NCBI GenBank assembly: GCA_964187785.1
Contig: OZ076409.1
Span: 48,796,001-48,860,000 of the forward strand
Reading direction: 5' to 3'
Length of the DNA: 64,000 nt
Source of the DNA: Amphiscolops sp. MND2022
Lineage: Eukaryota
Part shown: positions 1-64,000 of the stretch, piece by piece
How the letters are laid out: every line of letters starts with the position of its first letter
Numbering within the stretch: position 1 is the first letter of the stretch
Position numbers and translations under genes: made by a program
Notes under the pieces: model-generated
The model's input: only the letters and a program-made list of their open reading frames with translations
Told to the model about the DNA's origin: nothing
The model's database searches: none

Positions 1-319
1 GCAACTCAGCCAATCGGCTCTGCATTTCTTTGTTCACTGTTGAGAAGATCTCGGGTATCTGCGGTTGATACTTGACTTTGATCGCATTTTCGACTGCCTT
101 AATGAGCCGATTCCTCCTGTTTATGGCATCTGTTCGACTTAGCAGTAAATCTGCTATCTGCTTGTCGTCAACATTGCTAGTTAGGTTCTCATCAATTTCT
201 TTAACAGTCTTACCGTGTTCAACAGCTGCATTCCAATAACTCAACGTTTGGGCTTTGTCAGCAGAGTTCTTCAGAAAGTTTTCGATTTTGTTGATATCGA
301 ACCGTTTTGGTTCTGCCAT
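1..319 (-). CDS. N-terminus of a putative Gag/ORF1 protein (3'-partial, 106 codons visible)
   Basis: Manual translation: MAEPKRFDINKIENFLKNSADKAQTLSYWNAAVEHGKTVKEIDENLTSNVDDKQIADLLLSRTDAINRRNRLIKAVENAIKVKYQPQIPEIFSTVNKEMQSRLAEL..., with no stop before the window edge. An in-frame TGA lies shortly upstream of the ATG (341-343). Charged, helical-looking composition. The Gag call rests on position downstream of LTR and PBS only. Confidence 0.7.
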   Translation of the reverse strand, partial: MAEPKRFDINKIENFLKNSADKAQTLSYWNAAVEHGKTVKEIDENLTSNVDDKQIADLLLSRTDAINRRNRLIKAVENAIKVKYQPQIPEIFSTVNKEMQSRLAEL

Positions 320-358
320 CTCTTCTCTTGTCGATTGAACTCAGTTCCCAAAGTCACA

Positions 359-550
359 ATAGCCCAATCTCCCAGAGACACCGTAGCCCAATCTCCCAGA
401 GACACAAAAGCCCAATCTCCCGGAGACACAGTAGCCCAATCTCCCAGAGACACGGTAGCCCAATCTCCCAGAGACACAGTAGCCCAATCTCCCAGAGACA
501 CAGTAGTCCAATCTCCCAGAGACACAGTAGCCCAAACTCCCAGAGACACA
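359..550. repeat. 24-bp minisatellite, 8 copies (GTAGCCCAATCTCCCAGAGACACA)
   Basis: Directly visible tandem copies with 0-3 substitutions each; it explains the repetitive ORFs in several frames at 215-736. Confidence 0.97.
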
Positions 551-592
551 TTAGAGACTCCAAGATCCAGACACTTGTTCTTCTTGGGCAAT

Positions 593-695
593 CTTCTCAG
601 TTGTCCACCAACGAGTCGTCTTCTTCTAGTCCGGGTCGTCCACCAACGAGTTGTCCGGGTCGGCGGACCAACGAGTTGTCCGGGTCGGCGGACCA
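593..695 (-). promoter_or_regulatory. Primer-binding site (tRNA-Tyr-like) in a tandem array of four TGGT-led units
   Basis: Minus strand: TGGTCCGCCGACCCGGACAACTCGT twice (695-671, 670-646), then TGGTGGACGACCCGGACTAGAAGAAGACGACTCGT (645-611), then TGGTGGACAACTGAGAAG (610-593). The first unit starts 2 nt after ...GTTACA and resembles the tRNA-Tyr PBS TGGTCCTTCGAGCCGGA. Confidence 0.65.
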
Positions 696-697
696 AA

Positions 698-1617
698 TGT
701 AACGGCTGCTTGCCCTTATCCTGCGCTGAGGCTTGACAAGCTTTACGCCGCCCTGATCCGTTGCTTAGTGCTGTGGACCGTCACTAAACAATTGCTGGTT
801 TTCGTGTTTTAAAGGACTGTATCTTTTGACTGGTGGGTCCGATGTGACCCGTGGAATCTCCAGCGATTCCTCTTGCACTGAATTGGACCCGATGTGATCC
901 TGCACACACTTCCCTCACGGTATCTTCACGCGCTCCGGCTCTCCGACTATGAGAGTAGCTACTTGGTCGCTCTGACTCCAGCGAAAAGTTGTGAAGATTG
1001 AGAAGTTGATTAATTAGTCTCTTGGTCCTGAGACCCAACTTGACTATAGCTATTCAGTGGAAAAAATCTCTATCTAATAATGGTATAAATCTGGTTTACA
1101 ATTTTACAGTAAATATAGAACAAATATCAGTTGAAACATGTGGTATAAATAAATGACATTTAAAGCATAAAATGAAGTTATTGGCTATGTAAACAAAGCA
1201 CATGGTGGTTTTGGCTTGTTGGTCAGGTGGGTTAGAAAGTATGTTTACACTATGTAAATATCATTAATTTCAACAGAGTTACATTCTAATGTGGTCATAT
1301 AGGTAAATAACAAAGTTTACATTTTTGTCTCAATGACCTTGAATACTACACATGTGAGGGGTAAAGGGGGTTATAATGGGTGGATGATCTTGAAACTTGG
1401 CTGGTGTGTTTGTGTTTTGTATTTGCATATGGGTGCCAAGTTTCGTGGCTCTAGGATTAGTATTCTTGGAAAAAACCCATTTGGGGGGGGTTTCCATTTT
1501 TGTCACACTTGATATTTCTTCAAAATTTCTTCTGAGTTTTTAGGAGTTTAAGTTCTTGTATCTCAACCAGCATGTTCTGAATCGAGTTTCTTTGCCTTTT
1601 GATGACTGGCGCCAACA
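698..1617 (-). repeat. Putative 5' LTR (920 bp, possibly including an internal insertion)
   Basis: Minus strand starts TGTTGGCG exactly where the 84-bp satellite is cut (1617/1618) and ends GCCGTTACA next to the PBS. The second LTR is outside the window, so the outer boundary is unconfirmed. Confidence 0.55.
1055..1511. mobile_element. Possible decayed non-autonomous DNA element inside the LTR
   Basis: AT-rich block with weak inverted ends (CAGTGGAAAAAA / TTTTTGTCACACTTG), a possible TATT duplication, and a GATCTTGAAACTTGG...TGCCAAGTTTCGTGGCTCTAGG segment of a type common in invertebrate non-autonomous repeats. Confidence 0.25.
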
Positions 1618-3716
1618 GTACTGTATATTGGAAGATAGATCGAATATAAAACATATACGACCCTGTTCATCGAATCTTATCTACTTTAGACCTATATTGT
1701 GGTGCTGTATATTGAAAGACTGATCGCTTATAAAAGCAATACCATCGTGTTAATTGAGTCTTAGCTACATTAATCCTTTAGTATGGTACTGTAAAATGAA
1801 ATATAGATCGAATATGAGTCCTATACAACTTTGTTCATTAAATCGTAGCTACTTTAGAGCTATATTATGGTACTATATATTGAAAGATCGATCGAATATA
1901 AAACCTATACGATGGTGTTAACTGAATCTTGGCTACTTTAGACCTATAGTTTTGTACTCTATATTGAAAGATAGATCAAATACAAGTTCTTTACAGCTGT
2001 GTTCAATGAATCCTAGCTACTTTAATCCTATAGTATGGTACTGTGAAAAGAAAGATAGATCGAATATGAGTCCTATAAAACTTTGTTCATAAAATCTTAG
2101 CTACTTTAGACCTTTAGTATGGTACTGTATATTGAAAGATTTATAGAATAGAAAACCTATACAAACGTGGTAATTGAATCTTAGCTACTTTAGACCTATG
2201 GTTTTGTACTGTATATTGAAAGATAAATCGAATATAAGTACTTTACAGCTGTGTTCATTGAATCTTAGCTACTTTAGTCCTATTGTATGGTACTGTAATA
2301 TGAAAGACAGATCAAAGATAACTCCTATACAACTGGGTTCTTTAAATCTTAGCTACTTTAGAACTAAATTTTAGTACTGTATATTGAAAAATTGATCGAA
2401 AATAAAAGCTATACGAACGTGGTAATAGAATCTTAGCTACTTTAGACACCTATAGTCTTGTACTGTATATTGAAAGATAGATCGATAAGATAGATCGATA
2501 GTATAAGTCCTATCCGAAAGTTTGCATCGAATCTTAGCTACCTTAGACGTATAGTATTGTACTCTATATTGAATGATAGATCCAATATATGTCCTATACG
2601 TCTATGTTCATTGAAACTTAGCTACTTTAGACTTTCATTATGGTACTGTATATTGAAAGATTGATCGAATATAAAACCTATACGATCGTGTTAATTGAAT
2701 CTTTGCTACTTTAAACCTACAAAATGGGACTGTATATCGAAAGAATTATCAAATATAAGTCCTATACGACCGTTTTTATTGAATCTTACCTTTCTGTACT
2801 CTATATAGAATTAAAGATCCAATATACGTCCTATACGTCTATGTTCATCGAATCTTAGCTACTTTAGACTTCTTTTATGGTACTGTATATTGAAATAATG
2901 ATCGAATATAAAAGCTATACGAACGTGTTAATTGAATCTCAGCTACTTTAGACCTATAGTTTTGTACTAAATTTTGAAAGATAGATCGAATATAAGTCCT
3001 ATCCGAAAGTGATCATTGGATCTTAGCTACTTTATAGTATGGAACTGTATATTGAAAGATAGATCAAGTATAAGTCTTACACGGCCATGTTCATCGAAAA
3101 TTAGCTACATTACATCTATAATTTGGTGATGTATTTTGAAAGATATATCAAACGTAAGTCCTCTACGGCTGTGATCATTGAATCGTAGCTACTTTAGAGC
3201 TATAGTATGGTACTGTATATGGAAAGGTTGATCAAATATGAAACCCATACGATTGTTTTCACCTAATATCTACTTTAGACCTATATTATGGTACTGTATA
3301 TTGAACGATTGATCGAATATCAAAGCTATACGATCGTGTTAATTGAATCTTAGCTACTTTAGACCTATAGTACTGTACTGTATAATGAAGATAGATCGAA
3401 TACAAGTCCTATACGAAAGTGTTCATCGAATCTCAGCTACTTTAAAATATAGAACCGTTTATTGAACATTAGCTCGAATGTATGTCCAATACTACCGTGC
3501 TCATCTAATCCTAATTACTTTCGAAGTATTTGATAATTAGGATTGTAATTAGATAGTGTAGTAATGTATTTTGAAAGACAGATCAAATATAAGTCCTATA
3601 CGACCGTGTTCATTGAATGTTAGCAACTTTAAACCTATAATATGGTACTGTATATTGAAAGATAGATCAAACATAAGTCCTATACAGCTGTGTTTATAGA
3701 ATCTCAGTTACTTTAG
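1618..3716 (+). repeat. 84-bp satellite, left copy (about 25 diverged units)
   Basis: CTGTATATTG-like anchor at 1621, 1705 and 1789 (period 84). Approximate consensus TAGTATGGTACTGTATATTGAAAGATAGATCGAATATAAGTCCTATACGACCGTGTTCATTGAATCTTAGCTACTTTAGACCTA. Confidence 0.95.
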
Positions 3717-6700
3717 TATTGACTGCATAGCTCACATGAAAACCGTCTGAAATGGTCAAAATCCGAATTATTGAATCAAAAAAGTCAAGTCATCGTGAAA
3801 GGACTGTCAGTATAAAAACACTTTTGTGGAAAAAGTGGTTCAATTGATTCATTCAAAAAATGACGTGCTTCGATTACGCCCAATTTGAAAAGAATCTGGA
3901 ATTATGCTCGGCAAACAAATTAATTTTGACAGCGTTTTTCTTTAGAAAAGAGCGACTATAGTCATGGTTTTCCAAAAATAGTTCTTGTAAAATTTCTTCA
4001 ATTTTTGTGAAGTCCCTTTGGACAATGTACATCCTGCATTTGAAATGTAAAGGAGTCTCCTTCGTCAAGCACACAACAGGATTTACGGCCAACCGGTTAT
4101 AACGGTTTCCGGATTTAACGTGTATTGGAAATGCATTCCCAAGATATTCAGAGTTTATACAAATTCAACTGAGGAATCCCCCTCTGGTTTTTTTAGCACT
4201 GTGAGACCTTATTATTTTCAATATATTCAAACAGCTGTTATATCTTCAATTATTTATCATTCTTCGGGCTGTTTTGACTCTGTGCGTTTTTTTTCCGAAA
4301 CTTTCATTTGATAAAAGGGTATGTTCCTGCTTTCCTATCTGTTTTCGGATTGAGGAAAGTAGTTTCTAAGCTGAAAGTTCCTTTTTCGGCACTATGACAC
4401 TTTCCCGAAAAAAAAATCGAAATAATATTCAAAAAACATCTTTTGTAATTCCAGTTGGGGAAACTGTGGTTTCCGAGCCTTATGTGTAGTCTTTGGGGTA
4501 TTTTTTGGCACTGAGGTTTGAATTGACTTTGTATTTATCTGCTAATCAATGAAAAGAAACGCAAGCTAAAACAAAACATATACAATCATCAATTAACAGA
4601 TTGTTAAAAGAGATATTTTTTCACAACAACAAGATATCCAATTCGATCTGGATTGATTCAGTATTTGAAGAAACAAAATTCAGAATTACAGCTTGATGAT
4701 CCTGTCAAAGTGCTGTATCTTTTATAAGTTCCATTCCAACCCGTTCTCTTCCAAAGTTCTGTTCAACGTTTTTCAGGTTTTCCTGGAAGGAGTGGGGTTT
4801 GTCTTGTCTCTGATTGGCCGTTTGGGTGAATGGTATCCGGTAAAGGGAACTGATCTGTCAATCTCTGATTGCCATCATGCATAAAATCAACAACAGCACA
4901 GAATTTAAATATTTCAAATTTTGCTCGAGGAATGAAAAAAACTTCAGGTTCGAAAAGTGTTCCTCGCTTTCGTATTGCTCACGTCTTCATTTTGTTCAAG
5001 AGATCCAACTTTTGTTTTGCTTTCAATTATCGGTCATTTCGTCTTCCAAATTGGAAACGTTTTGATTAAATTTCTAAAAATTAAGGTACATCAAAAAGAA
5101 TTCTACTCAGAGATTCCTTTAAAAATTAATCTCGGAAAAACAATTATTCTGTGTGAACAAACACTGTGATTCTTCAAAACTAAAAAGTTTCTTACTACAA
5201 AAAGTACTTTCTAAAGTTGTGAAATACTCTTCAACAAAATGTTCAAAACAATAATCATATCAATTCCGATTAAGAGACAGTTTTCACTTCCATCAGAGCC
5301 TTCACTGTTTTTCAATCAAATTATTTTAAAAAGTTTTCACTGGTTCATTTCTCATGTTTGTTCAAAACATTCAAGGCATGTCAATTATTCATAGGGTAAA
5401 ATTGATACCATGAAGGTAAAAAAGTGTTCATGAGTCATGTTATTTAATTTTTGAAAAAAAGGGTCACCTTATTATAGGTTGAGTACAAAATCATAATCTG
5501 AAAGATATATTTCTTAAGAAACGAGTGAAAAATATGGAATCTACTTTATTTTTTCAATTTCTTTTTCAATAAGTGTCGATACGTTTATTTTCTCATGTTT
5601 TTGTAAGAGCAAACAAGTTTTAGCCAAATGATAAACGAAATATTATTTTTCTGCAAAAATGTTAGGAAAGTGTGTTCTAAAATACATTGTTTGTTTTTTT
5701 CTTCCAATTTTCATTCAGAGAGCGGGAAGAACGTGTTTGGAGGATTGTCTGAATGTCACACGGGATTAAGGTTTTGTTGGGACACTGGTGTTGATTCTAC
5801 AGTCCTGTGCGTATAGCAACCGTTTTCAGTCCAAGTCAAAACTTCACTCAGAGGGCTAAATCTTTTAAACAGTAGTGAAAACATGTATAGGACATTTTAC
5901 ATCAAACGGAATCAAAGCCCTTATGAATTCGTACTGCATTTTCTCAAGGGTTGTTTACGAGCTCAGGCGATGGTGGGATTGACAAACCAGGAAAGTCTCT
6001 GGACAGTTCGGACGCTCCTCAGAAATGAATTCAGTTAAAACATTTTTTTTTTCGATTTTTCCTTCAACATTTTCCCTGGTGCAGATATAGTCATTGTCAG
6101 TTTTCTTTGAAAAGTCTGCAGCGAATGTTTTATTCAAGGTCTGGTTGGAGTAGTCGGTTGCGCGAAACATTGCTTTGGTACTAGTTGCACGGGTAAATGG
6201 TGGTTCGAACCCGGTGACGACGTTCACGGGTTATGGAATAGATACCACTGTGATTGTTGATGTCTTCAACTCCCCTCCTGTTCAGGGAGATTGCAATAGT
6301 CTTCAAAGCAATATTCTCTCCCCCAACATTACTCGCGCAGCATGTCTATTCTAAACAGACTTTTTAAAATAAAATTTCATCCATCAAAAACATCCTGCAA
6401 ATTTGAAGACTGTAAAACGCTTGCTCAACAGTTTGAAATAGTGTCGCGGCTTGAAAAGGCAAAACGTAATAAACGTTAGGTTTTTCGAAATTGCTTTATC
6501 AAAATTACTGTTATTTTTGTTCTTTTCATACTCAACGTTGTCTACGTTCTTTTCATATCATTGTCGTCATACTTCATAGCATATCATCAGTCCAATCTTG
6601 CAAAATGTTGCCAATTTGTAGACTTTGGTGAAGCCTAGACAACAGCTGTTTGTACAACTCTACAACAGTAATCTTGAGATGCATCAAAGCATCTACGTCT

Positions 6701-7351
6701 TTGTAATTTTGGACCATTGAATATTCGGGTGTGTCACTTGCAAAAGTTGTAACTCTCTTTTTCATTTTCAATTTTGTTTGTGCTTTGGAATCAAGCAAAT
6801 ATTATCCACGTTTAACATTCGATGAAAGCACACATGTAGAAAAAATACATTTTTCTTGTTGAAAGATCAATTCGCCAAAAAAGTAGTTTTTGCACAAATA
6901 CTATCAAAGATTTAGGATATGCTGAGGTTCAAACCTGGATAACGGCAGTTCCCACTGAAAGGAGATAAGGCAAGAGAAATGGGTTTTGTGCTATGGGCTA
7001 CCTTGTCACTGGAAAAAGTGCCTTCTTTCAAACTCCGCTGTTGCTTGGCACAATGGAAAAGACCGCTCCAGTTTCGTTGGAGCATCAGTTTTGTCAACGA
7101 AAAAAGTCTAGTACCGGTGGAGGAGTCATTTTGTACTCGACACACGCTGCGTGTTTTTTACGTTTGGTTACGTCATCTTCGTGTCGAATCTATTACGTAA
7201 CGTTTGGGAAGAAAGTTATCGCGAACGTTACGTAGGAAATTCGACACGAAGATTGAATGCATGCGACTGTCTCTGGCAAGACTTTCAGAGTCGCTGCTCA
7301 TGTTTCGAATTTCAATTTGATTTGTATGTTGGAATTAAGCAAATGTTTTTC
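1618..7351. repeat. Left arm of a giant inverted repeat
   Basis: Reverse complement of 7699-~13091. Mirrored ORFs include 4120..4311(+) / 10735..10926(-), 6574..6798(-) / 8252..8476(+) and 6979..7200(+) / 7850..8071(-). Confidence 0.97.
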
Positions 7352-7428
7352 TTCTTCTGTTCTTTCTTTGAAAGACATTCGTGAAAAACATTTGCTTAAT
7401 TCCAACATACAAATCAAATTGAAATTCG

Positions 7429-7628
7429 NNNNNNNNNNNNNNNNNNNNNNNNNNNNNNNNNNNNNNNNNNNNNNNNNNNNNNNNNNNNNNNNNNNNNNNN
7501 NNNNNNNNNNNNNNNNNNNNNNNNNNNNNNNNNNNNNNNNNNNNNNNNNNNNNNNNNNNNNNNNNNNNNNNNNNNNNNNNNNNNNNNNNNNNNNNNNNNN
7601 NNNNNNNNNNNNNNNNNNNNNNNNNNNN
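7429..7628. other. 200-N scaffold gap at the palindrome apex
   Basis: Run of 200 N. 7313-7428 is repeated in the same orientation at 7629-7744 (116 bp, one mismatch). Confidence 0.98.
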
Positions 7629-7698
7629 CAATTTGATTTGTATGTTGGAATAAAGCAAATGTTTTTCTTCTTCTGTTCTTTCTTTGAAAGACATTCGT

Positions 7699-10600
7699 GA
7701 AAAACATTTGCTTAATTCCAACATACAAATCAAATTGAAATTCGAAACATGAGCAGCGACTCTGAGAGTCTTGCCAGAGACAGTCGCATGCATTCAATCT
7801 TCGTGTCGAATGTCCCACGTAACGTTCACGATAACTTTCTTCCCAAACGTTACGTAATAGATTTGACACGAAGATGACGTAACCAAACGTAAAAAACACG
7901 CAGCGTGTGTCGAGTACAAAATGACTCCTCCACCGGTACTAGACTTTTTTCGTTGACAAAACTGATGCTCCAACGAAATTGGAGCGGTCTTTTCCATCGT
8001 GCCAAGCAACAGCGGAGTTTGAAAGAAGGCACTTTTTCCAGTGACAAGGTAGCCCATAGCACAAAACCCATTTCTCTTGCCTTATCTCCTTTCAGTGGGA
8101 ACTGCCGTTATCCAGGTTTGAACCTCAGCATATCCTAAATCTTTGATAGTATTTGTGCAAAAACTACTTTTTTGGCGAATTGATCTTTCAACAAGAAAAA
8201 TGTATTTTTTCTACATGTGTGCTTTCATCGAATGTTAAACGTGGATAATATTTGCTTGATTCCAAAGCACAAACAAAATTGAAAATGAAAAAGAGAGTAA
8301 CAACTTTTGCAAGTGACACACCCAAAAATTCAATGGTTCAAAATGACAAAGACGTAGATGCTTTGATGCATCTCAAGATTACTGTTGTAGAGTTGTACAA
8401 ACAGCTGTTGTCTAGGCTTGACCAAAGTCTACAAATTGGCAACATTTTGCAAGATTGGACTGATGATATGCTATGAAGTATGACGACAATGATATGAAAA
8501 GAACGTAGACAACGTTGAGTATGAAAAGAACAAAAATAACAGTAATTTCGATAAAGCAATTTCAAAAAACCTAACGTTTATTACGTTTTGCCTTTTCAAG
8601 CCGCGACACTATTTCAAACTGTTGAGCAAGCGTTTTACAGTCTTCAAACTTTCAGGATGTTTTTGATGGATGAAATTTTATTTTAAAAAGTCGGTTCAGA
8701 GTAGACATGCTGCGCGAGTAATGTTGGAGGAGAGAATATTGCTTTGAAGACTATTGCAATCTCCCTGAACAGGAGGGGGTTGAAGACATCAACAATCACA
8801 GTGGTATCTATTCCATAACCCGTGAACGCCGTCACCGGGTTCAAACCGCCATATACCCGTGCAACTAGTACCAAAGCAATCTTTCGCGCAACCGACTACT
8901 CCAACCAGACCTTGAATAAAACATTCGCTGCAGCCTTTTCAAAGAAAACTGACAATGACTATATCTGCACCGGGGAAAATGTTGAAGGAAAATTCGAAAA
9001 AAAAATGTTTTAACTGAATTCATTTCTGAGGAGCGTTCGAAATGTCCAGAGACTTTCCTGGTCTGTCAATCCCACCATCGCCTGAGCTCGTAAACAACCC
9101 TTGAGAAAATGCAGTACGAATTCATAAGGGCTTGGATTTCGTTTCATGTAAAATGTCCTATACATGTTTTCACTACTGTTTAAAAGATTTAGCCCTCTGA
9201 GTGAAATTTTGACTTGGACTGAAAACGGTTGCTATACGCACACTACTGTAGAATCAAAACCAGTGTCCCAACAAAACCTTAATCCCGTGTGACATTCAGA
9301 CAATCCTCCAAACACGTTCTTCCCGCTCTCCGAATGAAAATTGGAAGAAAAAAACAAACAATGTATTTTAGAACACACTTTCCTAACATTTTTGCAGAAA
9401 AATAATATTTCGTTTATCATTTGGCTAAAACTTGTTTGCTCTTACAAAAACATGAGAAAATAAACGTATCGACACATATAGAAAAAGAAATTGAAAAAAT
9501 AAAGTAGATTCCATATTTTTCACTCGTTTCTTAAGAAATATATCTTTCAGATTATGATTTTGTACTCAACCTATAATAAAGTGATACTTTTTTTCAAAAA
9601 TTAAATAACATGACTCATGAACACTTTTTTACCTTCATGGTATCAATTTTACCCTATGAATAATTGACATGCCTTGAATGTTTTGAATAAACATGTGAAA
9701 TGAACCAGTGAAAACTTTTTAAAATAATTTGATTGAAAAACAGTGAAGGCTCTGATGAAAGTGAAAACTGTCTCTTAATCGGAATTGATATGATTATTGT
9801 TTTGAACATTTTGATGAAGAGTATTTCACAACTTTGGAAAGTACTTATTGTAGTAAGAAACTTTTTAGTTTTAAGAATCACAGTGATTGTTCACACAGAA
9901 TAATTCTTTTTCCGAGATTAATTTTTAAAGGAATCTCTGAGTAGAATTCTTTTTGATGTACCTTAATTTTTAGAAATTTAATCAAAACGTTTGCAATTTG
10001 GAAGACGAAATGACCGATAATTGAAAACAAAACAAAAGTTGGATCTCTTGAACAAAATGAAGACGTGAGCAATACGAAAGCGAGGAACACTTTTCGAATC
10101 TGAAGTTTTTTTCATTCCTCGAGCAAAATTTGAAATAATTAAATTCTGTGCTGTTGTTGATTTTATGCATGATGGCAACCAGAGATTGACAGATCAGTTC
10201 CCTTTACCGGATACCATTCACCTAAACGGCCAATCAGAGACAAGACAAACCCCACTCCTTCCAGGAAAACCTGAAAGACGTTGAACAGAACTTTGGAAGA
10301 GAACGGGTTGGAATGGAACTTATAAAAGATATAGTACTTTGAAAGGATCATCAAGCTGTAATTCTGAATTTTGTTTCTTCAAATACTGAATCAGTCCAAA
10401 TCGAATTGGATATCTTGTTGTTGTGAAAAAATATCTCTTTTAACAATCTGTTAATTGATGATTGTATATGTTTTGTTTTAGCTTGCGTTTCTTTTCATTG
10501 ATTAGCAGATAAATACAAAGTCAATTCAAACCTCAGTGCCAAAAAATACCCCAAAGACTACACATAAGGCTCGGAAACCACAGTTTCCCCAACTGGAATT

Positions 10601-13600
10601 ACAAAAGATCTTTTTTGAATATTAATTCGATTTTTTTTCGGGAAAGTGTCATAGTGCCGAAAAAGGAACTTTCAGCTTAGAAACTACTTTCCTCAATCCG
10701 AAAACAAATAGGAAAGCAGGAACATACCCTTTTATCAAATGAAAGTTTCGGAAAAAAAACGCACAGAGTCAAAACAGCCCGAAGAGTGATACATAATTGA
10801 AGATATAACAGCTGTTTGATTACATTGAAAAGAATAAGGTCTCACAGTGCTAAAAAAACCAGAGGGGGATTCCTCAGTTGAATTTGTATAAACTCTGAAT
10901 ATCTTGGGAATGCATTTCCAATACACGTTATATCCGGTACAGTTATAACCGGTTGGCTGTAAATCCTGTTGTGTGCTTGACGAAGGAGACTCCTTTACAT
11001 TTCAAATGCAGGATGTACATTGCCCAAAGGGACAATTGAACAAAATTGAAGAATTTTTACCAGAACTATTTTTGGAAAACCATGACTATAGTCGCTCTTT
11101 TCTAAAGAAAAACGCTGTCAAAATTAATTTGTTTGCCGAGAAGAATTCCACATTCTTTTCAAATTGGGCGCAATCGAAGCATGTCATATTTTGAATGAAT
11201 CAATGAACCACTTTTTCCACAAAAGTGTTTTTATACTGACAGTCCTTTCATGATGACTTGACTTTTTTTGATTCAATAATTCGGATTTTGACCATTTCAG
11301 ACGGTTTTCATGTGAGCTATGCAGTCAATACTAAAGTAACTGAGATTCTATAAACACAGCTGTATAGGACTTATGTTTGATCTATCTTTCAATATACAGT
11401 ACCTTATTATAGTTTTGAAGTTGCTAACATTCAATGAACACGGTCGTATAGGACTTGTATTCGATCTATCTTTCGTTATACAGTACAGTACTATAGCTCT
11501 AAAGTAGCTACGATTCAATGAACACAGCCGTAGAGGACTTATGTTTGATATATCTTTCAATATACATCACCAAATTAAAGGTGTAATGTAGCTAAATTTC
11601 GATGAACTTGGCCGTGTAAGACTTATATTTGATCTATCTTTCAATATACAGTTCCATACTATAAAGTAGCTAAGATTCAATGAACACTTTCGGATAGGAC
11701 TTATATTTGATCTATCTTTCAAAATACAATACAAAACTATAGTTCTAAAGTAGCTGAGATTCAATTAACACGTTCGTATAGCTTCTATATTCGATCATTA
11801 TTTCAATATACAGTACCATAAAATAAGTCTAAAGTAGCTAAAATTCGATGAACATAGACGTATAGGACGTATATTGGATCTATAATTCTATATAGAGTAC
11901 AAACTTTACGTCTAAGAAAGGTAAGATTCAATGAAAACGGTCGTATAGGACTTATATTTGATATTTCTTTCGATATACAGTGCCATTTTGTAGGTTTAAA
12001 GTAGCAAAGATTCAATTAACACAATCGTATAGGTTTTATATTCGATCAATCTTTCAATATACAGTACCATAATGAAAGTCTAAAGTAGCTAAGTTTCAAT
12101 GAACATAGACGTATAGGACATACATTGGATCTATCATTCAATATAGAGTACAATACTATACGTCTAAGGTAGCTAAGATTCGATGCAAACTTTCGGATAG
12201 GACTTATACTATCGATCTATCTTATCGATCTATCTATCAATTTACAGTACAAGACTATAGGGGTCTAAAGTAGCTAAGATTCAATTACCACGTTCGTATA
12301 GCTTTTATTTTCGATCAATTTTTCAATATACAGTACCAAAATATAGGTCTAAAGTAGCTAAGATTTAAAGAACCCAGTTGTATAGGAGTTATCTTTGATC
12401 TGTCTTTCATATTACAGTACCATACAATAGGACTAAAGTAGCTAAGATTCATTGAACACAGCTGTAAAGTACTTATATTCGATCTATCTTTCAATATACA
12501 GTACAAAACCATAGGTCTGAAGTAGCTAAGATTCAATTACCACGTTCGTATAGGTTTTATATTCTATAAATCTTTCAATATACAGTACCATACTAAAGGT
12601 CTAAAGTAGCTAAGATTTTATGAACAAAGTTGTATAGGACTCATATTCGATCTATCTTTCTTTTCACAGTACCATACTATAGGATTAAAGTAGCTAGGAT
12701 TCATTGAACACAGCTGCAAAGAACTTGTATTCGATCTATCTTTCAATATAGAGTACAAAACTATAGGTCTAAAGTAGCTAAGATTCAATTAACACCATCG
12801 TATAGGTTTTATATTCGATCGATCTTTCAATATATAGTACCATAATATAGCTCTAAAGTAGCTACGATTTAATGAACAAAGTTGTATAGGACTCATATTC
12901 GATCTATATTTCATTTTACAGTACCATACTAAAGGATTAATGTAGCTAAGACTCAATTAACACGATGGTATTGCTTTTATAAGCGATCAGTCTTTCAATA
13001 TACAGCACCATAATCTAGGTCTAAACTAGCTAAGATTCGATGAACAGGGTCGTATATGTTTTATATTCGATCTATCTTTCAATATACAGTACCATACTAT
13101 AAGTCCGAAGTAGATAAGATTCAATGAACATAGACGTATAGGACTTATATTGGATCTATCATTCTATACAGAGTACAATACTTCACGTCTAAGGTAGGTA
13201 CGATTTGATGAGAACGGTCGTATAGGACTCATATTTGACCTATCTTTCGATATACAGTACTATAATATAGGTCTAAAGTAGCTAAGATTTAATTAATGAA
13301 CAAAGTTGTATAGGACTCATATTTGATCTATCTTTCAAATTACAGTACCTTACTATAGGACTAAAGTAGCTAAGATTCGTTGAATACAGCTGTAAAGGAC
13401 TTATAATTGATCTATCTTCCAATATACCGTACCATACTATAGGTCTAAAGTAGCGGAGATTCGATGAACAGGGTCGTATAAGTTTTATATTCGATCTATC
13501 GTTCTATATACAGTTCCATACTATAAGTGTAAAGTAGCTAAGATTCATTGAACATAGGCGTATAGGACTTTGATTGGATCTATCGGACAAAATACAGTTC

Positions 13601-14717
13601 AAAACTATACGTCTAAAGTAGCTAAGATTCGATGAACACAGCTGTAAACGACTTATATTTGATCTATTTTTCATTATACAGTACAATACTATAGGTCTAA
13701 AGTTGCTGAGATTCAATTAACAAGATCGTATAGTTTTATATTCGAACAATCTTCCAACATACAGAACCGTACTATAGGTCTAAAGTAGCTACGATTCGTT
13801 GAACACAGCTGTAAAGGACTTATAAATGATCTATCTTCCAATATACCGTACCATACTATAGGTCTAAAGTAACTGAGACTCGATGAACAGGGTCGTATGT
13901 TTTATATTCGATCTATCTTTCTATAGACAGTATTAAACTATAAGTTTAAAGTAGCTAAGATTCGATGAACACAGCTGTAAACGACTTATTTTTGATCTAT
14001 TTTTCCTTATACAGTACAATACTATAGGTCTAAAGTTGCTAAGATTCAATTAACAAGATCGTATAGTTTTTACATTCGAACAATCTTCCAACATACAGTA
14101 CCGTACTATATGTCTAAAGTAGCTAAGATTCGTTGAACACAGCTGTAAAGGACTTACAATTGATCTATCTTCCGATATACCGTACCATACTATAGGTCTA
14201 AAGTAGCTGAGATTCGATGAACAGGGTCGTATGTTTTATATTTGATCTATCTTTCTATAGACAGTACCAAACTATAAGTTTAAAGTAGCTAAGATTCATT
14301 GAACATAGGCGTATAGGACTTTTATTGGATCTATCGGTCAATATACAGTACAATACTATACGTCTAAGGTAGCTAAGATTCGATGAACACAGCTGTAAAC
14401 GACTTATATTCGATCTATTTTCCATTATACAGTACAATACTATAGGTCTAAAGTAGCTAAGGTTCAATTAACAAGATCGTATAGCTTTTATATTCGAAAA
14501 ATCTTCCAACATACAGTACCGTACTATAGGTCTAAAGTAGCTAAGATTCGATCAACATGGTCGTGTAGGACTTATCTTCGATCTATATTTCAAAATACAA
14601 TACAATACTGTAGGGCTAAAGTAGCTAAGATTCAATGAACACAGTCGCGTAGAACTGATATTCGATCTATATTTCAAAATACGGTATATTACTATAGGAT
14701 CTCTGTAGAGATCCTAG
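7699..14717. repeat. Right arm of the giant inverted repeat (matches the left arm to ~13091; the satellite continues to ~14696)
   Basis: Colinear reverse complement of the left arm, including private variants such as the GATCGATAAGATAGATCGAT duplication (~2480 and ~12220). Confidence 0.93.
11331..14696 (-). repeat. 84-bp satellite, right (inverted) copy, about 40 units with local 4-, 5- and 9-mer higher-order repeats
   Basis: Reverse complement of the left array. Near-identical ORFs at 13504 and 14255 are 751 bp apart (about 9 units). The ACAGCTGTAAAGGACTTA variant recurs at spacings of about 420 and 334 bp. Confidence 0.95.
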
Positions 14718-14718
14718 T
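14695..14718 (+). other. Terminal hairpin plus CTAG|T (Helitron-like 3' end)
   Basis: TAGGATCTCT-GT-AGAGATCCTA perfect 10-bp inverted repeat overlapping CTAG and followed by T, exactly where the satellite stops. Confidence 0.45.
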
Positions 14719-15309
14719 AGAAAATAGTAGCTATTTCAGGGGCTACTCGGCGCATTTGTAAGAAAAAGTATGTCCTATTTCGTGTCCGACACTTCGTTAT
14801 TCAGCACTGTGAAAACTCTTTCAGTATTTTATACTGAGAAAAGTTATCCTTTTTACAGCATTTCAGCATCTTTTCCATCAATTTCTATAGCAATTTTCAC
14901 AGTTTGCAGAACTCATTTCCATGTTACTCGGTGTAAAAAAATGGCGTTGTGTAAAGGTAGATATATTTTTGGTGGTTGATGGTTGGAATGATAAAGAATT
15001 TTATCATTACGCAAATGAAGGTAACTTCAGGGAAATTTTATTCATAGAAATCACGCATCAATAAAGGTCACTAGCATCAAAAGGAACTAAGTAGAAGCAC
15101 ATTCATTTCATTGTTTGTAGATGAAAGCACCTTTTATTGATCGTTCGTGTTTCCTTTTATCACGGCCGCAATTTCCATTCTTAACAAACTGCTCCTTCCA
15201 GTTTTTTATTACTTTCCAGCACGCAAAGGTAAGGAAATTTCCTTTCATTGCCTGAAATAGAAACAAAAAAAATTTCCAGGCTCGTATTTTTCAAGGTTGT
15301 GTATATTTG

Positions 15310-15610
15310 TTTCGGTTTCTAGTCGGCTCTTCGTGAGTATTTTTGACCTTCGGTTTCGTCGTTGTGTCGCAATCATGACGTCATTCGGGAGTTAGTGTTA
15401 TGACCATGTTTGGTTACTCACTCAACTCCCCCCCCCCGCTTATAATGCCACGTACTTCTACTACTCACGTGCGGTGCAGTGAAAGTTGCCGATACGTAAC
15501 AACCCAACAGCTGAAGAAAAGTGAGCTTCCGGGCTCACTCTAAGATGGAGAAACTTGAATGTCCCCATTAAACTTCACTACCTCATCTACTTTCCTATGT
15601 TCCGGCGCTA
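15310..15610. promoter_or_regulatory. CpG-richer, promoter-like patch
   Basis: ATGACGTCAT (CRE-type, 15375-15384), poly-C then TATAAT (15441), CACGTG (15466), hairpin AGTGAGC-TTCCGG-GCTCACT (15520-15539). No downstream ORF found. Confidence 0.2.
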
Positions 15611-15939
15611 TAACAGTATTGATGTTTTGTTAGTTTAGCCTACAGTTTGTTGTACTAGTGTGACAATTGCTGTGCGAAAGGATTTTACCCAAGACAGAGC
15701 TTACCGAGCGGTAAAACAAAGTCTTAAAGTACAGCATGCTTGCTCCCTGTGTTTTTAGCCCTGTAGCTGCCTAATAGCAAGTCATTTGTTTACGTACGGA
15801 GCTTGTTGCTTCCGGGCAAACTGCATAGTCTGGAAAAGTACTCATGTAAAATGTTTTGTAAGCAATAGTCTCAAAAATTTTTTGTCTTGTATGCAACTGG
15901 CTTGTTTGACCGCAAACTATTTCCTAGCCCTAAATGTGG

Positions 15940-18900
15940 TGCTGTTTTCGGAATGAAAAAATCGCAAATTGACACTGAAAATGACAAAAATTCTACAACT
16001 TTCCAAATTTCAAAAATTTTGAGCATTCCTTCTTCCAAGTTTTCGAAGGACTTTATGGATGGGAACGTTGAAAAGGGTCAACAAGGAAAGTATGTGTTGT
16101 CCAGTAGGCTTTTCCGAAGAGTTTATTGCAGTTTCCGTTTTGAAAATGTCCTAAATTGTCACTAAAAATGACAAAAAACCCAAAAAATTCAATTTTCAAA
16201 GTTTGTATGCATTTTTGTTAAAGTATCCACAGTCTTCTTGGATTGAAATGTTTTAAAGGGTCAGAAAGAAACAATTCGTTGTCCAGTAGTCTTTAATGTA
16301 GTCTTTAATGTAGTCCAACTATCTTTAATGAAGAGATAGTTGCAATGTTCTGAATGAAAATTTCTCAAATTGACACCGAAAATGACAAAAATCACACAAT
16401 TTTCCAAATTTCAAAGTTTTTATGCATTTTTTCCCAAATTTTTCACGGAGTTTATGGATTGGAACGTTGAAGAGGATCAACAAGGAAAAAATGTGCTGTC
16501 CAGTTGGTTTTTTTGAGGTGTTATTTACAGTTTTTCAAGTGACAATGTCTCAAATTGACACCGAAAATGACAAAAAACCAAAGTTTTCCAATTTTCAAAG
16601 TTTTTATGCATTTTTTGTTAAGGTTTCAACAGTCTTCTTGGTTTGAAATGTTTTAAAGTGTCAGAAAGGAACCTTTCGTTGTCTAGTAGGCTTCTCTGAA
16701 GAGCTAATTGCTGTTTTTTTATGAAAAATTCTCAAATTGACACGGAAAATCACAGAAACCCAACCATTTTCTAAATTTCAAAGATTTTATGCATTTTTTT
16801 TCAAATTTTCGACAGACTTTATGGATTGGAACGTTGAATAGTGTCAACAAGGAAAGAATGTGTTGTCCAGTAGGCTTTTTTTGAGAGTTTATTGCAGTTT
16901 CCGTTTTGAAAATGTCTTAAATTGTCAACGAAAATGACAAAAACCCCAAAATTTCCAGTTTTCAAAGTTTTCACGCATTTTTTATTGGAGTATCGACAAT
17001 CTTCTTCGATTGAAATGTTTTAAAGGGTCAACAAAGAAACAATTCGTTGTCCAGTAGTCTTTAATAAAGAGATATGTGCAATGTTTTGAATGAAAATGTC
17101 TCAAATTGACACCGAAATGACGAAAATCTCGAAATTTTCGAATTTCCAGAGATTTTATGCAGTTTTTTTTCCAAAATTTCAATGGATTTTATAGATTGGA
17201 ACGTTGAAAAGGCTCAACAATGAAAAAATGTGTTGTTTAGTAGACTTTTTAGAGGAGTTAATTACATTTGTTCAAGTGACAACGTCTCAAATTGACACCG
17301 AAATTGACAAAAACCCCAAAATTTTTTAATTTTCAAAGTTTTTACGCAATTTTTGTTAAAGTTTCGACAATCTTCTTGGATTGAAATGTTTTAAAGGGTC
17401 AACAAAGAAACAATTCGTTGTCCAGTAGTCTTTAATGAAGAGATAGTTGCAATGTTCTGAATGAAAGTGTCTCAAATTGACACCAAAAATGACAAAAATC
17501 TCAAACTTTAAGAATTTCCAAATATTTTATGAAGTTTTTTCCAAAATTTCAATGAATTTTATAGATTGGAACGTTGAAAAGGCTCAACATTGAAAAAATT
17601 TGGTGTCCAATAGGCTTTTTGGAGGAGTTAATTACAGTATTTTAAGTGACAATGTCTCAAATTGACACCGAAAATGACAAAAACCCCAAAATTTTTCAAT
17701 TTTCAAAGTTTTTACCCATTTTTTGTTGAAGTTTCGACAATCTTCTTCAAATGAAATGTTTTAAAGGGTCAACAAAGAAACAATTTGTTGTCCAGTAGTC
17801 TTTATTGAAGAGATAGTTGCAATGTTCTGAATGAAAATGTCTCAAATTGACACCATAAAAGACAAAAATCTCAAAATTTTAGAATTTCCAAAGGTTTTAT
17901 GCAGATTTTTTTTAAACGTTTCAGTGAATTTTATAGATTGCAACATTGAAAGAGGTCAACAATGAAAAAAAATGTGTTGTCCAGTAGGCTTTTTGGAGGA
18001 CTTAATTCCAGTTTTGAAGTGACAATGTCTCAAATTGACACAGAAAATGACAAAAACCCCAAAATTTTTCATCAATTTCCAAAGTTTTTACCCATTTTTT
18101 GTTAAAGTTTCGACAATCTTCTTGGTTTGAAAAGTTTTAGAGGGTCAGAAAGGAACATTTCGCTGTCTAGTAGGCTTTTTTGAAGAGCTAATTGCTGTTT
18201 TTCTATGAATAAATCTCATAATGACACCGAAAATCACAGAAACCCAACCATTTTCTAAATTTCAAAGATTTTATGCATTTTTTTCCAAATTTTCGACAGA
18301 CTTTATGCATTGGAACGTTGAATAGTGTCAACAAGGAAAGAATGTGTTGTCCAGTAGGCTTTTTTGAAGAGTTTATTGCAGTTTCCGTTTTGAAAATGTC
18401 TTAAATTGTCAACGAAAATGACAAAAACCCCAAAATTTCCAATTTTCAACGTTTTCACCCATTTTTTATTGGAGTATCGACATTCTTCTTCAATTGAAAT
18501 GTTTTAAAGGGTCAACAAAGAAACAATTCGTTGTCCAGTAGTCTTTAATAAAGAGATAGTTGCAATGTTTTGAATGAAAATGTCTCAAATTGACACCGAA
18601 ATGACGAAAATCTCGAAATTTTCGAATTTCCAGAGATTTTATGCAGTTTTTTTTCCAAAATTTCAATGGATTTTATAAATTGGAACGTTGAAAAGGCTCA
18701 ACAATGAAAAAATTTGGTGTCCAATAGGCTTTTTGGAGGAGTTAATTACAGTATTTTAAGTGACAATGTCTCAAATTGACACCGAAAATGACAAAAACAC
18801 CAAAATTTTTCAATTTTCAAAGTTTTTACCCATTTTTTGTTGAAGTTTCGACAATCTTCTTCAATTGAAATGTTTTAAAGGGTCAACAAAGAAACAAGTC

Positions 18901-21900
18901 GTTGTCCAGTAGTTTTTAATGAAGAGATAGTTGCAATGTTCTGAATGAAAATGTCTCAAATTGACACCAAAAAAGACAAAAATCTCAAAATTTTAGAATT
19001 TCCAAAGGTTTTATGCAGATTTTTTTAAAAGTTTCTGTGGATTTTATAAATTGCAACGTTGAAAGAGGTCAACAATGGAAAAAAATGTGTTGTCCAGTAG
19101 GCTTTTTGGAGGAGTTAATTACAGTTTTTCAAGTGACAATGTCTCAAATTGACACCGAAAATGACAAAAACCCGAAAATTTTTCAATTTCCAAAGTTTTT
19201 ACCCATTTTTTGTTAAAGTTTCGACAATCTTCTTGGTTTGAAAAATTTTAAAGGGTCAGAAAGAAACATTTGGCTGTCTAGTAGGCTTTTTTGAAGAGCT
19301 AATTGCTGTTTTTCTATGAATAAATCTCATAATGACACCGAAAATCACAGAAACCCAACCATTTTCTAAATTTCAAAGATTTTATGCATTTTTTTTCCAA
19401 ATTTTCGACAGACTTTATGGATTGGAACGTTGAATAGTGTCAACAAGGAAAGAATGTGTTGTCCAGTAGGCTTTTTTGAAGAGTTTATTGCAGTTTCCGT
19501 TTTGAAAATGTCTTAAATTGTCAACGAAAATGACAAAAACCCCAAAATTTCCAATTTTCAAAGTTTTCACCCATTTTTTATTGGAGTATCGACATTCTTC
19601 TTCGATTGAAATGTTTTAAAGGGTCAACAAAGAAATAATTCGTTGTCCAGTAGTCTTTAATAAAGAGATAGTTGCAATGTTTTGAATGAAAATGTCTCAA
19701 ATTGACACCGAAATGACGAAAATCTCGAAATTTTCGAATTTCCAGAGATTTTATGTAGTTTTTTTCCCAAAATTTCAATGGATTTTATAGATTGGAACGT
19801 TGAAAAGGCTCAACAATGAAAAAATTTGGTGCCCAATAGGCTTTTTGGAGGAGTTAATTACAGTATTTTAAGTGACAATGTCTCAAATTTACACCGAAAA
19901 TGACAAAAACCCCAAAATTTTTCAATTTTCCAAGTTTTTACCCATTTTTTGTTGAAGTTTCGACAATCTTCTTCAATTGAAATGTTTTAAAGGGTCAACA
20001 AAGAAACAATTCGTTGTCCAGTAGTCTTTAATGAAGAGATAGTTGCAATGTTCTGAATGAAAATGTCTCAAATTGACACCAAAGAGACAAAAACCTCAAA
20101 ATTTTAGAATTTCCAAAGGTTTTATGCAGATTTTTTTAAACGTTTCTGTGGATTTTATAAATTGCAACGTTGAAAGAGGTCAACAATGGAAAAAAATGTG
20201 TTGTCCAGTAGGCTTTTTGGAGGAGTTAATTACAGTTTTTCAAGTGACAATGTCTCAAATTGACACCGAAAATCACAAAAACCCGAAAATTTTTCAATTT
20301 CCAAAGTTTTTACCCATTTTTTGTTAAAGTTTCGACAATCTTCTTGGTTTGAAAAATTTTAAAGGGTCAGAAAGGAACATTTGGCTGTCTAGTAGGCTTT
20401 TTTGAAGAGCTAATTGCTGTTTTTCTATGAATAAATCTCATAATGACACCTAAAATCACAGAAACCCAACCATTTTCTAAATTTCAAAAATTTTATGCAT
20501 TTTTTTCCAAATTTTCGACAGACTTTATGGATTGGAACGTTGAATAGTGTCAACAAGGAAAGAATGTGTTGTCCAGTAGGCTTTTTTAAAGAGTTTATTG
20601 CAGTTTCCGTTTTGAAAATGTCTTAAATTGTCAACGAAAATGACAAAAACCCCAAAATTTCCAGTTTTCAAAGTTTTCAGGCATTTTTTATTGGAGTATC
20701 GACAATCTTCTTCGATTGAAATGTTTTAAAGGGTCAACAAAGAAACAATTCGTTGTCCAGTAGTCTTTAATAAAGAGATAGTTGCAATGTTTTGAATGAA
20801 AATGTCTCAAATTGACACCGAAATGACAAAAATCTCGAAACTTTCGAATTTCCAGAGATTTTATGCTGTTTTTTTATTCCAAAATTTCAATGGATTTTAT
20901 AGATTGGAACGTTGAAAAGGCTCAACAATGAAAAAATGTGTTGTCTAGTAGACTTTTTAGAGGAGTTAACTACAGTTGTTCAAGTGACAACGTCTCAAAT
21001 TGACACCGAAATTGACAAAAACCCCAAAATTTTTCAAATTTCAAAGTATTTACGCAATTTTTGTTAAAGTTTCGACAATCTTCTTGGATTGAAATGTTTT
21101 AAAGGGTCAACAAAGAAACAATTCGTTGTCCAGTAATCTTTAATGAAGAGATAGTTGCAATGTTCTGAATGAAAGTGTCTCAAATTGACACCGAAATGAC
21201 AAAAATCTCGAAATTTTCGAATTTCCAGAGATTTTATGCAGTTTTTTTTCCAAAATTTCAATAGATTTTATAGATTGGAACGTTGAAAAGGCTCAACAAT
21301 GAAAAAAGGTGTTGTCCAGTAGACTTTTTAGAGGAGTTAATTACAGTTGTTCAAGTGACAACGTCTCAAATTGACACCGAAATTGACAAAAACCCCAAAA
21401 GTTTTCAATTTTCAAAGTTTTTACCCATTTTTTGTTGAAGTTTCGACAATCTTCTTCGATTGAAATGTTTTAAAGGGTCAAGAAAGAAACATTTTGTTGT
21501 CCAGTAGTCCTTAATGAAGAGATAGTTGCATTGTTCTGAAGGAAAATGTCTCAAATTGACACCAAAAATGACAAAAAACTCAAAAGTTTCGAATTTCCAA
21601 GAATTTTTTGCAGTTTTTTTCCAAAATTTCGATGGGTTTTATAGATCGGAACATTGAAAGGGACAACAATGAACAAATGTGTTGTCCAGTAGACTTTTTG
21701 GAGGAGTTAATTACAGTATTTTAAGTGACAATGTCTCAAATTGACACCGAAAATGACAAAAACCTCAAAATTTTTCAATTTTCAAAGTTTTTACGCATTT
21801 TTGTTAAACTTTCGACAATCTTCTTGAATTGAAATGTTTTAAAGGGTCAGAAAGAAACATTTTGTTGTCTAGTAGGCTTTTTTGAAGAGCTAATTGCTGT

Positions 21901-24900
21901 TTTTCTATGAAAAAATCTCAAATTGACACCGAAAATCACAGAAACCCAACCATTTTCTAAATTTCCAAGCTTTTATGCATTTTTTTCCAAATTTTCGACA
22001 GACTTTATGGATTGGAACGTTGAATAGTGTCAACAAGGAGAGAATGTGTTGTCCAGTAGACTTTTTGGAAGAGTTTATTGCAGTTTCCGTTTTGAAAATG
22101 TCTTAAATTGTCAACGAAAATGACAAAAACCCCAAAATTTCCAGTTTTCAAAGTTTTCACGCATTTTTTATTGGAGTATCGACAATCTTCTTCGATTGAA
22201 ATGTTTTAAAGATTCAACAAAGAAACAATTCGTTGTCCAGTAGTCTTTAATGAAGAGATAGTTGCAATGTTCTGAATGAAAGTGTCTCAAATTGACACCG
22301 AAATGACAAAAATCTCGAAATTTTCGAATTTCCAGAGATTTCATGCAGTTTTTTTTCCAAAATTTCAATAGATTTTATAGATTGGAACGTTGAAAAGGCT
22401 CAACAATGAAAAAATGTGTTGTCCAGTAGACTTTTTAGAGGAGTTAATTACAGTTGTTCAAGTGACAACGTCTCAAATTGACACCGAAATTGACAAAAAC
22501 CCCAAAAGTCTTCAATTTTCAAAGTTTTTACCCATTTTTTGTTGAAGTTTCGACAATCTTCTTCGATTGAAATGTTTTAAAGGGTCAACAAAGAAACATT
22601 TCGTTGTCCAGTAGTCCTTAATGAAGAGATAGTTGCATTGTTCTGAAAGAAAATGTCTCAAATTGACACCAAAATTGACAAAAAACTCAAAAGTTTCGAA
22701 TTTCCAAGAATTTTTTGCAGTTTTTTTTCCAAAATTTTGATGGGTTTTATAGATCGGAACAATAAAAGGGTCAACAATGAACAAATGTGTTGTCCAGTAG
22801 GCTTTTTGGAGGAGTTAATTACAGTATTTTAAGTGACAATGTCTCAAATTGACACCGAAAATGACAAAAACCTCAAAATTTTTCAATTTTCAAAGTTTTT
22901 ACGCATTTTTGTTAAAATTTCGACAATCTTCTTGAATTGAAATGTTTTAAAGGGTCAGAAAGAAACATTTTATTGTCTAGTAGGCTTTTTTGAAGAGCTA
23001 ATTGCTGTTTTTCTATGAAAAAATCTCAAATTGACACCGAAAATCACAGAAACCCAACCATTTTCTAAATTTCCAAGATTTTATGCATTTTTTTCCAAAT
23101 TTTTGACAGACTTTATGGATTGGAACGTTGAATAGTGTCAACAAAGAAAGAATGTGTTGTCCAGTAGACTTTTTTGAAGAGTTTATTGCAGTTTCCGTTT
23201 TGAAAATGTCTTAAATTGTCAACGAAAATGACAAAAACCCCAAAATTTCCAGTTTTCAAAGTTTTCACGCATTTTTTATTGGAGTATCGACAATCTTCTT
23301 CGATTGAAATGTTTTAAAGGGTCAACAAAGAAACAATTCGTTGTCCAGTAGTCTTTAATGAAGAGATAGTTGCAATGTTTTGAATGAAAATGTCTCAATT
23401 TGACACCGAAATGACAAAAATCTCGAAATTTTCGAATTTCCAGAGATTTTATGCAATTTTTTTTCCAAAATTTCAATAGATGTTATAGATTGGAACGTTG
23501 AAAAGGCTCAACAATGAAAAAATGTGTTGTCCAGTAGACTTTTTAGAGAAGTTAATCACAGTTGTTCAAGTGACAACGTCTCAAATTGACACCGAAATTG
23601 ACAAAAACCCCAACATTTTTCAATTTTCAAAGATTTTACGCAATTTTTGTTAAAGTTTCGACAATCTTCTTGGATTGAAATGTTTTAAAGGTTCAACAAA
23701 GAAACAATTCGTTGTCCAGTAGTCTTTAATGAAGAGATAGTTGCAATGTTCTGAATGAAAGTGTCTCAAATTGACACCAAAAATGACAAAAATCTCAAAA
23801 TTTAAGAATTTCCAAACATTTTATGCAGTTTTTTTTTCCAAAATTTCGATAGATTTTATAGATCGGAACATTGAAAGGGTCAACAATGAACAAATGTGTT
23901 GTCCAGTAGGCTTTTTGGAGGAGTTAATTACAGTATTTTAAGTGACAATGTCTCAAATTGACACCGAAAATGACAAAAACCTCAAAATTTTTCAATTTTC
24001 AAAGTTTTTACGCATTTTTGTTAAAATTTCGACAACCTTCTTGAATTGAAATGTTTTAAAGGGTCAGAAAGAAACATTTTGTTGTCTAGTAGGCTTTTTT
24101 GAAGAGCTAATTGCTGTTTTTCGATGAAAAAATCTCAAATTGACACCGAAAATCACAGAAACCCAACCATTTTCTAAATTTCCAAGATTTTATGCATTTT
24201 TTTCCAAGTTTTCGACAGACTTTATGGATTGGAACGTTAAATAATGTCAACAAGGAAAGAATGTGTTGTCCAGTAGACTTTTTAGAAAAGTTTATTGCAG
24301 TTTCCGTTTTGAAAATGTCTTAAATTGTCAACGAAAATGACAAAAACCCCAAAATTTCCAGTTTTCAAAGTTTTCACGCATTTTTTATTAGAGTATCGAC
24401 AATCTTCTTCGATTGAAATGTTTTAAAGGGTCAACAAAGAAACAATTCGTTGTCCAGTAGTCTTTAATGAAGAGATAGTTGCAATGTTTTGAATGAAAAT
24501 GTCTCAAATTGACACCGAAATGACAAAAATCTCGAAATTTTCGAATTTCCAGAAATTTTATGCAGTTTTTTTTCCAAAATTTCAATAGAAGTTATAGATT
24601 GGAACGTTGAAAAGGCTCAACAATGAAAAAATGTGTTGTCCAGTAGACTTTTTAGAGGAGTTAATTACAGTTGTTCAAGTGACAACGTCTCCAATTGACA
24701 CCGAAATTGACAAAAACCCAAAAATTTTTCAATTTTCAAAGTTTTTACGCAATTTTTGTTAAAGTTTCGACAATCTTCTTGGATTGAAATGTTTTAAAGG
24801 GTCAACAAAGAAACAATTTGTCGTCCAGTAGTCTTTAATGAAGAGATAGTTGCAATGTTCTGAATGAAAGTGTCTCAAATTGACACCAAAAATGACAAAA

Positions 24901-27900
24901 ATCTCAAAATTTAAGAATTGCCAAATATTTTATGCAGTTTTTTCCAAAATTTCGATAGGTTTTATAGATCGGAACATTGAAAGGGTCAACAATGAACAAA
25001 TGTGTTGTCCAGTAGGCTTTTTGGAGGAGTTAATTACAGTATTTTAAGTGACAATGTCTCAAATTGACACCGAAAATGACAAAAACCTCAAAATTTTTCA
25101 ATTTTCAAAGTTTTTACGCATTTTTGTTAAAATTTCGACACTCTTCTTGAATCGAAATGTTTTAGAGGGTCAGAAAGAAACATTTTGTTGTCTAGTAGGC
25201 TTTTATGAAGAGCTAATTGCTGTTTTTTATGAAAAAATCTCAAATTGACACCGAAAATCACAGAAACCCAACCATTTTCTAAATTTCCAAGATTTTATGC
25301 ATTTTTATCCAAATTTTCGACAGACTTTATGGATTGGAACGTTGAATAGTGTCAACAAGGAAAGAATGTGTTGTCCAGTAGACTTTTTTGAAGAGTTTAT
25401 TGCAGTTTCCGTTTTGAAAATGTCTTAAATTGTCAACGAAAATGACAAAAACCCCAAAATTTCCAGTTTTCAAAGTTTTCACGCATTTTTTATTGGAGTA
25501 TCGACAATCTTCTTCAATTGAAATGTTTTAAAGGGTCAACAAAGAAACAATTCGTTGTCCAGTAGTCTTTAATAAAGAGATAGTTGCAATGTTCTGAATG
25601 AAAATGTCTCGAATTGACACCAAAAATGACAAAAATCTCGAAATTTTTGAATTTCCAGAGATTTTATGCAGTTTTTTTTCCAAAATTTCAATAGATTTTA
25701 TAGATTGGAACAATGAAAAGGCTCAACAATGAAAAAATGTGTTGTCCAGTAGACTTTTTAGAGGAGTTAATTACAGTTGTTCAAGTGACAACGTCTCAAA
25801 TTGACACCGAAATTGACAAAAACCCCAAAATTTTTCAATTTTCAAAGTTTTTACGCAATTTTTGTTAAAGTTTCGACAATCGCCTTGGATTGAAATGTTT
25901 TAAAGGGTCAACAAAGAAACAATTCGTTGTCCAGTAGTCTTTAATGAAGAGATAGTTGCAATGTTCTGAATGAAAGTGTCTCAAATTGACACCAAAAATG
26001 ACAAAAATCTCAAAATTTAAGAACTTCCAAATATTTTATGCAGTTTTTTCCAAAATTTCGATGGGTTTTATAGATCGGAACTTTGAAAGGGTCAACAATG
26101 AACAAATGTGTTGTCCAGTAGGCTTTTTGGAGGAAATAATTACAGTATTTTAAGTGACAATGTCTCAAATTGACACCGAAATTGACAAAAACCCCAAAAT
26201 TTTTCAATTTTCAAAGTTTTTACGCAATTTTTGTTAAAGTTTCGACAATCTTCTTGGATTGAAACGTTTTAAAGGGTCAACAAAGAAACAATTCGTTGTC
26301 CAGTAGTCTTTAATGAAGAGATAGTTGCAATGTTCTGAATGAAAGTGTCTCAAATTGACACCAAAAATGACAAAAATCTCAAAATTTAAGAATTTCCAAA
26401 TATTTTATGCAGTTTTTTCCAAAATTTCGATAGGTTTTATAGATCGGAACATTGAAAGTGTCAACAATGAACAAATGTGTTGTCCAGTAGGCTTTTTGGA
26501 GGAGTTAATTACAGTATTTTAAGTGACAATGTCTCAAATTGACACCGAAAATGACAAAAACCTCAAAATTTTTCAATTTTCAAAGTTTTTACGCATTTTT
26601 GTTAAAATTTCGACACCCTTCTTGAATCGAAATGTTTTAGAGGGTCAGAAAGAAACATTTTGTTGTCTAGTAGGCTTTTATGAAGAGCTAATTGCTGTTT
26701 TTTTATGAAAAAATCTCAAATTGACACCGAAAATCACAGAAACCCAACCATTTTCTAAATTTCCAAGATTTTATGCATTTTTTTCCAAATTTTCGACAGA
26801 CTTTATGGATTGGAACGTTGAATAGTGTCAACAAGGAAAGAATGTGTTGTCCAGTAGACTTTTTTGAAGAGTTTATTGCAGTTTCCGTTTTGAAAATGTC
26901 TTAAATTGTCAACGAAAATGACAAAAACCCCAAAATTTCCAGTTTTCAAAGTTTTCACGCATTTTTTATTGGAGTATCGACAATCTTCTTCAATTGAAAT
27001 GTTTTAAAGGGTCAACAAAGAAACAATTCGTTGTCCAGTAGTCTTTAATAAAGAGATAGTTGCAATGTTCTGAATGAAAATGTCTCGAATTGACACCAAA
27101 AATGACAAAAATCTCGAAATTTTTGAATTTCCAGAGATTTTATGCAGTTTTTTTTCCAAAATTTCAATAGATTTTATAGATTGGAACAATATGAAAAGGC
27201 TCAACAATGAAAAAATGTGTTGTCCAGTAGACTTTTTAGAGGAGTTAATTACAGTTGTTCAAGTGACAACGTCTCAAATTGACACCGAAATTGACAAAAA
27301 CCCCAAAATTTTTCAATTTTCAAAGTTTTTACGCAATTTTTGTTAAAGTTTCGACAATCGCCTTGGATTGAAATGTTTTAAAGGGTCAACAAAGAAACAA
27401 TTCGTTGTCCAGTAGTCTTTAATGAAGAGATAGTTGCAATGTTCTGAATGAAAGTGTCTCAAATTGACACCAAAAATGACAATAATCTCAAAATTTAAGA
27501 ACTTCCAAATTTTTTATGCAGTTTTTTCCAAAATTTCGATGGGTTTTATAGATCGGAACTTTGAAAGGGTCAACAATGAACAAATGTGTTGTCCAGTAGG
27601 CTTTTTGGAGGAAATAATTACAGTATTTTAAGTGACAATGTCTCAAATTGACACCGAAATTGACAAAAACCCCAAAATTTTTCAATTTTCAAAGTTTTTA
27701 CGCAATTTTTGATAAAGTTTCGACAATCTTCTTGGATTGAAACGTTTTAAAGGGTCAACAAAGAAACAATTCGTTGTCCAGTAGTCTTTAATGAAGAGAT
27801 AGTTGCAATGTTCTGAATGAAAGTGTCTCAAATTGACACCAAAAATGACAAAAATCTCAAAATTTAAGAATTTCCAAATATTTTATGCAGTTTTTTCCAA

Positions 27901-30900
27901 AATTTCGATAGGTTTTATAGATCGGAACATTGAAAGGGTCAACAATGAACAAATATGTTGTCCAGTAGGCTTTTTGGAGGAGTTAATTACAGTATTTTAA
28001 GTGACAATGTCTCAAATTGACACCGAAAATGACAAAAACCTCAAAATTTTTCAATTTTCAAAGTTTTTACGCATTTTTGTTAAAATTTCGACAATCTTCT
28101 TAAATTGAAATGTTTTAAAGGGTCAAAAAGAAACATTTTGTTGTCTAGTAGGCTTTTTTGAAGAGCTAATTGCTGTTTTTCTATGAAAAAATCTCAAATT
28201 GACACCGAAAATCACAGAAACCCAACCACTTTCTAAATTTCCAAGTTTTTATGCATTTTTTTCCAAATTTTCGACAGACTTTATGGATTGGAACGTTGAA
28301 TAGGGTCAACAAAGAAAGAATGTGTTGTCCAGTAGGCGTTTTTTGGAGAGTTTATTGCAGTTTCCGTTTTGAAAATGTCTTAAATTGTCAACGAAAATGA
28401 CAAAAACCCCAAAATTTCCAATTTTCAAAGTTTTCACGCATTTTTTGTTGAAGTTTCGACAATCTTCTTCAATTGAAATGTTTTAAAGGGTCTACAAAGA
28501 AACAATTCGTTGTCCAGTAGTCTTTAATGAAGAGATAGTTGCAATTTTCTGAATGAAAATGTCTCAAATTGACACCAAAAAAGACAAAAATCTCAAAATT
28601 TTAGAATTTCCAAAGGTTTTATGCAGATTTTTTTAAACGTTTCAGTAGATTTTATAGATTGCAACGTTGAAAGAGGTCAACAATGAAAAAAAATGTGTTG
28701 TCCAGTAGGCTTTTTGGAGGAGTTAATTACAGTTTTTCAAGTGACAATGTCTCAAATTGACACCGAAAATGACAAAAACCCCAAAATATTTCAAATTCCA
28801 AAGTTTTTACCCATTTTATGTTAAAGTTTCGACAGTCTTCTTGGTTTGAAATGTTTTAAAGGGTCAGAAAGGAACATTTCGCTGTCTAGTGGGCTTTTTT
28901 GAAGAGCTAATTGCTGTTTTTCTATGAATAAATCTCATAATGGCACCGAAAATTACAAAACCCAATCAATTTCTAAATTTTAAAGATTTTATGCATTTTT
29001 TCCGAATTTTCGACAGACTTTATGGATTAGAACGTTAAATAGGGTCAACAAGGAAAGAATGTGTTGTCCAGTAGTAGGTTTTTTTGAAGAGTTTATTGCA
29101 GTTTCCGTTTTGAAAATGTCTTAAATTGTCAACGAAAATGACGAAAACCCCAAAATTTCCAATTTTCAAAGTTTTCACGCATTTTTTGTTGAAGTTTCGA
29201 CAATCTTCTTGGAATGAAGTGTTTTAAAGGGTCAACAAAGAAACAATTCGTTGTCCAGTAGTCTTTAATGAAGAGATAGTTGCAATGTTCTGAATGAAAG
29301 TGTCTCAAATTGACACCAAAAATGACAAAAATCTAAAAATTGAAGAATTTCCAAAGGTTTTATGCAGATTTTTTTAAACGTTTCAGTGGATTTTATAGAT
29401 TGCAACGTTAAAAGAGGTCAACAATGAAAAAAATGTGTTGTCCAGTAGGCTTTTTGGAGGAGTTAATTACAGTTTTTCAAGTGACAATGTCTCAAATTGA
29501 CACCGAAAATGACAAAAACCCCAAAATTTTTCAATTTCCAAAGTTTTTACCCATTTTTTGTTAAAGTTTCGACAATCTTCTTGGTTTGAAAAGTTTTAAA
29601 GGGTCAGAAAGGAACAATTTGCTGTCTTGTAGGCTTTTTTGAAGAGCTAATTGCTGTTTTTCTATGAATAAATCTCATAATGACACCGAAAATTACAAAA
29701 TCCCAATCAATTTCTAAATTTTAAAGATTTTATGCATTTTTTTCCGAATTTTCGACAGACTTTATGGATTAGAACGTTAAATAGGGTCAACAAGGAAAGA
29801 ATGTGTTGTCCAGTAGTAGGTTTTTTTGAAGAGTTTATTGCAGTTTCCGTTTTGAAAATGTCTTAAATTGTCAACGAAAATGACGAAAACCCCAAAATTT
29901 CCAATTTTCAAAGTTTTCACGCATTTTTTGTTGAAGTTTCGACAATCTTCTTCAATTGAAATGTTTTAAAGGGTCAACAAAGAAACAATTCGTTGTCCAG
30001 TAGTCTTTAATGAAGAGATAGTTGCAATGTTCTGAATGAGAATGTCTCAAATTGACACCAAAAATGACAAAAATCTAAAAATTGAAAAATTTCCAAATAA
30101 TTTATGCAGTTTTTTCCAAAATTTCAATGAATTTTATAGATTGGAACGTTGAAAAGGGTCAACAATGAAAAAATTTGTTGTCCAATAGGCTTTTTGGAGG
30201 AGTTAATTACAGTATTTTAAGTGACAATGTCTCAAATTGACAACGAAAATGACAAAAACCCCAAAACCTTTCAATTTTCAAAGTTTTTACCCATTTTTTG
30301 TTAAAGTTTTGACAATCCTCTTGGTTTGAAATGTTTTAAAGGGTCAGAAAGAAACATTTCGCTGTCTAGTAGGATTTTTTGAAAAGCTAATTGCTGTTTT
30401 TCTATCAATAAATCTCATAATGACACCGAAAATTACAAAAACCCAATCATTTTCTAAATTTCAAAGATTTTATGCATTTTTTTCCAAATTTTCGACAGAC
30501 TTTATGGATTAGAACGTTAAATAGTTTTTAATTTTCAAAGTTTTTACGCAATTTTTGTTAAAGTTTCGACAATCTTCTTGGAATGAAATGTTTTAAAGGG
30601 TCAACAAAGAAACAATTCGTTGTCCAGTAGTCTTTAATGAAGAGATAGTTGCAATGTTCTGAATGAAAGTGTCTCAAATTGACACCAAAAATGACAAAAA
30701 TCTAAAAATTGAAAAATTTCCAAATAATTTATGCAGTTTTTTCCAAAATTTCAATGAATTTTATAGATTGGAACGTTGAAAAGGGTCAACAATGAAAAAA
30801 TTTGTTGTCCAATAGGCTTTTTGGAGGAGTTAATTACAGTATTTTAAGTGACAATGTCTCAAATTGACACCGAAAATGACAAAAACCCCAAAATTTTTCA

Positions 30901-33900
30901 ATTTTCAAAGTTTTTACCCATTTTTGGTTGAAGTTTCGACAATCTTCTTCGATTGAAATGTTTTAAAGGGTCAACAAAGAAACAATTCGTTGTCCAGTAG
31001 TCTTTAATGAAGAGATAGTTGCAATGATCTGAATGAAAGTGTCTCAAATTGACACCAAAAAAGACAAAAATCTCAAAATTGAAGAATTTCCAAATATTTT
31101 ATGCAGTTTTTTGTTGAAGTTTCGACAATCTTCTTCAATTGAAATGTTTTAAAGGGTCAACAAAGAAACAATTCGTTGTCCAGTAGTCTTTAATGAAGAG
31201 ATAGTTGCAATGTTCTGAATGAAAATGTCTCAAATTGACACCAAAAACGACAAAAATCTCAAAATTTTAGAATTTCCAAAGGTTTTATGCAGATTTTTTT
31301 AAACGTTTCAGTGGATTTTATAGATTGCAACGTTGAAAGATGTCAACAATGAAAAAAAATGTGTTGTCCAGTAGGCTTTTTGGAGGAGTTAATTACAGTT
31401 TTTCAAGTGACAATGTCTCAAATTGACACCGAAATTGACAAAAACCCCAAAATTTTTCAATTTCCAAAGTTTTTACCCATTTTTTGTTAAAGTTTCGACA
31501 ATCTTCTTGGTTTGAAAAGTTTTAAAGGGTCAGAAAGGAACATTTCGCTGTCTAGTAGGCTTTTTTGAAGAGCTAATTGCCGTTTTTCTATGAATAAATC
31601 TCATAAGGACACCGAAAATTACAAAATCCCAATCAATTTCTAAATTTTAAAGATTTTATGCATTTTTTTCCAAGTTTTCGACAGACTTTATGGATTAGAA
31701 CGTTAAATAGGGTCAACAAGGAAAGAATGTGTTGTCCAGTAGTAGGTTTTTTGAAGAGTTTATTGCAGTTTCCGTTTTGAAAATGTCTTAAATTGTCAAC
31801 GAAAATGACGAAAACCCCAAAATTTCCAATTTTCAAAGTTTTCACGCATTTTTTGTTGAAGTTTCGACAATCTTCTTCAATTGAAATGTTTTAAAGGGTC
31901 AACAAGGAAACAATTCGTTGTCCAGTAGTCTTTAATGAAGAGATAGTTGCAATTTTCTGAATGAAAATGTCTCAAATTGACACCAAAAAAGACAAAAATC
32001 TCAAAATTTTAGAATTTCCAAAGGTTTTATGCAGATTTTTTTAAACGTTTCAGTGGATTTTATAGATTGCAACGTTAAAAGAGGTCAACAATGAAAAAAA
32101 TGTGTTGTCCAGTAGGCTTTTTGGAGGAGTTAATTACAGTTTTTCAAGTGACAATGTCTCAAATTGACACCGAAAATGACAAAAACCCCAAAATTTTTCA
32201 ATTTCCAAAGTTTTTACCCATTTTTTGTTAAAGTTTCGACAATCTTCTTGGTTTGAAAAGTTTTAAAGGGTCAGAAAGGAACAATTCGCTGTCTAGTAGG
32301 CTTTTTTGAAGAGCTAATTGCTGTTTTTCTATGAATAAATCTCATAATGACACCGAAAATTACAAAAACCCAATCAATTTCTAAATTTTAAAGATTTTAT
32401 GCATTTTTTTCCAAGTTTTCGACAGACTTTATGGATTAGAACGTTAAATAGGGTCAACAAGGAAAGAATGTGTTGTCCAGTAGAAGGTTTTGTGAAGAGT
32501 TTATTGCAGTTTCCGTTTTGAAAATGTCTTAAATTGTCAACGAAAATGACGAAAACCCCAAAATTTCCAATTTTCAAAGTTTTCACGCATTTTTTGTTGA
32601 AGTTTTGACAATCCTCTTGGTTTGAAATGTTTTAAAGGGTCAGAAAGAAACATTTCGCTGTCTAGTAGGATTTTTTGAAAAGCTAATTGCTGTTTTTCTA
32701 TCAATAAATCTCATAATGACACCGAAAATTACAAAAACCCAATCATTTTCTAAATTTCAAAGATTTTATGCATTTTTTTCCAAATTTTCGACAGACTTTA
32801 TGGATTAGAACGTTAAATAGTTTTTAATTTTCAAAGTTTTTACGCAATTTTTGTTAAAGTTTCGACAATCTTCTTGGAATGAAATGTTTTAAAGGGTCAA
32901 CAAAGAAACAATTCGTTGTCCAGTAGTCTTTAATGAAGAGATAGTTGCAATGTTCTGAATGAGAATGTCTCAAATTGACACCAAAAATGACAAAAATCTA
33001 AAAATTGAAAAATTTCCAAATAATTTATGCAGTTTTTTCCAAAATTTCAATGAATTTTATAGATTGGAACGTTGAAAAGGGTCAACAATGAAAAAATTTG
33101 TTGTCCAATAGGCTTTTTGGAGGAGTTAATTACAGTATTTTAAGTGACAATGTCTCAAATTGACAACGAAAATGACAAAAACCCCAAAACCTTTCAATTT
33201 TCAAAGTTTTTACCCATTTTTTGTTAAAGTTTTGACAATCCTCTTGGTTTGAAATGTTTTAAAGGGTCAGAAAGAAACATTTCGCTGTCTAGTAGGATTT
33301 TTTGAAAAGCTAATTGCTGTTTTTCTATCAATAAATCTCATAATGACACCGAAAATTACAAAAACCCAATCATTTTCTAAATTTCAAAGATTTTATGCAT
33401 TTTTTTCCAAATTTTCGACAGACTTTATGGATTAGAACGTTAAATAGTTTTTAATTTTCAAAGTTTTTACGCAATTTTTGTTAAAGTTTCGACAATCTTC
33501 TTGGAATGAAATGTTTTAAAGGGTCAACAAAGAAACAATTCGTTGTCCAGTAGTCTTTAATGAAGAGATAGTTGCAATGTTCTGAATGAAAGTGTCTCAA
33601 ATTGACACCAAAAATGACAAAAATCTAAAAATTGAAAAATTTCCAAATAATTTATGCAGTTTTTTCCAAAATTTCAATGAATTTTATAGATTGGAACGTT
33701 GAAAAGGGTCAACAATGAAAAAATTTGTTGTCCAATAGGCTTTTTGGAGGAGTTAATTACAGTATTTTAAGTGACAATGTCTCAAATTGACACCGAAAAT
33801 GACAAAAACCCCAAAATTTTTCAATTTTCAAAGTTTTTACCCATTTTTGGTTGAAGTTTCGACAATCTTCTTCGATTGAAATGTTTTAAAGGGTCAACAA

Positions 33901-36900
33901 AGAAACAATTCGTTGTCCAGTAGTCTTTAATGAAGAGATAGTTGCAATGTTCTGAATGAAAGTGTCTCAAATTGACACCAAAAAAGACAAAAATCTCAAA
34001 ATTGAAGAATTTCCAAATATTTTATGCAGTTTTTTGTTGAAGTTTCGACAATCTTCTTCAATTGAAATGTTTTAAAGGGTCAACAAAGAAACAATTCGTT
34101 GTCCAGTAGTCTTTAATGAAGAGATAGTTGCAATGTTCTGAATGAAAATGTCTCAAATTGACACCAAAAACGACAAAAATCTCAAAATTTTAGAATTTCC
34201 AAAGGTTTTATGCAGATTTTTTTAAACGTTTCAGTGGATTTTATAGATTGCAACGTTGAAAGATGTCAACAATGAAAAAAAATGTGTTGTCCAGTAGGCT
34301 TTTTGGAGGAGTTAATTACAGTTTTTCAAGTGACAATGTCTCAAATTGACACCGAAATTGACAAAAACCCCAAAATTTTTCAATTTCCAAAGTTTTTACC
34401 CATTTTTTGTTAAAGTTTCGACAATCTTCTTGGTTTGAAAAGTTTTAAAGGGTCAGAAAGGAACATTTCGCTGTCTAGTAGGCTTTTTTGAAGAGCTAAT
34501 TGCCGTTTTTCTATGAATAAATCTCATAAGGACACCGAAAATTACAAAAACCCAATCAATTTCTAAATTTTAAAGATTTTATGCATTTTTTTCCAAGTTT
34601 TCGACAGACTTTATGGATTAGAACGTTAAATAGGGTCAACAAGGAAAGAATGTGTTGTCCAGTAGTAGGTTTTTTGAAGAGTTTATTGCAGTTTCCGTTT
34701 TGAAAATGTCTTAAATTGTCAACGAAAATGACGAAAACCCCAAAATTTCCAATTTTCAAAGTTTTCAGGCATTTTTTGTTGAAGTTTCGACAATCTTCTT
34801 CAATTGAAATGTTTTAAAGGGTCAACAAAGAAACAATTCGTTGTCCAGTAGTCTTTAATGAAGAGATAGTTGCAATGTTCTGAATGAGAATGTCTCAAAT
34901 TGACACCAAAAATGACAAAAATCTCAAAATTTTAGAATTTTCAAAAGTTTTATGCAGTTTTTTTCCAAAGTTTCATTGGATATTATAGATTGCAACGTTG
35001 AAAAAGGTCAACAAGAAAAAATGTGTTGTCCAGTAGGCTTTTTGGAGGAATTAATTACAGTTTTTCTAAGTGACAGTGTCTCAAATTGACACCGAAAATG
35101 ACAAAAACCCCAAAACTTTTCAATTTTCAAAGTTTTTACCCATTTTTTGTTAAAGTTTTGACAATCTTCTTGGTTTGAAATGTTTTAAAGGGTCAGAAAG
35201 AAACATTTCGCTGTCTAGTAGGCTTTTTTGAAAAGCTAATTGCTGTTTTTCTATGAATAAATCTCATAATGACACCGAAAATTACAAAAACCCAATCATT
35301 TTCTAAATTTCAAAGATTTTATGCATTTTTTTCCAAATTTTCGACAGACTTTATGGATTAGAACGTTAAATAGTTTTTAATTTTCAAAGTTTTTACGCAA
35401 TTTTTGTTAAAGTTTCGACAATCTTCTTGGAATGAAATGTTTTAAAGGGTCAACAAAGAAACAATTCGTTGTCCAGTAGTCTTTAATGAAGAGATAGTTG
35501 CAATGTTCTGAATGAAAGTGTCTCAAATTGACACCAAAAATGACAAAAATCTAAAAATTTAAAAATTTACAAATAATTTATGCAGTTTTTTCCAAAATTT
35601 CAATGAATTTTATAGATTGGAACGTTGAAAAGGGTCAACAATGAAAAAATTTGTTGTCCAATAGGCTTTTTGGAGGAGTTAATTACAGTATTTTAAGTGA
35701 CAATGTCTCAAATTGACACCGAAAATGACAAAAACCCCAAAATTTTTCAATTTTCAAAGTTTTTACCCATTTTTGGTTGAAGTTTCGACAATCTTCTTCG
35801 ATTGAAATGTTTTAAAGGGTGAACAAAGAAACAATTCGTTGTCCAGTAGTCTTTAATGAAGAGATAGTTGCAATGTTCTGAATGAAAGTGTCTCAAATTG
35901 ACACCAAAAAAGACAAAAATCTCAAAATTGAAGAATTTCCAAATATTTTATGCAGTTTTTTGTTGAAGTTTCGACAATCTTCTTCAATTGAAATGTTTTA
36001 AAGGGTCAACAAAGAAACAATTCGTTGTCCAGTAGTCTTTAATGAAGAGATAGTTGCAGTGTTCTGAATGAAAATGTCTCAAATTGACACCAAAAATGAC
36101 AAAAATCTCAAAATTTTAGAATTTCCAAAGGTTTTATGCAGTTTTTTTCCAAAGTTTCATTGGATATTATAGATTGTAACGTTGAAAAAGGTCAACAATG
36201 AAAAAAAATGTGTTGTCCAGTAGGCTTTTTGGAGGAGTTAATTACAGTTTTTCAAGTGACAATGTCTCAAATTGACACCGAAATTGACAAAAACCCCAAA
36301 ATTTTTCAATTTCCAAAGTTTTTAACCATTTTTTGTTAAAGTTTCGACAATCTTCTTGGTTTGAAATGTTTTAAAGGGTCAGAAAGAAACATTTCGCTGT
36401 CTAGTAGGCTTTTTTGAAGTGTTAATTGCTGTTTTTCTATGAATAAATCTCATAATGACACCGAAAATTACAAAAACCCAATCATTTTCTAAATTTCAAA
36501 GATTTTATGCATTTTTTTCCAAATTTTCGACAGACTTTATGGATTAGAACGTTAAATAGGGTCAACAAGGAAAGAATGTGTTGTCCAGTAGTAGGTTTTT
36601 TTGAAGAGTTTATTGCAGTTTCCGTTTTGAAAATGTCTTAAATTGTCAACGAAAATGACGAAAACCCCAAAATTTCCAATTTTCAAAGTTTTCACGCGTT
36701 TTTTGTCGAAGTTTCGACAATCTTCTCCAATTGAAATGTTTTAAAGGGTCAACAAAGAAACAATTCGTAGTCCAGTAGTCTTTAATGAAGAGATAGTTGC
36801 AGTGTTCTGAATGAAAATGTCTCAAATTGACACCAAAAATGACAAAAATCTCAAAATTTTAGAATTTCCAAAGGTTTTATGCAGTTTTTTTCCAAAGTTT

Positions 36901-39900
36901 CATTGGATATTATAGATTGCAACGTTGAAAAAGGTCAACAATGAAAAAATGTGTTGTCCAGTAGGCTTTTTGGAGGAGTTAATTACAGTATTTCAAGTGA
37001 CAATGTCTCAAATTGACACCGAAAAGGAAAAAAACCCCAAAATTTTTCAATTTTCAAAGTTTTTACCCATTTTTTGTTAAAGTTTCGACAATCTTCTCGG
37101 TTTGAAATGTTTTAAAGGGTCAGAAAGAAACATTTCGCTGTCTAGTAGACTTTTTTGAAGAGCTAATTGCTGTTTTTTTATGATTAAATCTCATATTGAC
37201 ACCGAAAATTACAAAAACCCAATCGTTTTCTAAATTTCAAAGATTTTATGCATTTTTTTCCAAATTTTCGACAGACTTTATGGATTAGAACGTTAAATAG
37301 GGTCAACAAGGAAAGAATGTGTTGTCCAGTAGTAGGTTTTTTTGAAGAGCTTATTGCAGTTTCCGTTTTGAAAATGTCTTAAATTGTCAACGAAAATGAC
37401 GAAAACCCCAAAATTTCCAATTTTCAAAGTTTTCACGCGTTTTTTGTCGAAGTTTCGACAATCTTCTCCAATTGAAATGTTTTAAAGGGTCAACAAAGAA
37501 ATAATTCGTTGTCCAGTAGTCTTTAATGAAGAGATAGTTGCAGTGTTCTGAATGAAAATGTCTCAAATTGACACCAAAAATGACAAAAATCTCAAAATTT
37601 TAGAATTTCCAAAGGTTTTATGCAGTTTTTTTCCAAAGTTTCATTGGATATTATAGATTGCAACGTTGAAAAAGGTCAACAATGAAAAAATGTGTTGTCC
37701 AGTAGGCTTTTTGGAGGAGTTAATTACAGTATTTCAAGTGACAATGTCTCAAATTGACACCGAAAATGACAAAAACCCCAAAATTTTTCAATTTTCAAAG
37801 TTTTTACCCATTTTTTGTTAAAGTTTCGACAATCTTCTCGGTTTGAAATGTTTTAAAGGGTCAGAAAGAAACATTTCGCTGTCTAGTAGGCTTTTTTGAA
37901 GAGTTAATTGCTGTTTTTCTATGAATAAATCTCATAATGACACCGAAAATCACAGAAACCCAACCATTTTCTAAATTTCAAAGATTTTATGCATTTTTTT
38001 TCCAAAATTTCGACAGACTTCATGGATTGGAACGTTAAATAGGGTCAACAAGGAAAAAATGTGTTGTCCAGTAGGTTTTTTTGAAGAGTTTATTGCAGTT
38101 TCCATTTTGAACATGTCTTAAATTTTCAACGAAAATGACAAAAACCCCAAAATTTCCAATTTTCAAAGTTTTCACGCATTTTTTGTTGAAGTTTCAACAA
38201 TCTTTTTCGATTGAAAAGTTTCAAAGGGTCAACAAAGAAACAATTCGTTGTCCAGTAGTCTTTATTGAAGAGATAGTTGCATTGTTCTGAAGGAAAATGT
38301 CTCAAATTGACACCAAAAATGACAAAAAACTCAAAATTTTAGAATTTTCAAAAGTTTTATGCAGTTTTTTTCCAAAGTTTCATTGGATATTATAGATTGC
38401 AACGTTGAAAAAGGTCAACAATGAAAAAATGTGTTGTCCAGTAGGCTTTTTGGAGGAGTTAATTACAGTATTTCAAGTGACAATGTCTCAAATTGACACC
38501 GAAAATGACAAAAACCCCAAAATTTTTCAATTTTCAAAGTTTTTACCCATTTTTTGTTAAAGTTTCGACAATCTTCTCGGTTTGAAATGTTTTAAAGGGT
38601 CAGAAAGAAACATTTCGCTGTCTAGTAGACTTTTTTGAAGAGCTAATTGCTGTTTTTTTATGATTAAATCTCATATTGACACCGAAAATTACAAAAACCC
38701 AATCGTTTTCTAAATTTCAAAGATTTTATGCATTTTTTTCCAAATTTTCGACAGACTTTATGGATTAGAACGTTAAATAGGGTCAACAAGGAAAGAATGT
38801 GTTGTCCAGTAGTAGGTTTTTTTGAAGAGCTTATTGCAGTTTCCGTTTTGAAAATGTCTTAAATTGTCAACGAAAATGACGAAAACCCCAAAATTTCCAA
38901 TTTTCAAAGTTTTCACGCGTTTTTTGTCGAAGTTTCGACAATCTTCTCCAATTGAAATGTTTTAAAGGGTCAACAAAGAAATAATTCGTTGTCCAGTAGT
39001 CTTTAATGAAGAGATAGTTGCAGTGTTCTGAATGAAAATGTCTCAAATTGACACCAAAAATGACAAAAATCTCAAAATTTTAGAATTTCCAAAGGTTTTA
39101 TGCAGTTTTTTTCCAAAGTTTCATTGGATATTATAGATTGCAACGTTGAAAAAGGTCAACAATGAAAAAATGTGTTGTCCAGTAGGCTTTTTGGAGGAGT
39201 TAATTACAGTATTTCAAGTGACAATGTCTCAAATTGACACCGAAAATGACAAAAACCCCAAAATTTTTCAATTTTCAAAGTTTTTACCCATTTTTTGTTA
39301 AAGTTTCGACAATCTTCTCGGTTTGAAATGTTTTAAAGGGTCAGAAAGAAACATTTCGCTGTCTAGTAGGCTTTTTTGAAGAGTTAATTGCTGTTTTTCT
39401 ATGAATAAATCTCATAATGACACCGAAAATCACAGAAACCCAACCATTTTCTAAATTTCAAAGATTTTATGCATTTTTTTTCCAAAATTTCGACAGACTT
39501 CATGGATTGGAACGTTAAATAGGGTCAACAAGGAAAAAATGTGTTGTCCAGTAGGTTTTTTTGAAGAGTTTATTGCAGTTTCCATTTTGAACATGTCTTA
39601 AATTTTCAACGAAAATGACAAAAACCCCAAAATTTCCAATTTTCAAAGTTTTCACGCATTTTTTGTTGAAGTTTCAACAATCTTTTTCGATTGAAAAGTT
39701 TCAAAGGGTCAACAAAGAAACAATTCGTTGTCCAGTAGTCTTTATTGAAGAGATAGTTGCATTGTTCTGAAGGAAAATGTCTCAAATTGACACCAAAAAT
39801 GACAAAAAACTCAAAATTTTTGATCTTCCAAAGGTTTTATGCAGTTTTTTCCCAAAGTTTCAATGGATTTTTTCAGATTGGAACATTGAAAAGCTCAACA

Positions 39901-42900
39901 ATGAAATGAAAAAATGTGTTGTCCAGTAGGCTTTTTGGAGGAGTTAATTACAGTATTTCAAGTGACATTGTCTCAAAATGACACCGAAAATGACAAAAAC
40001 CCCAAAATTTTTCAATTTTCAAAGTTTTTACCCATTTTTTGTTGAAGTTTCGACAATCTTCTTCGATTGAAATGTTTTAAAGGGTCAACAAAGAAACATT
40101 TCGTTGTCCAATAGTCCTTAATGAAGAGATAGTTGCATTGTTTTGAAGGAAAATGTCTCAAATTGACACCAAAAATGACAAAAAACTCAAAATTTTTGAT
40201 CTTCCAAAGGTTTTATGCAGTTTTTTCCCAAAGTTTCAATGGATTTTTTCAGATTGGAACATTGAAAAGCTCAACAATGAAATGAAAAAATGTGTTGTCC
40301 AGTAGGCTTTTTGGAGGAGTTAATTACAGTATTTCAAGTGACAATGTCTCAAAATGACACCGAAAATGACAAAAACCCCAAAATTTTTCAATTTTCAAAG
40401 TTTTCACGCGTTTTTTGTCGAAGTTTCGACAATCTTCTCCAATTGAAATGTTTTAAAGGGTCAACAAAGAAACAATTCGTAGTCCAGTAGTCTTTAATGA
40501 AGAGATAGTTGCAGTGTTCTGAATGAAAATGTCTCAAATTGACACCAAAAATGACAAAAATCTCAAAATTTTAGAATTTCCAAAGGTTTTATGCAGTTTT
40601 TTTCCAAAGTTTCATTGGATATTATAGATTGCAACGTTGAAAAAGGTCAACAATGAAAAAATGTGTTGTCCAGTAGGCTTTTTGGAGGAGTTAATTACAG
40701 TATTTCAAGTGACAATGTCTCAAATTGACACCGAAAAGGAAAAAAACCCCAAAATTTTTCAATTTTCAAAGTTTTTACCCATTTTTTGTTAAAGTTTCGA
40801 CAATCTTCTCGGTTTGAAATGTTTTAAAGGGTCAGAAAGAAACATTTCGCTGTCTAGTAGACTTTTTTGAAGAGCTAATTGCTGTTTTTTTATGATTAAA
40901 TCTCATATTGACACCGAAAATTACAAAAACCCAATCGTTTTCTAAATTTCAAAGATTTTATGCATTTTTTTCCAAATTTTCGACAGACTTTATGGATTAG
41001 AACAAAAAATAGGGTCAACAAGGAAAGAATGTGTTGTCCAGTAGTAGGTTTTTTTGAAGAGCTTATTGCAGTTTCCGTTTTGAAAATGTCTTAAATTGTC
41101 AACGAAAATGACGAAAACCCCAAAATTTCCAATTTTCAAAGTTTTCACGCGTTTTTTGTCGAAGTTTCGACAATCTTCTCCAATTGAAATGTTTTAAAGG
41201 GTCAACAAAGAAACAATTCGTTGTCCAGTAGTCTTTAATGAAGAGATAGTTGCAGTGTTCTGAATGAAAATGTCTCAAATTGACACCAAAAATGACAAAA
41301 ATCTCAAAATTTTAGAATTTCCAAAGGTTTTATGCAGTTTTTTTCCAAAGTTTCATTGGATATTATAGATTTCAACGTTGAAAAAGGTCAACAATGAAAA
41401 AATGTGTTGTCCAGTAGGCTTTTTGGAGGAGTTAATTACAGTATTTCAAGTGACAATGTCTCAAATTGACACCGAAAATGACAAAAACCCCAAAATTTTT
41501 CAATTTTCAAAGTTTTTACCCATTTTTTGTTAAAGTTTCGACAATCTTCTCGGTTTGAAATGTTTTAAAGGGTCAGAAAGAAACATTTCGCTGTCTAGTA
41601 GGCTTTTTTGAAGAGTTAATTGCTGTTTTTCTATGAATAAATCTCATAATGACACCGAAAATCACAGAAACCCAACCATTTTCTAAATTTCAAAGATTTT
41701 ATGCATTTTTTTCCAAAATTTCGACAGACTTCATGGATTGGAACGTTAAATAGGGTCAACAAGGAAAAAATGTGTTGTCCAGTAGGTTTTTTTGAAGAGT
41801 TTATTGCAGTTTCCATTTTGAACATGTCTTAAATTTTCAACGAAAATGACAAAAACCCCAAAATTTCCAATTTTCAAAGTTTTCACGCATTTTTTGTTGA
41901 AGTTTCAACAATCTTTTTCGATTGAAAAGTTTCAAAGGGTCAACAAAGAAACAATTCGTTGTCCAGTAGTCTTTATTGAAGAGATAGTTGCATTGTTCTG
42001 AAGGAAAATGTCTCAAATTGACACCAAAAATGACAAAAAACTCAAAATTTTTGATCTTCCAAAGGTTTTATGCAGTTTTTTCCCAAAGTTTCAATGGATT
42101 TTTTCAGATTGGAACATTGAAAAGCTCAACAATGAAATGAAAAAATGTGTTGTCCAGTAGGCTTTTTGGAGGAGTTAATTACAGTATTTCAAGTGACAAT
42201 GTCTCAAAATGACACCGAAAATGACAAAAACCCCAAAATTTTTCAATTTTCAAAGTTTTTACCCATTTTTTGTTGAAGTTTCGACAATCTTCTTCGATTG
42301 AAATGTTTTAAAGGGTCAACAAAGAAACATTTCGTTGTCCAGTAGTCCTTAATGAAGAGATAGTTGCATTGTTTTGAAGGAAAATGTCTCAAATTGACAC
42401 CAAAAATGACAAAAAACTCGAAATTTTTGAATTTCCAAAGGTTTTATGCAGTTTTTTCCCAAAGTTTCAATGGATTTTTTTAGATTGGAACATTGAAAGG
42501 CTCAACAATGAAATGAAAAAATGTGCTGTCCAGTAGGCTTTTTGGAGGAGTTAATTACAGTTTTTCAAGTGACAATGTCTCAAAATGACACCGAAAATGA
42601 CAAAAACCCCAAAATTTTTCAATTTTCAAAGTTTTTACCCATTTTTTGTTGAAGTTTCGACAATCTTCTTCGATTGAAATGTTTTAAAGGGTCAACAAAG
42701 AAACATTTCGTTGTCCAGTAGTCCTTAATGAAGAGATAGTTGCATTGTTCTGAAGGAAAATGTCTCAAATTGACACCAAAAATGACAAAAAGCTCAAAAT
42801 TTTCGAATTTCCAAAGATTTTTTGCAGTTTTTTTCCAAAATTTCGATAGGTTTTATAGATCAGAACATTGAAAGGGTCAACAATGAACTAATGTGTTGTC

Positions 42901-45900
42901 CAGTAGGCTTTTTGGAGGAGTTAATTACAGTATTTTAAGTGACAATGTCTCAAATTGACACCGAAAATGACAAAAACCTCAAAATTTTTCAATTTTCAAA
43001 GTTTTTACGCATTTTTGTTAAAATTTCGACAATCTTCTTGAATTGAAATGTTTTAAAGGCTCAGAAAGAAACATTTTGTTGTCTAGTAGGCTTTTTTGAA
43101 GAGCTAATTGCTGTTTTTTTATGAATAAATTTCAAATTGACACCGAAAATCACAAAAACCCAACCATTTTCTACATTTCAAAGATTTTATGCATTTTTTC
43201 CAAATTTTCGACAGTTTTTATGGATTGGAAAGTTAAATAGGGTCAACAAGGAAAGAATGTGTTGTCCAGTAGGTTTTTTTGAAGAGTTTATTGCAGTTTT
43301 CATTTTGAAAATGTCTTAAATTGTCAACGAAAATGACAAAAACCCCAAAATTTCCAATTTTCCAAGTTTTCACGCATTTTTGTTGAAGTTTCGGCAATCT
43401 TCTTCGATTAAAAAGTTTTAAAGGGTCAACAAAGAAACAATTCGTTGTCCAGTAGTATTTAATGAAGAGATAGTTGCAATGTTCTGAATGAAAATGTCTC
43501 AAATTGACACCAAAAATGACAAAAATCTCAAACTTTGGAATTTCCAAAGGTTTTATGCAGTTTTTTCCCAAAGTTCCCATGGATTTTTTTAGATTGGAAC
43601 ATTGAAAGAGTCAACAATGAAATTTAAAAATGTGTTGTCCAGTAGGCTTTTTGGAGGAGTTAATTACAGTATTTTAAGTGACAATGTCTCAAATTGACAC
43701 CGAAAATGACAAAAACCTCAAAAGTATCGAATTTCCAAAGATTTCATTCAGTTTTTATCCAAAATTTCAATGGGTTTTATAGATTGGAACATTGAAAAGG
43801 TCAACAATGAAAAAATGTTATGTCCAGTAGGCTTTTTGGAGGAGTTAATTACAGTATTTTAAGTGACAATGTCTCAAAATGACACCGAAAATGACAAAAA
43901 CCTCACAATTTTTCGATTTTTAAAGTTTTTACGAATTTTTTGTTAAAGTTTCCACAGTCTTCTTGGATTGAACTGTTTTAAAGGGTCAAAAAGAAACAAT
44001 TCGTTGTCCTGGAGTCTTTAATGAAGAGATTGTTGCAATGCTCTGAATGAAAATTTCTCAAATTGACACCAAAAATGACAAAAAACTCAAAATTTTAGAA
44101 TTTCCAAAGGTTTTATGCAGTTTTTTCCCAAAGTTTCAATGGATTTTTTTAGATTGCAACGTTGAAAGAGTCAACAATGAAATTAAAAAATGTGTTGTCC
44201 AGTAGGCTTTTTGGAGGAGTTAATTACAGTATTTTAAGTGACAATGTCTCAAATTGACACCGAAAATGACAAAAACCTCAAAAGTTTCGAATTTCCAAAG
44301 ATTTCATTCAGTTTTTATCCAAAATTTCAATGGGTTTTATAGATTGGAACATTGAAAAGGTCAACAATGAAAAAATGTTATATCCAGTAGGCTTTTTGGA
44401 GGAGTTAATTACAGTATTTTAAGTGACAATGTCTCAAAATGACACCGAAAATGACAAAAACCCCAAAATTTTTGAATTTTCAAAGTTTTTACCCATTTTT
44501 TGTTGAAGTTTCGACAATCTTCTTCGATTGAAATGTTTTAAAGGGTCAACAAAGAAACATTTCGTTGTCCAGTAGTCCTTAATGAAGAGATAGTTGCATT
44601 GTTCTGAAGGAAAACGTCTCAAATTGACACCAAAAATGACAAAAACCTCAAAAGTATCGAATTTCCAAAGATTTCATTCAGTTTTTATCCAAAATTTCAA
44701 TGGGTTTTATAGATTGGAACATTGAAAAGGTCAACAATGAAAAAATGTTATGTCCAGTAGGCTTTTTGGAGGAGTTAATTACAGTATTTTGAGTGACAAT
44801 GTCTCAAATTGACACCGAAAATGACAAAAACCTCACAATTTTTCGATTTTTAAAGTTTTTACGAATTTTTTGTTAAAGTTTCCACAGTCTTCTTGGATTG
44901 AACTGTTTTAAAGGGTCAAAAAGAAACAATTCGTTGTCCTGGAGTCTTTAATGAAGAGATTGTTGCAATGCTCTGAATGAAAATTTCTCAAATTGACACC
45001 AAAAATGACAAAAAACTCAAAATTTTAGAATTTCCAAAGGTTTTATGCAGTTTTTTCCCAAAGTTTCAATGGATTTTTTTAGATTGCAACGTTGAAAGAG
45101 TCAACAATGAAATTAAAAAATGTGTTGTCCAGTAGGCTTTTTGGAGGAGTTAATTACAGTATTTTAAGTGACAATGTCTCAAATTGACACCGAAAATGAC
45201 AAAAACCTCAAAAGTTTCGAATTTCCAAAGATTTCATTCAGTTTTTATCCAAAATTTCAATGGGTTTTATAGATTGGAACATTGAAAAGGTCAACAATGA
45301 AAAAATGTTATATCCAGTAGGCTTTTTGGAGGAGTTAATTACAGTATTTTAAGTGACAATGTCTCAAAATGACACCGAAAATGACAAAAACCCCAAAATT
45401 TTTCAATTTTCAAAGTTTTTACCCATTTTTTGTTGAAGTTTCGACAATCTTCTTCGATTGAAATGTTTTAAAGGGTCAAAAAGAAACAATTCGTTGTCCT
45501 GGAGTCTTTAATGAAGAGATTGTTGCAATGCTCTGAATGAAAATTTCTCAAATTGACACCAAAAATGACAAAAAACTCAAAATTTTAGAATTTCCAAAGG
45601 TTTTATGCAGTTTTTTCCCAAAGTTTCAATGGATTTTTTTAGATTGCAACGTTGAAAGAGTCAACAATGAAATTAAAAAATGTGTTGTCCAGTAGGCTTT
45701 TTGGAGGAGTTAATTACAGTATTTTAAGTGACAATGTCTCAAATTGACACCGAAAATGACAAAAACCTCAAAAGTTTCGAATTTCCAAAGATTTCATTCA
45801 GTTTTTATCCAAAATTTCAATGGGTTTTATAGATTGGAACATTGAAAAGGTCAACAATGAAAAAATGTTATATCCAGTAGGCTTTTTGGAGGAGTTAATT

Positions 45901-48900
45901 ACAGTATTTTAAGTGACAATGTCTCAAAATGACACCGAAAATGACAAAAACCCCAAAATTTTTCAATTTTCAAAGTTTTTACCCATTTTTTGTTGAAGTT
46001 TCGACAATCTTCTTCGATTGAAATGTTTTAAAGGGTCAACAAAGAAACATTTCGTTGTCCAGTAGTCCTTAATGAAGAGATAGTTGCATTGTTCTGAAGG
46101 AAAACGTCTCAAATTGACACCAAAAATGACAAAAAACTCAAAAGTTTCGAATTTCCAAAGATTTTTTGCAGTTTTTTTCCAAAATTTCGATAGGTTTTAT
46201 AGATCAGAACATTGAAAGGGTCAACAATGAACAAATGTGTTGTCCAGTAGGCTTTTTGGAGGAGTTAATTACAGTATTTTAAGTGACAATGTCTCAAATT
46301 GACACCGAAAATGACAAAAACCTCAAAATTTTTCAATTTTCAAAGTTTTTACGCATTTTTGTTAAAATTTCGACAATCTTCTTGAATTGAAATGTTTTAA
46401 AGGGTCAGAAAGAAACATTTTGTTGTCTAGTAGGCTTTTTTGAAGAGGTAATTGCTGTTTTTTTTATGAATAAATTTCCAATTGGCACCGAAAATCACAA
46501 AAACCCAACCATTTTCTACATTTCAAAGATTTTATGCATTTTTTCCAAATTTTCGACAGTTTTTATGGATTGGAAAATTAAATAGGGTCAACAAGGAAAG
46601 AATGTGTTGTCCAGTAGGTTTTTTTGAAGAGTTTATTGCAGTTTTCATTTTGAAAATGTCTTAAATTGTCAACGAAAATGACAAAAACCCCAAAATTTCC
46701 AATTTTCCAAGTTTTCACGCATTTTTTGTTGAAGTTTCGGCAATCTTCTTCGATTAAAAAGTTTTAAAGGGTCAACAAAGAAACAATTCGTTGTCCAGTA
46801 GTATTTAATGAAGAGATAGTTGCAATGTTCTGAATGAAAATGTCTCAAATTGACACCAAAAATGACAAAAATCTCAAAATTTTAGAATTTCCAAAGGTTT
46901 TATGCAGTTTTTTCCCAAAGTTCCAATGGATTTTTTTAAATTGGAACATTGAAAGAGTCAACAATGAAATTAAAAAATGTGTTGTCCAGTAGGCTTTTTG
47001 GAGGAGTTAATTACAGCATTTTAAGTGACAATGTCTCAAATTGACACCGAAAATGACAAAAACCTCACAATTTTTCGATTTTTAAAGTTTTTACGAATTT
47101 TTTGTTAAAGTTTCCACAGTCTTCTTGGATTGAATTGTTTTAAAGGGTCAAAAAGAAACAATTCGTTGTCCAGGAGTCTTTAATGAAGAGATTGTTGCAA
47201 TGCTCTGAATGAAAATTTCTCAAATTGACACCGAAAATGACAAAAAACTCAAAAGTTTCGAATTTCCAAAGATTTCATTCAGTTTTTTTCCAAAATTTCA
47301 ATGGGTTTTATAGATTGCAACATTGAAAAGGTCAACAATGAAAAAATGTTATGTCCAGTAGGCTTTTTGGAGGAGTTAATTACAGTATTTTAAGTGACCA
47401 TGTCTCAATTGACACCAAAAATGACAAAAACTTCAAAATTTTTCGATTTTCAAAGTTTTTACGCATTTTTTGTTATTGTTTCGACAGTCTTCTTGGATTG
47501 AAATGTTTTAAAGGGTCAACATAGAAACATTTCGTTGTCTAGTAGGCTTTTCTGAAGAGCTAATTGCTGTTTTATATGAAAAAATCTCCAATTGACACCG
47601 ATAATCACAAAAACCCAACCATTTTCTAGATTTCAAAGATTTTATGCAGTTTTTTCCAAAACTTCAATGGATTTTATAGATTGAAACATTGAAAAGGGTC
47701 AACAATGAAAAATTGTGTTGTCCAGCAGGCTTTTCCGAAGAGTTTATTTTAGTTTCCGTTTTGAAAATGTCTTAAATTATCAACGAAAATGACAAAAACA
47801 CAAAAGTTTTAAATTTTCAAAGTTTTCAAGAAGTTTTCTTAAAGTTTCGACAGTCTTCTTGGATTGAGCTGTTTTAAAGGGTCAAAAAGAAACAAGCCGT
47901 TGTCCAGTAGTCTTTAATGAAGAGATAGTTGCAATGCTTTGAATGAAAATTTCTCAAATTGACACCGAAAATGACAAAAAACTCAAAAGTTTCGAATTTC
48001 CAAAGATTTCATTCAGTTTTTTTTCCAAAATTTCAATGGGTTTTATAGATTGCAACATTGAAAAGGTCAACAATGAAAAAATGTTATGTCCAGTAGGCTT
48101 TTTGGAGGAGTTAATTACAGTATTTTAAGTGACCATGTCTCAATTGACACCAAAAATGACAAAAACTTCAAAATTTTTCGATTTTCAAAGTTTTTACGCA
48201 TTTTTTGTTATTGTTTCGACAGTCTTCTTGGATTGAAATGTTTTAAAGGGTCAACATAGAAACATTTCGTTGTCTAGTAGGCTTTTCTGAAGAGCTAATT
48301 GCTGTTTTATATGAAAAAATCTCCAATTGACACCGATAATCACAAAAACCCAACCATTTTCTAGATTTCAAAGATTTTATGCAGTTTTTTCCAAAACTTC
48401 AATGGATTTTATAGATTGGAACATTGAAAAGGGTCAACAATGAAAAATTGTGTTGTCCAGCAGGCTTTTCCGAAGAGTTTATTTTAGTTTCCGTTTTGAA
48501 AATGTCTTAAATTATCAACGAAAATGACAAAAACACAAAAGTTTTAAATTTTCAAAGTTTTCAAGAAGTTTTCTTAAAGTTTCGACAGTCTTCTTGGATT
48601 GAGCTGTTTTAAAGGGTCAAAAAGAAACAAGCCGTTGTCCAGTAGTCTTTAATGAAGAGATAGTTGCAATGCTTTGAATGAAAATTTCTCAAATTGACAC
48701 CGAAAATGACAAAAAACTCAAAAGTTTCGAATTTCCAAAGATTTCATTCAGTTTTTTTTCCAAAATTTCAATGGGTTTTATAGATTGCAACATTGAAAAG
48801 GTCAACAATGAAAAAACGTTATGTCCAGTAGGCTTTTTGGAGGAGTTAATTACAGTATTTTAAGTGACAATGTCTCAAATTGACACCAAAAATGACAAAA

Positions 48901-51900
48901 ACTTCAAAATTTTTTGATTTTCAAAGTTTTTACGCATTTTTTGTTATTGTTTCGACAGTCTTCTTGGATTGAAATGTTTTAAAGGGTCAACATAAAAACA
49001 TTTCGTTGTCTAGTAGGCTTTTCTGAAGAGCTAATTGCTGTTTTATATGAAAAAATCTCCAATTGACACCGATAATCACAAAAACCCAACCATTTTCTAG
49101 ATTTCAAAGATTTTATGCAGTTTTTTCCAAAACTTCAATGGATTTTATAGATTGGAACATTGAAAAGGGTCAACAATGAAAAATTGTGTTGTCCAGCAGG
49201 CTTTTCCGAAGAGTTTATTTTAGTTTCCGTTTTGAAAATGTCTTAAATTATCAACGAAAATGACAAAAACCCAAAAGTTTTAAATTTTCAAAGTTTTCAA
49301 GAAGTTTTCTTAAAGTTTCGACAGTCTTCTTGGATTGAGCTGTTTTAAAGGGTCAAAAAGAAACAAGTCGTTGTCCAGTAGTCTTTAATGAAGAGATAGT
49401 TGCAATGCTCTGAATGAAAATTTCTCAATTTGACACCGAAAATGACAAAAATCACACAATTTTCCAAATTTCAAAGTTTTTATGCATTTTTCTCCAAATT
49501 TTTTACAGAGTTTATGGATTGGAACGTTGAAGAGGATCAACAGGAAAAAAATCTGGTGTCCATTAGGTTTTTCTGAGGAGTTATTTACAGTTTTTCAAGT
49601 GACAATATCTCAATTTGACACCGAAAACGACAAAAAAGACAAACTTTTCCAATTTTCAAAGTTTTTATGCATTTTTTGTTAAGGTTTCAACAGTCTTCTT
49701 GGATTGAATTGTTTTAAAGGGTCAACAAAGACACAATTCGTTGTCCAGTAGTCTTTAATGAAGAGATAGTTGCAATGATTTGAATGAAAATGTCTCAAAT
49801 TGACACCAAAAATGACAAAAATCTCAAAATTTTAGAATTTCCAAAGATTTTCTGCAGTTTTTTTCTAATATTTTAATGGATTTTATAAATTATGACGTTA
49901 AAAAGGGTCAACAATGAAAAAATGTGTTGTCCAGTAGGCTTTTCTGAACAGTTTTTTGCTGTTTGTTTGGTGACATTGTCTCAAATTGACACCAAAAATG
50001 ACAAAAAACCTAAAATTTCCCAATTTTCAAAGATTTTATCTATTTTTTATTGAAGTTTCGACAGTCTTCTTGGATTGAACTGTTTTAAGGGATCAAAAAG
50101 AAACATTTCGTTGTCCAGTAGTCTTTAATGAAGAGATAGTTGCAATGTTCTGAATGAAAGTGTCTCAAATTGACACCAAAAATGACAAAAATCTAAAAAT
50201 GGAAGAATTTCCAAAGGTTTTATGCAGATTTTTTTAAACGTTTCAGTGGATTTTATAGATTGCAACGTTGAAAAAGGTCAACAAGGACAAAATGTGTTGT
50301 CCAGTAGGCTTTTTGGAGGAATTAATTACAGTTTTTCTAAGTGACAATGTCTCAAATTGACACCGGAAAAAAAACAAAATCTCAAAGATTTCGAATTTCT
50401 AAAGATTTTATGCAGTTTTTTTCTAAAATTTCGATAGATTTTATGGATTGGAACGTTGAAAAGGGTCAACAAGGCACAAAAGTGTTGTCCAGTAGGCTTT
50501 TGGGAACAGTTTTTTGTTGTTTTTTTAGTGGCAATGTCTCAAATTGACACCGAAAATGACAAAAAACCCAAAACTCTCCAATTTTTTAAAGTTTTTATGC
50601 ATTTTTTGATAAAATTTCGACAGTCTTCTTGGATTCGAAAGTTTTAAAGGGTCAGAAAGAAACATTTTGTTGTCCGGTAGGCTTTTTCGAAGGGATAATT
50701 GCCGTTTTGTAAATGAAAAAATCTCAAATTGACACCGAAAATGACAAAAACCCTACAATTTTCCAAATTTCAAAGATTTTATGCATTTTTTTCCCAAATT
50801 TTCGACAGACTAAATGGATTGGAACGTTAAAAAGGGTCAATAAGGCACCAATGTGTTGTCCAGTAGGCTTTTCGGAACAGTTTTTTGTTGTTTTTTTTTT
50901 AGTCACAATGTCTCAAATTGACACCGAAAATGACAAAAAACCCAAAACTCTCCAATTCTCAAAGTTTTTAAGCAGTTTTGTTAAAGTTTTGACAGTCTTC
51001 TTGGATTGAACTGTTTTAAAGGGTCAAAAAGAAACAATTCGTTGTCCGGTAGTCTTTAATGAAGAGATAGTTGCAATGTTCTAAATGAAAATGTCTCAAA
51101 TTGACACCAAAAATGACAAAAACCTCAAAATTTTAGAATTTCCAAAGATTTCATGCCGTTTTTCTTCCAAAATTTCAATGGATTTTAGAGGTTGGAACGT
51201 TGGAAAGGGTCAACAATGAAAAATGTGTTGTACAGTAGGCTTTTCTGAACAGCATTTTGCTGTTTGTTTGGTGACATTGTCTCAAATTGACACCAAAAAT
51301 GACAAAAAATCTAAAATTTCCCAATTTTCAAAGCTTTTCTCCATTTTTTGTTGAAGTTTCGACAGTCTTCTTGGATTGAACTGTTTAAAGGGATCGAAAA
51401 GAAACATTTCGTTGTCCAGTAGTCCTTAATGAAGAGATAGTTGCAATGTTTGGATTGAAAATGTCTCAAATTGACACCGAAAAAAAACAAAATCTCAAAA
51501 TTTTCGAATTTCTAAAGATTTCATGCCGTTTTTTTTCCAAAATTTCAATGGATTTTATAGGTTGGAACGTTGAAAAGGGTCAACAATGAAAACATGTGTT
51601 GTACAGTAGGCTTTTCTGAACAGCTTTTTGCTGTTTGTTTGGTGACATTGTCTCAAATTGACACCAAAAATGACAAAAAACCTAAAATTTCCCAATTTTC
51701 AAAGATTTTATCTATTTTTTATTGAAGTTTCGACAGTCTTCTTGGATTGAACTGTTTTAAGGGATCAAAAAGAAACATTTCGTTGTCCAGTAGTCTTTAA
51801 TGAAGAGATAGTTGCAATGTTCTGAATGAAAGTGTCTCAAATTGACACCAAAAATGACAAAAATCTAAAAATGGAAGAATTTCCAAAGGTTTTATGCAGA

Positions 51901-54900
51901 TTTTTTTAAACGTTTCAGTGGATTTTATAGATTGCAACGTTGATAAAGGTCAACAAGGACAAAATGTGTTGTCCAGTAGGCTTTTTGGAGGAATTAATTA
52001 CAGTTTTTCTAAGTGACAATGTCTCAAATTGACACCGGAAAAAAAACAAAATCTCAAAGATTTCGAATTTCTAAAGTTTTTATGCAGTTTTTTTCTAAAA
52101 TTTCGATAGATTTTATGGATTGGAACGTTGAAAAGGGTCAACAAGGCACAAAAGTGTTGTCCAGTAGGCTTTTGGGAACAGTTTTTTGTTGTTTTTTTAG
52201 TGGCAATGTCTCAAATTGACACCGAAAATGACAAAAAACCCAAAACTCTCCAATTTTTTAAAGTTTTTATGCATTTTTTGATAAAATTTCGACAGTCTTC
52301 TTGGATTCGAAAGTTTTAAAGGGTCAGAAAGAAACATTTTGTTGTCCGGTAGGCTTTTTCGAAGGGATAATTGCCGTTTTGTAAATGAAAAAATCTCAAA
52401 TTGACACCGAAAATGACAAAAACCCTACAATTTTCCAAATTTCAAAGCTTTTTTGCATTTTTTCCCAAATTTTTGACAGACTAAATGGATTGGAACGTTA
52501 AAAAGGGTCAATAAGGCACCAATGTGTTGTCCAGTCGGCTTTTCGGAACAGTTTTTTGTTGTTTTTTTTAGTCACAATGTCTCAAATTGACACCGAAAAT
52601 GAGAAAAAAACCCAAAACTCTCCAATTCTCAAAGTTTTTAAGCAGTTTTGTTAAAGTTTTGACAGTCTTCTTGGATTGAACTGTTTTAAAGGGTCAAAAA
52701 GAAACAATTCGTTGTCCGGTAGTCTTTAATGAAGAGATAGTTGCAATGTTCTAAATGAAAATGTCTCAAATTGACACCAAAAATGACAAAAACCTCAAAA
52801 TTTTAGAATTTCCAAAGATTTCATGCCGTTTTTCTTCCAAAATTTCAATGGATTTTAGAGGTTGGAACGTTGGAAAGGGTCAACAATGAAAAATGTGTTG
52901 TACAGTAGGCTTTTCTGAACAGCATTTTGCTGTTTGTTTGGTGACATTGTCTCAAATTGACACCAAAAATGACAAAAAACCTAAAATTTCCCAATTTTCA
53001 AAGCTTTTCTCCATTTTTTGTTGAAGTTTCGACAGTCTTCTTGGATTGAACTGTTTAAAGGGATCGAAAAGAAACATTTCGTTGTCCAGTAGTCCTTAAT
53101 GAAGAGATAGTTGCAATGTTTGGATTGAAAATGTCTCAAATTGACACCGAAAAAAAACAAAATCTCAAAATTTTCGAATTTCTAAAGATTTCATGCCGTT
53201 TTTTTTCCAAAATTTCAATGGATTTTATAGGTTGGAACGTTGAAAAGGGTCAACAATGAAAACATGTGTTGTACAGTAGGCTTTTCTGAACAGCTTTTTG
53301 CTGTTTGTTTGGTGACATTGTCTCAAATTGACACCAAAAATGACAAAAAACCTAAAATTTCCCAATTTTCAAAGCTTTTCTCCATTTTTTGTTGAAGTTT
53401 CGACAGTCTTCTTGGATTGAACTGTTTTAAGGGATCAAAAAGAAACATTTCGTTGCCCAGTAGTTCTTAATGAAGAGATAGTTGCAATGTTTGGATTGAA
53501 AATGTCTCAAATTGACACCAAAAAAAACAAAATCTCAAAATTTTCGAATTTCTAAAGATTTTATGCAGTTTTTTTCTAAAATTTCGATAGATAGACAAAA
53601 AACCCAAAACTCTCCAATTCTCAATGTTTTTAGGCAGTTTTGTTAAAGTTTTGACAGTCTTCTTGGATTGAACTGTTTTAAAGGGTCAAAAAGAAACAAT
53701 TCGTTGTCCGGTAGTCTTTAATGAAGAGATAGTTGCAATGTTCTAAATGAAAATGTCTCAAATTGACACCAAAAATGACAAAAATCTCAAAATTTTAGAA
53801 TTTCCAAAGATTTCATACCGTTTTTCTTCCAAAATTTCAATGGATTTTATGGGTTGGAACGTTGGAAAGGGTCAACAATGAAAAAATGTGTTGTACAGTA
53901 GGCTTTTCTGAACAGCTTTTTGCTGTTTGTTTGGTGACATTGTCTCAAATTGACACCAAAAATGACAAAAAACCTAAAATTTCCCAATTTTCAAAGCTTT
54001 TCTCCATTTTTTGTTGAAGTTTCGACAGTCTTCTTGGATTGAACTGTTTAAAGGGATCGAAAAGAAACATTTCGTTGTCCAGTAGTCCTTAATGAAGAGA
54101 TAGTTGCAATGTTTGGATTGAAAATGTCTCAAATTGACACCGAAAAAAAACAAAATCTCAAAAAGTTCGAATTTCTAAAGATTTCATGCCGTTTTTTTCC
54201 AAAATTTCAATGGATTTTATAGGTTGGAACGTTGAAAAGGGTCAACAATGAAAACATGTGTTGTACAGTAGGCTTTTCTGAACAGCTTTTTGCTGTTTGT
54301 TTGGTGACATTGTCTCAAATTGACACCAAAAATAACAAAAAACCTAAAATTTCCCAATTTTCAAAGCTTTTCTCCATTTTTTGTGGAAGTTTCGACAGTC
54401 TTCTTGGATTGAACTGTTTTAAGGGATCAAAAAGAAACATTTCGTTGCCCAGTAGTCCTTAATGAAGAGATAGTTGCAATGTTTGGATTGAAAATGTCTC
54501 AAATTGACACCAAAAAAAAAACAAAATCTCAAAATTTTTGAATTTCTAAAGATTTTATGCAGTTTTTTTCTAAAATTTCGATAGATTTTATGGATTGGAA
54601 CGTTGAAAAGGATCAACAAGGGACAAATGTGTTGTCCAGTAGGCTTTTGGGAACAGTTTTTTGTTGTTTTTTTAGTGGCAATGTCTCAAATTGACACCGA
54701 AAATGACAAAAAACCCAAAACTCTCCAATTTTTTAAAGTTTTTATGCATTTTTTGATAAAATTTCGACAGTCTTCTTGGATTCAAAAGTTTTAAAGGGTC
54801 AGAAAAAAACATTTCGTTGTCCGGTAGGCTTTTTCGAAGAGATAATTGCCGTTTTGTAAATGAAAAAAATCTCAAATTGACACCGAAAATGACAAAAACC

Positions 54901-57900
54901 CTACCATTTTCCAAACTTCAAAGATTTTATGCATTTTTTTCCCAAATTTTCGACAGACTTAATGGATTGGAACATTGAAAAGGGTCAACAAGGAAAGAAC
55001 GTGTTGTCCAGTAGGCTTTTCCGAAGAGTTTATTTTAGTTTCCTTTTTGAAAATGTCCTAAATTATCAACGAAAATGACAAAAACCCAAAAAGTTTCTAA
55101 TTTTCAAAGTTTTTGGGGCATTTTTGTTAAAGTTTCGACAGTCTTCTTGGATTGAAATGTTTTAAGGGATCAAAAAGAAACATTTTGTTGCCCAGTAGTC
55201 CTTAATGAAGAGATAGTTGCAATGTTTGGATTGAAAATGTCTCAAATTGACACCAAAAAAAACAAAATCTCAAAATTTTCGAATTTCTAAAGATTTTATG
55301 CAGTTTTTTTCTAAAATTTTGATAGATTTTATGGATTGGAACGTTAAAAAGGATCAACAAGGGACAAATGTGTTGTCCAGTAGGCTTTTGGGAACAGTTT
55401 TGTGTTGTTTTTTTAGTGGCAATGTCTCAAATTGACACCGAAAATGACAAAAAACCCAAAACTCTCCAATTTTTTAAAGTTTTCATGCATTTTTTGATAA
55501 AATTTCGACAGTCTTCTTAGATTCGAAAGTTTTGAAGGGTCAGAAAGAAACATTTCGTTGTCCGATAGGCTTTTTCGAAGAGATAATTGCCGTTTTGTAA
55601 ATGAAAAAAAAATCTCAAATTGACACCGAAAATGACAAAAACCCTACCATTTTCCAAACTTCAAAGATTTTATGCATTTTTTTCCCAAATTTTCGACAGA
55701 CTTAATGGATTGGAACATTGAAAAGGGTCAACAAGGAAAGAACGTGTTGTCCAGTAGGCTTTTCCGAAGAGTTTATTTTAGTTTCCTTTTTGAAAATGTC
55801 CTAAATTATCAACGAAAATGACAAAAACCCAAAAAGTTTCTAATTTTCAAAGTTTTTGGGGCATTTTTGTTAAAGTTTCGACAGTCTTCTTGGATTGAAA
55901 TGTTTTAAGGGATCAAAAAGAAACATTTCGTTGCCCATTAGTCCTTAATGAAGAGATAGTTGCAATGTTTGGATTGAAAATGTCTCAAATTGACACCAAA
56001 AAAAAACAAAATCTCAAAATTTTCGAATTTCTAAAGATTTTATGCAGTTTTTTTCTAAAATTTTGATAGATTTTATGGATTGGAACGTTAAAAAGGATCA
56101 ACAAGGGACAAATGTGTTGTCCAGTAGGCTTTTGGGAACAGTTTTATGTTGTTTTTTTAGTGGCAATGTCTCAAATTGACACCGAAAATGACAAAAAACC
56201 CAAAACTCTCCAATTTTTAAAAGTTTTTATGCATTTTTTGATAAAATTTCGACAGTCTTCTTAGATTCGAAAGATTTGAAGGGTCAGAAAGAAACATTTC
56301 GTTGTCCGATAGGCTTTTTCGAAGAGATAATTGCCGTTTTGTAAATGAAAAAAAATCTCAAATTGACACCGAAAATGACAAAAACCCTACCATTTTCCAA
56401 ACTTCAAAGATTTTATGCATTTTTTTCCCAAATTTTCGACAGACTTAATAGATTGGAACATTGAAAAACGTCAACAAGGAAAGAACGTGTTGTCCAGTAG
56501 GCTTTTCCGAAGAGTTTATTTTAGTTTCCTTTTTGAAAATGTCCTAAATTATCAACGAAAATGACAAAAACCCAAAAAGTTTCTAATTTTCAAAGTTTTT
56601 GGGGCATTTTTGTTAAAGTTTCGACAGTCTTCTTGGATTGAAATGTTTTAAGGGATCAAAAAGAAACATTTCGTTGCCCAGTAGTCCTTAATGAAGAGAT
56701 AGTTGCAATGTTTGGATTGAAAATGTCTCAAATTGACACCAAAAAAAAACAAAATCTCAAAATTTTCGAATTTCTAAAGATTTTATGCAGTTTTTTTCTA
56801 AAATTTTGATAGATTTTATGGATTGGAACGTTAAAAAGGATCAACAAGGGACAAATGTGTTGTCCAGTAGGCTTTTGGGAACAGTTTTATGTTGTTTTTT
56901 TAGTGGCAATGTCTCAAATTGACACCAAAAATGACAAAAAACCCAAAACTCTCCAATTTTTTAAAGTTTTTATGCATTTTTTGATAAAATTTCGACAGTC
57001 TTCTTGGATTCGAAAGTTTTAAAGGGTCAGAAAGAAACATTTCGTTGTCCGATAGGCTTTTTCGAAGAGATAATTGCCGTTTTGTAAATGAAAAAAATCT
57101 CAAATTGACACCGAAAATGACAAAAACCCTACCATTTTCCAAACTTCAAAGATTTTATGCATTTTTTCCCAAATTTTTGACAGATTTAATGGATTGGAAC
57201 ATTGAGAAGGGTCAACAAGGAAAGCACGTGTTGTCCAGTAGGCTTTTCCGAAGAGTTTATTTTAGTTTATTTTTTGAAAATGTCCTAAATTATCAACGAA
57301 AATGACAAAAACACATAAAGTTTCTAATTTTCAAAGTTTTTGGGGCATTTTTGTTAAAGTTTCGACAGTCTTCTTGGATTGAAATATTTACAGGGTCTAC
57401 AAAAAAACAATTTGTTGTCCAGTAGTTTTGATGAAGAGATAGTTGCAAAATTCTGAATGAAAACGTCTCAAATTGACACCGAAAATGACAAAAACCTAAA
57501 ATTTCCCAATTTTCAAAGATTTTATGCATTTTTTGTTTGTTGAAGTTTCGACAGTCTCCTTAGATTGAACTGTTTTAAAGGGTCAAAAAGAAACAATTCT
57601 TTGTCCAGTAGTCTTTAATGAAGAGATAGTTGCAATGTTTTGATTGAAATTGTCTCAAATTGACACCGAAAACGACAAAAATCACGAAATTTTCCAAATT
57701 CCAAAGATTTTATGCCGCTTTTTTTCCAAAATTTCGGTAGATTTTATAGGTTGGAACGTTGAAAAGGGTCAAAAATGAAAACCTGTGTTGTCCAGTAGGC
57801 TTTTCTGAACAGTTTTCTGCAATTTGTTTGGTGACAATGTCTCAAATTGACTCCGAAAATGACAAAAACCCAAAATTTTCCGATTTTCAAAGTTTTTACG

Positions 57901-60198
57901 CATTATTTGATAAAGTTCCGACAGTCTTCTTGTTTTGAAATGTTTGATAGGGTCAAAAAAAACAATTTGTTGTCCAGTAGTCTTTAATGAAGAAAAAGTG
58001 TCAATGTTTTGATTGAAAATGTCTCAAATTGACACCGAAATGAACGAAATCTCAAAACTTTCGAATTTCTAAGGATTTTATGCAGTTTTTTCTAAAATTT
58101 CGATAGATTTTATGGATTGAAACGTTGAAAAGGGTCAACAAGGCACGAATGTGTTGTCCAGTAGGCTTTTCGGAACAGTTTTTTGCAGTTTTTTTAGTGA
58201 CAATGTCTCAAATTGACACCGAAAATGACAAAAAACACAAAACTCTCCAATTTTCAAAGTTTTTATACATTTTTTGATAAAGTTTCGACAGTCTTCGTGG
58301 ATTCGAAAGTTTCAAAGAGTCAAAAAGAAACATTTCGTTGTCCAGTAGGCTCCTTCGAAGAGATAATTGCCGTGTTGTAAATGAAAAAAACTCAAATTGA
58401 AACCGAAAATGACAAAAACCCTACCATTTTCCAAATTTCAAAGCTTTTTTATAATTTTTTTCCAAATTTTTGACAGACTTAATGGATTGGAACATTGAAA
58501 AGGGTCAACAAGGAAAAAACGTGTTGTCCAGTAGGCTTTTCCAAAGAGTTTTTTTAGTTTCCGTTTTGAAATGTCCTAAATTATCAACGAAAACGACGAA
58601 AACCCAAAAAGTTTCTAATTTTCAACGTTTTTAAGCATTTTTGTTAAAGTTTCGACAGTCTTCTTGGATTGAAATGTTTTACAGGGTCAACAAAAAAACA
58701 ATTTGTTGTCTAGTAGTCTTTAATGAAGAGATAGTGGCAAAATTCGAATGAAAATGTTTCAAATTGACACCGAAAGTGACAAAAACTCAAAATTTTCCGA
58801 TTTTCAAAGTTTTTACGCATTTTTTGATAAAGTTCCGACAGTCTTCTTGTTTTGAAATGTTTGATAATGTCAAAAAGAAACACTTTGTTGTCCAGTAGTC
58901 TTTAATGAAGAAAAAGTTGCAATGTCATGAATGAAAATGTCTCAAATTGACACCGAAATAATATCTCAAAATTTTCGAAGTTCTTAGGATTTTATGCAGT
59001 TTTCTCTAAAATTTCGATGAATTTTATGGATTGGAACATTGAAACAGGTCAACAAGGAAAAAATGTGTTGTCCAGAAGGCTGTTTGTAACAGTTTTTTGC
59101 TGTTTTTCTAGTGACAATGTCTCAAATTGACACCGAAAATGACAAAAAACCCAAAACTCCAATTTTCAAAGTTTTTATGCATTTTTTGATAAAATTTCGA
59201 CAGTCTTCGTGAATTCGAAAGTTTTAAGAGGTCAGAAAGAAACATTTCGTTGTCCAGTAGGCTCCTTTGAAGAGATAATTGCCGTGTTGTATATGAAAAA
59301 ATCTCAAATTGAGACCGAAAATGACAAAAACCCTACCATTTTCCAAATTTCAAAGATTTTATGCAGTTTTTTTCCAAATTTTCGACGGACCTAATGGATT
59401 GGAACGTTGAAAAGGGTCAACAAGGAAAAAGCGTGTGGTCCAGTAGGCTTTTCCGAAGAGTTTTGTTTAGTTTCCGTTTTGAAAATGTCTTAAATTATCA
59501 ACGAAAGTGACAAAAACCCGAAAAGTTTCTAATTTTCAAAGTTTTTAAGCATTTTTATTAAACTTTCGAAAGTCTTCTTGGATTGAAATGTTTTACAGGG
59601 TCAACAAAAAAACAATTTGTTGTCCAGTAGTCTTTAATGAAGAGATAGTGGCAAAATTCGAATGAAAATATTTCAAATTGACACCGAAAATGACAAAAAC
59701 ACAAAATTTTCCGATTTTCAAAGTTTTTACGCATTTTTTGATAAAGTTCCGACAGTCTTCTTGTTTTGAAATGTTTGATAGGGTCAAAAAGAAACAATTT
59801 GTTGTCCAGTACTTTTTAAGGAAGAAAAAGTTGCAATGTTTTGATTGAAAATGTCTCAAATTGACACCGAAATGAACGAAATCTCAAAATTTTCGAATTT
59901 CTAAGGATTTTATGCAGTTTTTTCGAAAATTTCGATAGATTTTATGGATTGGAACGTTGAAAAGGGTCAACAAGGCACGAATGTGTTGTCCAGTAGGCTT
60001 TTTGGAACAGTTTTTTGCTGTTTTTTTAGTGACAATGTCTCAAATTGACACCGAAAATGACAAAAAACCCAAAACTCTCCAATTTTCAAAGTTTTTATAC
60101 ATTTTTTGATAAAGTTTCGACAGTCTTCGTGGATTTGAAAGTTTCAAAGGGTCAAAAAGAAACATTTCGTTGTCCAGTAGGCTCCTTCGAAGAGATCA
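15940..60198 (+). repeat. ~185-bp monomer satellite array (about 44 kb, about 240 monomers) with higher-order repeats
   Basis: Anchor AAATTGACACC(G/A)AAAATGACAAAAA recurs about every 185 bp in one orientation throughout. Near-identical spurious ORFs recur at 735-741, ~1110, 1475, 1672, 2228 and 2923 bp spacings. Confidence 0.98.
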
Positions 60199-60214
60199 TT
60201 ACGATACACGTACC

Positions 60215-60510
60215 GGTAAGCTTCTGTCAGTCAAGCTGCGTAATCTGAGTAAAATGGTAAAATGGTCATTCAGCGTAAGTTAGTCAAGACGGTCTCAGCT
60301 TCAACGGTGTAGCAAAATCAACGCGCGTAATGGAAAATTGTGCAAGTTAGTCAAAACACGTAATTAGAAAAAAGCGGAAGTTAGTCCAAAAATACTCTTT
60401 TTCGTAAGTCAGTCAAAACGTTGACTAACTTCCACTTTTTGCAAATTGAGGGACTCCTATACTTCCGAAAAGTGGAATGTGGTCAAAGTTTTGACTAACT
60501 TACACCATGT
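60215..60510. mobile_element. Decayed MITE-like element with repeated AAGTTAGTCAA motif
   Basis: Direct copies near 60277, 60344, 60378 and 60406, then inverted copies (TTGACTAACTT) at 60421 and ~60491; it abuts the abrupt end of the satellite. Confidence 0.5.
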
Positions 60511-61263
60511 TTATATGCATTCAAAACTCAGTGTTCATTTTAATTCTAATTCATACCACATCATCATAAACCAGTCAAAGTAAACAATGATTCAATAAAT
60601 AATTAGTTATCATTACTGAGCTCTACCGTGCATAGTACGTAAAAACTGCATTCAATGCAAGTTGCACACGTGAACACGTGTGTTTCATCCACGCATTTAC
60701 GTGCAAATAAAATACCTTGTAGCTTCTAATTAGTACAATTGATTGATCTGTCAACAGGTTTCCTATTTTAACAAAACAATTTCAAAGCAGCCCTCATTAA
60801 TAGTTGCCTAACTAATTTTAATTTTGGTCCCTGTCGTGAGCACAGTCACCGGAATGATTGGTTAACTTGTTATTTTGGTCTGGGTATTTTGAGCCAGGGT
60901 ATTGGCAAGGATCTATTTTGATCCCTGTCGTGAGCAACATCAAGAAAAGTTGTAACAAATAATCTATACGAAGTTGAAACTTTATCAAACCGAAAACAGT
61001 AGTATATGGAATACCGATCTTGAATTATTGAACTAAAAACGAAGTTTGGACCATGTGCCTTATCCTCCCTCAGATAAATACTGTTTCTTATCCAACAACA
61101 CCCCCCCATCCTTCAATTGGTCAAATGGAAAAGAGGATGAGAGAATTGATTTCAAAATTGAATTACTTTGTATCATGGTTAAGCATTAAATTGAATTGAA
61201 CGTTACATATACGGTACATGTATGTTTTAAAAGTTTATGAATGTGTGCAAAGCAGCGGCAAGT

Positions 61264-61551
61264 GGGGATGTTGGCGCGGTGGATAAGTCCATCGGATGTG
61301 ACTGTTAGTCACTGAGTACCACAGGATCGATCCCAGCCATTAGCACACTGGCGAATCGAAACATACAACTCTTACAAAGATACCCTTCATATTTGGCAGC
61401 TCATGTCTCCGAATATTCCACATTGAAGGTATCAGCACCGCTGCAACATCCTTTTTGATGAGAGGAACTCCAAGGTGTGACCTTGTTCTGTGCCGCAACT
61501 TTGTGTGCCCCACAAATGATGCAATGATGATTGCTAATGATTGCAATGATT
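61264..61551 (+). mobile_element. tRNA-derived SINE
   Basis: Pol III A-box-like TGGCGCGGTGG (61272-61282), B-box-like GGATCGATCCC (61324-61334), anticodon-arm-like GTGA-CTGTTAG-TCAC, a body repeated nearby, and an (AATGATTGC)-like simple-repeat tail (61515-61551). Confidence 0.7.
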
Positions 61552-61611
61552 AGAGATGGCGAGATACTAGTATCCAAATTCTGGCCCCCATTCCTGGCTG
61601 CCAATGATATT

Positions 61612-61730
61612 CATAAAACTCTCACAAAGACACCCTTCCTATTCGGCGTCTCATGTCGCCGAATTTTCCACATTGATGGTATTAACACCGCCGAAATATC
61701 CTTTTTGATGAGAGGAACTTTGATGGTGAA
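61612..61730 (+). repeat. Second, diverged copy of the SINE body core
   Basis: CATAAAACTCTCACAAAGACACCCTTCC...TTCCACATTGATGGTATTAACACCGCC...TTTTTGATGAGAGGAACT aligns by eye to 61362-61470. Confidence 0.8.
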
Positions 61731-61969
61731 TTCCCAAATAACATAAGAGCAAATAACATAAAAACGAAATTAGTTTCAAATAACATAAAAATGAAATGAG
61801 TTTGACTAAACATAAAAATAAAATTGTTTACGAGAAGGTTTTAGCTGTCAAAAGCATTCACAATTCAAAAGATTCACTCAAAAAAGTATGAAAATTACAA
61901 ATAAAATTTCGTGAGTTCGATTACTTAACCGGGTATTCGGTTTTATTTTTGTTATTTGAACCTAATTTT

Positions 61970-61970
<1 letters not shown>

Positions 61971-62018
<48 letters not shown>

Positions 62019-62141
62019 AAAATCCCACATTGAAGGTATCAACACCGCTGTAACATCCTTGTAGTAGTAGTATTAATAGTAGAAAATCCCACATTGAAGG
62101 TATTAACACCGCTGTAACATCCTTGTTGATGAGAGGAACTC
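61971..62141 (-). mobile_element. Probable non-LTR retroposon 3' end with (CTA)16 tail and a 64-bp tandem re-duplication
   Basis: (TAG)16 at 61971-62018 on +. AAAATCCCACATTGAAGGTAT(C/T)AACACCGCTGTAACATCCTTG at 62019 and 62083, each preceded by a TAG-type run. Confidence 0.55.
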
Positions 62142-62219
62142 TTGAATGTAAACTTCCTTAAAAAGTTTAGACTGGTCCGATTAACTGTTTAAACTGATTG
62201 ATTACACAAAAATAGTGTG

Positions 62220-62382
62220 AAGAATGTTTGTATCTCAAATTGAGATTCTCAATTCCAAACTCTCACTTTGAAAAAAATTAAATTTATGGTTTCTAGTTTG
62301 TATTCAACTTGAATACAAACTAGAAACCATCAATTTAATTTTTTTCAAAGTGAGAGTTTGGAATTGAGATACAAACATTCTT
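62220..62382. repeat. Near-perfect palindrome, 74-bp arms, 1-nt loop
   Basis: Centre GTATTCAA-C-TTGAATAC (62308); one mismatch plus a 14-bp insertion in the left arm. Confidence 0.95.
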
Positions 62383-62965
62383 TTTTTGAAATCTTCTGAT
62401 CTTTTTTTGATACCTGTCGTGAGCTTCAGCAAAAACTGTTCCGAAAAATTGTTTTTTCGATTAACTGTACTCTTTTGTACGAAAGAAAGGAAAGTAAAGA
62501 CAAGATTAAAAAGCCATTAGTTTAAAAGTAACCCGCTTTTGAGTTTTGTAAACGAACGATTTTCGTAAATCAGGGAAGTTTACAAAAGTGTAGTTCCAAA
62601 CTGAACGAACTGTTTCATTCTTTTGTTAACCATTCATCAATCAAATTTTAAGTTGTTACAGCTACTCATGGTTTTCTTTAAGGATGCGAATAAGTCCTAC
62701 CTTATAAGGTAACGAAAGTTTCACTCATCATGAGTGATGATCAGCTCTCATTTCCTTATAAGGTACGCGCTGTCCCATTTCTGTGAAAAAGCTACCTTAT
62801 TACCTTATTTGGTCAATACGGTGATTCATCGTTGACGAACAAGCGTGCGCGTACTACCTTATTTGGTCAGTAAGCGCCTGCTTTAAAGTATTTCAAGTTT
62901 GATCGCGGTAAAATTCCAATTAAATTGGCGGTTATCAGATCTTCTCGAAGAGACCAATTTCCCTT

Positions 62966-63331
62966 ATGAGTAGGCATTGGATTTATTTGGAAATTACAGT
63001 AGTAGCAGAAGCATACAATAAAATATGGATACCATTTGGTTGATGGCTAGACAATACGGAAAAAAATACGGAAGAAGCGTTGAATATGTGAAAGTAAAAA
63101 CAGTCTTTACTTCTGAGTCAGAAATAAATACTGTTTTTATTTTCACATATTCAACGCTTCTTCCGTATTCTGAGAAGTACTGAGATTAGTGATTGTTAAT
63201 CGTGTCGCTTCTCAGAAACGTCAATTTAGCTAAGTATTGAATAATTTCTATCAAAATAGATATAAACTTATGTAAGGCGAAATATGGAGAAACATGACAT
63301 TTGGATACAAATAAATCCTAAGCCTACTCAT
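62966..63331. mobile_element. MITE-like element with 24-bp terminal inverted repeats
   Basis: ATGAGTAGGCATTGGATTTATTTG (62966-62989) versus CAAATAAATCCTAAGCCTACTCAT (63308-63331), 22/24 match. Confidence 0.6.
63065..63169. repeat. Near-perfect palindrome, 52-bp arms, 1-nt loop
   Basis: Centre TTCTGA-G-TCAGAA (63117); 49/52 positions pair. Confidence 0.95.
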
Positions 63332-63869
63332 GATTGTTCGCTATGGATGAATCAAATGAAGATGTTTGGAATTTGGCAGTCAGAATTTGTAACAGACAGC
63401 AATATCATTGACTTGTTGGTAAATATGAACGCCAATGCGAATTCTAAAATTGATGATTGACACTTCAATAGTGATTCTTTCTCACCACTGTTACAATACG
63501 CTTCTGACAGCAGAAAGTGGTTCGCAATACTAGCCCCGAGAAGAAAAGTTTAGCTCCGAAATTTATCATTACTAGAAAAGCAAAACGGTTGACCGTTGAA
63601 TCCTCTCCCTTTACAGAAGTTTCAACAGTGTTAGTAGGTAAGATATTGATAGTTTTGTTTCCTTTCCGTAGTATTCAGCTATCTAAAAATTTATTCTCTT
63701 CACTAAAAGCTTTAAATATAGTATATCTTCAAACAAACGCCGGTTTCACCTCCTTTGGAAAAACGAATAATTCTTCTATATTGAATCTGAATCAGTTACT
63801 AAGGAACTGGATATAAGTTGAGTCGGACACTTTTCAATGTCCCTCATATTATCGTCACGGCTGTGATTA

Positions 63870-63983
63870 CGCTCACGGCAGGGACCAAAGTTCAGAAATT
63901 CGATTGAGAGTAAAAACATTTATGGTAAACAAGGTAACTCAGTAAACAAACAAAATCCTGAAATTTGGTCCCTGTCGTGAGCG
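63870..63983. mobile_element. 114-bp MITE-like element with 31-bp TIRs; solo TIR copies at 60825, 60919 and 62408
   Basis: CGCTCACGGCAGGGACCAAAGTTCAGAAATT versus AAATCCTGAAATTTGGTCCCTGTCGTGAGCG (27/31). The TGGTCCCTGTCGTGAGC-like motif occurs five times in 3.2 kb. Confidence 0.65.
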
Positions 63984-64000
63984 CAATGTTATTAAACAAT

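Follow-up and report, generated by a model that had tools for sequence, protein, structure and literature searches.

A giant gene-less palindromic element with a 31-nt loop in Amphiscolops sp., probably one copy of a dispersed family

The window, i.e. the whole stretch of 64,000 nucleotides from Amphiscolops sp. analysed here, carries in its left part two long non-tandem arms in mirror orientation, separated by a short loop and a scaffold gap and bordered on the outside by arrays of an 84-bp satellite (Table 1). A preliminary description had reported mirror arms differing by a few percent. Alignment of 7351->3717 with 7699->11330 bears this out, with 90 substitutions over 3,629 aligned bases (2.48%) and indels of 1-2 bases only. 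Arm divergence is uniform over 5.4 kb (dispersion p=0.36) and displays no trend outward from the apex, as fits a single resetting event; one tract of 301 bp without mismatches (p=0.034) counts on the other side. The 84-bp arrays also mirror each other in register and differ at 50 of 1,747 positions (2.9%). Since the monomers are ~77% alike on average, this is more than satellite likeness. The fold-back unit thus stands for its arms but not for the symmetry of its outer ends: the right array continues for ~1.6 kb (13093-14698) where the left one has no counterpart, and two blocks of 187 and 165 bp occur in the left array only.

Table 1. Features of the palindromic element and its surroundings (window coordinates)
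Feature	Position	Strand	Remarks
Young partial BEL/Pao LTR retrotransposon	1-1617	-	Inserted in left 84-bp array; not part of the element
Left 84-bp tandem array	1618-3716	+	Cut at 1618 by the retrotransposon; in-register mirror of 11331-13092
Left non-tandem, non-coding arm (inner domain)	3717-7351	+	Mirror alignment; multi-copy
Old diverged apex paralog	6759-6852, mirror ~8198-8291	+ (6759-6852)	Stem, reverse-complement loop and ~11 bp
Inner hairpin	7175-7253, mirror 7797-7875	.	35-nt arms, 86%; rearrangement point in other copies
Loop, first copy (apex)	7352-7382	+	31 nt
Run-on of left contig into right arm	7383-7428	+	46 nt, 46/46 complementary to 7306-7351
Scaffold gap at apex	7429-7628	.	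200 N
Right contig start	7629-7698	+	39 nt of left stem and second loop copy, same orientation
Right non-tandem arm, inverted copy of 3717-7351	7699-11330	-	Mirror alignment
Right 84-bp array	11331-14732	-	~40 monomers
Candidate right terminus 1	14733-14747	-	AGTAGC inward; implied length 14,129 bp under symmetry
Possible outer non-tandem domain with candidate terminus 2	14748-15465	-	AGTAGTAG inward; implied length 15,565 bp under symmetry

The outer ends may not simply be capped by satellite. At position 1618, previously taken as the left end, the array meets a BEL/Pao LTR element, whose best protein match (1,787 aa, from a cluster of 255 members) shows 100% identity across 94% of the query and carries the domains PF05380/PF00078/PF03564/PF17921. 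By the usual conventions, we take ~1617->698 (TG...CA) to be its 5' LTR and the site from 695 to be PBS-like; gag starts at 319. This insertion conceals the left terminus of the element, which falls outside the window. On the right, the terminus may lie at 14747 or at 15465. The AGTAGC at 14747, a hexamer that is also a satellite motif, has a post hoc chance of ~0.01-0.06, and AGTAGTAG read inward from 15465 one of ~0.03 for an 8-mer in 1.2 kb. Such AGT end motifs were spotted post hoc and at one end only, and their odds of arising by chance are 0.01-0.33 according to the word considered. It is possible that 14748-15465 forms part of the element. Neither candidate end had any match when scanned against viral contigs. 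The last monomer of the right array includes a hairpin with a 10-bp stem (14695-14716), which overlaps a CTAG and beyond which satellite-like bases resume.

At the apex, the loop has the sequence first quoted for it, but the arms are not joined across it in the assembly: neither the 200-N gap nor the duplication of the apex had been noticed. The apex is present twice, 7313-7428 being equal to 7629-7744 over 116 nt with one mismatch (7652 versus 7336). The two contigs end 39-46 nt beyond the same 31-nt loop, inside perfect arm sequence and with equal loop orientation. Most likely, the second loop copy is an assembly overlap and the true apex is single; the mismatch may reflect the derivation of the two halves from different haplotypes. 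The gap itself would come from a failure of the assembly to cross this apex. A review on long palindromes, however, reports no palindrome-linked drop in quality in its own PacBio data (PMC8701086), and this, together with a copy elsewhere whose apex was apparently crossed in assembly, seems to count against that explanation of the gap. Inside the loop lies a mini-hairpin tipped by TTT (shuffle p=0.044), which was considered as a viral-type hairpin end but is weak as such.

No coding function could be attributed to the element. Six-frame searches with Pfam and PHROGs returned no family within it, in particular none of the Polinton core genes (pPolB, integrase, ATPase, protease, capsids). Family and protein searches revealed no transposase remnant, and no remnant of RepHel, of Rep/helicase or of parvovirus-type NS/capsid proteins. 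The longest ORFs are within the range of shuffled sequence (standard code); a 286-codon frame of the right arm (TGA=W) exceeds the 95th percentile of the null but is closed in the left arm. Coding potential of the arms was rejected on these grounds. ORFs derived from other copies (sets of 23 and 12) matched no family above cut-off, and an Atlas search gave no usable match. In Rfam, all 11 matches fall on the apex hairpin and are miRNA models below threshold; no rRNA genes occur in the arms, which sets aside an rDNA-type palindrome.

Other copies were traced by means of proteins predicted from chance ORFs in contigs of other public sequences. A search with one frame against 1.84 billion proteins retrieved only such copies and one spurious match. 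Once P0178 (bacterial Ig-like repeats, 24% identity) had been excluded as spurious, 74/74 of these chance-ORF proteins could be placed on the arm, with 96.5% of its length covered; the first sets come from contigs of 37 distinct sizes. The junction between arm and array is found again in P0185 and P0194. P0124 and P0132 traverse the same loop in opposite orientations, P0124 entering the far stem by 17 nt, and they share four changes in 82 codons that the arms of the window lack. Both are apparently on one contig, given the equal size of their longest contig (816,877). The suggestion that the locus is an unusual foldback-like element is supported in this way, the arm being dispersed, its junction with the satellite recurrent, and another copy palindromic around the same loop.

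Copies diverge in a star-like manner (mean 8.0/65 residues) and occur on many large contigs. The two arms of the window have in common 4 of 77 residues that are absent, or nearly so (one occurs in 1/12), from 12 other copies, and they differ from each other at five. Similarly, in three pairs presumed to come from the same copy, the members differ at 3, 4 and 4 of 65 residues, whereas 190 pairs average 8.0; the nearest neighbour is the presumed partner alone for just 3/6 members of these three pairs. Shared private changes could alternatively mean subfamilies or gene conversion. Derived forms are also observed: P0123, P0129 and P0180 display inverted junctions with the centre lost, P0127 and P0131 an apparent re-centring at the inner hairpin, and 5/13 matches end or depart from the arm within a few residues of 7226-7237. 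Scans of metagenomes with the loop and the satellite motif, and of a genome contig collection, gave no match; those of viral contigs gave one chance match of 19 nt inside an unrelated ORF. None of 10 window ORFs occurs as an exact sequence in the protein collection.

We consider it very probable that this is a real, dispersed palindromic element. The occurrence of other copies that are palindromic or carry inverted junctions indicates that the palindrome is a family trait rather than a haplotig join. That two haplotigs, or paralogous single arms, were scaffolded in inverted orientation could be suspected from a 200-N gap placed exactly at the apex and from the plausibility of 2.5% as an allelic distance. 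Yet both contigs pass the loop into the mirror stem in one orientation, so that a fold-back junction exists in the DNA regardless, and in another copy both loop orientations lie on contigs of equal size. Moreover, the right contig, itself unbroken, contains direct duplications that diverge by 1.3-3.1%, so a distance of this order is not necessarily one between alleles. An artefact of this kind, which would have refuted the initial description, is very unlikely. A chromosomal fold-back inversion beside the 84-bp satellite, multiplied passively through segmental duplication or through recombination driven by the satellite, would account for a fold-back seed in the apex paralog, for satellites on either side and for the want of a clear terminus in the window. 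It is nevertheless an improbable origin in view of the star-like differences between copies on many large contigs, and of private changes common to the arms of a copy, which passive duplication does not produce. The related idea of an old one-off inversion is not supported either, the sequence being multi-copy and the arms of each copy sharing private changes. Helitrons and Helentrons end in a 3' hairpin followed by CTRR. An internal tandem array and, at its outer end, a hairpin that overlaps CTAG rather than preceding it could evoke two copies of a non-autonomous Helitron/Helentron with the 84-bp repeats at its centre, or of some other element replicating via hairpins, joined head to head. 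This we regard as the least likely origin: the hairpin is contained in the last monomer, with satellite-like bases resuming beyond it, no RepHel or parvovirus-type protein is present, and dimers would be exceptional whereas the palindromic form recurs. Thus the earlier proposal of a rolling-circle or viral hairpin dimer is left without coding support, and of the interpretations first offered it is the foldback-like element that is supported.

An extreme non-autonomous Foldback-type cut-and-paste transposon, of the Mutator/FB, Tetris, Tm1 or Galileo kind, is a more serious contender, though we think it rather unlikely. Here the arms would be giant TIRs and the middle would have shrunk to 31 nt, the 84-bp array would hold transposase-binding sites, and the arms would be homogenised by gap repair or gene conversion. 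Foldback elements (Tetris, PMC4079207; Tm1, PMC3169594; Galileo, PMC3573991) are likewise dispersed and non-coding, with modular inverted repeats and many rearranged copies. The tandem outer domain, unique inner domain and non-coding middle seen here match what is described for Tetris (PMC4079207), and Galileo copies are stated to take internal sequence into their repeats (PMC3573991). This layout is textbook Foldback and counts against a snap-back/Polinton reading; the dispersal of the copies with a conserved arm-satellite junction also agrees with a Foldback. On the other hand, the repeats reported reach 1,735 bp for Tetris and 1,260 bp for Galileo (<=1.7 kb overall), against arms of at least 7 kb here, and the centre here is of 31 nt and conserved between copies. 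Cut-and-paste would not on its own reset the arms, whereas their divergence here is uniform and private changes are common to the members of a pair. The element contains no transposase remnant either.

The C. elegans fold-back element Tc4, of ~1.6 kb, is made up nearly entirely of two arms with a very short centre; in this it is like the element here, but it has no satellite domain. Mavericks range from 12.7 to 24.6 kb and carry (AGT)2//(ACT)2 or (AG)3//(CT)3 end motifs (PMC8097293). The sizes predicted from the candidate termini (14.1 or 15.6 kb) are within this range and one candidate end displays (AGT)2, two points that can be counted, post hoc, in favour of a snap-back/Polinton reading. 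Unlike Polintons/Mavericks, the element has 0/8 core genes, its left end lies outside the window, and it is an inverted repeat as a whole, while Maverick repeats are given there as 46-1,447 bp (PMC8097293). Snap-back defective viral genomes (PMC6140465) would share with it the hairpin genome, the tiny loop, polymerase copy-back and helper dependence; they are described there mainly for RNA viruses, whereas we deal with a chromosomal DNA family of many copies. Fold-back inversions at short inverted repeats also employ a short seed, the spacer being 31 nt here and 35 bp in wild-type yeast (PMC10622511), and asymmetric deletions at the centre of long palindromes (PMC8701086) recall those in derived copies here. 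Both are single rearrangements, in contrast with the spreading family described here.

We tentatively propose that the locus is one copy of a dispersed gene-less element of ~14-16 kb, nearly all palindrome, copied by snap-back with a Polinton-type helper. It speaks against this that neither a matched pair of ends, nor a target-site duplication (6 bp for Polintons, 8-10 bp for Foldback elements), nor a helper came to light in the sequence covered. The old apex paralog may keep a trace of its beginnings. It resembles the apex over 37/49 positions of the stem, and its loop over 20/31 in reverse orientation versus 6/31 in the forward one. It was also considered as an older long apex, but past 11 bp there is no significant match (p=0.19). 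Its presence inside the arm, with this polarity, points to an origin via fold-back at an 11-bp inverted repeat. A single-armed ancestor would have folded back there, around a 31-nt spacer, and copied itself to give the second arm. Propagation would then proceed by snap-back hairpin copying, with one arm templating its counterpart. New insertions would in this way begin with matching arms that later drift apart. The enzymes would be provided in trans, the most likely candidate helper being a Polinton/Maverick with its protein-primed polymerase and integrase. The 31-nt spacer might restrain breakage, and broken copies would lose their centre asymmetrically. In its most specific form, which we hold with more reserve, the proposal makes the element a snap-back satellite, devoid of genes, of a virus-like Polinton/Maverick, with many integrated copies, a loop among the shortest possible (31 nt), an internal record of the fold-back and one arm made fresh at each insertion. 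At the level of search listings in the open-access literature, we found no paper on palindromic non-autonomous Polintons.

Instability is expected of multi-kb palindromes with such a short spacer, and the element described here nonetheless represents a spreading family. Its centre-deleted and re-centred copies constitute a natural data set on the germline destruction of palindromes. Elements of this sort can show up in assemblies as a gap with the apex on both sides, a pattern resembling a haplotig error, and may be purged or missed. If arms are reset at insertion, their divergence would provide an insertion clock, as with LTR pairs, and the family would offer a test of Polinton-type replication. 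If the element is indeed a snap-back Polinton satellite, its copies would be a direct genomic record of the hairpin intermediate in Polinton replication.

The inverted duplication reported in the preliminary description is present in the window, within AT-rich, animal-type repeat DNA. Alignment of its non-tandem arms (3717-7351 against 7699-11330) shows 90 mismatches over 3,629 bases, all indels being of 1-2 bases, and the 84-bp arrays outside them are monomer-by-monomer mirror images (50 differences in 1,747 positions), despite monomers only ~77% alike among themselves. Mismatches are evenly scattered (dispersion p=0.36) and become neither denser nor sparser away from the apex, i.e. the loop and its adjoining stem; a single mismatch-free run reaches 301 bp (p=0.034). 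The direct joining of the arms across the 31-nt loop, as previously described, overlooked a 200-N gap (7429-7628) at the palindrome tip. The left contig terminates as arm, loop and 46 nt of mirror stem, and the right contig opens with 39 nt of left stem and a second, identically oriented instance of the loop, followed by the right arm; they overlap at the apex by 116 nt with 1 mismatch. An assembly of one palindrome interrupted at the apex gives this pattern. An inverted join of two haplotigs would require a loop flipped between haplotypes and two contigs both stopping just beyond it, and we consider such an artefact quite improbable. Hairpins are proposed to disturb long-read sequencing in a preprint (10.64898/2026.07.13.738322), whereas a review reports no palindrome-linked quality drop in the PacBio data of its authors (PMC8701086); because these sources disagree, the cause of the assembly break at the apex can only be presumed.

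The left boundary at 1618, taken earlier as the outer end of the unit, is instead an insertion junction with a BEL/Pao retrotransposon, whose LTR has its initial TG at minus-strand position 1617. The left-flank ORF matches, at 100% identity, the beginning of a 1,787-aa BEL/Pao polyprotein that belongs to a cluster of 255; the search with this ORF gave 212 matches among 504 candidates. The true left end of the element is beyond the window. On the right, the 84-bp array fades out at ~14732, and two candidate termini were retained (Table). Adjoining the outer one, a GC-richer stretch (15375-15471) carries a C-run, a TATA-like word and a 10-bp palindrome, which we take to be of the CRE type; it may serve the element as a subterminal control region or be a promoter of the host.

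Table. Candidate right termini and other repeats of the window
Feature	Position	Description
Candidate right terminus 1	14747	reads AGTAGC inward; symmetric element of 14,129 bp; chance odds ~0.01-0.06, post hoc
Candidate right terminus 2	15465	reads AGTAGTAG inward; symmetric element of 15,565 bp; chance odds ~0.03, post hoc
MITE-like short palindrome	60404-60503	76% self-complementary
MITE-like short palindrome	62247-62369	97.6% self-complementary
MITE-like short palindrome	63065-63169	93.3% self-complementary
BEL/Pao leader array	346-554	24-bp tandem array
BEL/Pao leader repeat	629-696	25-bp repeat multiplying a PBS-like site
185-bp satellite (370-bp dimer)	15940-60200	242/242 monomer matches on one strand; directly duplicated segments (2.55 kb; 1 kb) 1.3-3.1% apart
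Dispersed ~108-bp repeat	61362-62145	present several times, surrounding (GTA)16 (61970-62018)

Other copies were sought through ORFs called by chance by gene callers on other public sequences. The apex-adjoining ORF gave 13 matches among 16 candidates, a query 2.2-3.3 kb off the apex 31 among 474, and one entire reading frame, searched against 1.84 billion representatives, 31 matches, 1 of them spurious, with no real protein relative of that frame. The 74 proteins kept all align to the arm, 96.5% of which they jointly cover; since they switch frame freely and match no protein family, they report DNA copies rather than genes. The element itself yielded no protein family in six frames and no RNA family above threshold. 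The first two queries hit contigs of 37 distinct lengths, 3 of them common to both searches; as a locus may be represented more than once, by contigs of different assemblies, copy number is given as tens rather than as an exact count.

Pairs of proteins were assigned to the same contig by inference from equal contig sizes. P0124 and P0132 (longest contig 816,877 each) both leave the stem through the loop, P0124 in its reverse orientation and with 17 nt of the far stem beyond it, P0132 in its forward orientation, and they have in common 4 changes in 82 codons that are absent from the window. P0127 and P0131 (123,988 each) look like the arm pair of a copy whose centre has moved to the inner hairpin 7175-7253, a reading weakened in its P0131 half by P0191, another copy with a more symmetric hairpin. 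Parts on both strands occur in 4 of the 74 proteins: P0127, and P0123, P0129 and P0180, where an inward-reading arm is joined to an outward-reading one, the centre being lost. Deletion of the centre is the usual fate of long palindromes, according to a review (PMC8701086). P0185 and P0194 cross from the arm into the 84-bp monomer (the first monomer for P0185; 14/15 residues matching at 3236 for P0194), and the satellite therefore belongs to the element family. P0154 and P0158 (12,916 each) represent one arm stretch twice, on short contigs of equal length that may be a single contig consisting mostly of one element. P0189 and P0193 are far more diverged copies of the arm (51-58% identity), which suggests, from sequence comparison, an older subfamily. 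We regard a real dispersed palindromic element as highly probable.

Traces of its origin lie inside the arm, where an old paralog of the apex (6759-6852) matches the stem at 37/49 positions and the reverse-complement loop at 20/31 (1 in 100,000 shuffles), versus 6/31 for the forward loop. The match continues ~11 bases past the loop, with nothing significant beyond (p=0.19). The ancestral order was therefore stem, reverse loop and short repeat, the long second arm being derived, which is the layout of fold-back priming. A yeast study describes fold-back in the wild type at an inverted repeat whose spacer measured 35 bp, and resistance of long spacers to Mre11 (PMC10622511). A chromosomal fold-back spread passively seems improbable to us, and a Helitron dimer is the least probable reading of all. 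An extreme Foldback/Mutator-type transposon, the main rival, has the same layout; we hold it to be rather unlikely. Identity with an autonomous Maverick was rejected, its core genes having been looked for in six frames and found absent.

Our favoured reading, held tentatively and at somewhat less than even chances, is a non-autonomous element that would be copied via a snap-back hairpin, with enzymes supplied in trans, most likely by a Polinton/Maverick, a link considered here through size and end motif. In this reading it works like a snap-back defective genome (PMC6140465), and a listing-level literature search found no published palindromic Polinton satellite. Of 77 residues, the two arms of the window differ from each other at 5 and have in common 4 that 12 other copies lack wholly or almost wholly. 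In three pairs presumed to come from the same copy, 3, 4 and 4 of 65 residues differ, where the mean over 190 pairs is 8.0; for 3 of the 6 members the own partner is the sole nearest neighbour. Subfamily structure or conversion could also underlie this likeness, which, taken with a divergence that stays even over 5.4 kb, fits one arm having been copied from the other in a single event, copy by copy. Snap-back copying with Polinton enzymes would account for this resetting of the arms, for the tiny conserved loop and for the size of the element.
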